From positions 1 through 61,728 of the forward strand of contig JACNLL010000024.1 of NCBI GenBank assembly GCA_014381545.1: a stretch of 61,728 nucleotides of DNA. The letters are read 5' to 3'. Below the pieces are notes generated by a model. It did no database searches. It had not been told where the DNA came from and saw nothing but the letters and a program-made list of their open reading frames with translations. Positions within the stretch are counted from its first letter, which is position 1; the number at the start of each line of letters is the position of its first letter. Source of the stretch: Candidatus Desulfaltia bathyphila (GTDB lineage Bacteria; Desulfobacterota; Desulfobacteria; Desulfobacterales; ETH-SRB1). The position numbers and the translations under genes are program-made. Below, in pieces: positions 1 to 61,728 of this stretch.

Positions 1-90
1 GCTACTTTACGCTGAAAATCTATCAGGCTTTCTACAACTAAATTGGAGAAGAACCAAATATAATAGCTTTCTGAAAAAGGAAATAAAACC

Positions 91-1116
91 ATGAATATAA
101 AATTTAATACAGTTCTTATCACAGGAACAGCCGGTTTTATCGGCTTTCACCTGGCTACGCGCCTTTTAGACAGCGGATATCATGTTACAGGTGTTGATAA
201 CTTAAACCCCTATTATGATGTCAGGCTCAAGGAGGATCGCCTCGCAATACTGGCGCCCCATGAGAATTTTGAGTTACACAGAATTGATCTCTCAGATAAA
301 AAGGGGCTTGAAAAGATATTCAACAATACCTCTTTTGATGTTGTCGTGAACCTGGCAGCCCAGGCAGGCGTGAGATATTCATTAACAAATCCTAATGCCT
401 ATGTTGATTCAAACATTACCGGATTTGTCAATATCCTTGAATGCTGCAGACACCATCACGTCAGGCATTTAGTGTTTGCTTCATCAAGTTCTGTATATGG
501 CGCAAACACAAAAATGCCTTTTTCGGTTCATGACAATGTTGATCATCCTGTTTCTCTTTATGCTGCTTCTAAAAAGTCAAACGAACTCATGGCGCATACA
601 TACAGCCATTTGTTTCAGCTTCCGTGCACAGGCTTGAGGTTTTTCACGGTATATGGCCCATGGGGCAGGCCTGATATGGCGCTTTTTCTCTTTACAAAGG
701 CAATACTTGCAGGAAAACCGATCAAGGTATTTAATCACGGAAAGATGAAAAGGGATTTTACGTATATCGATGATATAGTAGAAGGGGTCGTAAGGGTAAT
801 GGACAGACTGCCAAAACCAAATCAGGAATGGAGCGGGGATGCTCCTGATCCAGGGTCATCATACGCCCCGTATAAGCTCTATAATATCGGCAACAATAAT
901 CCTGTGGAACTTATGGAGTTTATAGCGGTAATTGAAAAGGCCCTGGGCAAAAAAGCAAAAAAGAAGTTTCTTGGCCTACAGCCCGGCGATGTCCCGGCAA
1001 CTTATGCAGATATTGATGATTTGATAAAAGATGTCGGCTTTAAACCCGTCACCACTATAGAAACAGGCATTACCCGTTTCCTTTCATGGTATAAAGATTA
1101 CTACGGCCATAAGTAA
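91..1116 (+). CDS. NAD-dependent epimerase, UDP-glucuronate 4-epimerase family
   Basis: GTAGFIG Rossmann motif, [16 protein letters not shown] (YxxxK), [16 protein letters not shown]. Confidence 0.92.
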
Positions 1117-1121
1117 AAAAG

Positions 1122-2642
1122 ATGAACAAACATAATATTACAGCTAAGATAGAGGATCTGCGGTCCCGACTTTATGACCTACTCGAAAAGGCTCCTGCTG
1201 AAGCAATTGCTGCCGCCCGCAATCTGAGCCAAACAGATATATTGGATAAGGTGGTAATTGACGGGTTAAAGGCTTGCGTTCTGGTTGATGCCGGAAAGGC
1301 AAACAATGATAAGGAGGCTATAGAAGAGGGGGTTAATATACTTCGCAGGATACTTCACGACTATCCGGAACGGCTTGATATCAGGTATAATCTGGCCAAT
1401 GGTCTCTTCGGCCTTTCAGAAATGCAAAACAGTTCTGATAGCAACTGGCATCTCGCTACCTGGGAAATGCGCAGAGAAGCCCGCTGGCTTTATGAATTTA
1501 CCGCAAGAAATTCAAAAGATTCTAAACTGGCAACGCAGGCTATGACAAATATTGGAAATCTACTTTGGCGTTCCTATCGTTGGGTTGAGGCTTATGATTC
1601 TTATATAGAGGCGCTAAAGTATGATTCATCAAACGGCATTGCCGCTGCGCGAGCCGCACAATTGCTTCTTTACTATGCTGATATCGGCATTGGGGATCCT
1701 GAAATTCTGAGAAGTATTGCCGCACGTCATATACTGATATTTAAAGATTCGCCCGAAAGTATACTAAAATATGGTGGAAAGCATGCACTTGAGTCGTTTT
1801 CAAAACTTCTTGAAACAAAGCCTGCTAAAATTAGAGATTGGGATTTGAAAGCTTTAAGCCCATATGAAAGATTCGTAGCAGAGAACAGGTTGGCTCTTTC
1901 AGCCACAATTGAAGGGCTCGACAAGTCAATTTCACGCTGGGATTCGCTGATAATCGGCAGTATAACCGAACCTGCATCTAAGGGGCCGGGCGTTCCGCCT
2001 GTTTTCGCAATGTTTAACACAATGAAGGCGGATTATCTGCTGGCGCGCTGGCTTGCTTATTATGCTTTTGAATGTAAACTTCCCGAAAGCGGTTTTTACT
2101 CCGATACTTTAGACAATGCACATTACGGCATGGATTCGTCATTGATAACAGTGGCGCAAAGATCCTGTTTTGACATTCTGGACAAGGTAGCGGTTGCTAC
2201 CGGCGAATATCTTGGCATTAAAGGTTCGGCCAGAGCAGTAAACTTTATCAACCAGTGGCGAATAAAAAGAAAAAACGTGAAGCAAATGGAATGGCAGCCG
2301 GAGATAGCTTATGAGATTAAAAACGGTAACCGGGCGGTCATTGCGCTGGCTGAACTATCAGATGATCTCGGTAAAAAGGGTTATCTGAAAGTCAAGAAAT
2401 CTCTCAGAAATGCAGCCACTCATCGTTTTATCGTACTGCATAAATCAGAGATAGGAAATGGCCGTAAGAATAAACATATTGTTCATTATACCGTAGGCAC
2501 AATTCGCAATGAATTAATTTCCACGTTAAAAACAGTGCGTTCCGCACTTTTTTATTTAGTTGAGATGATAGCGATACATGAGACTTTATTAAAAAGTGAA
2601 AGCAATTCGGTTTTGCCTATGGATGTTCCAATTTATCGTTAA
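1122..2642 (+). CDS. TPR-repeat protein with C-terminal LA2681-like HEPN domain (putative RNase)
   Basis: Helical TPR-like N-half (AMTNIGNLLWRSYRWVEAYDSYIEALKYD); C-terminal RxxxxH motif RNAATH at 2406-2423 followed by RFIVLH. Confidence 0.7.
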   Translation: MNKHNITAKIEDLRSRLYDLLEKAPAEAIAAARNLSQTDILDKVVIDGLKACVLVDAGKANNDKEAIEEGVNILRRILHDYPERLDIRYNLANGLFGLSEMQNSSDSNWHLATWEMRREARWLYEFTARNSKDSKLATQAMTNIGNLLWRSYRWVEAYDSYIEALKYDSSNGIAAARAAQLLLYYADIGIGDPEILRSIAARHILIFKDSPESILKYGGKHALESFSKLLETKPAKIRDWDLKALSPYERFVAENRLALSATIEGLDKSISRWDSLIIGSITEPASKGPGVPPVFAMFNTMKADYLLARWLAYYAFECKLPESGFYSDTLDNAHYGMDSSLITVAQRSCFDILDKVAVATGEYLGIKGSARAVNFINQWRIKRKNVKQMEWQPEIAYEIKNGNRAVIALAELSDDLGKKGYLKVKKSLRNAATHRFIVLHKSEIGNGRKNKHIVHYTVGTIRNELISTLKTVRSALFYLVEMIAIHETLLKSESNSVLPMDVPIYR

Positions 2643-2691
2643 TATCTAAAACACACGAAACCATAAAATCAAATGAGCATGATAAGATAAA

Positions 2692-3282
2692 ATGCAAGGA
2701 AGATTTTGGATAATAGTAAAAGTACTGGTAATGATATTGCTTCTTATGCCTGTAACAGCCCATACCTTTGAACGATATAACAGGGTAGTAAAATATGACA
2801 AGTACTTTTCAAAGTATTCAAAGAGATATTTTGGCCCTGGTTTTGACTGGCATTATTTCAAGGCTCAGGCAGTAGCTGAATCAAGGTTGCAGGCAGATGC
2901 CAGATCAAGAGTGGGAGCAGAGGGTGTTATGCAGATAATGCCAAGAACCTTTGAAGAAATTACAAGGAAAAATCCAAGCATCAAGGGCACAAGAAAACAG
3001 CCCCGCTGGAATATCGCAGCGGGTATTTATTACAATAGAATGATATGGAATTTATGGAAGGCGGAACGCCCATATATGGATCGGATAAATTTCATGTTTG
3101 GGTCTTACAATGCCGGCAAGGGAAATATTATTAAAGCCCAAAAAATAGCAAAGAATAAGGGACTTAATCCCAACATGTGGGAATCCATACAATCAACTTT
3201 GCCTGATGTTACAGGCAAAAACAGTAAAGAAACCATCGGTTACGTTAATAAAATCGGTAAAATAAAGGGGGTGTTAAAGTAA
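2692..3282 (+). CDS. Lytic transglycosylase, SLT domain, exported
   Basis: Signal peptide; KAQAVAES catalytic Glu, GVMQIMP, SYNAG motifs. Confidence 0.88.
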   Translation: MQGRFWIIVKVLVMILLLMPVTAHTFERYNRVVKYDKYFSKYSKRYFGPGFDWHYFKAQAVAESRLQADARSRVGAEGVMQIMPRTFEEITRKNPSIKGTRKQPRWNIAAGIYYNRMIWNLWKAERPYMDRINFMFGSYNAGKGNIIKAQKIAKNKGLNPNMWESIQSTLPDVTGKNSKETIGYVNKIGKIKGVLK

Positions 3283-3506
3283 TGGAAATCTCAATTACAT
3301 TACTGAACCTTGGTTATGCAATAGTTGGAGTTTTATTGACCCTGGTATTTATGATGATTGGTTATAAAATGTTTGACAGGATGACCCCGTTTAATACATC
3401 AAAACAGTTAGCAGAGAAGAATGTTGCAGTTGGAATCGTAGTCGGTTCAATATTTATAGGCCTTGGAATTGCCGTCGGTCTGGTCATCGGCATGGCTCTA
3501 AACTAA
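3282..3506 (+). CDS. DUF350-family small membrane protein
   Basis: Two TM helices, FDRMTPF...L...N.AVGIV pattern; start overlaps upstream stop. Confidence 0.75.
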   Translation: MEISITLLNLGYAIVGVLLTLVFMMIGYKMFDRMTPFNTSKQLAEKNVAVGIVVGSIFIGLGIAVGLVIGMALN

Positions 3507-3591
3507 TTTTTCTCATTTATCATGTCTTGGTAATGAGTATTGGAGCAACCAGACCGCAAACAGCTTGGTCTCAACGCAGGAGGTGAAACAA

Positions 3592-3954
3592 ATGAGTAGT
3601 TGGATCGAAGTCGGCAAGACTGGTGAGCTTGCCAAAGGAGCCATGAAAGAAGTCCTAATCAAAGGACAAGAGATACTTCTGGTCAAGGTTGGCGATAATT
3701 ACTACGCTTCCGACAACCGCTGCCCACACATGGGAGGAAAGCTATCACGTGGCCGGCTTGATAGCGCCGTGGTGACCTGCCCGCGGCATGGTTCTCAATT
3801 TGATGTTACTGATGGAAACGTAGTCCAATGGCTAAAAGGAACTGGATTCTTCACAACCCTGGGGAAAATGCTCAAATCGCCAAGGCCGGTTCGCACCTAC
3901 CCGGTCAAGCTGAAAGACAACCGGATCATGGTGCAGATTCCGGATAGAACGTAG
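3592..3954 (+). CDS. Rieske [2Fe-2S] ferredoxin
   Basis: CPHMGG and CPRHGS motifs; ATG 3592 preceded by AGGAGG (ORF track starts at 3565). Confidence 0.88.
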   Translation: MSSWIEVGKTGELAKGAMKEVLIKGQEILLVKVGDNYYASDNRCPHMGGKLSRGRLDSAVVTCPRHGSQFDVTDGNVVQWLKGTGFFTTLGKMLKSPRPVRTYPVKLKDNRIMVQIPDRT

Positions 3955-4001
3955 AGAGTTACCGTGCCTTTTTGATAAAAAGGCCTTTTACAAAGAAAAC
4001 G

Positions 4002-4087
4002 TGGTGCCGAAGGCCGGACTTGAACCGGCACGGGTTACCCCACTGCCCCCTCAAGACAGCGTGTCTACCAAATTCCACCACTTCGGC
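4002..4087 (-). tRNA. tRNA-Leu(GAG)
   Basis: Minus strand GCCGAAG...CTTCGGC-A-CCA acceptor stem, anticodon arm CTGTC-TTGAGGG-GGCAG, long variable arm, GGTTCAAGTCC T-arm; follows secG. Confidence 0.96.
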
Positions 4088-4146
4088 ATTTTGAAAATTC
4101 TGAAAAAAGTAAAAATTTATTTAGCGGGTTTTGCCGGAAGCGAGCC

Positions 4147-4473
4147 CTATGGCTTGAATGGAGCGCTTTTTTCAGGTGCAACTGGCGCTGACTGTTTCTC
4201 TGCCGGCGCCTTTTGTTCCATCACAACAGAATCGCCGATTCTATGAGAAGATATATATGCAAGCCCCAGCGATGTTAGCATAAACACAATTACCGCAACT
4301 GTTGTCGCCTTGGTCAGGAAGGTTGATGCGCCTGTGCCGCCGAAAAGGGTCTGGCTGGAACCCCCTCCAAAAGCGGCGCCCATATCCGCCCCCTTTCCGG
4401 TCTGCAGCAAAACAATCATAACAAGGGCTATACATACTATAACGTGTATTATTATCAATATTGTTGTAATCAT
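4147..4473 (-). CDS. secG: Preprotein translocase subunit SecG
   Basis: LLQTGKGADMGAAFGGGSSQTLFG motif, two TM helices. Confidence 0.96.
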   Translation of the reverse strand: MITTILIIIHVIVCIALVMIVLLQTGKGADMGAAFGGGSSQTLFGGTGASTFLTKATTVAVIVFMLTSLGLAYISSHRIGDSVVMEQKAPAEKQSAPVAPEKSAPFKP

Positions 4474-4708
4474 AATTTTATATTTAAATCTGAAATCGAG
4501 CTTTGGGTGTGATCAGATTTAAAACAGGAAACTGTTTGAAGGAATTAGAAATCGTTAAGAAAGAACCTGGTATAAAATGCCATTTTTGCCTGACTCTTTG
4601 GTTAAGCTACCACTATTTCTTTATATTTATGGCTGGTTCTTTCTTTATGATTTCTTATTCGTGAGTTTTTCCTGGTTTAAATTTGATTATACCTGAAGCA
4701 CATTTATT

Positions 4709-4785
4709 TTGAAGAGTTCCCTGCAGTAAACTGCATGGAATCTTCGACCGTAAGGAACTTTCCCATTTTTATAATTGCGGTTCAA
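4709..4785. repeat. TTGAA...TTCAA miniature repeat family, copy A (intermediate form)
   Basis: TTGAAGAGTTCCCTGCAGTAAACTGCATGGAATCTTCGACCGTAAGG...TTGCGGTTCAA; matches copies at 30343, 33006, 35390, 43681; its end overlaps the tpiA stop. Confidence 0.8.
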
Positions 4786-5558
4786 AAACCTAAAACTATT
4801 TTGCTGAATGTCTCTGCATTTAGACTTGCGCCTCCTACAAGTGCGCCGTCAACATCGGGCATTAACATAAGCTCTTTTATATTATCCGGTTTGACGCTGC
4901 CTCCATACAATATGCTTACGGAATTGGCAAGATTATTGCCGAATTTTTTTTCGATCAATGAGCGTAAATACTGATGAACTGCCTGAGCCTGCTCGTTTGT
5001 CGCTGTTTTTCCTGTCCCGATGGCCCAGACAGGCTCATAAGCTATAATCAGTGTCTCAAGATCACTTGGAATCAAATCTTCTAATCCCTTTGCAATCTGT
5101 TTGTCAAGAACGGAAAATGTATGGTTTGACTCGCGCTCCTTTTCAGATTCTCCCACACATACAATAGGTGTTAAATTATCTTTAATCGCTGCCTTTATTT
5201 TTTTGTTAACTGTTATATCGGTTTCTCCAAAATATTGACGCCGCTCAGAATGACCTATTATAACATAACTGCATCCGGCTGATACGAGCATGGCCGATGA
5301 TATTTCACCTGTATAGGCCCCTTCGGGTTCCCAGAAAAGATTCTGGGCGCCAAGCGCAACACAAGTTCCTTTCACAACATCCGAAACAGGCATAAGAGAC
5401 GTAAACGTAGGGGCAATCATAACATCAATTGTTGTATTATCAGCTATTAGTTTAACAAGGTGCTGTGCTGTTTCCACAGCCTCCTGGCAGGTTTTAAACA
5501 TTTTCCAGTTGCCGGCAATCAGTGGTTTTCGACGCTTCATATTCGATCTCAACATCAC
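4782..5558 (-). CDS. tpiA: Triosephosphate isomerase
   Basis: IAGNWKM, IIGHSERR, AYEPVWAIGTG, YGGSV motifs; true start probably 5555 or 5540. Confidence 0.97.
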   Translation of the reverse strand: MMLRSNMKRRKPLIAGNWKMFKTCQEAVETAQHLVKLIADNTTIDVMIAPTFTSLMPVSDVVKGTCVALGAQNLFWEPEGAYTGEISSAMLVSAGCSYVIIGHSERRQYFGETDITVNKKIKAAIKDNLTPIVCVGESEKERESNHTFSVLDKQIAKGLEDLIPSDLETLIIAYEPVWAIGTGKTATNEQAQAVHQYLRSLIEKKFGNNLANSVSILYGGSVKPDNIKELMLMPDVDGALVGGASLNAETFSKIVLGF

Positions 5559-6559
5559 AGCTGCCCCCCTATCATGGCGGCAAGATCGACCATCCTGTTT
5601 GAGTAGCCCGCTTCATTGTCGTACCAGGAAAGCACCTTTACCATGTTATCGACAACATATGTAGTCGGCGCATCAACAATGGAGGATAGCGGCGATCCAT
5701 TGTAGTCGATTGATACCAGCGGAAGTTCGCTATACCCCAATATTCCGGAAAGGGCTCCTTCTGCGGCTGTTTTAAGGGCCTGGTTAACATCAGAAACAGT
5801 AACTCCGGACTTTTCCACTGTTACCACCAAATCAACGATCGACACATTCGGCGTTGGAACGCGGATCGCAAGCCCGTTGAGCTTTCCTGACAATTCCGGA
5901 AGCACAAGAGCAACCGCCTTTGCTGCGCCTGTTGTCGTCGGAATCATTGACAGAGCTGCGGCTCGTGCTCTGCGCAGGTCTTTGTGAGGAAAATCAAGGA
6001 GACGCTGATCTCCTGTGTAAGAATGTATGGTAGTCATCAGCCCGCTTCTGATACCAAAATTTTCTAAAAGCACTTTGGCAACAGGCGCAAGACAGTTTGT
6101 GGTACAGGAGGCATTTGATATAATGTGATGTTGCGCGGGATTATACTGATTTGAGTTAACACCCATGACGATTGTAATATCGGGATCTTTGGCAGGGGCG
6201 GATATAATAACCTTTCGGGCCCCTGCAGCAAGATGCTTTAACGCGCTTTCGGAATCCCTGAAAAGCCCGGTACATTCAGCGACAATATCAACCCCAAAGT
6301 CTCTCCAGACAAGATTGGCAGGGTCCTTTATGGATGTAATGCCAACAGATTTTCCTGCTACTTCAATTGAATCGTCCCTGGCTGTAACTTCAACGCCAAG
6401 TTTACCATGTACAGAATCATAGGCAAGAAGATAGGCCATTGTGGCTGAATCTGTAAGATCATTAATTGCCACGACCTCAACTTCCGGATGATTAATAGCG
6501 GCTCTGAAAATAAGACGTCCTATTCTTCCAAAACCGTTGATGCCTATTTTTATGCTCAT
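5555..6559 (-). CDS. gap: Glyceraldehyde-3-phosphate dehydrogenase type I
   Basis: GINGFGRIGR, SNASCTTNCL, WYDNE motifs. Confidence 0.97.
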   Translation of the reverse strand: MSIKIGINGFGRIGRLIFRAAINHPEVEVVAINDLTDSATMAYLLAYDSVHGKLGVEVTARDDSIEVAGKSVGITSIKDPANLVWRDFGVDIVAECTGLFRDSESALKHLAAGARKVIISAPAKDPDITIVMGVNSNQYNPAQHHIISNASCTTNCLAPVAKVLLENFGIRSGLMTTIHSYTGDQRLLDFPHKDLRRARAAALSMIPTTTGAAKAVALVLPELSGKLNGLAIRVPTPNVSIVDLVVTVEKSGVTVSDVNQALKTAAEGALSGILGYSELPLVSIDYNGSPLSSIVDAPTTYVVDNMVKVLSWYDNEAGYSNRMVDLAAMIGGQL

Positions 6560-6586
6560 AATGCCTCCTTATTTTAACACATCAAA

Positions 6587-7000
6587 CTATTTGCGTTTGT
6601 TTCCTTTCAAAACACCACTTGCAAGGGAAATGCTCTTCTTCCCAAAAGCTTCCAGGCTTTGTCCGAGGTTGCTAATCTCAGTGTTTTTTCGAGCCTTAAC
6701 CGCTTTTAATAAAATCGGGAGGTTAACACCAGATAAAACCTCTATCCTTCCTTCTTCAAGAAATGAATAGCTTAGATTGGAAGGGGTTCCACCAAACATA
6801 TCGGTTAAAACAAGCACCCCTTCTTTTGTTTTTACCCTGTTTATCGCTTCGGCAATTTTCAAGCGAAGCATATCTGCTTTTTCATTCAAATCTATGGAGA
6901 CCGACTCCATAGCTTCCGGCCTGCCGCCAAGAATGAATTCAGCGGCATCAATTAATGAATCCCCAAGCTGTCTGTGCGTAACAATAACTATGCCTATCAT
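6587..7000 (-). CDS. PTS IIA component, mannose/fructose family
   Basis: IVIVTH, LTDMFGGTPSN, GVNLP motifs. Confidence 0.9.
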   Translation of the reverse strand: MIGIVIVTHRQLGDSLIDAAEFILGGRPEAMESVSIDLNEKADMLRLKIAEAINRVKTKEGVLVLTDMFGGTPSNLSYSFLEEGRIEVLSGVNLPILLKAVKARKNTEISNLGQSLEAFGKKSISLASGVLKGNKRK

Positions 7001-7039
7001 AAAACCCCTTATTAATGGTGATGAATCCGTAAAAAGTGT

Positions 7040-7498
7040 TTAAAACCTGTCATCTTCCTCCTTTATGATGGAAAGGATTTCCTCGCTGCCGGTAGCCCCC
7101 AGCAGTTTTTCCTTAAAAAGATCATTTTTAAGAATCTTGGAAATCCTGGCAAGCAATTTCAAATGAAGGCCCGTGGAATTTTCCGGTGTAACCAGAAGAA
7201 AAAAGATGTGGGTGGGCTTGCCGTCCATAGATTCAAAGTCAACCCCTTTTCGGCTAAGACCAAAACCAAGCACCAGTGATTTCAGGCTCTTTAGTTTGCC
7301 GTGTGGAATACCGATTCCTCCGCCTATTCCGGTGCTGCCTAATCGTTCCCTCTCAAGGAGTACTCGCATAATTTCTTCATGCTTTACGCCGGCAATACGG
7401 GCCGCAGGCCTGACAAGTTCTTCAAGCACCCCCTTCTTGTCATCCGATTTAAGCTCAACAAGAATTGCTTCTTTATCTAAAACGTCAAGAATTTTCAT
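7040..7498 (-). CDS. ptsN: PTS IIA-Ntr-like protein
   Basis: ERERLGSTGIG.GIGIPHGK motif; rpoN operon position. Confidence 0.88.
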   Translation of the reverse strand: MKILDVLDKEAILVELKSDDKKGVLEELVRPAARIAGVKHEEIMRVLLERERLGSTGIGGGIGIPHGKLKSLKSLVLGFGLSRKGVDFESMDGKPTHIFFLLVTPENSTGLHLKLLARISKILKNDLFKEKLLGATGSEEILSIIKEEDDRF

Positions 7499-7568
7499 TT
7501 AATATTCACCAAAAATTTTATTATTCCCTCAATTGAGCAAAAAGTCCAATTGATAGTTTCAGGAATAT

Positions 7569-8108
7569 TTACTTGCCTGTGCCGGGCTGAATCAAACCGT
7601 AGTGGCCATCCTTGCGGCCGTAAAGAACATTAACCTGATTAGTCCTGGCATTTGTAAATACAAGAAAATCACTGTTTATAAGATCCATCTGCATTATAGC
7701 TTCTTCTATATCCATTGGTTTATATTCGATATTTTTAATCCTGACATCTCTTTCAACATTTACATCGCGATGAACAATGTCTTCAACAAAAGCGCCTTTT
7801 ACTCTGGCTTTTGAACCGCCTCTATAACCTCTGTTTTTTTGCCTGTTTTTCTTTATCTGTTTTTCAAGCTTATCCAGAACCATATCAATAGCCGAATACA
7901 TGTCGCCTGTTTCTTCTTTGCCGTTTACATTTAGTCTGTCGCCAATAATATTGATTTCCGCTATATGACGAAACTTTTCAACCGAAAGAACAACCTTTGC
8001 TTCTGCCGGATTGTACAAGTATTTATCAAACCGGTTAAGTTTTTCTTGAACATATGATTTTAAATTTTCAGAAGAATCCAGATTTTTAAAAGTTACAGAT
8101 GTCTGCAT
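7569..8108 (-). CDS. hpf: Ribosome hibernation promoting factor (long HPF)
   Basis: DMYSAID..LDKLEKQIKK and C-terminal KPM..EEA..QM domain; downstream of rpoN. Confidence 0.93.
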   Translation of the reverse strand: MQTSVTFKNLDSSENLKSYVQEKLNRFDKYLYNPAEAKVVLSVEKFRHIAEINIIGDRLNVNGKEETGDMYSAIDMVLDKLEKQIKKNRQKNRGYRGGSKARVKGAFVEDIVHRDVNVERDVRIKNIEYKPMDIEEAIMQMDLINSDFLVFTNARTNQVNVLYGRKDGHYGLIQPGTGK

Positions 8109-8193
8109 GCTAAAAGAACCTCCTTGATTATAGTCAAATTACCACCCTCAGAGAAGGCGGCTTGCTTTTTTGGTCATGGAAGGCACCTAAGTT

Positions 8194-9648
8194 TTACCCA
8201 TAGTATTGTTTACGTTTGTTTGATGGCAGCGCTTTTAGCCTTTCCCGATACTTGGCTACTGTCCTCCTGGCAATATCAATATTCAGCCGCTTCAAAAGTT
8301 TCGAGATTTTATCATCGCTGTAAGGTTTTCTGGGATTTTCACCAGCAATAATCTGCTTTATCTTTTCCTGAACGCTGACAGAGGCTATTGCCTCACCATC
8401 TATTCGATTAATAGAACTATTAAAAAAATATTTCAATTCAAAAATACCCTGGGGAGTATGAGCATACTTGTTTGTTGTAACCCTGCTGATTGTTGATTCG
8501 TGCATGCCTATATCCTGAGCGACATCCCTTAGCACCATCGGCTTTAAGTATGCTACTCCCTTTTCAAAAAAGTCTTGCTGGAATTTCAATATGCTTTCCA
8601 TAACCCTGTAGATGGTCTTCTGGCGCTGATAAATGCTTTTGATTAACCATGTTGCTGAACGCATTTTCTCTTGCATATAGTTCTTTGCACTGCCGGAAAT
8701 CTTTTCTCCACGTTTTATTGCATTTTTATAAAAAGAACTGACTCGGAGCTTTGGCATTCCTTCATCATTTATCATTATCACAAACTCATTTTCCGATTTA
8801 TAAACAAAAATGTCAGGGATGATATATTGAGGCTCTTCATCGGAAAATTGCCGTCCGGGTCTTGGCTCCAGCGCTTTAATAACATTTACAGCAGAAAGAA
8901 TCTCTTCAATGCTTACTTTTAATGCTCTTGATAGGGCTTTATAATTTTTATTTTCAAGATGCTTGAGATGGTTATTGATAATATCGGTTACTACAGTATT
9001 ATTAAGCCCTAAATGCCTTGCCTGAATGAGGAGACATTCGCCGAGATCTCTGGCGCATACTCCGATCGGGTCAAAAGTCTGCATTAATAACAAAATGTTA
9101 TTTACTTTTTCGGTTGTTGAGTTGCTTGATGCAACAAGCTCTTCGACAGAAACCTTTAGATACCCGTCTTTATCCATATTGCCAATAATTAAGCTTCCAA
9201 TCCTTTGTTGCTCCTTTGCCTGAAATGTCATAAGCAGCTGCCAGAGAAGGTGTTCATTCAAAGATTCTTTGCGCGCTACAAAGGATTCGAAATTTAGCGC
9301 AGTTTTCTTTTCGGTTTCAAAATGGATTCTGCCGGACGAATTGTATTCATCAAGATAATTGCTCCAGTCAATATTATCATTAATTTTTTCTTCTATTGTA
9401 ACCTCTTTGATCGGTTTTTCAGCCGCCACAGCTTCAGATTGCTCCACAGACTGTTCTTCAGCAGCAACATCCGTCACCTCTTCCAGCCCTGGATTTTCCT
9501 CCAGTTCCTGTTGGATAGTATCCATAAGCTCCAGACGGGATAGCTGCAGAAGCTTAATAGCTATCTGGAGCTGCGGTGTCATGATAAGCTGCTGGGACAA
9601 TTTTAGCTGTTGTCGTAATTCAAGCATCGTTTTATAACCTGAACTCAT
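8194..9648 (-). CDS. rpoN: RNA polymerase sigma-54 factor
   Basis: QQL.MTPQLQ.AI.LLQL N-terminus, [19 protein letters not shown] RpoN box; likely start 9627. Confidence 0.97.
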
Positions 9649-10354
9649 CCCCTAAATATATGCGCCGGGCTATTTCACTGGAAGCTATTTTTTCCGGACT
9701 GCCCGATTCAATAACTTCTCCTGCATTTAATATATATGCCTTGCCGCAAACCTCAAGCGTTTCCCTGACATTATGATCGGATATCAAAATTCCAATTCCT
9801 CGTTTTTTAAGGTGTTCAATTATGTTTTTTATATCAATAACAGCCAGAGGATCAATACCTGCAAAAGGTTCGTCTAATAAAATAAATGACGGCTTGGCAG
9901 CTAATGCACGCGTAATTTCGAGCCGCCGTCGCTCTCCTCCTGAAAGCATATTAGCCTTTTGATCTGCAAGGTGCTTGATGCCCAGTTCGTCAAGAAGCAT
10001 GTTTGCGCGATAATTATGTTCCGACTTTGAGATAGACAGCGCTTCAAGAATCACTAAAATATTTTGTTTTACAGAGAGCTTTCTGAATATTGAAGGCTCC
10101 TGAGGAAGATATCCAACACCCTTGCGAGCCCTCATATACATGGGGTAATCGGTGATATCTTCATCGTCAATAAAAACCTTCCCTTCATCAGGCTTTATAA
10201 TTCCAACAGTCATATAAAAAGTAGTGGTTTTGCCGGCGCCGTTAGGACCAAGAAGGCCGACAACACTGCCGCTTTCAACATCCAGACTTACGCAGCTTAC
10301 CACCCGCTTTCCATTATAGATTTTAATCAATTTTTGAAGAGATAATTTTGTCAT
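9632..10354 (-). CDS. lptB: LPS export ABC transporter ATP-binding protein
   Basis: [28 protein letters not shown]. Confidence 0.95.
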
Positions 10355-10376
10355 GGTCTCGTTTATTGAGCTCGTG

Positions 10377-10976
10377 CTATTTCATATTATTATCTTTTGA
10401 ATAAAATACAGCTTCAACCCGTTTTTCTTTGCCGCCTTCAACTATCATGCGGTCATCAGATCTGTACATGGTTATTTTTTCGCCTGAAATAAAATTGTTT
10501 CCGCTTGTAACCTTCGAATTTGGACCTGTTAAAACAATAATCCCTGTTTCCGCCGTATAAACCGCCTGTTGTGCCATTGCGACCTTGTCATCGAATTTTA
10601 TTACTACATTGCCGTTTGCGACAATCTTTTCTATCATTTCCTCTCCGGCTGCCGGGTTCTCTTTTTTATCCACACCTTTTTTATAAAAAATCTTAAGCCT
10701 GTCGGCTGTAATAACATCGGTTTCCCTGATTGCTACAACATTTCCAATAAATTCAGCGGACATGGCTTCATTGTCGGCAACCAGCCTGTCTGATGTAATA
10801 TGAATTTTCTTGCTGTCTTTTTCCGGATTTGTTGCCGGATCCTCGGCATATGCAAAAAACACCTCAAAAACACATACAAACAACAAAATTGCAACACAGA
10901 CATAATAGGATGCTCGATAAGGTCTCATATTATAAAGTAATAATCTCACTAAAACTGCCCTTAATCCTTCCTTCAA
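10377..10976 (-). CDS. lptA: LPS transport periplasmic protein LptA
   Basis: OstA-like beta-jellyroll ([17 protein letters not shown]); between lptC and lptB; start uncertain (possibly 10928). Confidence 0.85.
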
Positions 10977-11520
10977 ACAAGATCCTGTTGGTATTTAAAT
11001 CAAAACTCATCGAGTCGGCTGTAAGATTGAGTGAATCACCGACAATTTCCACAGGAACTTTTGAAAAAATAATCCGTTTGGTGTGTTCGTAATTAAGCTT
11101 TTTAGTTTTCAGGCTGTAAGTTTCATTTTGCACAACAACGTTGCCTGTAACCTCTATGTCATTTGAATCTGTTTTCAGAATACCCTGATCAGCCGTCAGA
11201 TAAACCTTTCCTTCATCTTTAAGAAAAAAAGTTACAATAACATCATGGAGATTTGCCTGTTTGGTTGCATTAATATAATATGCTGATTTAGCCTCCAGGC
11301 TCCATTCCTTTATCCCATCACGCGTCGCTGTTTGGTAAACCTTGCTTATTGATATGTTTGCCTTGGTGTTAAGGAATGAAATGAACTTGCCCTCTTTATT
11401 CAAAATTAATCGATAGCCTATAAAAACCGCCGAAATGGCGCCCAGGGAAACAAGAATAATTGTAACTAAAAAAAAATTCAGCCTTTTATTTTTAGTATTT
11501 TTTTTCTTCATAAAAAGCAT
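10930..11520 (-). CDS. lptC: LPS export protein LptC
   Basis: N-terminal TM then KEWSLEAKSA...LTADQG...GNV pattern; operon position. Confidence 0.85.
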   Translation of the reverse strand: MLFMKKKNTKNKRLNFFLVTIILVSLGAISAVFIGYRLILNKEGKFISFLNTKANISISKVYQTATRDGIKEWSLEAKSAYYINATKQANLHDVIVTFFLKDEGKVYLTADQGILKTDSNDIEVTGNVVVQNETYSLKTKKLNYEHTKRIIFSKVPVEIVGDSLNLTADSMSFDLNTNRILFEGRIKGSFSEIITL

Positions 11521-12113
11521 TATTCAAAACGCCTGATAATATTTTCTAAAAGCCCCTGAGCTTTTAATATGGTTTCGCAAACCTCTCTTACAGCGCCAAA
11601 TCCGCCCTTTGCCGATGTAACCATATCGGCTTTTTCCACCAGCTTTTCGTGTGCATCGGCTACGGCAATGGAAAGACCGACCAGTTTCATCAGGGAAAGA
11701 TCGGGCAAATCGTCGCCAATAAATGCGATCTCTTCGGGCAGCACGCCTGTCCGCGTGATGATAGAATCCATAACAGAAGCCTTATCGCCGACTCCGTCGA
11801 ATATATATGAAATGCCAAGATTTTTACACCTGTGCAAAAGCGCCTTTGAAGTTCTTCCTGTTACGACACATACATCTATTCCTGCTTCGATGAGAAGCCT
11901 TATCCCAAGCCCGTCTTTCACATTAAAAACCTTGGTCTCCTCGGCATTGTCATTATAGATTATACTGCCGTCAGTAAGAACTCCATCTACATCAAGAAGC
12001 AACAGTTTAATATGTTTTAGTTTATCTGCAAGCATTGCTTTACGATTCCGATTGAACATCCAAAGCCTTCCTGATAGCTTTGAGCTGAAATAACAGATTA
12101 TAAAGGGAGTCAA
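11520..12113 (-). CDS. kdsC: KDO 8-phosphate phosphatase
   Basis: LDVDGVLTDG, FNVKDGLG, GDDLPD, GGFGAVRE; real start probably 12059 or 12035. Confidence 0.93.
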   Translation of the reverse strand: MTPFIICYFSSKLSGRLWMFNRNRKAMLADKLKHIKLLLLDVDGVLTDGSIIYNDNAEETKVFNVKDGLGIRLLIEAGIDVCVVTGRTSKALLHRCKNLGISYIFDGVGDKASVMDSIITRTGVLPEEIAFIGDDLPDLSLMKLVGLSIAVADAHEKLVEKADMVTSAKGGFGAVREVCETILKAQGLLENIIRRFE

Positions 12114-12927
12114 GCTTTAATGAATTCGGTCCGTCACAAAGCGCCATGTCCGGATCTTTATGAACCTCCATAAATATTCCGTCTGCACCTGCGGCAACCG
12201 CAGCTCTTGCAAGGATCGGCGCAAATTCACGCTGCCCTCCGGAACTTGAACCAGCCCCTCCTGGAAGCTGGATGCTGTGAGTGGCGTCAAAGATTATCGG
12301 CCAGCCTGTATCCTGCATTATCTTTATTCCGCGGAAATCTACAATTAGATTGTTATAGCCGAACATTGTGCCCCGTTCCGTAATCATGATCCGTTTGTTT
12401 CCTGCAGAGGTTATCTTTTTAACAATATTGACAACATCCCAGGGAGCAAGAAGCTGTCCTTTCTTAATATTTACCGGCTTTCCGGCCCCGGCAACCTCTA
12501 AAATAAAATCGGTCTGCCTGCACAAAAAAGCAGGAATCTGTATTATATCCAGTACCTGTGCAGCTCTTTCCACTTCAGTTATTCTGTGAACATCTGAAAG
12601 AATCTTTATGCCGAGTTCTGACTTTATTTGCGCAAGAATTTTAAGCCCATCAACCAGTCCAGGACCCCTGAAAGAATTTATTGATGTGCGGTTGGCCTTG
12701 TCATAGGACGCCTTGAATACAAAGGGAATGCCCAATTCCTGCGTAAGTTCTTTAAGAAATGAAGCTATTTCAAAACTGGTTTCATAATCCTCTATCACAC
12801 ATGGCCCTGAAATAAGCACAAGAGGCTCTCCACGGCCTATTGATATATTACCTGTTTTGACAATATTACCCATAATGAATTTGCTTCCCGTCCTGCTTAA
12901 ATCCACAAAAAAATTTATCTTACACAT
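12040..12927 (-). CDS. kdsA: KDO 8-phosphate synthase
   Basis: GPCVIE, KASYDKANRTS, IPAFLCRQTD, DATHS; likely start 12873. Confidence 0.95.
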   Translation of the reverse strand: MCKINFFVDLSRTGSKFIMGNIVKTGNISIGRGEPLVLISGPCVIEDYETSFEIASFLKELTQELGIPFVFKASYDKANRTSINSFRGPGLVDGLKILAQIKSELGIKILSDVHRITEVERAAQVLDIIQIPAFLCRQTDFILEVAGAGKPVNIKKGQLLAPWDVVNIVKKITSAGNKRIMITERGTMFGYNNLIVDFRGIKIMQDTGWPIIFDATHSIQLPGGAGSSSGGQREFAPILARAAVAAGADGIFMEVHKDPDMALCDGPNSLKLDSLYNLLFQLKAIRKALDVQSES

Positions 12928-13024
12928 GGTTAAAAGTCAAGAAACGAAAACTTTACCTTGATTACACATTTTTTAGCTGTTATGTTTTGTTAATATATTA
13001 AAATTAAGGACAGGATGCAACACA

Positions 13025-14386
13025 TTGAAAACTAAGACAAAATATCACTTTGTCGCTCTAATCTGTTTTATATTGATTGTTCCAATAGCATGGTTTTTCT
13101 CAACTCTATTTGAGGGCGAAAAACCGTCTGTTACTCTGGAACTCCCCTCTTTGTCAATAAAAGCATCTCAAGAGCTTTCCATCTCGGTGTCTGATACTAA
13201 AAGCGGTATGCGAATGGTGTGGATCGGTCTTTATAAAGATGGCAAAGAGGTTGTGCTGCTTGATAAGGACTTTCAGTCACCAGAGTATAAGGGCGGAAAA
13301 ATTCATAAAGAGACCTTTAAAATCAAGATAGAGCCAGGGAAAATAGGAGTTAGCGACGGCAAGGCAATTCTGCGTATTGTTGCGCGGGATTTTTCCTGGC
13401 GTGAATGGTGGCACGGCAATAAAACATATATTGAAAAAAATATAACGATTGACACTATGGCGCCTGAAATAGATATTTTGAGCAGAGTCCACAATATAAG
13501 CCAGGGCGGAGCAGCCCTTGCCATATACAGGCTGTCCGAACCGTGTCCAAAGAGCGGAATATGTGTTGGAAAAAATTTCTTCCCGGGCTATTCAGGATAT
13601 TTTAAAGATCCTGATATCTTCATGGCCTTTTTTGCACTCAGTTACGACAAGGGGCCAAAAACCGAAATTTTTGTTAAAGCAACCGACCGGGCAGGCAACA
13701 ATGCAATAGCCGGATTATCTTATTATATAAAAAAGAAGGATTTTAGAAAAGATGTGATTAACATTTCAGATAAATTTTTAGACTATAAGATGCCGGAATT
13801 CGAAATTGATGCTCCATCAGATTCCAAAACATCCGTGCTGGATAAATTTTTAAGAATAAATCGTAATCTTCGCCAAAACAACCACAAACAGGTAACAGAA
13901 CTGGGGCAAAAAACCGACAACGTGTTATACTGGAACGGGCCATTTCAAAGGCTGCCAAAGTCGGCAAACAGGGCTGGATTTGCTGATCATCGAACATACA
14001 AATACAAAGGACAAATAATCGACCAGCAGGTACACCTTGGCATAGATCTGGCGTCTGTTGCGCATTCGCCGGTGCCTGCATCCAACAGTGGAAAGGTAGT
14101 TTTTACCGGCTATCTTGGTATTTATGGAAAAACCGTCATAATCGATCATGGATTCGGGCTGCTTAGCATGTATTCTCATTTAAGCAGTTATAATGCGCAA
14201 AAGGATCAGCTTGTATCAAAGGGTGAAATTATAGGCCGCACAGGCATGACAGGCCTTGCAGGCGGCGATCATCTGCATTTCGGCATTCTTATCCATAACA
14301 CCTTTGCAAACCCTGTTGAATGGTGGGATGCAACCTGGATAAAAAACAATATTACAGGCAAGATCAATGACGTAAAATCGAGGTAA
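13025..14386 (+). CDS. M23 family metallopeptidase, membrane anchored
   Basis: H.GIDLA, YSHLS, G.TGLAGGDHLHF motifs. Confidence 0.9.
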   Translation: MKTKTKYHFVALICFILIVPIAWFFSTLFEGEKPSVTLELPSLSIKASQELSISVSDTKSGMRMVWIGLYKDGKEVVLLDKDFQSPEYKGGKIHKETFKIKIEPGKIGVSDGKAILRIVARDFSWREWWHGNKTYIEKNITIDTMAPEIDILSRVHNISQGGAALAIYRLSEPCPKSGICVGKNFFPGYSGYFKDPDIFMAFFALSYDKGPKTEIFVKATDRAGNNAIAGLSYYIKKKDFRKDVINISDKFLDYKMPEFEIDAPSDSKTSVLDKFLRINRNLRQNNHKQVTELGQKTDNVLYWNGPFQRLPKSANRAGFADHRTYKYKGQIIDQQVHLGIDLASVAHSPVPASNSGKVVFTGYLGIYGKTVIIDHGFGLLSMYSHLSSYNAQKDQLVSKGEIIGRTGMTGLAGGDHLHFGILIHNTFANPVEWWDATWIKNNITGKINDVKSR

Positions 14387-14399
14387 CAGTTCAGCCGCT

Positions 14400-14520
14400 A
14401 AGGCGCAAAGAATGGAGTTGATTGAGGAATTGAGGAATTGAGGGATTGACGGATTAAAATCAGTAGTCCGCCGCAGGCGGATCAATCCCCAAATTCCTAA
14501 ATTATGAATTATGAATTTTA
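14400..14520. repeat. Intergenic short-period repeat/hairpin element
   Basis: GAGGAATT-type octamer repeats, CCGCCGCAGGCGG hairpin, partly complementary AATTCCT/AATTATG repeats. Confidence 0.55.
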
Positions 14521-14535
14521 AGAGAATTATCAGTA

Positions 14536-15705
14536 ATGAAAAAATATAAAGTCAACAAAACTTATAAGGAAATCAACGAAAAAATCAAATCCGGTAAAGT
14601 AGTTGTGGTTACAGCCGAGGAAATCATCGATATTGTCAAAAATGAAGGCCCGATTGAAGCTGCAAGACATGTTGACGTGGTGACCACAGGAACCTTTGCC
14701 CCCATGTGTTCTTCAGGAGCTTTTATTAATTTCGGGCATTCTGTTCCGGGAATTAAGGCTTCCAAAGTCTGGCTGAACAAGGTGCCAGCATATGCGGGAT
14801 TAGCTGCCATAGACTGCTATATCGGGGCCACGGAACCCTGCGAGGATGATCCGTTAAACAAGGTATACCCGGGTGAATTCAAATACGGAGGTGGCCATGT
14901 AATTCAGGATCTGGTTGCAAAAAAGAAGGTATATTTAAAAGCAACATCTTATGGGACGGCATGCTATCCAAACAGGATGATAGAAAAGGAAATAACTCTG
15001 CGCACCCTTCCTAGCGCAACACTTTGCAACCCAAGAAACGGGTATCAAAATTATAACTGTGCCGTAAATCTTACCAACAAAACTGTTTATACTTATATGG
15101 GCGCTCTTAAACCAAAAGCGGGCAATGCAAACTACTGCTCTGCCGGACAATTAAGCCCTCTTTTTAATGATCCATATTACAAAACCATCGGACTTGGAAC
15201 CAGGATTTTTTTGGGCGGTGGCATTGGGTATGTCACATGGCACGGAACCCAGCACAACCCTTCTGTAAAGAGAACTAAAAGAGGTGTTCCTGTCGCACCT
15301 GCCGGAACATTGTGGGTCATGGGAGACATGAAAACTATGAGTCCGAACTGGCTGGTTGGCGTTAGTCTTCAGGGTTATGGATGTTCGCTGGCCGTAGGTC
15401 TGGGAGTTCCGATTCCGATATTAAACGAAGAAATTGTGCAATACACTGCTATATCTGACAAGGAAATTTTTACCCAGATAGTCGATTATGGACATGATTA
15501 TCCAAATGGTATATCAAAAAGCTACGGCCAGGTTAGTTATGCCGAACTTAAAAGCGGCCATATAAAATTTAACGGGGAGACTGTCCCAACCGTGCCTATT
15601 TCCAGCATTGTAAAGGCTCGTGAGATCGCTGAAATATTAAAGAATTGGATTTCAGATGGTAAATTTACAGTTGGGGAACCGCAGTTTACTCTTCCAAATG
15701 CCTGA
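14536..15705 (+). CDS. Homocysteine biosynthesis protein (DUF39, aspartate-semialdehyde sulfurtransferase family)
   Basis: INEKIKSG..VVVTAEE, VDVVTTGTFAPMCSSGA, NPRNGYQNY, GTRIFLGG. Confidence 0.85.
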   Translation: MKKYKVNKTYKEINEKIKSGKVVVVTAEEIIDIVKNEGPIEAARHVDVVTTGTFAPMCSSGAFINFGHSVPGIKASKVWLNKVPAYAGLAAIDCYIGATEPCEDDPLNKVYPGEFKYGGGHVIQDLVAKKKVYLKATSYGTACYPNRMIEKEITLRTLPSATLCNPRNGYQNYNCAVNLTNKTVYTYMGALKPKAGNANYCSAGQLSPLFNDPYYKTIGLGTRIFLGGGIGYVTWHGTQHNPSVKRTKRGVPVAPAGTLWVMGDMKTMSPNWLVGVSLQGYGCSLAVGLGVPIPILNEEIVQYTAISDKEIFTQIVDYGHDYPNGISKSYGQVSYAELKSGHIKFNGETVPTVPISSIVKAREIAEILKNWISDGKFTVGEPQFTLPNA

Positions 15706-16264
15706 CATCATACGCACTTTCATAGGTTTTGAACTGCCGGAAAAAATAAGGTCTTTCATCGCCAATATCCAGGAAGGCCTGAAGTCTGATGGATTTGATA
15801 CCCGGTGGGTCAGGCCAAAAAACATCCACCTTACACTGAAATTTTTAGGCAATATCAACAAAGACGACACACAAAAGGTCGGCGCAGCAATATTTAAATC
15901 CGCCGCAGATTATGCTCCGATAGCTCTTGCTGTAAAAGGGATCGGCGCCTTTCCCGGCATTAATCGTCCCCGTGTCTTATGGATCGGCATCAGGGGGCAG
16001 ATTGATATGCTTATTCAACTGCAAAAGAGCCTTGACGATAAATTAGAAAAAATCGGTTTTCCAAAAGAGAACAGGCCGTTTAAAGGTCATCTAACGCTGG
16101 CTCGTGTAAAAGGACAGATCAACCAGGCAAAACTTATTAATGCGATAAAAAAATATGGAGAATTTGAGTCGGAATCATTTGTTGCAGATAATATTATTCT
16201 GTTTAAAAGCGATCTGAAATCGACCGGCGCTGTTTACACAAAGCTGATCAGCGTATCATTATAG
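15698..16264 (+). CDS. thpR: RNA 2',3'-cyclic phosphodiesterase
   Basis: HLTLKFLG and HLTLAR 2H motifs; ATG overlaps upstream stop (ATGCCTGA). Confidence 0.92.
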
Positions 16265-16308
16265 TAAAACCGATCACTTTAGATAAAAATATATTTTGGG
16301 AGGATATT

Positions 16309-17343
16309 ATGAGCATTTCACCGGACAAAGAAAAAGCCGCGGAAACCGCCATGGCTCAGATTGAACGTCAGTTCGGCAAAGGTTCTATTATGAAGTTAGG
16401 CAGCCAGCCGATTATTGATGTTCCGGTAATACCGACCGGCTCCCTTGCGCTTGATAAGGCGCTGGGCGTAGGAGGACTGCCAAGGGGCAGGGTCACAGAG
16501 GTTTTTGGCCCGGAGTCAGGCGGCAAAACAACTTTAACCCTTCATATTATTTCAGAAGCTCAGAAACGGGGCGGCATTGCCGCATTTATAGATGCTGAGC
16601 ATGCTCTTGATGTCGGGTATGCAAAAAAGCTTGGCGTAAATTGTGACGAGCTTTTACTTGCGCAGCCTGATACAGGTGAACAGGCGCTTGAAATAACCGA
16701 TATGCTGGTTAGAAGCGGAGCAATAGATATCATAGTTATAGACTCGGTTGCAGCGCTTGTTCCCAGAGCGGAAATCGAAGGGGAGATGGGTGATTCTCAC
16801 ATGGGGCTTCAGGCCAGGCTCATGTCGCAGGCGCTTAGAAAGCTGACCGCTTCAATAAACAAAACCATGACATCGGTTATCTTTATTAACCAGATGCGCA
16901 TGAAAATAGGTGTGGTATTCGGCAATCCTGAAACAACTACCGGTGGGAATGCCCTCAAGTTTTACTCATCTGTAAGACTCGATATCAGACGCATCGGCGC
17001 TATAAAAGACGGCCAGGATATTGTGGGAAACCGCACAAGGGTGCGCGTTGTAAAAAACAAGATGGCGCCTCCTTTCAAGGACGCTGAATTTGACATTATG
17101 TATGGTGAAGGCATATCAAAAGCAGGCGACCTTATTGACGCAGGTGTTGAAGCCGGCATAATTAACAAAAGCGGGTCATGGTATTCATACAAAGGTGAAC
17201 GGATAGGCCAGGGTCGTGAAAATGTGAAAAAATTCTTAAGCGAAAATCCGGATATTTATAATTCCGCTTTGAAACAAGTTAGAGAAAAACTGGGTCTTTC
17301 GCAAAAGGAAGAAAGCAAAGAGACAGGGGGCAGTAGTGGTTAG
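16309..17343 (+). CDS. recA: Recombinase A
   Basis: GPESGGKTT Walker [23 protein letters not shown]. Confidence 0.98.
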
Positions 17344-17377
17344 TGATCAGTAACCAGCAACGAGCAACCAGCAACTC

Positions 17378-20023
17378 ATGAAAATGACGGGCGATGAAAT
17401 ACGAAATAAATTCCTTGAATATTTTAAAAAGCATAATCATCGGATTATAAGAAGTTCTTCCCTTGTTCCTTCAGATGATCCTACATTGCTGTTTACCAAT
17501 GCAGGGATGGTCCAGTTTAAGCGCACCTTCTTGGGCGAAGAAAAAAGAAGTTATGTAAGGGCTGCTACATCACAGAAATGCGTGCGCGCAGGCGGGAAAC
17601 ATAACGACCTGGAAAATGTGGGTTATACTGCCCGGCATCATACCTTTTTCGAGATGTTAGGAAACTTTTCCTTTGGCGATTATTTCAAGGAAAAAGGGAT
17701 TGAGTTTGCCTGGGATCTGCTTGTAAACGGATATAACCTGCCGACAGAAGACCTGTGGGTTTCGATCTATCTTGATGACGATGAGGCATATAATATCTGG
17801 CGTAAAAATATCGGCGTGTCAGAAGACCGGATTGTGCGCTTTGGAAAAAAGGATAATTTCTGGTCAATGGGAGATACAGGCCCATGCGGCCCTTGCAGCG
17901 AAATACTTATCGACAGGGGAGAAGAATTTAGTTGCAACAGTCCTGATTGCAAGGTGGGATGCAAATGCAACAGATACCTTGAAATCTGGAACCTTGTTTT
18001 CATGCAGTATAGCCGCGACGCCTCAGGAAAGATGACCCCACTTCCAAGACCAAGCATCGACACCGGCATGGGTCTCGAACGGATAGCCTCTCTTGTGCAG
18101 AATGTGCCCACAAACTTTGACACCGATCTTATCCTGCCCATTATAAAAAAAATCGAAACCCTTTCTGAAAAGAGGCTCGGAGAGTCATCTCAAACCGATA
18201 TTGCCATGAAAGTAATTGCCGATCATAGCAGGGCCTCGGCATTTCTCATAGGTGACGGAATACTTCCCTCAAATGAAGGAAGAGGATATGTGCTGCGCCG
18301 CATCATGCGCAGGGCCATACGTTACGGACGCAATATTGGGCTTGACAAGCCATTTCTTCATGAAACAGCAGAAGTGGTATTTGATATAATGAAACCGGCC
18401 TACCCCGAGCTTTCAGATGCCGCAGATTTTATTACAAGTGTTATAAAAAATGAAGAGGTCAGATTTTCTGAAACTTTAGACAATGGCCTAAAACTCTTAA
18501 ACGACAGTCTATCAGATATACAGGCAAAAAACTTAAAGGAAGTGCCGGGTCATATGATATTTAAACTATATGATACATACGGATTCCCGGTTGATATCAT
18601 AAAAGATGTTGTCAGAGACAAGGGCATGACTCTTGACATAACAGGCTTTAACGAAGCCATGGAAATACAGCGAACAAAATCAAGATCTGTCACGACATTT
18701 TCAGGTGTAAGCGATGCATATAAAAAGCTTTCCGCTAAAGGCATTAAATCCGGGTTTGTCGGTTACGACACTTTATCATGCACCTCAAAGGTTCTGGTTA
18801 TGGTTGAAAACGGAAATGAGGTTGTTGAAGCCGGACCTGGAACCGATATTGAAATTGTAACCGATATCACACCTTTTTATGCTGAGTCCGGTGGACAGGC
18901 CGGTGATACAGGAAAGATAACCGGCGGAAATGACAATCAGGGCGTTGACGTGGCCATCACTAGCACAATTAAAGATTCAACGGGCATTATAATCCATAAA
19001 GGCAAAATCATTTCAGGGCATATAAAAAAGGGGGAAGAAGTAACCCTGTCTGTTGATAAAACCCGGCGCAATGCAACCGCCTGCAACCATACAGCCACGC
19101 ATATTCTCCATTATGCCCTGCGTAATGTCCTTGGCGCCCATGTAAAACAGGCGGGCTCACTTGTAGCGCCCGACAGATTCCGCTTTGATTTTACCCATTT
19201 TTCTCAGGTTGACGGCGATGCCTTAAATAGAATTGAAACCCTTGTAAACAACCGGATACGCGAAAATGTTTTGGTTGAAATTAAAGAAATGGATGCTGAA
19301 GAAGCATTCAAATCAGGGGCCATGGCCCTTTTTGAAGAAAAATATGGAGACCGGGTCAGGGTTGTTTCCCTTGCATCTTTCAGCAAGGAACTCTGCGGAG
19401 GAACTCATACCGGCCGCACCGGCGATATCGGCCTTTTCAAGATAACCGGAGAATCCAGCGTGGCATCGGGAATAAGAAGGATCGAAGCCCTGACAGGCGA
19501 AGCAGCGCTTGAATATATCCAGAAGACTTCAAAGATAGTTCAGGAAACAGCCCGTTTGATTAAAGAAAAACCGGAAGATATTGCGAAAAGGGTTGATAAA
19601 ATATTAACCGGCTATAAGTCCATTGAGAAAGAAATGGAAAAGCTCAAAGCAAATCTTGCCGCAGCAAAAGCAGGAGGGACTGAAGAAGATATTCGCTCCA
19701 TAAACGGTGTAAAAATCCTGGCAAAAAAAGTCGCGGTTGATAAACCCGCGGCGCTTAGAGAGCTGGCCGACAGGCTTAAGGAAAAGATAAAATCCGGCAT
19801 TGTCGTGCTTGGAAGTGTATCAGGGTCAAAGGTACTGCTTATCGTAGTTGTAACAAAGGATTTAACGAACCGTTTCAATGCAGGAAGCATTGTAAAACAG
19901 GTTGCAGCCATAGTCGGCGGAGGCGGAGGCGGAAGACCAGATATGGCGCAAGCCGGCGGCACAATGCCCGAAAAACTTGATCAGGCCCTTGAAAAGGCAT
20001 ACGAAATCGTGGAGAAAATGTAA
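17378..20023 (+). CDS. alaS: Alanine--tRNA ligase
   Basis: DPTLLFTNAGM, RHHTFFEMLGNFSFGDYFK, HTATH and ELCGGTH editing motifs, DHHA1 C-terminus. Confidence 0.98.
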   Translation: MKMTGDEIRNKFLEYFKKHNHRIIRSSSLVPSDDPTLLFTNAGMVQFKRTFLGEEKRSYVRAATSQKCVRAGGKHNDLENVGYTARHHTFFEMLGNFSFGDYFKEKGIEFAWDLLVNGYNLPTEDLWVSIYLDDDEAYNIWRKNIGVSEDRIVRFGKKDNFWSMGDTGPCGPCSEILIDRGEEFSCNSPDCKVGCKCNRYLEIWNLVFMQYSRDASGKMTPLPRPSIDTGMGLERIASLVQNVPTNFDTDLILPIIKKIETLSEKRLGESSQTDIAMKVIADHSRASAFLIGDGILPSNEGRGYVLRRIMRRAIRYGRNIGLDKPFLHETAEVVFDIMKPAYPELSDAADFITSVIKNEEVRFSETLDNGLKLLNDSLSDIQAKNLKEVPGHMIFKLYDTYGFPVDIIKDVVRDKGMTLDITGFNEAMEIQRTKSRSVTTFSGVSDAYKKLSAKGIKSGFVGYDTLSCTSKVLVMVENGNEVVEAGPGTDIEIVTDITPFYAESGGQAGDTGKITGGNDNQGVDVAITSTIKDSTGIIIHKGKIISGHIKKGEEVTLSVDKTRRNATACNHTATHILHYALRNVLGAHVKQAGSLVAPDRFRFDFTHFSQVDGDALNRIETLVNNRIRENVLVEIKEMDAEEAFKSGAMALFEEKYGDRVRVVSLASFSKELCGGTHTGRTGDIGLFKITGESSVASGIRRIEALTGEAALEYIQKTSKIVQETARLIKEKPEDIAKRVDKILTGYKSIEKEMEKLKANLAAAKAGGTEEDIRSINGVKILAKKVAVDKPAALRELADRLKEKIKSGIVVLGSVSGSKVLLIVVVTKDLTNRFNAGSIVKQVAAIVGGGGGGRPDMAQAGGTMPEKLDQALEKAYEIVEKM

Positions 20024-20242
20024 AATTATTTAACTCCTTAATTAATAAATACAAATCTTCTTGGCACAAGATTGATTTGTAGCGATTTTGCCTCCGGCTC
20101 GTAGAGCCTACGCCTTGGAGAGAAATAACTGAATATATCATATCGTTATCACACCAAAAATTGATAAAGCAATCTTTCAAACAATTTTTATAGACCATTG
20201 GGATTCTTTTAAGAAAAATCATCTTTCTGCTTTAAAATTGGC

Positions 20243-20271
20243 TTGACGTCTATCCATATTTTGCGTAAAAT
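20243..20271 (+). promoter_or_regulatory. sigma70-type promoter
   Basis: TTGACG - 17 bp - TAAAAT, about 10 bp upstream of ATG 20282. Confidence 0.6.
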
Positions 20272-20281
20272 GGAGAGCATA

Positions 20282-21544
20282 ATGTCCGTTTTTAAAGAAA
20301 GGGAAATAGCCGGTTTTGCCTTTTCGGATGAGTGGCTGGGCAATACCATGCTTTTCATTGCCGGTCCGCGCCAGTGCGGAAAGACTTCGTTGGCCCGCAA
20401 GTTCCTGAAAGAAAAAGGTTGTTCGCCTCTATATTATAACTGGGATATTGAAAAGGTCAGGACCAGGTATCGGAAGGATCCGGATTTTTTTGTCAAAGAA
20501 GCATCGCTGTTACGAATTGAAAAACCTTATGTGGTCCTTGACGAAATTCACAAGATGACCCGCTGGAAAAATATCCTTAAAGGCATCTACGATGAATATC
20601 AGCATCTGATCAGCCTCATTGTGACAGGCAGCGCCCGTCTTGACCTTTTCCGAAGAAGCGGAGATTCTCTAATAGGGCGATACACCATGGCGCATTTATT
20701 TCCTTTTTCGCTGAGGGAATGGGCCGGCAATATCAATGACATGCCCTCCTCCTGGCTATACGAAGATGGCGACTGGAAAAATATGGCAAAGACCTTCGAT
20801 GTTAAGTTAGCCGAATCTCCGCCTGTTTCAAAAGAGCTGGCAGAGTCCTACTACAGGTTCGGACCTTTTCCTGCCCCACTTATTTCCGGATCTGAAAAGC
20901 GATCCCGGAAATGGCACAGAGATTATATCACACTTCTAATAAGAGAGGATCTGCGCGATCTGTCCGGTATTCGAGAACTCGACCGTGTTTCTCATCTGGT
21001 GGAATTGCTTCCCGGCCGAGTGGGATCACTCCTTTCCCTTCGAAGTTTGGGAGAGGATCTTGGAGCCAACCATTCTACTGTAAAAAACTGGCTTGAAGCG
21101 TTGCGCAAACTCTATCTAATTTGGCCTCTTCGTCCGTACACGGGGAAACTACATCGCACTCTCCGGAAAGAGCCCAAATGGTATTTTCTGGATTGGACCT
21201 TTGCCGGCAGCGAAAGCAGCCGGTTTGAAAACCTGATTGCAAGCGCATTATACCGGTTTGTCACCAGCCTTAATGATCGGGGTTGGCCGGAAGTGAAGCT
21301 TCATTTTGTGAGAACATACGATAAGAAAGAGATCGATTTCATACTTACCGTAAACGAAAAACCTATTCTGGCGATTGAAGCCAAACTGGCTGATGCAAAA
21401 TTTTCACCTCAACCCAGAAGGTTTCGCGAAGCTGTGGATGGAAAATTTCCTATATTGCAGGTAGTTAGTCAGCCAGGGATTTTTCTGAAAAAGGGGTCTG
21501 GTGAATATCTGGTCGGTTATGACAGGTTGCTGATGGCGCTTTAG
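20282..21544 (+). CDS. AAA_14 ATPase with DUF4143 C-terminal domain
   Basis: GPRQCGKT Walker A, LDEIHK Walker B, TGSARLD, K.YFLD, FENL and KEIDF...AIEAK nuclease-like tail. Confidence 0.88.
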   Translation: MSVFKEREIAGFAFSDEWLGNTMLFIAGPRQCGKTSLARKFLKEKGCSPLYYNWDIEKVRTRYRKDPDFFVKEASLLRIEKPYVVLDEIHKMTRWKNILKGIYDEYQHLISLIVTGSARLDLFRRSGDSLIGRYTMAHLFPFSLREWAGNINDMPSSWLYEDGDWKNMAKTFDVKLAESPPVSKELAESYYRFGPFPAPLISGSEKRSRKWHRDYITLLIREDLRDLSGIRELDRVSHLVELLPGRVGSLLSLRSLGEDLGANHSTVKNWLEALRKLYLIWPLRPYTGKLHRTLRKEPKWYFLDWTFAGSESSRFENLIASALYRFVTSLNDRGWPEVKLHFVRTYDKKEIDFILTVNEKPILAIEAKLADAKFSPQPRRFREAVDGKFPILQVVSQPGIFLKKGSGEYLVGYDRLLMAL

Positions 21545-21616
21545 CGGATTGGCTCCGAACCTTGACAAAACTTGTGCTATCTTATACAAATTATTAATAA
21601 AATCGTTCAATTGTCG

Positions 21617-21874
21617 GCTGATAGATTGAAGGAAAAGATAAAATCCGGTATTGTCGTGTTTGGAAGTGTATCAGGGTCAAAAGTACTGCTTATCACGGTA
21701 GTCACAAAGGATTTAACAAAGCGTTTTAATGCAGGAAGCATTGTAAAACAGGTTGCGGCCATACTCGGCGGAGGCGGGGGCAGAAGGCCTGATATGGCGC
21801 AAGCCGGCGGCACAATGCCCGAAAAACTGGATCAGGCGCTTGAAAAGACATACGAAATCGTGGCGAAAATGTGA
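21617..21874 (+). pseudogene. Duplicated 3' end of alaS (DHHA1 segment)
   Basis: 258-bp direct repeat of 19766-20023; 27 mismatches by hand alignment (~90% identity); no proper start. Confidence 0.92.
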
Positions 21875-21886
21875 GATTTTATCCGG

Positions 21887-23641
21887 TCAATTAAACATTT
21901 CATCAAAATATACTAAAGATTTCTTTGGAGGCAAAAACCCTTTACTTTTTACAGCATCCTGAAGATCGGCCTTTGAATCTTCATCCATCCACCAGTACCA
22001 GTAGGCGCTGCTTTCATTTCCGTATTTTGATAAAACAGTATCCGGCGTCCCGAATTTATTCCAGTAAAGAAGCCTTACATAATTGATATTCCACAAAAGC
22101 ACATACGGATAAGCATTATAAATAATCTGATCAATTTGCCGGTATATTTCATTCCGCTTTGTTATATCAAAAATAGACTTCTGTTTTTCTATAAGCTTAT
22201 CTACCAGCGGGTTTTTAAAGCCCGTAATATTGTTTCCCGCCTTCCTGTCAGCCTCTTTTGACGACCACATGCTCTCCGGGTCTTTAAAAATACCTGATCC
22301 CCACGCAGCCCATGTCATCTGAAAATTATATTCATCCATATCCCTTGCCCACGCGGCCCAGTCCTTTTTGTCGATGACAAGCTCTATCCCAATATCTTTC
22401 AGGTCTTCGGCATATATTGCAAGGAACTTCTCGGAAGAAGCGCTTCTGGTTAAAAATTTAAAGGCAAATACTATCCCGTCTTTTTCAAGCAATCCGGTTT
22501 TTGGATTCACCTCCCACCCAGCCTGCCTGAGAAGATTTCTGGCATTTTCTTTGTCCATCTCAACCGACTGGTTCGGGCATGGATGCTCTTTTGTATATAG
22601 ATCTTCAAAATATGATTTATGAAGAAAGTACTGGCCGTACATCAGGGCTGCGTTCATTTTTCTTCTGTCAAGAAGAAGCGCCATTGCCTTGCGAACCCTG
22701 GTGTCATCAAAAGGCGGCCTTCTCATATTCATTGCAAATCCCTGGAAACCGATCGGGTGATGATTATAGATCTTTTGCTTTGTTATCCGGTTTTTTAAAA
22801 AATTGTCCCCTTTGGTTTCATTAACCCATATCCTGGCGGTATATATGGGGAAAAGATCGATCATGCCCTTTTTAAATGCCTCGAATGCATTTTCCCTTTC
22901 AGCAAAGAACTTGAATTTCATTGATTGAAAGTTCCCTGTCCCCTTAGATCTTTTGGAGCTTATATCCCACCAGTCTTCACGGCGCTTTAAAGCAATATAA
23001 ATTCCTTCATTGATCTCTCCAAGTTTGTAACGACCGGAAACTACAGGAAACTCAAAATTGAGCTTGTTGAAATTCTTGTCTTCGTATGCATGCTTGCAAA
23101 GAATATGAAAACCCCCTGCAACGCCAAGATTTTTCCAGTGAACAGTTTTAGCAGTAAAACGTATCGTGTGTTTATTGATCACGACAGGAGGCTGAAAACG
23201 CTCCATGTCCAATTTGTGCGGGCCTGTGAGGTTTTTTGGATCCATTATGGCATCATAAGTCCATTTTACATCATGTGCGGTTATTGCGGCGCCGTCGCTC
23301 CATCTGGCCCTTTTGTCAATATAAAAGGTAAAGCTCTTTTTATCGTCAGCTATCAACCAGTTTTCAGCAAGGCCCGGTTCATACTCCAGCGTAACAGGAT
23401 TTATGGACAGCAAAGACTCGAACATGGCTCCAAATATCTCCGCAGACAAAACATTGTTATCGAGGTAGTAATTGAGGCTTTTCGGGTACTGACCTGCAAA
23501 TATGGAAATCTCGCCTCCTGGCACAGCATACCTGCTTGCGAGCGGATTCAATTTATCTGACCAGCCTTTTTTGGGAAACGGTTCACCTGCAATGGAAGGG
23601 ACAGCTAAAAATAAAATAAGAATAAATATTAATTTTTTCAT
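21887..23641 (-). CDS. ABC transporter peptide-binding protein (family 5, YejA-like)
   Basis: Signal peptide, P.SLNY, ITAHDVKWT, FNMRRPPF-like and DTRVRKAM motifs. Confidence 0.85.
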   Translation of the reverse strand: MKKLIFILILFLAVPSIAGEPFPKKGWSDKLNPLASRYAVPGGEISIFAGQYPKSLNYYLDNNVLSAEIFGAMFESLLSINPVTLEYEPGLAENWLIADDKKSFTFYIDKRARWSDGAAITAHDVKWTYDAIMDPKNLTGPHKLDMERFQPPVVINKHTIRFTAKTVHWKNLGVAGGFHILCKHAYEDKNFNKLNFEFPVVSGRYKLGEINEGIYIALKRREDWWDISSKRSKGTGNFQSMKFKFFAERENAFEAFKKGMIDLFPIYTARIWVNETKGDNFLKNRITKQKIYNHHPIGFQGFAMNMRRPPFDDTRVRKAMALLLDRRKMNAALMYGQYFLHKSYFEDLYTKEHPCPNQSVEMDKENARNLLRQAGWEVNPKTGLLEKDGIVFAFKFLTRSASSEKFLAIYAEDLKDIGIELVIDKKDWAAWARDMDEYNFQMTWAAWGSGIFKDPESMWSSKEADRKAGNNITGFKNPLVDKLIEKQKSIFDITKRNEIYRQIDQIIYNAYPYVLLWNINYVRLLYWNKFGTPDTVLSKYGNESSAYWYWWMDEDSKADLQDAVKSKGFLPPKKSLVYFDEMFN

Positions 23642-24471
23642 CCCAATTCTTTTAGCACATCAATCATCGTAAACATCCTCCCCTTGGCCCCCTCTTCTAT
23701 TCTTTTGTAAAGATAGGAAATGGCATCAAGGGTTCCTTTAGCATATATATCACGACCGTTTACGTTGTGTGTAAATTCAAAGCGCACTGTCTGGTCTTCT
23801 GAAATCAGGGTATATGTGTGCCATCCGTGCCCTGAAAGATATTCTTCCGAAATGCCCCACTTTACTTTTTGAGTTTCGGGGTCACGCTCCATTATAATTT
23901 CTTCTTCGTTAAAAGGCATGCCAAATTCATTAAAATACCTTATCATTGCCTTGGCGGTTCCGCTGGTGTCTGCCTTGCCTTTCTGATGACTTTCCTTGAC
24001 CTGGAGCGAATATCCTTTGAAAAGATCGGGAAATGATTTTGCCCCATACTCCATCATGGCCTGGAAACCAACTATCTGTTTTGCCATGTTAGGCGCTACT
24101 ACAGCGGGAATGGAAGATTTTTTTATCGTATCTTCAAGAAGCTTTCTGTCACCTCCTGTAGTGCCCATCACAAAGGGAAGGTTGTGTTTGCAGTAAAACT
24201 CTGCATTGCCGTTTACGGCCAGAGGATGTGTATAATCCACGCTAACAAAGAAACCCCCCGTGTCAACTATTTCGGTTATAGCCTGGTTCCTTTTTTCCGG
24301 CTGGATAAGGGTTATGCTTAAAGAATCTATAACATATTGAGTCTCAGCGATTTCAGGGCCGGTAAAAGAGTATGAGATAAGTTCAAATTTCTCGTCATCA
24401 AGGACATGTTTTGCCACATTCACCGCCATGTTGCCTGGAATGCCGTTTACCATGATTTTCATCCTGTTCAT
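23638..24471 (-). CDS. dapB: 4-hydroxy-tetrahydrodipicolinate reductase (plant-like subtype)
   Basis: VNGIPGNM, FVMGTTG, ESHQ..KADTSGTAK motifs. Confidence 0.88.
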   Translation of the reverse strand: MNRMKIMVNGIPGNMAVNVAKHVLDDEKFELISYSFTGPEIAETQYVIDSLSITLIQPEKRNQAITEIVDTGGFFVSVDYTHPLAVNGNAEFYCKHNLPFVMGTTGGDRKLLEDTIKKSSIPAVVAPNMAKQIVGFQAMMEYGAKSFPDLFKGYSLQVKESHQKGKADTSGTAKAMIRYFNEFGMPFNEEEIIMERDPETQKVKWGISEEYLSGHGWHTYTLISEDQTVRFEFTHNVNGRDIYAKGTLDAISYLYKRIEEGAKGRMFTMIDVLKELG

Positions 24472-24504
24472 TTTGCTTCCCCCTTGTTTTTTAAGGAATT
24501 CATC

Positions 24505-24566
24505 AAGTGTTAGGTGTTAAGATAAAACATTTAATTGTCACATCAAGCTCTTAACACCTAACACTT
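24505..24566. repeat. 17-bp perfect inverted repeat built of heptamer units
   Basis: AAGTGTTAGGTGTTAAG (24505-24521) vs CTTAACACCTAACACTT (24550-24566). Confidence 0.75.
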
Positions 24567-24572
24567 AACACG

Positions 24573-24607
24573 TTTCGTAAAAAGTGGTTTTTTGACTTTT
24601 CACGAAA
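24573..24607. repeat. CGTAAAAAGT...ACTTTT(T)ACG palindromic repeat family, degenerate copy
   Basis: TTTCGTAAAAAGT...GACTTTTCACGAAA; related to 28982-29043; overlaps stop of the upstream-strand CDS. Confidence 0.6.
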
Positions 24608-26276
24608 TCACTGATTTTAACCGTGGGAATTGTGTATCTTCAACAGCCGACAGGTTATATTTCAAACTCTCTGTTGCTGTTGGAATAAATTGCTCAAAGT
24701 AAGTTTTCCCCTTAACTTGGCTTAAATACCCGAACGCACCCAGTATTTGAAGGTTTCTTGTTATTGCGCAATACTGATAACACAAACAAAACCTCTTCTT
24801 GTCAATATGAATATATGATGAAAGCTCATCAACACAATAATCAAGCAGTTGATCCTGCACATGACGGGAAAGCGCCACGTATGGATCAATCAACAGAGAT
24901 GCAAGATCATACTGAATCGGGCCTGTTCTGCCGCCCTGGAAGTCGATAAAATAAGGCTTTCCGTCTTTAATCATGATGTTTCTGGACTGAAAGTCCCTGT
25001 GCATAAATCCATTAACTGAAAATTCAAGCGTCTTATCGGCAAGCAATATAAACTCATCCTCAAAATCATTATAGCATGTATTGAGCTTAAGATATCTTCT
25101 TAAAAAGGCGTCAACAAAGTAGCGGCATTCATTTTCAAGAATAACCTCTTTGTTATAATATGGTGTCTGGTAAGTCCAGGATCGATCAAATTGTTTAACA
25201 CCGAAAACCGACATCTTTATAAGAAGCTTTATAATTGTTTTATAATAAGACAGAATCTGTTTTAAGTTTTTGCCTGCTTTAACGACTGCCTGAAGATTGG
25301 CATCGCCTAAATCTTCCAGAAAAACAATCCCTGAAAAAGTATCATATAAATATATCCTTGGCACAGCTATTCCTTTATCGTACAGATGACAGCCGATTAA
25401 AACAAACGAATCTATCTCAAAGGTTCCGGGCTCTTTTCTGATGCCGTGGTCAACCATAACAAGGGATCGACCTGCTGCGGTCAGCCTGTACCACTTTCTG
25501 TCCGAACCATCCCCTTTCAGTTTTGAGCATTCTATTTTTTTGCACACACAGCCCGGAAAAGCCTGCTTAAAAGCTTGGGGCGCCATCTTGTCAAAAACCG
25601 TTTCTTTATATCTTTCGGGTGTTCCGATATCCTTCCAGTAATATTTTTTTGAGATATAAGCCTTTATCTTTTTGCCTGATAATATTAACTTCCTGTACAC
25701 ATCGATACTGCTTGAAAAGACTCTATCCGGTATAAGTTCAAGAATTTCAGGATCGAGAACCTGTATCCCTGTAAAGGTTAGTTTCCTTGTGTGATCTGGT
25801 TTTGCTTCTTTTACCTGATTCTGAATACCTGTGATAAAATCGTTTTTATCCACCCATACATTGTTAAACTCCGCGCAATCATGAAGAACCAATGTTGCCT
25901 GATGGTTATGACTTAAGTGGAAATCATATACCTTCCGCAGATCAATATCTGTGACAATGTCGCTGTTTATAACCATAAAGGGTTGATTATCCCAGAAATC
26001 AGCCGCATTCTTTATCGCTCCCGCCGTACCGAGAATCACCGGTTCGTAACGGGTACATACAGGTATGGCATATTGTTGTGATGCTAAAAAGGAATCTATT
26101 TCTTTATACAGATGATGGGTATTTATGATAACGGCCTTACAACCTGCGGACTGAAGGCTGTGAATTATGATATCCAGTAAAGGATGACCTGAAATAGTAA
26201 ACAGAGGTTTGGGTGTGAATTCGGTAAAGGGAAGAAGCCGCGTGCCTAGGCCGGCGGCAAGTATCATCGCCTTCAT
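24600..26276 (-). CDS. MurU-like nucleotidyltransferase fused to AmgK-like sugar kinase
   Basis: N-term MILAAGLGTRL.P.T..TPKPL; C-term GDGSDRKWYR, EDLGD, HRDFQSRNIM, IDFQ, YDLASLL. Confidence 0.85.
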   Translation of the reverse strand: MKAMILAAGLGTRLLPFTEFTPKPLFTISGHPLLDIIIHSLQSAGCKAVIINTHHLYKEIDSFLASQQYAIPVCTRYEPVILGTAGAIKNAADFWDNQPFMVINSDIVTDIDLRKVYDFHLSHNHQATLVLHDCAEFNNVWVDKNDFITGIQNQVKEAKPDHTRKLTFTGIQVLDPEILELIPDRVFSSSIDVYRKLILSGKKIKAYISKKYYWKDIGTPERYKETVFDKMAPQAFKQAFPGCVCKKIECSKLKGDGSDRKWYRLTAAGRSLVMVDHGIRKEPGTFEIDSFVLIGCHLYDKGIAVPRIYLYDTFSGIVFLEDLGDANLQAVVKAGKNLKQILSYYKTIIKLLIKMSVFGVKQFDRSWTYQTPYYNKEVILENECRYFVDAFLRRYLKLNTCYNDFEDEFILLADKTLEFSVNGFMHRDFQSRNIMIKDGKPYFIDFQGGRTGPIQYDLASLLIDPYVALSRHVQDQLLDYCVDELSSYIHIDKKRFCLCYQYCAITRNLQILGAFGYLSQVKGKTYFEQFIPTATESLKYNLSAVEDTQFPRLKSVIS

Positions 26277-26300
26277 AAAGGCCTCATTGTCTCGCTATGA

Positions 26301-28934
26301 CTAAAGATAATTCAGATAGCGCTGTATTGCTTTGGTATAATATTCTATCTTCTCAGTATCCTGCGAAGATTTAACTCCATGGGTAATAAAATAATCTACG
26401 GCATTTTTATAGTTGATTTTTGAAAGGGCTTCTTTGCGCTCAATTTCTCTTTTTTTATACATACGATTACCGGTGGCCTGTATTTTTTTCAAGACATCCT
26501 TTGTATTAGGCGAACTATTCGATAGCCGCCTTAAGTGCTTCAAAACTATCAGGTATGATTCAAAATATGTTTTTAGAAAGCCGGAAAACAGCTTCAGCTT
26601 TCTAAAGCCAGACGATGTCAGGTTATATGTGTCCGGCAGTGTCGGATGAGGTATTAACACAGCTTCATCAATAAATGCCTTTATATTTTTCCGAATAAAA
26701 TATTCTGATGTTTTGTCTACATTATATGCAAATTCATTTTTAAAGAACCCCTGAAGAAAATTATATCCAGAGTTAAGGTCGGATGCAGAAAACTGAAATG
26801 CATCCTTTTCTAAAATCGCAAGAGCTGTAAACGCCGCAGGAATAAAAAATGCAATGCAGTTGTTTTTATAATATTCCAGAATCGGTCTCTTGTTTTCATT
26901 TACCATAAATTGTGCGCCGGCAAATCGGCCTTCCATATTCTTTGAAGTCTGCGTAATGAATTTTCTGTTAAGATAAGCATCAATAACCTGTTCAACAGCA
27001 TAAACATGGTCAAGCAAAAGAGTGTCCGCCAACTCGACTTCCTGTGACAACAGGTAATTCATATAGGTTCCCACATGTGACATAAAATGTTCATAAGTAA
27101 ATCTTTTCTTGGAACAATTCAGAAGCGCGCTTGCGACAAGACCATGCGAAGTCACTACTGAAACATTATTTATGGCATTTATGATCCTGAACCCAAGATT
27201 ACGGGTCAGCGCATTCCGCTCCTTTGATGTCACATCCTGGATCGAAATATTGTCTTGTGATAAAAGCTCATTGAGCGAGATGGGCTGGTGAAATTTAACA
27301 TATATTTTTCCATACCTTTTTTTAAGCAGTTTTCTTGCCTTAATGATCTGCAATAAATTTTCCGGCTGTTTTTGTCCCCCTTCAATTTCGTTAAGATATG
27401 CGCTCTCCTCCATGACTCTGTCATACCCGATATAAATAGGCACGAATATCATGTCATCACATGCCCCGTCTTTATATGCGCTGATCAAAATGGAAAGCAG
27501 CCCCAACTTGGGCAGTATCAATTTGCCGGTTCTACTTCTGCCGCCTTCGATAAAAAATTCTATATTAAATCCTTCCTCAAGAAGTTTATAAATATATTCT
27601 ACAAAAACCTTTGAATAAAGCACGGCCCCTTTAAACGTTCGCCTGATAAAAAATGCGCCTGACCCTCTGAATATGGAGCCCATGGGCCAGAAAGAAAGAT
27701 TTTTGCCGGCGGCAACAAGCGGGCAGGGCATATTGTTGGCATAAAGAATATATGACAGTATCAGGTAATCTATGTGACTCTTGTGGCAGGGAATCAGAAT
27801 TAACGGCCCCTTTTTTGACATGCTTTTTACCTTGTTCAGCATATCCATATTGACCGAAACCCCTTCAAATATTGCATTTACAACCCATCCGATCAATCCC
27901 GCAAAGATCTTGATTATTACCATATTGTATTTGGCGGCAATTTCTTCAAGATATTTATTTGCCTTTTTATGTACCTGCTGAATCGGCACATTACGCTTTT
28001 TCGAATAATTTTCCATAAAGCTTTGAAGACGATCATTTGTCAGAATGCTTTCCTTAAGCTCTTCCCTTGATTTCAGGGTAGGCCCGATAGTACTCTGGCG
28101 ATGGCGATTTATCTGAAGCAAAAGATTGCGTCTTAACACAAGCGACTGATATTCAATGCCACGCTGCCGGATTTGCTCAGCTTCTAAAAAATGCTTTAAA
28201 TTAATTGGTTCAGATATTTCCATAAATACCTTCTCCGGATTTTTGAACAAAGCAACCAGGCGCCTTATTTTCCCGGGTTTTTCTTCAGTGCCGAACAGGA
28301 TGTCTGTTATTGTGGGAGTAGATTTATGCGGATTTTTACTGAAAAATATCAATTGGGGAACTATAAAAATCGGCCTGTCACCTATTTCAACAGATTGCTG
28401 TATTTCGATAAGATATTGCAATGGGTCTGTCTTTTGTTTAACAAATCTGCGGTAAAAGCCCTTTTTTTCAACGAGAGACAGTAGGCCTGACCTGCCGCTT
28501 ATCAGTTCCTGCTTAATATATCCGCTTGCATAAGGATCGGGCAGAGACAGGTTGCTGAATATATAATCAAGATATGATAAAAAAATCCTCAGTATGCGCG
28601 AGACAGGCTGCCATATAACCACTTTATAATCAAAACCTATTTCAGGAAAGGCAAGTGCGTCCTGCTTATAGCGCGTATAATAAAAAAGATACTCAAAATA
28701 GCTTTTATATTTAGTAACATAAACAACAATCCCTTCCTTCTGTAGGTTTTTAAGCGCAAGAACTTGTTGCTTGTTAATCTTAATGCCTGAAAAGAAAAGT
28801 TTCAGGATCCAGGAGGAAAAAAAACCTGTCTTTCCCGGCAAAAAACAAAGGTAGTGATTGTGTGCGCCACGAAGGGCTTTATCGATCCAACCTCTTACCC
28901 TGTTTTTTAATTGTATCCATCTATATTTTATCAT
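26301..28934 (-). CDS. plsB: Glycerol-3-phosphate acyltransferase (PlsB-like)
   Basis: PCHKSHIDYL, GAFFIRR, FFIEGGRSRTGK acyltransferase motifs. Confidence 0.88.
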   Translation of the reverse strand: MIKYRWIQLKNRVRGWIDKALRGAHNHYLCFLPGKTGFFSSWILKLFFSGIKINKQQVLALKNLQKEGIVVYVTKYKSYFEYLFYYTRYKQDALAFPEIGFDYKVVIWQPVSRILRIFLSYLDYIFSNLSLPDPYASGYIKQELISGRSGLLSLVEKKGFYRRFVKQKTDPLQYLIEIQQSVEIGDRPIFIVPQLIFFSKNPHKSTPTITDILFGTEEKPGKIRRLVALFKNPEKVFMEISEPINLKHFLEAEQIRQRGIEYQSLVLRRNLLLQINRHRQSTIGPTLKSREELKESILTNDRLQSFMENYSKKRNVPIQQVHKKANKYLEEIAAKYNMVIIKIFAGLIGWVVNAIFEGVSVNMDMLNKVKSMSKKGPLILIPCHKSHIDYLILSYILYANNMPCPLVAAGKNLSFWPMGSIFRGSGAFFIRRTFKGAVLYSKVFVEYIYKLLEEGFNIEFFIEGGRSRTGKLILPKLGLLSILISAYKDGACDDMIFVPIYIGYDRVMEESAYLNEIEGGQKQPENLLQIIKARKLLKKRYGKIYVKFHQPISLNELLSQDNISIQDVTSKERNALTRNLGFRIINAINNVSVVTSHGLVASALLNCSKKRFTYEHFMSHVGTYMNYLLSQEVELADTLLLDHVYAVEQVIDAYLNRKFITQTSKNMEGRFAGAQFMVNENKRPILEYYKNNCIAFFIPAAFTALAILEKDAFQFSASDLNSGYNFLQGFFKNEFAYNVDKTSEYFIRKNIKAFIDEAVLIPHPTLPDTYNLTSSGFRKLKLFSGFLKTYFESYLIVLKHLRRLSNSSPNTKDVLKKIQATGNRMYKKREIERKEALSKINYKNAVDYFITHGVKSSQDTEKIEYYTKAIQRYLNYL

Positions 28935-28981
28935 TGTTTGTTTAATGACCTTTATAAATCCAAAACCATATTTATCTAAAA

Positions 28982-29043
28982 TTGATGACCTCGTAAAAAG
29001 TCCAAGATGTTACTATAGATGGGACTTTTTACGACGCCATCAA
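28982..29043. repeat. CGTAAAAAGTCC...GGACTTTTTACG palindromic repeat
   Basis: TTGATGACCTCGTAAAAAGTCC ... GGACTTTTTACGACGCCATCAA inverted arms. Confidence 0.75.
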
Positions 29044-29155
29044 AATTAAACTTGCGTTACTATATTTATTATGATAATTTTTAAAAATATATAATTCAAC
29101 AGAAAAAATTAAAACAACTTCTAATGCATTGTAATTTAATGGAGGATGGTTTTTC

Positions 29156-29440
29156 ATGAAAACACTAATTGGCGGAGCAATTGCGGTTGTATTAGGCATC
29201 ATCGGCATATCAATTTGGTGGAAACCTTTTTTACAACTTTTAGCCGGCGCTATCCCGATAATGCTTTTGTTGGGAGGCGGATTAGCTCTTTATCTTGGCT
29301 TTGATGAAGTCAAAGATTCCTGGCAGAAAGAGGATACAACGATAAGTAATGCACCAGATGTAGAAGATGTTGATAAATACAAACAGGAAATAGATGATCT
29401 GAAAAAAGAGATCGATACATTAAAGACAAAAGAAACATAG
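29156..29440 (+). CDS. Small two-TM membrane protein with coiled-coil tail, MamI-like pattern
   Basis: GGAGG RBS; G..G...WW....L.GA.P..L..G..AL..G pattern; acidic/basic coiled tail. Confidence 0.6.
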   Translation: MKTLIGGAIAVVLGIIGISIWWKPFLQLLAGAIPIMLLLGGGLALYLGFDEVKDSWQKEDTTISNAPDVEDVDKYKQEIDDLKKEIDTLKTKET

Positions 29441-29601
29441 TAAATTAAATCCCAATTGAGCGAAAAGCTCAATTGATAGTTGTCAGGGGCCAGGGATCGG
29501 GGATCAGCAAACCGATTTTTATAATAGCTCAACAGATGAGATATACTTCTTAGACCTACATCCTTACTGGCCTCTGAATACTGACCCCTGCCCCCTTTTT
29601 T

Positions 29602-30270
29602 CTACCTTCCTTTTTTTATAGCTGAGGTTGCAAGAAAGTCCGCCTTTTCATTCCCGTCAAAGCCGTCATGCCCTTTTACCTTAATTAGTTTCAGGTCGCC
29701 GAATTTTGAAATCAGTTTTTTAATTGAGTTTATAAGCTCCTTGTTTTTTCTTGCCTTCCAGCCAAGGGTAAGCACCCCGTGGGCATAGCTGCTGTCCGTA
29801 AAAACCCTCACAGGATAATCATAATGTTTTAATTCCAAAAGGGCTGTTTTAATTGCTTCAAGCTCCGCGATGTTGTTAGTTGCCTCTCCTATATTTCTTG
29901 ATATTTCCTTTTCATGATCTTTAAAACGCAGCAAAATTCCTATCCCTGAAGGGCCGGGATTACCGGAAGAAGCGCCGTCAGTATAGATGAAAATTGTATT
30001 ATCGCTTACTGTTTTTGCATCAAGCCCGGCCAGAGATTTCTTGCCTGGTCTATTTTTTTTATGCTCTTTCTTCTCAGGCTTTTCAGGTTGCAATGAATCA
30101 ACAGGCATAACCCCGTTTTCGTGGACCCAGTACTCATAGTCCTGGTCAAGCTGATACTTTATCAACACCTTGCCGCTTTTTAAAATCGGTTTGCCGTTTT
30201 GCCCTGTTGCCAGCCATACCTTATTTCCCTTAAATATCATCCGCTTCCAGTCTGTCTGCTCTTTCCCCAC
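29602..30270 (-). CDS. rnhA: Ribonuclease HI with N-terminal extension
   Basis: YTDGASSGNPG, TNNIAEL, TDSSY, KVKGH...GNEKAD. Confidence 0.9.
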   Translation of the reverse strand: MGKEQTDWKRMIFKGNKVWLATGQNGKPILKSGKVLIKYQLDQDYEYWVHENGVMPVDSLQPEKPEKKEHKKNRPGKKSLAGLDAKTVSDNTIFIYTDGASSGNPGPSGIGILLRFKDHEKEISRNIGEATNNIAELEAIKTALLELKHYDYPVRVFTDSSYAHGVLTLGWKARKNKELINSIKKLISKFGDLKLIKVKGHDGFDGNEKADFLATSAIKKGR

Positions 30271-30342
30271 GCCAGAACTCCTTCTGAAGTATAATTTTGA
30301 GTTTTTAATTTTTAATTATGAATGAAAAAAGTCCGATTTTAA

Positions 30343-30462
30343 TTGAAGAACCCTGCATCAAGCTGCAGGGAATCTTCGACTGTAAGGATTTTTGTCAATT
30401 TTTTGATTCGCTCGCTAACCCCGCAGCAAGCTGCAGAGAATGCGCTTGCTGTTGCAGTTCAA
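30343..30462. repeat. TTGAA...TTCAA miniature repeat family, copy B (long, two hairpins)
   Basis: TTGAAGAACCCTGCATCAAGCTGCAGGGAATCTTCGACTGTAAGG...CCCCGCAGCAAGCTGCAGAGAATGCGCTTGCTGTTGCAGTTCAA. Confidence 0.85.
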
Positions 30463-30569
30463 AATTCAACATTTAAAATTAACAATTCTTTAAATATTTT
30501 TCCGATTAATCTGAAACAGACTCGCAATAACGTGTTTTTTGAGTTTTACGAAGCCGTCATAATAAGTTA

Positions 30570-31766
30570 TTAGCTGTAAAGATAAAATCGGCGACTCTCC
30601 TTAACAAACTTATCTATGTCATCCTTCCAGGATGCCGCCATCTCATCAATGTCGTCAAAATTTTCTATTTGCATTCGTATCTCCTTGTCGCCGCTTATGA
30701 GATCAATCGGAAGTTTTTCAAATTCATACTCATACGGCGGAAGCTTCCATTTAAACCGATCCCTGTGATGAAAAATTACAGCCTGAAGCAACCTGAGTGT
30801 AGTTATATACGGCTGGTATTTATCCGGCTCAATTATATGTATCTGGAAACCATTGCATTGGCTTCCCCGCCATTTGTTTGATGTAGGTTCAAATACGGTT
30901 TTCCTCAGAACCACGCCCGACAACCCGCCTGAGCCAAGGGAGGATAAAACCTCTTCTGTATCGATAAACGGAGCCCCAAAAAGCTCAAAAGGCTGGGTTG
31001 TTCCCCTCCCTTCGGAGACATTGGTTCCTTCCCATAATACCTGACCCGGATAGACCATGGCAGATACCGGTGTCGGGAGGTTCGGTGATGGCGGAATCCA
31101 GGGAAGGCCCGTATCCCGGAAATACATATTTCTGCGCCACCCTTTCATGGGAATAACCTCCAAATCGCAGCCGATCTTGAAATAATTGTTAAACATAAGG
31201 GAAAGTTCACCGATAGTTAATCCGTATCGCATCGGTATCGGATATCGCCCGACAAATGACGCACATTCAGGAGACAGACAGTTTCCTTCCACCATTAAAC
31301 CGTTTATGGGATTCGGCCGGTCAAGAACCAGCGCCTTTTTACCGAACCTTTTGGCTGCTTCAAGGCAAAAAGCCATAGTGTAAATAAAAGTATAAACACG
31401 CGTTCCAACATCCTGCAGATCAATAATAAGAATGTCGATCAGATCGAACATTTTTTTAGTGGGAATTCGGGTTTTACCGTAAAGGCTGAAAACAGGAATT
31501 TTCAACAATGGGTCAATTATATCATCCGACTCGATCATGTTATCCTGTTTTTCCGCAAAAAATCCATGCTGCGGAGCAAACAATGCAGCAAGTCGGCCGG
31601 GAAATTGTTTGCTTATCAATTCACAGGCATGAAAAAACCTTGTGTCAACCGAAGCAAGATTACTTAAAAGCCCCAGGCGGTTTCCTTTTATCCATCCGGG
31701 CGGGCTTTCGATAAAGCTCTCAAGGCCGGTTTGAACTATAGCGGATTTAAAATTAAAAGATTCCAT
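30570..31766 (-). CDS. namZ: DUF1343 exo-beta-N-acetylmuramidase (NamZ family)
   Basis: ALFAPQHGF, DLQDVGTRVYTF, DRPNPING, PSPNLP, SEGRGT..PFE. Confidence 0.88.
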   Translation of the reverse strand: MESFNFKSAIVQTGLESFIESPPGWIKGNRLGLLSNLASVDTRFFHACELISKQFPGRLAALFAPQHGFFAEKQDNMIESDDIIDPLLKIPVFSLYGKTRIPTKKMFDLIDILIIDLQDVGTRVYTFIYTMAFCLEAAKRFGKKALVLDRPNPINGLMVEGNCLSPECASFVGRYPIPMRYGLTIGELSLMFNNYFKIGCDLEVIPMKGWRRNMYFRDTGLPWIPPSPNLPTPVSAMVYPGQVLWEGTNVSEGRGTTQPFELFGAPFIDTEEVLSSLGSGGLSGVVLRKTVFEPTSNKWRGSQCNGFQIHIIEPDKYQPYITTLRLLQAVIFHHRDRFKWKLPPYEYEFEKLPIDLISGDKEIRMQIENFDDIDEMAASWKDDIDKFVKESRRFYLYS

Positions 31767-31873
31767 ATAACCCTCATCAAAACAATGCTTATTATAGACA
31801 TATTTACGAAATTAACAATCCTTACTATCATAAATCAGATGACTTATGATAAAAACTATCATATAAATCTCTT

Positions 31874-32980
31874 ATGAATGATACTTTCAATATTACCATC
31901 ATCGGCGCCGGAGTGGTCGGCCTTGCAGTTGCCGAAGAACTTTCCGCTCAATACAACAACGTACTGGTTGTAGAAAAAAACCGGTCCTACGGGCTGGAGA
32001 CAAGCAGCCGGCATAGCGGAGTTATCCATGCGGGCATTTATTACCCGCCCGGTTTTTTAAAGGCAGCCTTCTGCAGACAGGGAAACCGCATTCTGTACGA
32101 AGTCTGTAAAAAAAGGACTATCCCCCATAAAAGGTTGGGAAAACTCATCGTGGCCACAAATGACGATGAAGCGCATGAACTGGAGCAAATTAAAAAACGC
32201 TCCGAGCAAAACAAGGTTATGGGCCTGTGCTTTCTTTCACAAAATCAAATCCGCTCCCTTGAACCCGAGGTCAGCGCAAAGGCAGCCCTGTTTTCCCCCT
32301 CCACCGGCATCATTGATTCACACAGACTCATGCAATCCTTTTATATAAATGCAGAGTTAAACAACGCAATTATTGTTTTTAATTCAAAAATAACCAAGAT
32401 ATATTTCGACAACAATAACTATGAATTAGAAATCAACAATGATTTCCGGTTTAAAACAAGGATATTAATAAACAGCGCCGGTCTTTTTGCAGATAAAATC
32501 AGCTCTCTCGCAGGAATCGATATTAACAAAAAAAAATATTGCTTGAAATATTGTAAAGGAAATTACTTTTCTGCTTCTCCCTGCCCAGCGATTCGCCATC
32601 TTGTGTATCCTGTGCCTCAAAAGGGAAATGAAGGCCTCGGCATTCATGCTACCTTGGACCTTGACGGCCGTGTGCGATTCGGGCCTGATACAGAGTACGT
32701 AACCGATCTGGATTACAGTGTTGACAATGGAAGAAGGGAATCTTTTTTCAGGTCTATCAGGAGATACCTTCCAGGAATAAAGAAGGAAAGTCTGCGCCCT
32801 GAAATGTGCGGAATAAGGCCCAAACTTCAGGGCCCAGGTGAACCATATAAAGATTTTGTTATTAAGAAAGAACAAAAACTCGGATATCCGGGCCTGATTA
32901 ACTTAATTGGCATAGAGTCGCCCGGCTTGACATCCTGCATACCAATAGCGCGATATGTTTCATCGCTGGTTCATTTATAA
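31874..32980 (+). CDS. FAD-dependent oxidoreductase (L-2-hydroxyglutarate oxidase family)
   Basis: IIGAGVVG, ETSSRHSGVIHAG, GIHAT.DLDG, GIESPGLTS. Confidence 0.85.
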   Translation: MNDTFNITIIGAGVVGLAVAEELSAQYNNVLVVEKNRSYGLETSSRHSGVIHAGIYYPPGFLKAAFCRQGNRILYEVCKKRTIPHKRLGKLIVATNDDEAHELEQIKKRSEQNKVMGLCFLSQNQIRSLEPEVSAKAALFSPSTGIIDSHRLMQSFYINAELNNAIIVFNSKITKIYFDNNNYELEINNDFRFKTRILINSAGLFADKISSLAGIDINKKKYCLKYCKGNYFSASPCPAIRHLVYPVPQKGNEGLGIHATLDLDGRVRFGPDTEYVTDLDYSVDNGRRESFFRSIRRYLPGIKKESLRPEMCGIRPKLQGPGEPYKDFVIKKEQKLGYPGLINLIGIESPGLTSCIPIARYVSSLVHL

Positions 32981-33005
32981 AAAACATGTTTGGAATAATC
33001 GGGTA

Positions 33006-33058
33006 TTGAAGATTCCCTGTAGCAAGCTACGGGGAATGCGCTCGCTATTGCGGTTCAA
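33006..33058. repeat. TTGAA...TTCAA miniature repeat family, copy C (53 bp)
   Basis: TTGAAGATTCCCTGTAGCAAGCTACGGGGAATGCGCTCGCTATTGCGGTTCAA. Confidence 0.85.
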
Positions 33059-33083
33059 TATTCTTTTGGTAGTTGTTTAAGTT

Positions 33084-34079
33084 TTAGCGGCTTATTTCCT
33101 CTTTCAGCAGGCAGCAGGCAATTTTATAGTCCGGAGAGCCGTTGCTGTTAAAGCTCAGATTTGCAGGCTGTATGATTTTGTTCATCACGCATCCTTCAGG
33201 TATGTTAAGCTCAAACAGATCGCTTTCGTTTATCCTGTCAGTGTAAATAAGATTATTATTTTTAAATTCCATGCTGTGCAAAGGAAAATCTTCACATAAT
33301 GGGCATCGATATACCCTGCCGTTGGGAAATATAAAATAATTTTCTGCAACCAGACCGGCGCATTCAAACAATTCTTCAGGACGCAAAAAAACTTTTGGAT
33401 ACGTAACAGTTATTCCGAGACCGGCAATCTTTTCCGCTGCATCAGGAATTACGCCTAACCAGTCGGATATGGAAACCCGAAGCCCTTTATCACTGCTTTT
33501 GGCGGATTTTCCCCTGATGCCGAGTACCTGTATGAAAAATCTGTCTATTCCGAGATCTTTAAGAAGAGGCACCATCATATCCAGCTCATGTATGTTGGCT
33601 TTGCTTACCGTATATATAAGGCTTGCGGCAAAACCTCCGGAAACAGCCTCTCTAATGCCGGCAATACATTGATCATACGATCCTTTGCCCCTGAGCATAT
33701 CATTTGTCTGTCTGGTTGCGCCATCCAGGCTGAAACTAAAATAATCCACATCGTTTGGATTAACCTTTGAAAGGATATTATTAAACAGATATCCGTTTGT
33801 ATCAATTGTAATGGAATTATAACCAAGCTCTTTTGCCTTTTTTACAGCGAGCCATAAGTCTTTATGCAACGTGGGCTCTCCGCCTAAAAATATGATATTT
33901 GCCTTGTCGCTTTTTCTTGCAAATACGTCCATCCATGCCTCTATGGTTGTTAGCGGAAGGATATTTTCTCCGTGCTGCTCAGGATTTATATAACAGTGCA
34001 GGCATTTAAGATTGCAATTTGTGAGAATATGAAAAAAAACATTAACCGAATTTTTTGAAAAAGAAACCGTTTTTTTCAT
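33084..34079 (-). CDS. Radical SAM protein
   Basis: CNLKCLHC, FLGGEP, FSFSLDG; extra C-terminal cysteines (SPASM-like). Confidence 0.9.
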   Translation of the reverse strand: MKKTVSFSKNSVNVFFHILTNCNLKCLHCYINPEQHGENILPLTTIEAWMDVFARKSDKANIIFLGGEPTLHKDLWLAVKKAKELGYNSITIDTNGYLFNNILSKVNPNDVDYFSFSLDGATRQTNDMLRGKGSYDQCIAGIREAVSGGFAASLIYTVSKANIHELDMMVPLLKDLGIDRFFIQVLGIRGKSAKSSDKGLRVSISDWLGVIPDAAEKIAGLGITVTYPKVFLRPEELFECAGLVAENYFIFPNGRVYRCPLCEDFPLHSMEFKNNNLIYTDRINESDLFELNIPEGCVMNKIIQPANLSFNSNGSPDYKIACCLLKEEISR

Positions 34080-34283
34080 CTGTTATTTTCGTCTCCTGAA
34101 AGTTTTAAGGGATTTCATCAAGATTTCCGAAGAAGTTCAAGGCCTCCTATTGTGCTATTTCTATGCCTTCATAGCGCAGTTTACAAACATTGTCAATTAT
34201 CGTAAAAAAACGGGTGGTTATAAAATTTGCTTTTTCCAATTAATATTGTATAGAATACAGATAAAACAAATTGGGATGCAAAA

Positions 34284-35105
34284 ATGAATATACTGATTAA
34301 AATTGTTTTAGGGCTTTTCTTTATATATCTTGTTTATTGTTGTCTTCTTTTTCTGTTGCAGCGACAAATTTTGTTTCCCCGTCATCAAATCGTAATGCCT
34401 TCAGATGGAGAGTATAATGTCCCGGGTATGGAGAAGATCTGGATAGAAACGGCTGACGGAAAAATAGAAACATGGTTTCTGCGGCCTGAAAGCAACCGGC
34501 CTTCACCTGCAATTATTTTTGCGCATGGAAATGCGGAAGTAATCGACATGTGGCCGGCAACACTAAAAGGCTTCATTCAGCTCGGTATCGGTGTGCTGCT
34601 TGTCGAATATCCCGGTTATGGAAGATCAGAAGGATCTCCTTCTCAACGCAGCATTTCCGAGACATTTGTTGCAGCCTATGATATGCTAATTAAACGCAAG
34701 GATGTCGATTCTTCAAAAATCATTCTTTTCGGACGCTCAATCGGCGGTGGCGCTATATGCACCCTGGCAACACAAAGGCCCTCAGCAATGCTTATCCTTA
34801 AGTCAACATTTATCAGTATCAAGTCAATGGCATCAAAATACCTTGTTCCCGGTTTTATTGCGCCTGATCCATTCGACAATCTTTCTGTTGTCAGTTCATA
34901 CAACGGGCCGGTACTGATAATTCATGGAAAAAACGACGAGCTTATCCCATACAAGCACGGAGTTACCCTATATAAAGCAGCTCAGCAGGGAACACTGCTT
35001 ACCTATGACTGCGGTCATAATGACTGCCCTCCAGGCTGGGACAAATTCTTTCAGGATATAAAACCGATCCTTCATCATGCCGGCTTTATAAAGGATCTAA
35101 ACTGA
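34284..35105 (+). CDS. Alpha/beta hydrolase, membrane anchored
   Basis: HGNAE, YPGYG.S, GRSIGG nucleophile elbow, HGKNDE, GHND. Confidence 0.9.
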   Translation: MNILIKIVLGLFFIYLVYCCLLFLLQRQILFPRHQIVMPSDGEYNVPGMEKIWIETADGKIETWFLRPESNRPSPAIIFAHGNAEVIDMWPATLKGFIQLGIGVLLVEYPGYGRSEGSPSQRSISETFVAAYDMLIKRKDVDSSKIILFGRSIGGGAICTLATQRPSAMLILKSTFISIKSMASKYLVPGFIAPDPFDNLSVVSSYNGPVLIIHGKNDELIPYKHGVTLYKAAQQGTLLTYDCGHNDCPPGWDKFFQDIKPILHHAGFIKDLN

Positions 35106-35121
35106 GCATGCACATATTTTT

Positions 35122-35298
35122 TTAATGACCGTGTTTGTGAGGGCCGTGTTCGTCTAAATGTTCATGAGTATGCTCATCTGCCGGTCCGCTGTGAGTGTGT
35201 TCATGGCTGTGTTCATGCTCGTGAGAGTGCGCATGCCTTGTCTCTCCGTGTAAATGGTCGTGCGCATGTACATGTTTATGCGTATGTTTCCCTTCCAT
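35122..35298 (-). CDS. 58-aa histidine-rich peptide (22 His), putative metal-binding/storage protein; absent from ORF track
   Basis: Hand translation MEGKHTHKHVHAHDHLHGETRHAHSHEHEHSHEHTHSGPADEHTHEHLDEHGPHKHGH; AAGGAGG RBS upstream of ATG. Confidence 0.85.
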   Translation of the reverse strand: MEGKHTHKHVHAHDHLHGETRHAHSHEHEHSHEHTHSGPADEHTHEHLDEHGPHKHGH

Positions 35299-35389
35299 GA
35301 TAAAGCCTCCTTTTCATAAGTTGCAAAAGCCCTTCGTGGACTAATTTTTTTGAATGTAAACACCAACGACTAATCCGTCAATCAAATTA

Positions 35390-35441
35390 TTGAAGAACCC
35401 CGCAGCAAGCTGCGAGGAATGCGCTCGCTGTTGCAGTTCAC
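35390..35441. repeat. TTGAA...TTCA(C) miniature repeat family, copy D
   Basis: TTGAAGAACCCCGCAGCAAGCTGCGAGGAATGCGCTCGCTGTTGCAGTTCAC. Confidence 0.85.
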
Positions 35442-35478
35442 ACCAGGATTTGAGCTTGGCTCGCTAAAACAATGCCTA

Positions 35479-35550
35479 TTGGTTTGTTTTGGTTATTTTT
35501 GGTAAGAATTGAAATAATCGAAAAAATATATTGACTTATATTAACTTATT
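35479..35550. promoter_or_regulatory. Helically phased direct repeats in divergent promoter region
   Basis: TTGGT at 35479, 35489, 35499; TTGACTTATA/TTAACTTATT at 35531 and 35541. Confidence 0.45.
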
Positions 35551-35591
35551 AAATACAAACCAAAACTATCTCAAGTAAAGGAGAATAAGAT

Positions 35592-36503
35592 ATGAAACAG
35601 TTACTTTCAACCAAAGAGGTTGCGCAGTTTCTGGATATTAACGAAAAGATGGTATATAGCCTTGTTGCCGAAAAGGGGCTTCCGGCAACAAAAATTACAG
35701 GCAAGTGGCTTTTCCCGCGATATTTGGTGGAACAATGGATTGAAACCAATACCATCAACTATCCAAAGCCATCAACCTCTCTTCCTCCTTACCAGGGATT
35801 GCTGATAATAACCGGAAGCAACGACCTGCTCTTAGACAAAACTATTTCCCTTTTCAATACCCTGTATCCCGACCATGTGGCTGTCTTTGGAAACCTTGGG
35901 AGCATGGGAGGTTTGAGGGCGCTGCGCCAGAATTTGTGCCATATAGCCTCAAGCCATCTGCTCCAGGATAATGAAACGGAATACAATTTTGATTTTGCCA
36001 CCAAAGAGCTGGATAAAATGCCTGCTGTTGTCAATTTTTGCAAACGTGAACAGGGCATACTTGTGCAAAAAGGAAATCCCAAAAAAATTAAATCGTTTTC
36101 CGATATCGCCCGGCCGGGGATCAGGATAGTAAATCGTCCTCTTGGAACCGGCACACGCCTTTTATTTGATCGTATGCTTAAGGAGGCTGGAATTAACTGC
36201 GAAAAAATCAAAGGATACCATAATGAACTGTCACGGCATATGGATGTTGGCCTTGAAATATTAGCCGGCCGTGCCGATGCCGGGACCGGGATTAAGCCGG
36301 TAGCCTCTCTTCTTGGCCTTGAATTTATCCCGGTTCGCTGGGAGCGTTACGATCTTCTCATTACAAAGGAAAGATTTTTCGATAAAGGGGTGCAGCTTTT
36401 CATGGGTCTTCTCCATGAGCAGGCTTTTTTTGACCTGGCAAAAAATCTCGATGGTTATGATGTTAATACAAGCGGCAAAGTGATTTTCCCACAAGAAACT
36501 TAA
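35592..36503 (+). CDS. Excisionase-like HTH + periplasmic-binding-like domain regulator (TaoR-like, Mo/W responsive)
   Basis: LLST.EVA.FL.INEKMVY.L N-terminus; GSND, GSMGGL, REQG, NRPLGTGTR.L PBP domain; first gene of tup operon. Confidence 0.82.
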   Translation: MKQLLSTKEVAQFLDINEKMVYSLVAEKGLPATKITGKWLFPRYLVEQWIETNTINYPKPSTSLPPYQGLLIITGSNDLLLDKTISLFNTLYPDHVAVFGNLGSMGGLRALRQNLCHIASSHLLQDNETEYNFDFATKELDKMPAVVNFCKREQGILVQKGNPKKIKSFSDIARPGIRIVNRPLGTGTRLLFDRMLKEAGINCEKIKGYHNELSRHMDVGLEILAGRADAGTGIKPVASLLGLEFIPVRWERYDLLITKERFFDKGVQLFMGLLHEQAFFDLAKNLDGYDVNTSGKVIFPQET

Positions 36504-36518
36504 AAGGAGGAAAATGCG

Positions 36519-37424
36519 ATGAAAAAAAGTGTAATGTGGATTTTAACTGTGATTTTCATGATGTGTATAGTTCCCGGGACAACCATAGGGGCTGATAAAA
36601 TACTAAAGATGTCAACAACAACCAGCACACAGAATTCCGGACTATTGGATGTACTATTGCCTCAATTAGAGAAGGATACAGGCATTCAAATTAAGGTCAT
36701 TGCAAAGGGTACAGGAGCTGCAATAAGAGACGGAATGGACGGAAATGTGGATATCATTTTTGTGCATGCAAAAAGCAGGGAAGAGAAATTCGTCAAAGAC
36801 GGCTATGGTGCGTATAGATTAGGGGTGATGCATAATGATTTTGTGATTGTCGGCCCTGATGCAGATCCTGTCGGGATTAAAGGTAAACGCACTGCTGCTA
36901 CGGTGTTAAAAGCAATTGGGAAAAGCAAGGCCAGGTTTATCTCCCGTGGGGATGACAGCGGCACACACACCAAAGAGCAGGCACTATGGAAGGCCACCGG
37001 ATTATCCTTAAAGACAGTAACCACCGAAATCATAAAAAAGGGGAAAAAACGGAAAGTCTCCTTTCAGCACCCGGTCGGACTTGGGAAATGGTATCTTTCA
37101 ATAGGGCAGGGCATGGGCAAAACCCTGACATACGCTGAGGAAAAGCAGGCATACACCCTCGTTGACCGTGGAACTTACTTGAAATATAAGTATGGTCGCA
37201 AAGAAGGCCTTGATCTTGATATCCTCTGTGAAGGTGATCCCGAGCTTTATAACCCTTATGGAATTATCCCGATTAATCCAAAAAAATATCCTCATGTGAA
37301 GTTTGAGATGGCTGATCGGTTTGCTAAATGGCTGGTATCGCCAAAAGCCCAGGGCATAATAGCCAGGTATAAAATTCAGGGACAACAGGCTTTCTTCCCG
37401 GATGCAGTCCCTGGTGCCAAATAG
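36519..37424 (+). CDS. tupA: Tungstate ABC transporter substrate-binding protein
   Basis: STTTSTQNSGLL, GTGAA, SRGDDSGTH, DRGTY. Confidence 0.92.
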   Translation: MKKSVMWILTVIFMMCIVPGTTIGADKILKMSTTTSTQNSGLLDVLLPQLEKDTGIQIKVIAKGTGAAIRDGMDGNVDIIFVHAKSREEKFVKDGYGAYRLGVMHNDFVIVGPDADPVGIKGKRTAATVLKAIGKSKARFISRGDDSGTHTKEQALWKATGLSLKTVTTEIIKKGKKRKVSFQHPVGLGKWYLSIGQGMGKTLTYAEEKQAYTLVDRGTYLKYKYGRKEGLDLDILCEGDPELYNPYGIIPINPKKYPHVKFEMADRFAKWLVSPKAQGIIARYKIQGQQAFFPDAVPGAK

Positions 37425-37460
37425 TAATTCTTAAAATCTGCGTGTGTATCGGATATTATT

Positions 37461-38156
37461 GTGGATCTTCTTCTTGACAGTTTTCTTTCAGCGTTACTGC
37501 TCATCTGGTCGATAGACCCCGAACTGCTGGTGATTGTTCAGGTCTCTTTGAAGGTGAGCGCCATATCAACACTTATTGCCGGTGTTGTTGGGATTCCTGC
37601 CGGGTTTTTAATCGCGTTCAGGCCGTTTCGCGGAAAACGTCTGGTTATTACTGTGCTCAATACTCTACTGGCCATGCCCACGGTGGTAATCGGTCTTTTT
37701 GTTTATGCCTTTATCTCCAGAAGAGGAATATTCGGGGCATTTGACCTCCTTTATACCCAGAAGGCTATTATTATCGGCCAGATGATTCTTATCATTCCCA
37801 TCGTCACAACGTTTACAATCGCTGCCATCAGCCGAATCGACGAGCGGTACCGCAAGACCGCATTGACTCTTGGAGCTAATGTTTTTCAGACAGCCCTTAT
37901 CATTATTCGAGAAGCCCGGTTCGGAATCGTGGCTTCGATTATCGTTGCGTTCGGGAGGGTTATTGCTGAGGTGGGAATCAGTATGATGCTGGGCGGAAAT
38001 GCCAAAGGTTTCACACGGACCATGACCACAGCAATGGCCCTGGAATATGACAAGGGAGAGTTTGTCTTGAGCGTCGCACTCGGAATCGTGCTCCTTATGG
38101 TAAGTTTCGGAATGAATGTTTTTTTTAATTACTTTCAGGGGAAAGCAAGAGTGTAA
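37461..38156 (+). CDS. tupB: Tungstate ABC transporter permease
   Basis: MPTVVIGL, FGRVIAEVG, TRTMTTA.ALE. Confidence 0.92.
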   Translation: MDLLLDSFLSALLLIWSIDPELLVIVQVSLKVSAISTLIAGVVGIPAGFLIAFRPFRGKRLVITVLNTLLAMPTVVIGLFVYAFISRRGIFGAFDLLYTQKAIIIGQMILIIPIVTTFTIAAISRIDERYRKTALTLGANVFQTALIIIREARFGIVASIIVAFGRVIAEVGISMMLGGNAKGFTRTMTTAMALEYDKGEFVLSVALGIVLLMVSFGMNVFFNYFQGKARV

Positions 38157-38160
38157 GTCC

Positions 38161-39171
38161 GTGCTATATGAATTAAAAAACTTGAAGAAGACCTATAATC
38201 AAAGAACGGTTTTGAATCTGGAAAGCCTCAAGCTTGAAAAGAACAAAGTTCTTGGTCTTTTGGGCCCCAACGGAGCAGGAAAAACTACGCTTTTGGAGAT
38301 CATGGCCTTTCTTACCAGGCCCAGCGCAGGTGACATCTGGTTTGAAAAAGAATGGGTAGATTTCACCAACGGCAAACTGATGATGAACCTGCGCCGCAAG
38401 GTTGTCCTCATACAGCAACAACCTATCCTGTTTACAACAACTGTCTTTAAGAATGTAGAATATCCGCTGAAGATACGCAAAACGCCCAAGGCAGAGCGAA
38501 AGAAAATTGTTAAAGAGCTCCTGAAACTTGTGGGAATGGGAATGTTCGAGCACGCGAGCGCTCATAAGCTCTCAGGTGGTGAAACCCATCGCGTTGCAAT
38601 TGCACAGGTCCTTGCCTGCTTTCCGGAGGTTATTCTTATGGATGAACCTACGGCAAGTGTGGATGTGGAAAATCAGATTAATATCGAGCGTATAATCAAA
38701 GAGATTAATCAGAAAAAAAGTATTTCGGTGATTTTTACAACTCACAATATGATTCAAGCCTCAAGGCTGGCAGATAAGACTGTTTTTCTGTTTGAAGGAA
38801 AGGTCGCTCGATCTATTTACGAAAATATCTTTAGCAGTCACATTGAAGTCGATTCTAACGGATATAAATACTGTGTATTACACAGCGGCCTGAAGTTGCG
38901 TGTATCTTCTCAAAAGTCGGGGGCGATTCGAATATCGATTGATCCCAGTGCGGTGAAGCTCAACAAAAAAGAAATCATTCCCTCCATTCACAACAGCTTT
39001 AAAGGAACCCTTGTACAGCTCACTGACGAGCAGAGCAGAGTGCGGGCATTGGTGGACGTGGGAATACCCCTAAGCATTTTGATCCCCAAGGAGGTGTTCA
39101 AGAGCCTTCACCTGGACTTAGGAGAGGAAGTCTGGCTCAACTGTCCAAAAGAGAGCATTGACGTTTTCTAA
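38161..39171 (+). CDS. tupC: Tungstate ABC transporter ATPase with C-terminal TOBE-like domain
   Basis: [18 protein letters not shown]; GTG start inferred after tupB stop (ORF track starts 38116). Confidence 0.88.
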   Translation: MLYELKNLKKTYNQRTVLNLESLKLEKNKVLGLLGPNGAGKTTLLEIMAFLTRPSAGDIWFEKEWVDFTNGKLMMNLRRKVVLIQQQPILFTTTVFKNVEYPLKIRKTPKAERKKIVKELLKLVGMGMFEHASAHKLSGGETHRVAIAQVLACFPEVILMDEPTASVDVENQINIERIIKEINQKKSISVIFTTHNMIQASRLADKTVFLFEGKVARSIYENIFSSHIEVDSNGYKYCVLHSGLKLRVSSQKSGAIRISIDPSAVKLNKKEIIPSIHNSFKGTLVQLTDEQSRVRALVDVGIPLSILIPKEVFKSLHLDLGEEVWLNCPKESIDVF

Positions 39172-39355
39172 AAACCCCGGCAATTAATAAAACAGGTTCT
39201 ACCCGCCCCAAACCTCCCAAACAAAATACCAAGGCTAAAATTCTCACGCGCAAAGAACAAAAAAACCTTAGCGTCTTTGCGTGAGTTTTCAACTTCTGTT
39301 GCTTTCTTGCGTTTGTATCGACTTTGACGTTTCCCTGTAAACAATACAAATCGAC

Positions 39356-39384
39356 TTGACACTTAAATCATTCAGCACTATATT
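39356..39384 (+). promoter_or_regulatory. sigma70 promoter of ArsR operon
   Basis: TTGACA - 17 bp - TATATT, 30 bp upstream of the ArsR gene. Confidence 0.65.
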
Positions 39385-39413
39385 CCTTAAAAAGAATATA
39401 TAAGGAGTTTAAC

Positions 39414-39755
39414 GTGAAAGATTTTATTATAGTCATGAAAGCCCTTTCCGATCCGAACAGAGTTAAAATCATAAAGATGCTCCAGCATAAAAGCATGTGT
39501 GTCTGCGAGATTAAGGCCGCATTGAAACTGCCCCAGCCGTCTGTTTCCAAGCATTTGAAAATACTGGAAAAGGCCGGTCTTGTTTCTTCGCAGAAAGATG
39601 GCCTGTGGGTTAATTATCACCTCTCAAACGGCAGGAGCACACCATATACGGCCACCATTTTGGAAAATCTGAAGCACTGGTTAAATGACGATTCTGAAAT
39701 TGCCCGTCTAATTGAAAAAATCCCTTTTTTAAATCGTAAAGAGTTGTGTAGTTAA
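39414..39755 (+). CDS. arsR: ArsR/SmtB family repressor
   Basis: KALSDPNR, MCVCEI, QPSVSKHLKIL. Confidence 0.88.
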   Translation: MKDFIIVMKALSDPNRVKIIKMLQHKSMCVCEIKAALKLPQPSVSKHLKILEKAGLVSSQKDGLWVNYHLSNGRSTPYTATILENLKHWLNDDSEIARLIEKIPFLNRKELCS

Positions 39756-39756
39756 A

Positions 39757-40929
39757 ATGAAAGAACGCACAAAATTAATATGGATCATTTTGATTTTTTT
39801 GGCGATTTACTACATTCCATGGAACCATGTCATAATTCGCCAATCAGGCTTTGAAGCCTTTATGATGCTTCAGGAATATGCCAGGGAGCATGTTCTTGCA
39901 TGTCTGATACCGGCTTTTTTTATTGCCGGAGCCATATCGGTATTCGTTTCCCAGGCTTCGGTTCTTAAGTATTTTGGTTCCAAAGCAAAAAAAATCATGT
40001 CTTATTCTGTTGCTTCTGTTTCAGGAACAGTTCTGGCGGTTTGTTCGTGTACGGTTCTGCCCTTGTTTGCAGGCATTTATTCACGTGGAGCAGGAATCGG
40101 TCCTGCCACGGCCTTTCTTTATTCCGGTCCTGCCATAAATGTGCTGGCAATTACCCTGACAGCTAAAATATTAGGGTGGCAGCTTGGTTTGGCACGGGCT
40201 GTCGGCGCGGTGGTTTTCGCGATTATCACAGGCTTGCTCATGGCTTTGATTTTTCGCAAGGATGATGCAGCGCGAACCAAAGGGGAGGTTTATCTCCCGG
40301 ATGCAGAAGACAGGCAGCGAACACTGTTGCAGGATACACTTTATATCTTTACAATGGTGCTGATCCTGATTTTTGCGGCGTTTGCGCGGCCTGCCGAAGG
40401 CTCAACAGGACTGTGGCCTGCGATCTTTGCCGCCAAATGGTATATAACCGTTGGCCTTCTCATTATTCTGGCATTCATACTCAAAGCCTGGTTTACAAGA
40501 GATGAATGCAAAACCTGGGTTGAGTCAACGTGGGGTTTTATGAAGCAGATTTTTCCGCTTCTTGCGGGTGGAGTTCTTGTGGCCGGTTTCATCTTAGGCC
40601 GCCCAGGGCATTCAGCGCTCATCCCCGAACACTATATCCAGACACTCCTCGGCGGAAATTCCATTTGGGCAAATTTATTTGCATCGGTTGCCGGGGCGCT
40701 GATGTATTTTGCTACCCTTACAGAAGTTCCTATTCTCCAGGGACTTCTCGGCGCTGGCATGGGCAAGGGGCCTGCTTTGGCTTTGCTGCTGGCTGGTCCT
40801 GCTCTGTCTTTGCCTAACATGCTGGTGATCGGAAGCGTGATGGGCGTAAAAAAGACGGCTGTTTTTTGCTTAATTATCATAATCTTATCAACCATTGCTG
40901 GAATGTTATATGGCACGATTGCAGGATAA
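39757..40929 (+). CDS. DUF318/ArsP-like permease
   Basis: LAVCSCTVLPLF, FLYSGPAIN, MYFATLTEVPI, GPALSLP. Confidence 0.88.
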   Translation: MKERTKLIWIILIFLAIYYIPWNHVIIRQSGFEAFMMLQEYAREHVLACLIPAFFIAGAISVFVSQASVLKYFGSKAKKIMSYSVASVSGTVLAVCSCTVLPLFAGIYSRGAGIGPATAFLYSGPAINVLAITLTAKILGWQLGLARAVGAVVFAIITGLLMALIFRKDDAARTKGEVYLPDAEDRQRTLLQDTLYIFTMVLILIFAAFARPAEGSTGLWPAIFAAKWYITVGLLIILAFILKAWFTRDECKTWVESTWGFMKQIFPLLAGGVLVAGFILGRPGHSALIPEHYIQTLLGGNSIWANLFASVAGALMYFATLTEVPILQGLLGAGMGKGPALALLLAGPALSLPNMLVIGSVMGVKKTAVFCLIIIILSTIAGMLYGTIAG

Positions 40930-41033
40930 AGAAAGTTCAAGAAATAAGGATCATAAGGATTGAATCCTCGAATCCTTTGTATCAACAAATCGGAAGAAGA
41001 ACTATAAACAATCTCTTAAAGGAGAAATTAAAT

Positions 41034-41267
41034 ATGATAATTAAGGTATTAGGACATGGATGTCCTAAGTGTCAACAGACTGAAAAAATTGTCAGGGAAG
41101 TGGTTACCGAGTGCGGGGTGCAAGCGCAAATCGAAAAGATCACCGATATCATGAAAATCGCCGGTTACGGTGTGTTCGGCACCCCGGCTGTGATAGTGGA
41201 CGGGAAGGTTAAAAGCGTAGGAAAGATTCCGAAAAAAGAAGAAATCAAAACTTGGATTCTGGAATAA
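41034..41267 (+). CDS. Small redox-active disulfide protein (thioredoxin-like)
   Basis: IKVLG.GCPKC, TPAVIVDG; ATG 41034 after AGGAG. Confidence 0.88.
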   Translation: MIIKVLGHGCPKCQQTEKIVREVVTECGVQAQIEKITDIMKIAGYGVFGTPAVIVDGKVKSVGKIPKKEEIKTWILE

Positions 41268-41301
41268 ACTATCAGAACTCAACGTACTATACGGAGGAGA
41301 A

Positions 41302-41718
41302 ATGAAGCGAAAAAGCAGTATTATTATGGCAATTTTAATTGTTGTACTCGCAGGAGCTTCTTTTTTTTACTTGTTACAAAAGAGTACAGCAAAACCGCCT
41401 GATTCGAATACTGAGGAGGATTTTTTAAATGCTCTGAAGAGCGGCAAGCCTGTCCTGGTCGATTTTGGGTCGAATTCATGTATCCCATGCCGCCAGATGA
41501 GACCCATACTTCATGAAGTCAAAAAGGAGTATTCAGGGAAGGCTGAAGTCCTTGTGGTCGATGTTTACAAACATAAGAACCTTGCCGTGGAACACAAAAT
41601 ACGAATGATTCCGACTCTAATATTTTTTGATTCAAACGGCAAAGAGGTTCACCGCCACCAGGGATTCATGAGCAAAAAGTTGATCATGGAGCAGTTCAGG
41701 AAAATGGATGTTAGTTAG
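41302..41718 (+). CDS. Membrane-anchored thioredoxin
   Basis: N-terminal TM, VDFGSNSCIPC, IPTLIFFD. Confidence 0.88.
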   Translation: MKRKSSIIMAILIVVLAGASFFYLLQKSTAKPPDSNTEEDFLNALKSGKPVLVDFGSNSCIPCRQMRPILHEVKKEYSGKAEVLVVDVYKHKNLAVEHKIRMIPTLIFFDSNGKEVHRHQGFMSKKLIMEQFRKMDVS

Positions 41719-41735
41719 AGTAAAAGGAGAGATTT

Positions 41736-42443
41736 GTGCTGGAAACTTTTTTCTTAACCGTTAATGAGTGGATTGCAAGCGGCACAACCATTGCGGCTTT
41801 AGGTTGTTTTTTATGGGGTATGATCAGCGTAGTCTTCAGCCCGTGTCATCTGGCATCGATTCCATTGATTGTCGCCTATGTTGGCGGGCAGGAACGGGCG
41901 GTCGATCCCAGACAGGCCGCCGTGTATTCGGCATCGTTTACCACCGGCCTGTTTATCACCATCGCACTAATCGGAATTATCTGCGCCCTGCTGGGCCGCA
42001 TGTTGGGCGACGTCGGCAATTACTGGCAAATTTTAATCGGGGGCATTCTGATCTGGGTGGCTCTTGGAATGCTCGGCGTGGAAAAATGTTCCATGTCAGG
42101 CAGTCTGCTATACCGACTTAATTTTAGGGGAGTGTTCGGTGCGTTCATGCTTGGACTCGCCTACGGCGTGCTCTCCGGTTCATGCACATTCGGGTTCATC
42201 GCGCCGATTCTGGCTATAATTACTGTTCAGCAGAAAATCGCGACAGGAATACTTTTTATCCTGCTTTTTGCCGTGGGACATTGCCTGCCTATTGTGGTTG
42301 CCGGAAGCTCTACGGCAGCCGTGAGAAAATTAATGGAAAACAGCGCCTGGCAGGGGGCGGGAACCTGGTTTCGCAAAGGCGCCGGAGCGTTGATTGGCCT
42401 GTTGGGAATTTACTTTGTCATCAGTCCATTGGTTAGTGCATAG
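41736..42443 (+). CDS. CcdA/DsbD-family transmembrane electron carrier
   Basis: SPCHLASIP and SGSCTFG.IAP cysteine motifs, six TM helices. Confidence 0.85.
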   Translation: MLETFFLTVNEWIASGTTIAALGCFLWGMISVVFSPCHLASIPLIVAYVGGQERAVDPRQAAVYSASFTTGLFITIALIGIICALLGRMLGDVGNYWQILIGGILIWVALGMLGVEKCSMSGSLLYRLNFRGVFGAFMLGLAYGVLSGSCTFGFIAPILAIITVQQKIATGILFILLFAVGHCLPIVVAGSSTAAVRKLMENSAWQGAGTWFRKGAGALIGLLGIYFVISPLVSA

Positions 42444-42489
42444 TCGTGCTCCATGGAAGTAGTAATAGATATTTTATCAAGGAGCGAAT

Positions 42490-43269
42490 ATGAAACCATT
42501 AAAGAACAAAATCAGGCGGATGGTAAGGGAAAGTTATGCCGGGGTTGCTCAACCCGATGGGTGTCGGTGTTGCGGTAATTCGTCAAATCTTGCGAACATA
42601 TTAGATTTGGGTAAAAAACTCGATTATACGGATGATGAACTCGCCATTGGCCTGGGAGATGCAAATCTTGGCCTCGGATGTGGGAATCCCTTGACCATTG
42701 CAAATTTGAAACCCGGAGAAACCGTGCTTGATTTAGGAAGCGGAGCCGGCTTTGACGCATTTCTCGCAGCAAAAAGCGTTGGGAAAGAGGGAAATGTTAT
42801 CGGCGTTGACATGACGCCGGAAATGATAAATAAGGCAAAGAAGAATGCTGATAAAATGGGCATCGACAACGTTGAATTCCGATTAGCAGAGATAGAAAAG
42901 CTGCCTGTTCCTGATAATTCAGTCGATGTGGTTCTGTCAAACTGTGTGATAAATCTTTCACCGGATAAAAGAGCTGTTTTCAGAGAGCTTTTCAGAGTAT
43001 TGAAGCCAGGGGGGCGGATCAGCATATCTGATGTTTTGCGTTCAGGAGAAATCCCAAGGGAAATCAGAAATGATCCAAAAGCTTATACAGGGTGAGTATC
43101 CGGGGCTATTTCACCGGGTGAGGTGAAACAAATTCTAAACAGCTTGGGTTTTGAATCCATAACTATAACAAAAAAGGATAACAGTAAGCAAATAATCAAG
43201 AGTTGGAATATCGGAAAGGGAACAGAACTCATGGTGTTTTCTGCATATATACAAGCCCGCAAACCATAA
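42490..43269 (+). CDS. arsM: Arsenite methyltransferase, predicted selenoprotein (Sec at UGA 43093-43095)
   Basis: GLGCGNP, LDLGSGAGFD, SNCVINL; frame continues YTG-[TGA]-VSGA (normally YTGC.AGA) for 57 more codons to TAA 43269. Confidence 0.88.
43109..43128 (+). promoter_or_regulatory. SECIS-like hairpin for arsM
   Basis: TTTCACC-GGGTGA-GGTGAAA, 7-bp stem starting 13 nt after UGA. Confidence 0.7.
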
Positions 43270-43521
43270 AATCGATGGGCATTGGTCGCATGATGAGTCA
43301 TAGTCATGCATTAGAACACTTGAAGCGTGGACATTTGTTTGCAAGCCATTCTGATGCTGAAAATATTACCGGAGCAAAACCGGTTGCTTTTTTACCGGAG
43401 CAAACATTTGAATTTGAGCCGGTTATAGAAGGAGCTGTGGTCATTCATGACTTCATTATTCAAAACAAAGGGACGGTGCTTCTTGTTATCCACAGGGTAA
43501 GTTCCGGCTGAGGGTGTACGG

Positions 43522-43541
43522 CTGTCTCCAGTGTGAGACAG
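43522..43541 (+). promoter_or_regulatory. SECIS-like hairpin for DUF1573 gene
   Basis: CTGTCTC-CAGTGT-GAGACAG, 7-bp stem starting 10 nt after UGA. Confidence 0.65.
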
Positions 43542-43680
43542 ATCCCTCCGGGTAGCGAGGGAAAGATAACGGTTAAAGTGAATACCGGCGGATATGGCGG
43601 GAAAAAAGTCAGGGAAAATGTTTATATTCAGACCAATGATAAAATTCACCCTGAGCTTAGCGTAACAGTTACAGGCTGTG

Positions 43681-43734
43681 TTGAACCGCAATAGCGAGCG
43701 TATTCCCAGTAGCTTGCTACAGGGGAATCTTCAA
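43681..43734. mobile_element. TTGAA...TTCAA miniature repeat, copy E, inserted inside a CDS
   Basis: Reverse complement of copy C with 3 differences; removal restores GTT GAA AAA TTT GCA GAT (VEKFAD). Confidence 0.85.
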
Positions 43735-44140
43735 AAATTTGCAGATATCAGACCAAAAAGAATAATACTGAGAGGTTCACCAGGGCAGACGATAAAAGCA
43801 CAGGTTGAAATTACCCCGAGAATTAAATACCCGTTTAAAATAATCAGCGCAATGGCAACACAGAGAAAATACATCAAATTTAGCATTGCTGATGCCAAAA
43901 AATCGAACTCAGGAAGTTATGTGTTGACCGTTGAAAATCTAAAAAAAGAAATTGGACGATATAATGATGTGATTTATTTAAAAACAGACAGCAAATTACG
44001 CCCGGCAATACCAATCTATGTTATTGGCAATATTTTAAGCATACCATCAAACAGGGAAAAGTAGCCTGTGCAAATGATTATGAATCCGGAGAAAATCTAA
44101 ATATAAAGCAGCTTGAGATGGCACAAGAAAGGAAAATGAT

Positions 44141-45061
44141 ATGGAATTGAATATGTTTTCACTTAAGGTATTCTTAACAGTTGCCGAAAAACAAAGCTTT
44201 TCCGGTGCTGCCGAGACTCTGTTTTTGACACAGCCGGCCGTGAGTTCACAGGTTCAAAATCTTGAGAACTATTTCCAGACGCCACTCGTGATTCGCCCCC
44301 ATTCCGGCGCTATAAAATTAACGGATGCCGGCAAGATCGTATGTGATTATGCCGATAAATTTGTAGTATTGGGCAAAGAATTATTAAGGGATATTGAAAA
44401 ACAGACCGGAAAATCCATGATGCAGCTACGCTTAGGGGCATGTTTCATTGCAGGGGCGCACTTGGTCCCTGCGGTCATGAAGGCATTTGTTGACAAACAT
44501 CCCACCGTTGATGTGTCACTCAATGTTACCAGATGTGAAGATATCTTTCAGGGGTTATTGTCCGGATCTCTTGATATCGGAATTGCCGGTCTTTCTCCGA
44601 AGAACAAGTTCCTTATTAAGAAGAAGTTTTACGAGCTGCCCTTAACGATCTTTGAGGCAGGCAATGCCCAAAAGCAATGCAAAAGAGTCGCTTCAATACG
44701 AGAATTGATCGGGTCTTCATTGATTATACGGGAAAAGGGCGCTGGGACGCGAAAATCCTTTCAGGAATTTCTAAACAAACATCATGTAAATATGAAAGAT
44801 TTTCAGCTTATAAGCGTATCGGAGAGCAATGAAGCCATCAAGAGACTGGTAATGACAGGGATGGGTTTCTCTGTTTTGCCGCATTTTATTGTTAAAAATG
44901 AATTAAAAGATGGACGGTTATCTGAAGTCCGGCTTAAGGAGGGAGCGTTGAGTCAATCCTTTTTTGTGATTTATCGAAAACAGAGTATAATCTCCAGGTC
45001 GCAGCAGGATTTTCTTGAATTTATATTAAAAGCGCATACAGCTGTAGATAGCATTTCTTGA
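44141..45061 (+). CDS. LysR family transcriptional regulator (CysL/Se-metabolism-associated type)
   Basis: SFSGAA..LFLTQPAVS.Q HTH; REKGAGTR, SNEAIK. Confidence 0.9.
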   Translation: MELNMFSLKVFLTVAEKQSFSGAAETLFLTQPAVSSQVQNLENYFQTPLVIRPHSGAIKLTDAGKIVCDYADKFVVLGKELLRDIEKQTGKSMMQLRLGACFIAGAHLVPAVMKAFVDKHPTVDVSLNVTRCEDIFQGLLSGSLDIGIAGLSPKNKFLIKKKFYELPLTIFEAGNAQKQCKRVASIRELIGSSLIIREKGAGTRKSFQEFLNKHHVNMKDFQLISVSESNEAIKRLVMTGMGFSVLPHFIVKNELKDGRLSEVRLKEGALSQSFFVIYRKQSIISRSQQDFLEFILKAHTAVDSIS

Positions 45062-45151
45062 AAAGGTTTCAACACTGATTCTGTCTCCTCGGGCAGCGAA
45101 AACACCATGAAGTCATTCAGGCATGCGGTTCACTTCACATATCAAAACTTC

Positions 45152-45165
45152 TTATAGGCCTATAA
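45152..45165. promoter_or_regulatory. Perfect 14-bp palindrome, candidate LysR box
   Basis: TTATAGGCCTATAA, fits T-N11-A, between LysR and rhodanese genes. Confidence 0.4.
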
Positions 45166-45426
45166 TAATTTCTAATTTGACCTATTCCCAGAAAGAATTT
45201 AACCTCAAAACAAAAAAATTTAGGATTTACGTGAACTATTCATATGGGAAGATTTGCAAAAGGTCTTTTTTTGCCCAATTAGCTCAAATTCCCGCCTTTC
45301 TTTAATTTGAACCCCGGTTAAACATAAAAACAACGCGGGCAAAAGGGGGCGCTGGAAAAAGTAAGGGTTATTATTTTTTTACAGGTGTTTGATAATATAA
45401 TCTTTAATGCGAACGAAAGGAGAAGT

Positions 45427-46464
45427 ATGATGTTATTTAAAACGATTAAGAGGATTGCAATCATTGCACTGGCCTTAACTTTTGTTTTTGCAGTACCAGT
45501 GATTGCATCCGCAGAAGTGCGTGGCCACCTGGCTGACGTAGCCTTTGTAAAGGATAAAGTCGGTAATGCAAACTGGGTTATATTAGATGTCAGAAGTCCC
45601 GCGGATTACAAAAAGGGTCATATTCCAGGCGCGGTCAATATGGGTATTGCTACACACAAACAAAAGGCTGCCCTGGATATCTTTCGGGATTCCACAGCAA
45701 GGTTTCTTCCGGTAAAAAAACTGGAAAATCTTTTTGGTGCGGTAGGGTTCAACTATGATAAAGGTATAATCGTTTATGGCAAAAAGGGCGACTACCACGG
45801 CGCAGTTATCATGATGGTGTTCGAGTACTTAGGTCTCGAAAATGTATATTATCTTGATGGCGGCTGGGAAAAATGGCTATCCAAACGCGGTAAGAGGGAA
45901 ACCAGGGTCAACAAAGCAAAGGCGGTTAACTTTAAGGCCAAAAACGTCGATCATGATATGTATGTGACCACCCAAGAAATGTACGACTTTGTGCAAAATC
46001 CCGGTAGTATCACAATACTCGATTGTCGTTCCGTTGCAGAGTGGGAAGGCACTAAGTTTCTTTCCGTGAGGGCCGGCCGCATACCGGGCGCTGTCCACAT
46101 ACCTGTTTACGGTCTGATTAAAAAAGATGGCACCCTTATTTCAACCTCAAAAATGAAGAAGATGTACAAGGATATCCCTAAAGACAAGCCTGTTGTTGTG
46201 TATTGCCAGAGGGGCTGCAGGGTCAGCTTTGTCTATTTGGCGCTGGATTTATTGGGCTACGACTTCGGGTACTATGACGATGGCTGGAGAGTCTGGGGGA
46301 TGAAAGAGACTTTGCCTGCTGAAAACGAGCAATGGATCCATATTAAGAAAATATTTGTATTAGAGAAAAAGATGAAGGCTGTGCAAAAAGAACTCCAGGA
46401 ATTAAAAAAGCGCGGAGTAAGCGGAGGAGGAGCAGCACAACAAGAAGAAGATGAGGGTTGCTAA
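45427..46464 (+). CDS. Exported tandem-domain rhodanese/sulfurtransferase
   Basis: Signal peptide, LDVRS..DY.KGHIPGA, YLDGG, GRIPGA, YCQRGCR active site; ends in GC. Confidence 0.88.
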   Translation: MMLFKTIKRIAIIALALTFVFAVPVIASAEVRGHLADVAFVKDKVGNANWVILDVRSPADYKKGHIPGAVNMGIATHKQKAALDIFRDSTARFLPVKKLENLFGAVGFNYDKGIIVYGKKGDYHGAVIMMVFEYLGLENVYYLDGGWEKWLSKRGKRETRVNKAKAVNFKAKNVDHDMYVTTQEMYDFVQNPGSITILDCRSVAEWEGTKFLSVRAGRIPGAVHIPVYGLIKKDGTLISTSKMKKMYKDIPKDKPVVVYCQRGCRVSFVYLALDLLGYDFGYYDDGWRVWGMKETLPAENEQWIHIKKIFVLEKKMKAVQKELQELKKRGVSGGGAAQQEEDEGC

Positions 46465-46519
46465 AAAGTAACCAGGTAAGTCATTAGAGAAAGGCGTGCT
46501 CTGAAATGGCACGCCTTTC

Positions 46520-48208
46520 TTATTTTCTTAAAAGGAGTCTTTTTTGCGCCTCGTTGCTCATGAGAGTCATAGAAGGGAACACAGGTGTGGAAGGGATAGT
46601 GAGTTGTGTGTCGATGGTTGAACCGTCAAAAACACCAATTCCCGCCGCTATATTATTCAAGTGGCAGGACTCACAACTACGCCCAACTGGTGAGGTTGTG
46701 TGAGGCACATAGGGCATAAAAGTCCAACCCAGGTCACTATCATCTCCTCGCTGCGGAACTACATTATCCAGGACAACATATCCTGTTGCATCCACATAAG
46801 ATATAAAATACTGATACTTGGGTCGTAAGATCGAGTATTTCTGATTCTGGTCCATCCCGAGCGGCATCCACTCCCAGCGCCTGAACCGCCACCCTGTGTA
46901 CCACGCCCCCTTTTTTAGTCTGCTGTCAAGCCAGTCCGGTGAAGCCGGCGGATCTATTTTTTCCCGACCGAGCTGCTCATCCAGAAAGTCTTTCAGGTAC
47001 GGATCTCCCTGATCTGTCAATTTCCTCCACTTGATGTAATCTGCATAGTCTTCCCTGATTACACTCAGTCCGTAATCCTGAAAAGACCACTGAGCATGGC
47101 AGGCGCTGCATCGAACCCTCTGGTGGAGTGATACGGAATGACTCAGGGTCTCCTTTGAAAAGAGCGTCAAAGGATAAGTTTTACCCGTATAACTTGAATG
47201 AAAATAGAACCTGCCATCGTGCTCCGTTATACCTTTCAGGGATGGATTGGGCGCCGGCTCAAAGAAGCCGGCATGGCAGTCTTTGCATTTGATCATGGGT
47301 ACGGCAAGAGCATAACCCCTCAGCTTCCCGTCTCCCATGATTTCCTTCCGGCTGTGACAGTCGATGCACCATAATCCCTTTTCCGCATGGACATCCCGGG
47401 CCAGATGGTGCTGATCGAGTCCGTATATCACGGGCAGAGGAGCGCCCCCTGTTGTGCGGGACCGGTAAGTCTTACTATAGTCGTGTTCAAAAAGGCCTTC
47501 ATAGTCAGCACCCACATGGTTCTGGTTGTGGCAGTGAAGACATTGCATGTCAGGAATCTGTTTTGTAAACCTGTGAACCATGGGGTAGGATGGCTTATGT
47601 TTGTCAATCGCTTTATCCGTTCCTTCATACAGGCCTTTGTTGTTGTATATCATATGGCAGGCAGCGCAGCCTGTGGCACGGTAAAGCCCTTTGGCTTCAG
47701 GCCCCTTGGTATGGAGATGACAGCGCAGACATTTCCTTCGCAAAAAATCATCAACCAGTTCGGCAGGGCTCTCAGGGTGGAGGGGAGACTCGGGCAGGGG
47801 TTTAAGAGCATGGTTGGCGCTGTAGATCGGTGGAAACGCAACATCCTGGGCGCCCCAGAGGTACCGTGTCTGATTTATAATCCCAGCCATAGTCGAATGT
47901 AGCGATGTTTGTACCTGTTTGATTTCTTTTTCGTGGCATTTGCCGCAAAAGAGAGAAACCCACCTGGGATCAGAGGGGTTTCTTATAATAGACTCGTGCT
48001 CCTCTAAAAACGGCATTGTCTGGCGGGCGGGTTGCAGATGGCAAATTTTGCATTCAAATTCATGGTTGCGGCTTATGCTTTCAATCCCTTTATGGCAAGC
48101 TGCACAATGTTTGTAGTTTATTGCCTCAGGCGGTTTGGGGCCGGAGCAGGCAATAAGTGTAAAAAACAGGCAAACTATGGGGTATATCTTCGGGCTGTTT
48201 CCCAGCAT
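46520..48208 (-). CDS. Multiheme cytochrome c lipoprotein (10 CxxCH), ExtS-like
   Basis: Lipobox LIAC; ten CxxCH motifs counted. Confidence 0.85.
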   Translation of the reverse strand: MLGNSPKIYPIVCLFFTLIACSGPKPPEAINYKHCAACHKGIESISRNHEFECKICHLQPARQTMPFLEEHESIIRNPSDPRWVSLFCGKCHEKEIKQVQTSLHSTMAGIINQTRYLWGAQDVAFPPIYSANHALKPLPESPLHPESPAELVDDFLRRKCLRCHLHTKGPEAKGLYRATGCAACHMIYNNKGLYEGTDKAIDKHKPSYPMVHRFTKQIPDMQCLHCHNQNHVGADYEGLFEHDYSKTYRSRTTGGAPLPVIYGLDQHHLARDVHAEKGLWCIDCHSRKEIMGDGKLRGYALAVPMIKCKDCHAGFFEPAPNPSLKGITEHDGRFYFHSSYTGKTYPLTLFSKETLSHSVSLHQRVRCSACHAQWSFQDYGLSVIREDYADYIKWRKLTDQGDPYLKDFLDEQLGREKIDPPASPDWLDSRLKKGAWYTGWRFRRWEWMPLGMDQNQKYSILRPKYQYFISYVDATGYVVLDNVVPQRGDDSDLGWTFMPYVPHTTSPVGRSCESCHLNNIAAGIGVFDGSTIDTQLTIPSTPVFPSMTLMSNEAQKRLLLRK

Positions 48209-49998
48209 GGGAGATCCTTTTCAGTTTCAAAACGCCTTCTGCTTTGTTTAAAATCTTCATAGATTTTATCTTCATAACGAACATGGCAGGGGAAACAGCC
48301 ATCTACGTCCAGTATCTTTCCTATTTCCTCTTGATTAAACGGTCTTGCACCTTTACGGGAGGTAAGTTGAGCAGGTTTGCCATTAATGTCCACAAAGGCA
48401 TCGAGTGGAAAGTCGATCCCCATCCCTGAAGATTGGGCATCGTAAGTGGGCCTGAACCGCCATTCTTTTTCTTTCTTATAAAGGATTCCTTCACCAAACC
48501 CCAGAGATTTGGGATCGCCATGGCAATCGTGGCAAGTGCGGGATCCTTTTTGAGTGGTATGAGGATCAAAGGATGTCATGGTAAGGGTATTGAGTGATTC
48601 CTCGTGGACATAGTCTCCTTTCCGATCAAACACTGAAACAAAGACCTGGCATGGTGAAAAAGGGGCGACCATGCCTGAAGCATTTATTCCCAGGGTAGGC
48701 TTTGAAAAGCGGATATAAGAACGGGATTCTCTAAATTGTCCTGGTGTTTTTTCCCCACTGAGCCAATCTTTCTGCACAAGATCTTTTCGATAGGTAATGT
48801 GACATCCGTAGCACTGCGGTATCCATGCGCTATGGCAGGACTGACAGCTAAGACGCTCATGCCCTGCCATGGAATGGTGCGGCTTTTTTTCAGGAAAGAT
48901 TTTAAGTTCTATTGGTGCGCCGTCTTTTTTTCGATAGAATACAATCTGATCGCCCCTCTTTTGCAGGTTGTACATGGGTTTCCCTTTTTTTGACCTGCCG
49001 ACCTTCGCTTCCTGCGGGATATCGATTTTCTTGTTTAAAAACGCCAGTTTCACTGCCAGATCTCCCGCCTCCCCCGCCTCTTTTACAGAAGTAAACAAAG
49101 GATCGTGGCAGGATCGGCAGGTGATGTCCACCTGGCCTTCCATGTATTCGTGCCGCGTGCCGTCTCCCATGACACCCGTTTCCGTGTGACAGTCTATACA
49201 GGTCATATCGGCCTTTGCATAATGAATGTCGGCCGGAAGATTAAGGTAAAATCTACCCCCTGACAATCTTCTTTGATTTAACTCCCACCCGTCAAAAGGC
49301 GTTCCGTAGCCTTCGGATTCAAATTTTCCGAAATAAGACAAACCCATTCTTGCCGATCGGTTATGACACTTAACACAGTTTTCTGAAGGAATCCGTGTTG
49401 TAATTTCCGGATGTTGAAATTTTGTAACATCGATTGGCTCTTTCCTGTCTTTGTCAATGATATGACAATCAGAACATCCGCCCCCTCTTTTGCCGATCTC
49501 GCCCTGGCGGTCCCCTCTTTTTTTCCACAGGTGGCACCCGCCGCACATTTTTCTATATTGATCTATGGCAAGTCCCCCTGCATTTTCTTTTGCCATAAGA
49601 TATTCCACATCTTTATTTGAGTTTTCGATCTTTTCCCACCGATATTCAAGGGTCTTTATGATCCCTCTGTTTGTGGCCATGATGCTCTTTTTTACACGGG
49701 GAACAATATCGGGATGGCATTTTGCCTGCCCGCATGTGCTGCCCACAACCGAGAGATCCCCAGGATTTTTGACCATCGTAAGATGTCCCCTCTCCTTATC
49801 AAGGGAATATGGATTCCCCATATGACAGCTGTAACAGCCAAAGGCAGAGATGGGGTGCGAGGTGTCCGGATCACTTACACTTTTATGACAGGATAAACAA
49901 CCTTCGGTGGGCAGAGGAAGGATTTTTGAGCGCCGATTTTCCTGGTAGATCAGAACAGTCGTCAAGCTGAGTATGATAAGGATAAGGATTCTCTTCAT
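48175..49998 (-). CDS. Multiheme cytochrome c (11 CxxCH + 1 CX4CH), ExtM-like
   Basis: N-terminal anchor; motifs counted; RGGGCSDCH and ESEGYGTP segments. Confidence 0.85.
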   Translation of the reverse strand: MKRILILIILSLTTVLIYQENRRSKILPLPTEGCLSCHKSVSDPDTSHPISAFGCYSCHMGNPYSLDKERGHLTMVKNPGDLSVVGSTCGQAKCHPDIVPRVKKSIMATNRGIIKTLEYRWEKIENSNKDVEYLMAKENAGGLAIDQYRKMCGGCHLWKKRGDRQGEIGKRGGGCSDCHIIDKDRKEPIDVTKFQHPEITTRIPSENCVKCHNRSARMGLSYFGKFESEGYGTPFDGWELNQRRLSGGRFYLNLPADIHYAKADMTCIDCHTETGVMGDGTRHEYMEGQVDITCRSCHDPLFTSVKEAGEAGDLAVKLAFLNKKIDIPQEAKVGRSKKGKPMYNLQKRGDQIVFYRKKDGAPIELKIFPEKKPHHSMAGHERLSCQSCHSAWIPQCYGCHITYRKDLVQKDWLSGEKTPGQFRESRSYIRFSKPTLGINASGMVAPFSPCQVFVSVFDRKGDYVHEESLNTLTMTSFDPHTTQKGSRTCHDCHGDPKSLGFGEGILYKKEKEWRFRPTYDAQSSGMGIDFPLDAFVDINGKPAQLTSRKGARPFNQEEIGKILDVDGCFPCHVRYEDKIYEDFKQSRRRFETEKDLPCWETARRYTP

Positions 49999-50885
49999 CG
50001 TGATAAGACCCAGCTATGCTTTATGAAGAAATAACCAAAGATAACAAGAAAGGTGTAAAAGAGAGAGAGAAATATAATTCCATAGTGAACTGCCTTCTGC
50101 AGATGGCCCTTCAGCCCGGGAAGAAGTAAAAGGATGGCAAAGAAAATAAGAGGTGCGGCAATTCCGGCAACAATGGGCGGGAGCACGCCAAGGCATACCT
50201 GTATTCCCAGAAAAAACCATGGCCCCTTTACGAGTTCGATTTTGGCATGGGGCGGAATATCCATGGGCATTCTTACAAGCAAAGAATATATGAACAAACC
50301 CGCTGTTGTAAAAAGGAGAAATCCGGCCTGGGAGAACCAGTTGTTAATGTGGTCACGGATAAGAAATATAAGTAATATTGGTAAAAAAAAGACGTGATAA
50401 AGATAGGGTAGCCAGAAAAACATTTCACCCGGTCTTATGACAAATCTTGTAATGGTTTCTCCAGCAACCGGAATCTCTTTCAGTATGTTATAAAAGATAT
50501 TCCCTGCATATATTCCTTCTTTGTCACCTTTGAGGATATATCCTGTAAAAAGTATAAAGAAACAGATGATCAGAGGAATGACAAGGCCTGCCCATTTCCC
50601 GACCGAAAAGCCTTTGTAGCGGCGTTTCATAAAGTGATCAACAATGTGGATCAACATCAAAATGACAAACAACTGGCCGGAAGCATAGTGCAATCTTCTA
50701 AAAAAAAAGCCATACGGGATAACCGTTGTAATCTCCTCCACGTTCCTGAACACGTTTCCAAATGGATAATATTGACAGGTCAAAATTATCCCGGAGATGA
50801 AGCATACGAGCAATGCGGATAGACTTATCCGCGGTATGCAGAAAGACATCTTATGATTAATGCCCATCAACGGCAGACTCTCCAT
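49995..50885 (-). CDS. Cytochrome b subunit of a bc-type complex
   Basis: RRLHYASG, IHIVDHF, FTGY.L.GD, YHV heme-ligand pattern; GPWFFLG. Confidence 0.82.
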   Translation of the reverse strand: MESLPLMGINHKMSFCIPRISLSALLVCFISGIILTCQYYPFGNVFRNVEEITTVIPYGFFFRRLHYASGQLFVILMLIHIVDHFMKRRYKGFSVGKWAGLVIPLIICFFILFTGYILKGDKEGIYAGNIFYNILKEIPVAGETITRFVIRPGEMFFWLPYLYHVFFLPILLIFLIRDHINNWFSQAGFLLFTTAGLFIYSLLVRMPMDIPPHAKIELVKGPWFFLGIQVCLGVLPPIVAGIAAPLIFFAILLLLPGLKGHLQKAVHYGIIFLSLFYTFLVIFGYFFIKHSWVLSR

Positions 50886-50889
50886 TGTT

Positions 50890-61728: not shown

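Follow-up and report, generated by a model that had tools for sequence, protein, structure and literature searches.

Positions 43275-44064 of the window (the whole stretch of 61,728 nt analysed here, from Candidatus Desulfaltia bathyphila) very probably hold a recently inactivated copy, most likely a pseudogene, of a selenoprotein gene of the known OS_HP2 family. The copy retains an in-frame TGA that, judged from its conservation among relatives, is a genuine Sec codon of the family. It has lost its start codon and most of its signal peptide to a deletion, and a short repeat has inserted between its two domains.

Results

An in-frame TGA within a DUF1573 domain of the OS_HP2 family

Translation of the forward strand places a TGA in frame with the ORF starting at 43275 (or 43203; Table 1), and reading through it yields SSG-U-GCT. 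The peptide around the site is VIHRVSSG-U-GCTAVSS, and the longer read-through of 43275-43694 is ...FIIQNKGTVLLVIHRVSSG-U-GCTAVSSVRQIPPGSEGKITVKV... The Pfam model DUF1573 (PF07610) aligns to this product over profile positions 5-96 of 98 (E 3e-16) and covers both sides of the TGA, so the DUF1573 domain spans it; PF22544 matches the product as well (E 6e-7). The sequence-only reading had reported a TGA at the position of the DUF1573 CGC motif, domain-like sequence continuing beyond it, and a 7-bp hairpin 10 nt downstream, and all of these are present as it described.

At the family level, the read-through product matches the NCBIfam model NF041425, “OS_HP2 family (seleno)protein”, over the entire 98-position profile, with 133 bits where the curated cut-off is 100 (E 3.7e-39). 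OS_HP2 was named in 2007 in the Olavius algarvensis symbiont study (Table 2 of PMC1976440), the GOS study lists it as pfam07610 with the motif UxC and 354 Cys homologues (PMC2398784), and reviews of 2022 and 2026 catalogue “DUF1573, PF07610, UGC” as a known selenoprotein. Given the NF041425 match and these listings, the U-G-C motif predicted by the sequence-only reading is the catalogued one. By its sequence, the window gene is a member of an already known OS_HP2 / DUF1573-UGC selenoprotein family and is not new.

Table 1. Features of the OS_HP2 locus and its surroundings (window positions unless a contig is named).
Feature	Position	Strand	Basis
Thioredoxin with hydrophobic N-terminal segment; proposed redox partner	41302-41718	+	Pfam match
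CcdA/DsbD_TM thiol-electron transporter; proposed redox partner	41736-42443	+	Pfam match
ArsM, arsenite methyltransferase, upstream neighbour	42490-43269	+	NF008823, 335 bits against a cut-off of 263
5' part of OS_HP2 remnant, before the Sec codon	43275-43508	+	Translation; alignment with intact L013 and L001
Junction of 93-nt in-frame deletion	43333-43334	+	DNA alignment with closest intact relative L013; proteins P0009-P0015
UGA Sec codon, U of U-G-C; aligned to first Cys of DUF1573 CGC	43509-43511	+	
TGT, Cys of U-G-C; invariant in OS_HP2 family	43515-43517	+	Alignments
SECIS-like hairpin, 7 bp, first base 10 nt after UGA	43522-43541	+	CUGUCUC 43522-43528, loop CAGUGU, GAGACAG 43535-43541
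Second, weaker hairpin over PPGSEG codons	43544-43561	+	CCCUC...GAGGG; 92% paired, one pair changed on both sides
49-nt insertion between ...VTGCVE and KFADIRP...	43686-43734	+	Alignment with relatives; repeat match 43681-43734
Second Ig-like domain remnant, out of frame with domain 1	43735-44064	+	75-84% identity to C-terminal halves of intact homologues
Further repeat copies in own genome	C90:1857-1979, C7:26962-27083, C14:129-272		

Comparative evidence for Sec decoding

We compared the TGA site across relatives at two depths. Of 41 related genomes, about 25 have a full-length homologue whose single TGA lies at this site, and in several others the version is free of stops (Cys). A scan of species-representative genomes returned 289 related loci, and motif counts were taken on the best 80 of these 289, all from Desulfobacterales. 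Of the 66 motif sites in this set, 62 have TGA, and the frame stays open for 160-180 codons beyond each of them. Cys occupies the Sec position in protein P0004 (SCGCT) and in locus L042 (GCGCT). The sequence-only reading had staked its claim on Cys at this position in homologues and on conservation of the UGA, and both are borne out. Intact copies within the genus give a dN/dS of 0.38 for the sequence after the TGA, a value that places it under purifying selection.

The genome itself is equipped for selenocysteine. Profile searches detected selB (374 bits), selA (607 bits) and selD (376 bits, C41:20533-21459), and a tRNA-SeC(tca) lies at C85:22016-22113. The selD gene has one in-frame TGA and itself encodes a selenoprotein.

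Folded alone, the stretch after the TGA does not stand out from shuffled sequences (z = -1.5), and support for the hairpin therefore comes from conservation and comparative evidence. Intact UGA-containing homologues with a conserved hairpin, which the sequence-only reading had named as a check on its proposal, do exist: 95% of stem cells pair in 20 distinct homologues, with three pairs changed on both sides. As a control, sliding the partner by 1-3 columns gave at most 53% pairing. In a further 56 distinct sequences, from other species, pairing at the six inner positions is 91%, and TA-to-CG and CG-to-TA swaps among these produce GTCTC/GAGAC, GCTTC/GAAGC, GTTTC/GAAAC and GCCTC/GAGGC. Some of the swaps are not silent and replace residues encoded by both arms (V/R to A/K), a pattern that speaks for selection at the RNA level. 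Cys homologues L042 and L114:3217 lack the pairing.

Bacterial SECIS elements usually have a conserved G, often as GU, in the apical loop. The window loop contains both the G and the GU, but a G within the 6-nt loop is found in just 17 of the 56 family members. Nearly all family members keep the G of the closing C-G pair, and this G could take the role of the apical-loop G. We considered the second hairpin (Table 1) as a possible part of the SECIS; its pairs are mostly invariant, and it may simply reflect the Pro-Pro and Glu-Gly codons. An Rfam scan of the whole window at gathering thresholds returned no family, neither a catalogued SECIS nor any other RNA.

Most gene callers treat the TGA as an ordinary stop, so that the family would consist of short N-terminal proteins and separate downstream genes, and public databases do mostly hold fragments of 78-105 aa and of 145 aa. 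We regard this reading as extremely improbable: a single domain model spans the TGA, full-length Cys homologues exist, more than 60 species retain the TGA and the frame beyond it, with purifying selection after the TGA, the hairpin covaries, and the Sec machinery is encoded in the same genome. The public OS_HP2 entries themselves (P0005-P0008, P0025; P0009-P0019; P0020-P0034) mostly have one of three faulty forms: N-terminal pieces of 78-105 aa that end at the TGA, C-terminal pieces of 145 aa that begin at an internal Met, or full-length proteins with W at the Sec site. In P0007 (locus L004), the one entry checked for this, the W stems from a TGA that the gene caller translated as Trp.

Architecture and predicted fold of intact relatives

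Intact homologues (L001/L065, L002, L004, L013 and many others) are 230-250 aa long, about 240 aa in general, and consist of an N-terminal signal peptide, the DUF1573 domain with U-G-C, and a second domain for which Pfam has no model. The signal peptide has an AxA-type cleavage site, for example between MKLKVTMAALFCLLLFAIHSNA and ENIT. We considered a lipoprotein signal and rejected it on inspection by eye: no lipobox precedes the Cys of the h-region, and more distant homologues do not share this Cys.

The mature L065 protein was modelled with AlphaFold2 from an alignment of 62 sequences. The model (mean pLDDT 88.6) comprises two tandem beta-sandwiches, with G-U-G-C placed in the turn between strands 42-49 and 53-57. 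Foldseek searches with this model matched ASH/HYDIN-type Ig-like domains of ciliary central-pair proteins and 2qsv with E-values of 1e-10 to 1e-7. These matches were generic ASH/Ig-like folds, with no enzyme and no functional analogue among them. A sequence search of the PDB gave nothing beyond a weak match to 2qsv (E 0.002). In the family alignment A6, where the motif residues are U51 and C53, His30 and Asn36 are conserved as well.

Two lesions disrupt the window copy

Aligned with the gene of L013, which likewise directly follows an ArsM gene, the window copy has lost 93 nt in frame. In L013 the deleted segment encodes KNVTKTIIKKTNNGMWVKLKVTMAALCCLLL, comprising the start codon and the n- and h-regions of the signal peptide; TTT microhomology leaves the junction ambiguous within 43333-43337. 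Relative to the intact homologues, the 59 nt at 43275-43333 are former upstream leader that the deletion has fused in frame to the gene, and MGIGRMMSHSHALEHLKRGHL, which the sequence-only reading had taken as the N-terminus, belongs to this leader. The mature-protein sequence of the window copy begins around FASHSDAENIT.

The second lesion, the 49-nt insertion, brings in a TAG stop at 43692-43694 together with a +1 frameshift. Position 43694 is accordingly not the natural end of the gene, which lies at the TAG at 44062-44064, and in silico removal of the 49 nt gives a gap-free 220-codon alignment with the relatives. The second domain persists as a separate ORF that ends at 44064 and starts at 43735 or, with a GTG, at 43678; its sequence (43735-44064) matches no Pfam or NCBIfam model. 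Both lesions are lacking in intact relatives, and in the comparison with the 41 related genomes the window's own genome gave the only full-length-range match that TAG stops split. A search of the same genome for a second, intact OS_HP2 copy found none. The exported Ig-like Sec/Cys selenoprotein envisaged by the sequence-only reading is therefore an apt description of the family but not of the window copy, from which the start and signal peptide are deleted and the second domain is cut off.

The inserted element belongs to a dispersed repeat whose ends read TTGAA...TTCAA, and represents its short form. One search found 48 matches to this repeat in the genome and another found 41; a further copy in the window lies at 33006-33058 on the reverse strand (more examples in Table 1). 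Alignment of the two forms puts the long one at about 130 nt and the short one at 53-54 nt. The short form seems to arise by deletion between two internal copies of CCC(C/T)GTAGCTTGCT(G/A)C(G/A)GGG, as far as the alignment indicates. The repeat matches no Rfam family. The selA gene (C7:25577-26938) immediately adjoins the repeat copy on contig C7.

Could the lesions be assembly or binning artefacts in an organism that carries an intact OS_HP2? The genome (2.07 Mb, small for Desulfobacterales; 97% complete, 42% GC) is a draft of 107 contigs, probably a MAG, and more than 40 repeat copies could in principle mislead an assembler. Logan contigs, built independently of this assembly from two different runs, are nonetheless 100% identical to the window. 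Contig L063 (ERR13325268) matches over 42332-43980 and covers both lesions, and contig L064 (SRR12347140) matches over 42438-43572 and covers the deletion. The lesions are therefore not artefacts of this assembly. Moreover, the 49-nt repeat sits in unique sequence and is shorter than a read, which is not a typical cause of misassembly. Taken together, we judge an artefact to be very unlikely.

A somewhat less remote alternative, which we still hold to be unlikely, is that the remnant is functional. In-frame ATGs at 43275 and 43290 open a 139-codon Sec-containing ORF with an intact SECIS, from which a cytoplasmic single-domain selenoprotein of 139 aa ending at the repeat TAG might be made; the domain-2 ORF 43678-44064 (GTG) might be made separately. 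The frame has indeed kept its UGA, its Cys and the hairpin, the same allele occurs in two public runs, and there is no nonsynonymous excess relative to intact copies. On the other side, every intact relative encodes the signal peptide and the two domains in a single frame, the upstream ATGs have nothing resembling a Shine-Dalgarno sequence before them, and the product would run into foreign residues and a stop from the repeat. The gene has been disrupted twice independently, which, along with degraded or missing copies in genomes G008 and G007 of the same genus, points to a loss in progress.

We also asked whether substitution rates reveal relaxed selection on the window copy. Its dN/dS is 0.26-0.45 against intact copies, compared with 0.26-0.58 between intact copies, so no difference was detected and no signal of decay beyond the two lesions. 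These values neither back nor oppose a recent pseudogene, as they would be expected either if the lesions are very recent or if the fragment is still used. Elsewhere in the genus, G008 has a heavily degraded copy with seven stops (C209:3492-3839) and G007 a trace of only 27 aa (C98:1652-1732). Judged from these remains, the sequences suggest repeated loss of the OS_HP2 gene within the genus. Inactivation remains our preferred reading of the window locus.

Genomic neighbourhood

The ArsM gene upstream of the window copy itself encodes a selenoprotein: it has a TGA at 43093-43095 (AYTG-U-VSGA), and gene callers stop there at 201 aa. Its family (NF008823) is a known one, already listed in the GOS study (PMC2398784).

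Within the genus, OS_HP2 belongs to an island with the order ArsP, Thioredoxin_3, thioredoxin with a hydrophobic N-terminal segment, CcdA, (Acr3), ArsM(Sec), ..., OS_HP2, LysR, in which (NfeD, FeS-domain protein, rhodanese, MauE) lie between ArsM(Sec) and OS_HP2. The window holds a shortened version of this arsenic/thiol-redox island. Synteny of OS_HP2 with CcdA, thioredoxin, rhodanese, MauE, Acr3 and ArsM extends to about seven loci, from this genus and a few other lineages. Ca. Desulfatibia vada (L069) and another MAG (L068) share the core order CcdA, rhodanese, MauE, OS_HP2 and have Acr3 close by. In some members of the genus, a molybdopterin oxidoreductase and a 4Fe-4S partner follow downstream of the LysR gene that comes after OS_HP2 (L002 7962-11031; L046 8631-10985); this oxidoreductase could be an arsenate or chalcogen respiratory reductase.

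The redox and arsenic neighbours are absent from most loci, where OS_HP2 stands beside a HAD hydrolase instead. In the best 80 of the 289 loci, OS_HP2 adjoins a HAD hydrolase in 68 and priA in 40, and the order priA, OS_HP2, HAD hydrolase is the conserved one outside the island-type subclade (L047-L062, L070-L144). Six loci with the priA/HAD arrangement have a small conserved hydrophobic ORF of 110 aa upstream of OS_HP2. Ca. Desulfatibia vada carries both types (L069 and L129), which makes the island copy a paralogue. The taxa with this island-type paralogue are Ca. Desulfaltia, Ca. Desulfatibia vada and a small number of further Desulfobacterales; it is distinct from the core copy next to priA and the HAD hydrolase.

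Discussion

A possible role for OS_HP2

A literature search on OS_HP2/selenoprotein and DUF1573 found no experiment on any family member. From its motif, the exposed turn in the structural model and its neighbours, we infer that the intact protein most likely serves as a periplasmic redox or metal(loid)/chalcogen-binding protein. Its UGA would be decoded as Sec by SelB and tRNA-Sec, directed by the 6-7-bp hairpin that begins 10 nt downstream. The product carries a cleavable Sec-type signal peptide, followed by an ASH/HYDIN-type beta-sandwich that presents G-U-G-C-T in a tight inter-strand turn, and a second Ig-like sandwich completes the protein of about 240 aa. Once in the periplasm, the mature protein may be redox-active or bind metal(loid)s or chalcogens, As(III) included, and its selenol/thiol pair would be oxidised to a selenenylsulfide and reduced again. 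A thiol and a selenol this close together could close into a small, strained ring, which would suit them to redox exchange or chelation of soft metal(loid)s.

In the island-type paralogue, the adjacent CcdA-thioredoxin pathway would keep the selenol/thiol pair reduced. The idea of a CcdA-thioredoxin client tied to metalloids, which the sequence-only reading had raised for the window gene, finds some support in the synteny of the island subclade. Going further, island-type OS_HP2 might be the periplasmic selenol/thiol part of a module with CcdA, the anchored thioredoxin, rhodanese and MauE, dedicated to extracytoplasmic arsenic or chalcogen binding or reduction and acting together with Acr3, ArsP and Sec-ArsM. 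We put this forward tentatively, as a proposal that is more apt to fail than to hold. If it were true, the decay of the gene in the reduced 2.07-Mb genome would mark the loss of that periplasmic arsenic/chalcogen step. At the window locus, the deletion has removed the start and signal peptide and the repeat has added the stop and frameshift between the domains, so that any product would be no more than a cytoplasmic single domain lacking a signal peptide.

With regard to its significance, the detection is correct for a gene that gene callers split or misread, and it adds little to a family already present in NCBIfam and in selenoproteome catalogues. The locus has some value as a clean natural case, in a small Desulfobacterales genome, of a selenoprotein gene inactivated by a deletion and by insertion of a miniature repeat. 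Furthermore, the consistent CcdA, thioredoxin, rhodanese, MauE and arsenic-resistance neighbours of the island subclade provide a testable lead to the function of the DUF1573 CGC/UGC motif.

Comparison with known systems

The tandem beta-sandwich fold of OS_HP2 is shared with ASH/HYDIN/MSP-type Ig-like domains (PF22544), among them the uncharacterised Porphyromonas gingivalis protein in PDB entry 2qsv. This likeness is one of fold only, at 8-15% identity, and we know of no redox motif or selenocysteine in ASH/HYDIN/MSP-type proteins. In its closely spaced thiol/selenol pair, OS_HP2 resembles CXC/CGC motifs and the GCUG selenenylsulfide of thioredoxin reductase. Its scaffold differs from these: the pair sits in an Ig-like turn, not at a flavoprotein C-terminus or in a thioredoxin fold, and the activity of OS_HP2 is a proposed one.

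Cys-containing DUF1573 proteins (PF07610, CGC) are widespread in Bacteroidota and other phyla. Like OS_HP2, they have an Ig-like fold, a signal peptide when intact and the conserved signature N.G ... CGC(T). They differ in having Cys for Sec, in lacking the hairpin after the codon, and in their varying domain number and genomic context. The closest known system is the OS_HP2 family itself (NF041425), with which the window copy has in common the PF07610 domain, U-G-C at the CGC position, the SECIS hairpin after the UGA and the deltaproteobacterial (Desulfobacterales) lineage. Unlike the working members of this family, the window copy is without a start codon and signal peptide and contains the 49-nt repeat, and it is best described as a disrupted member.
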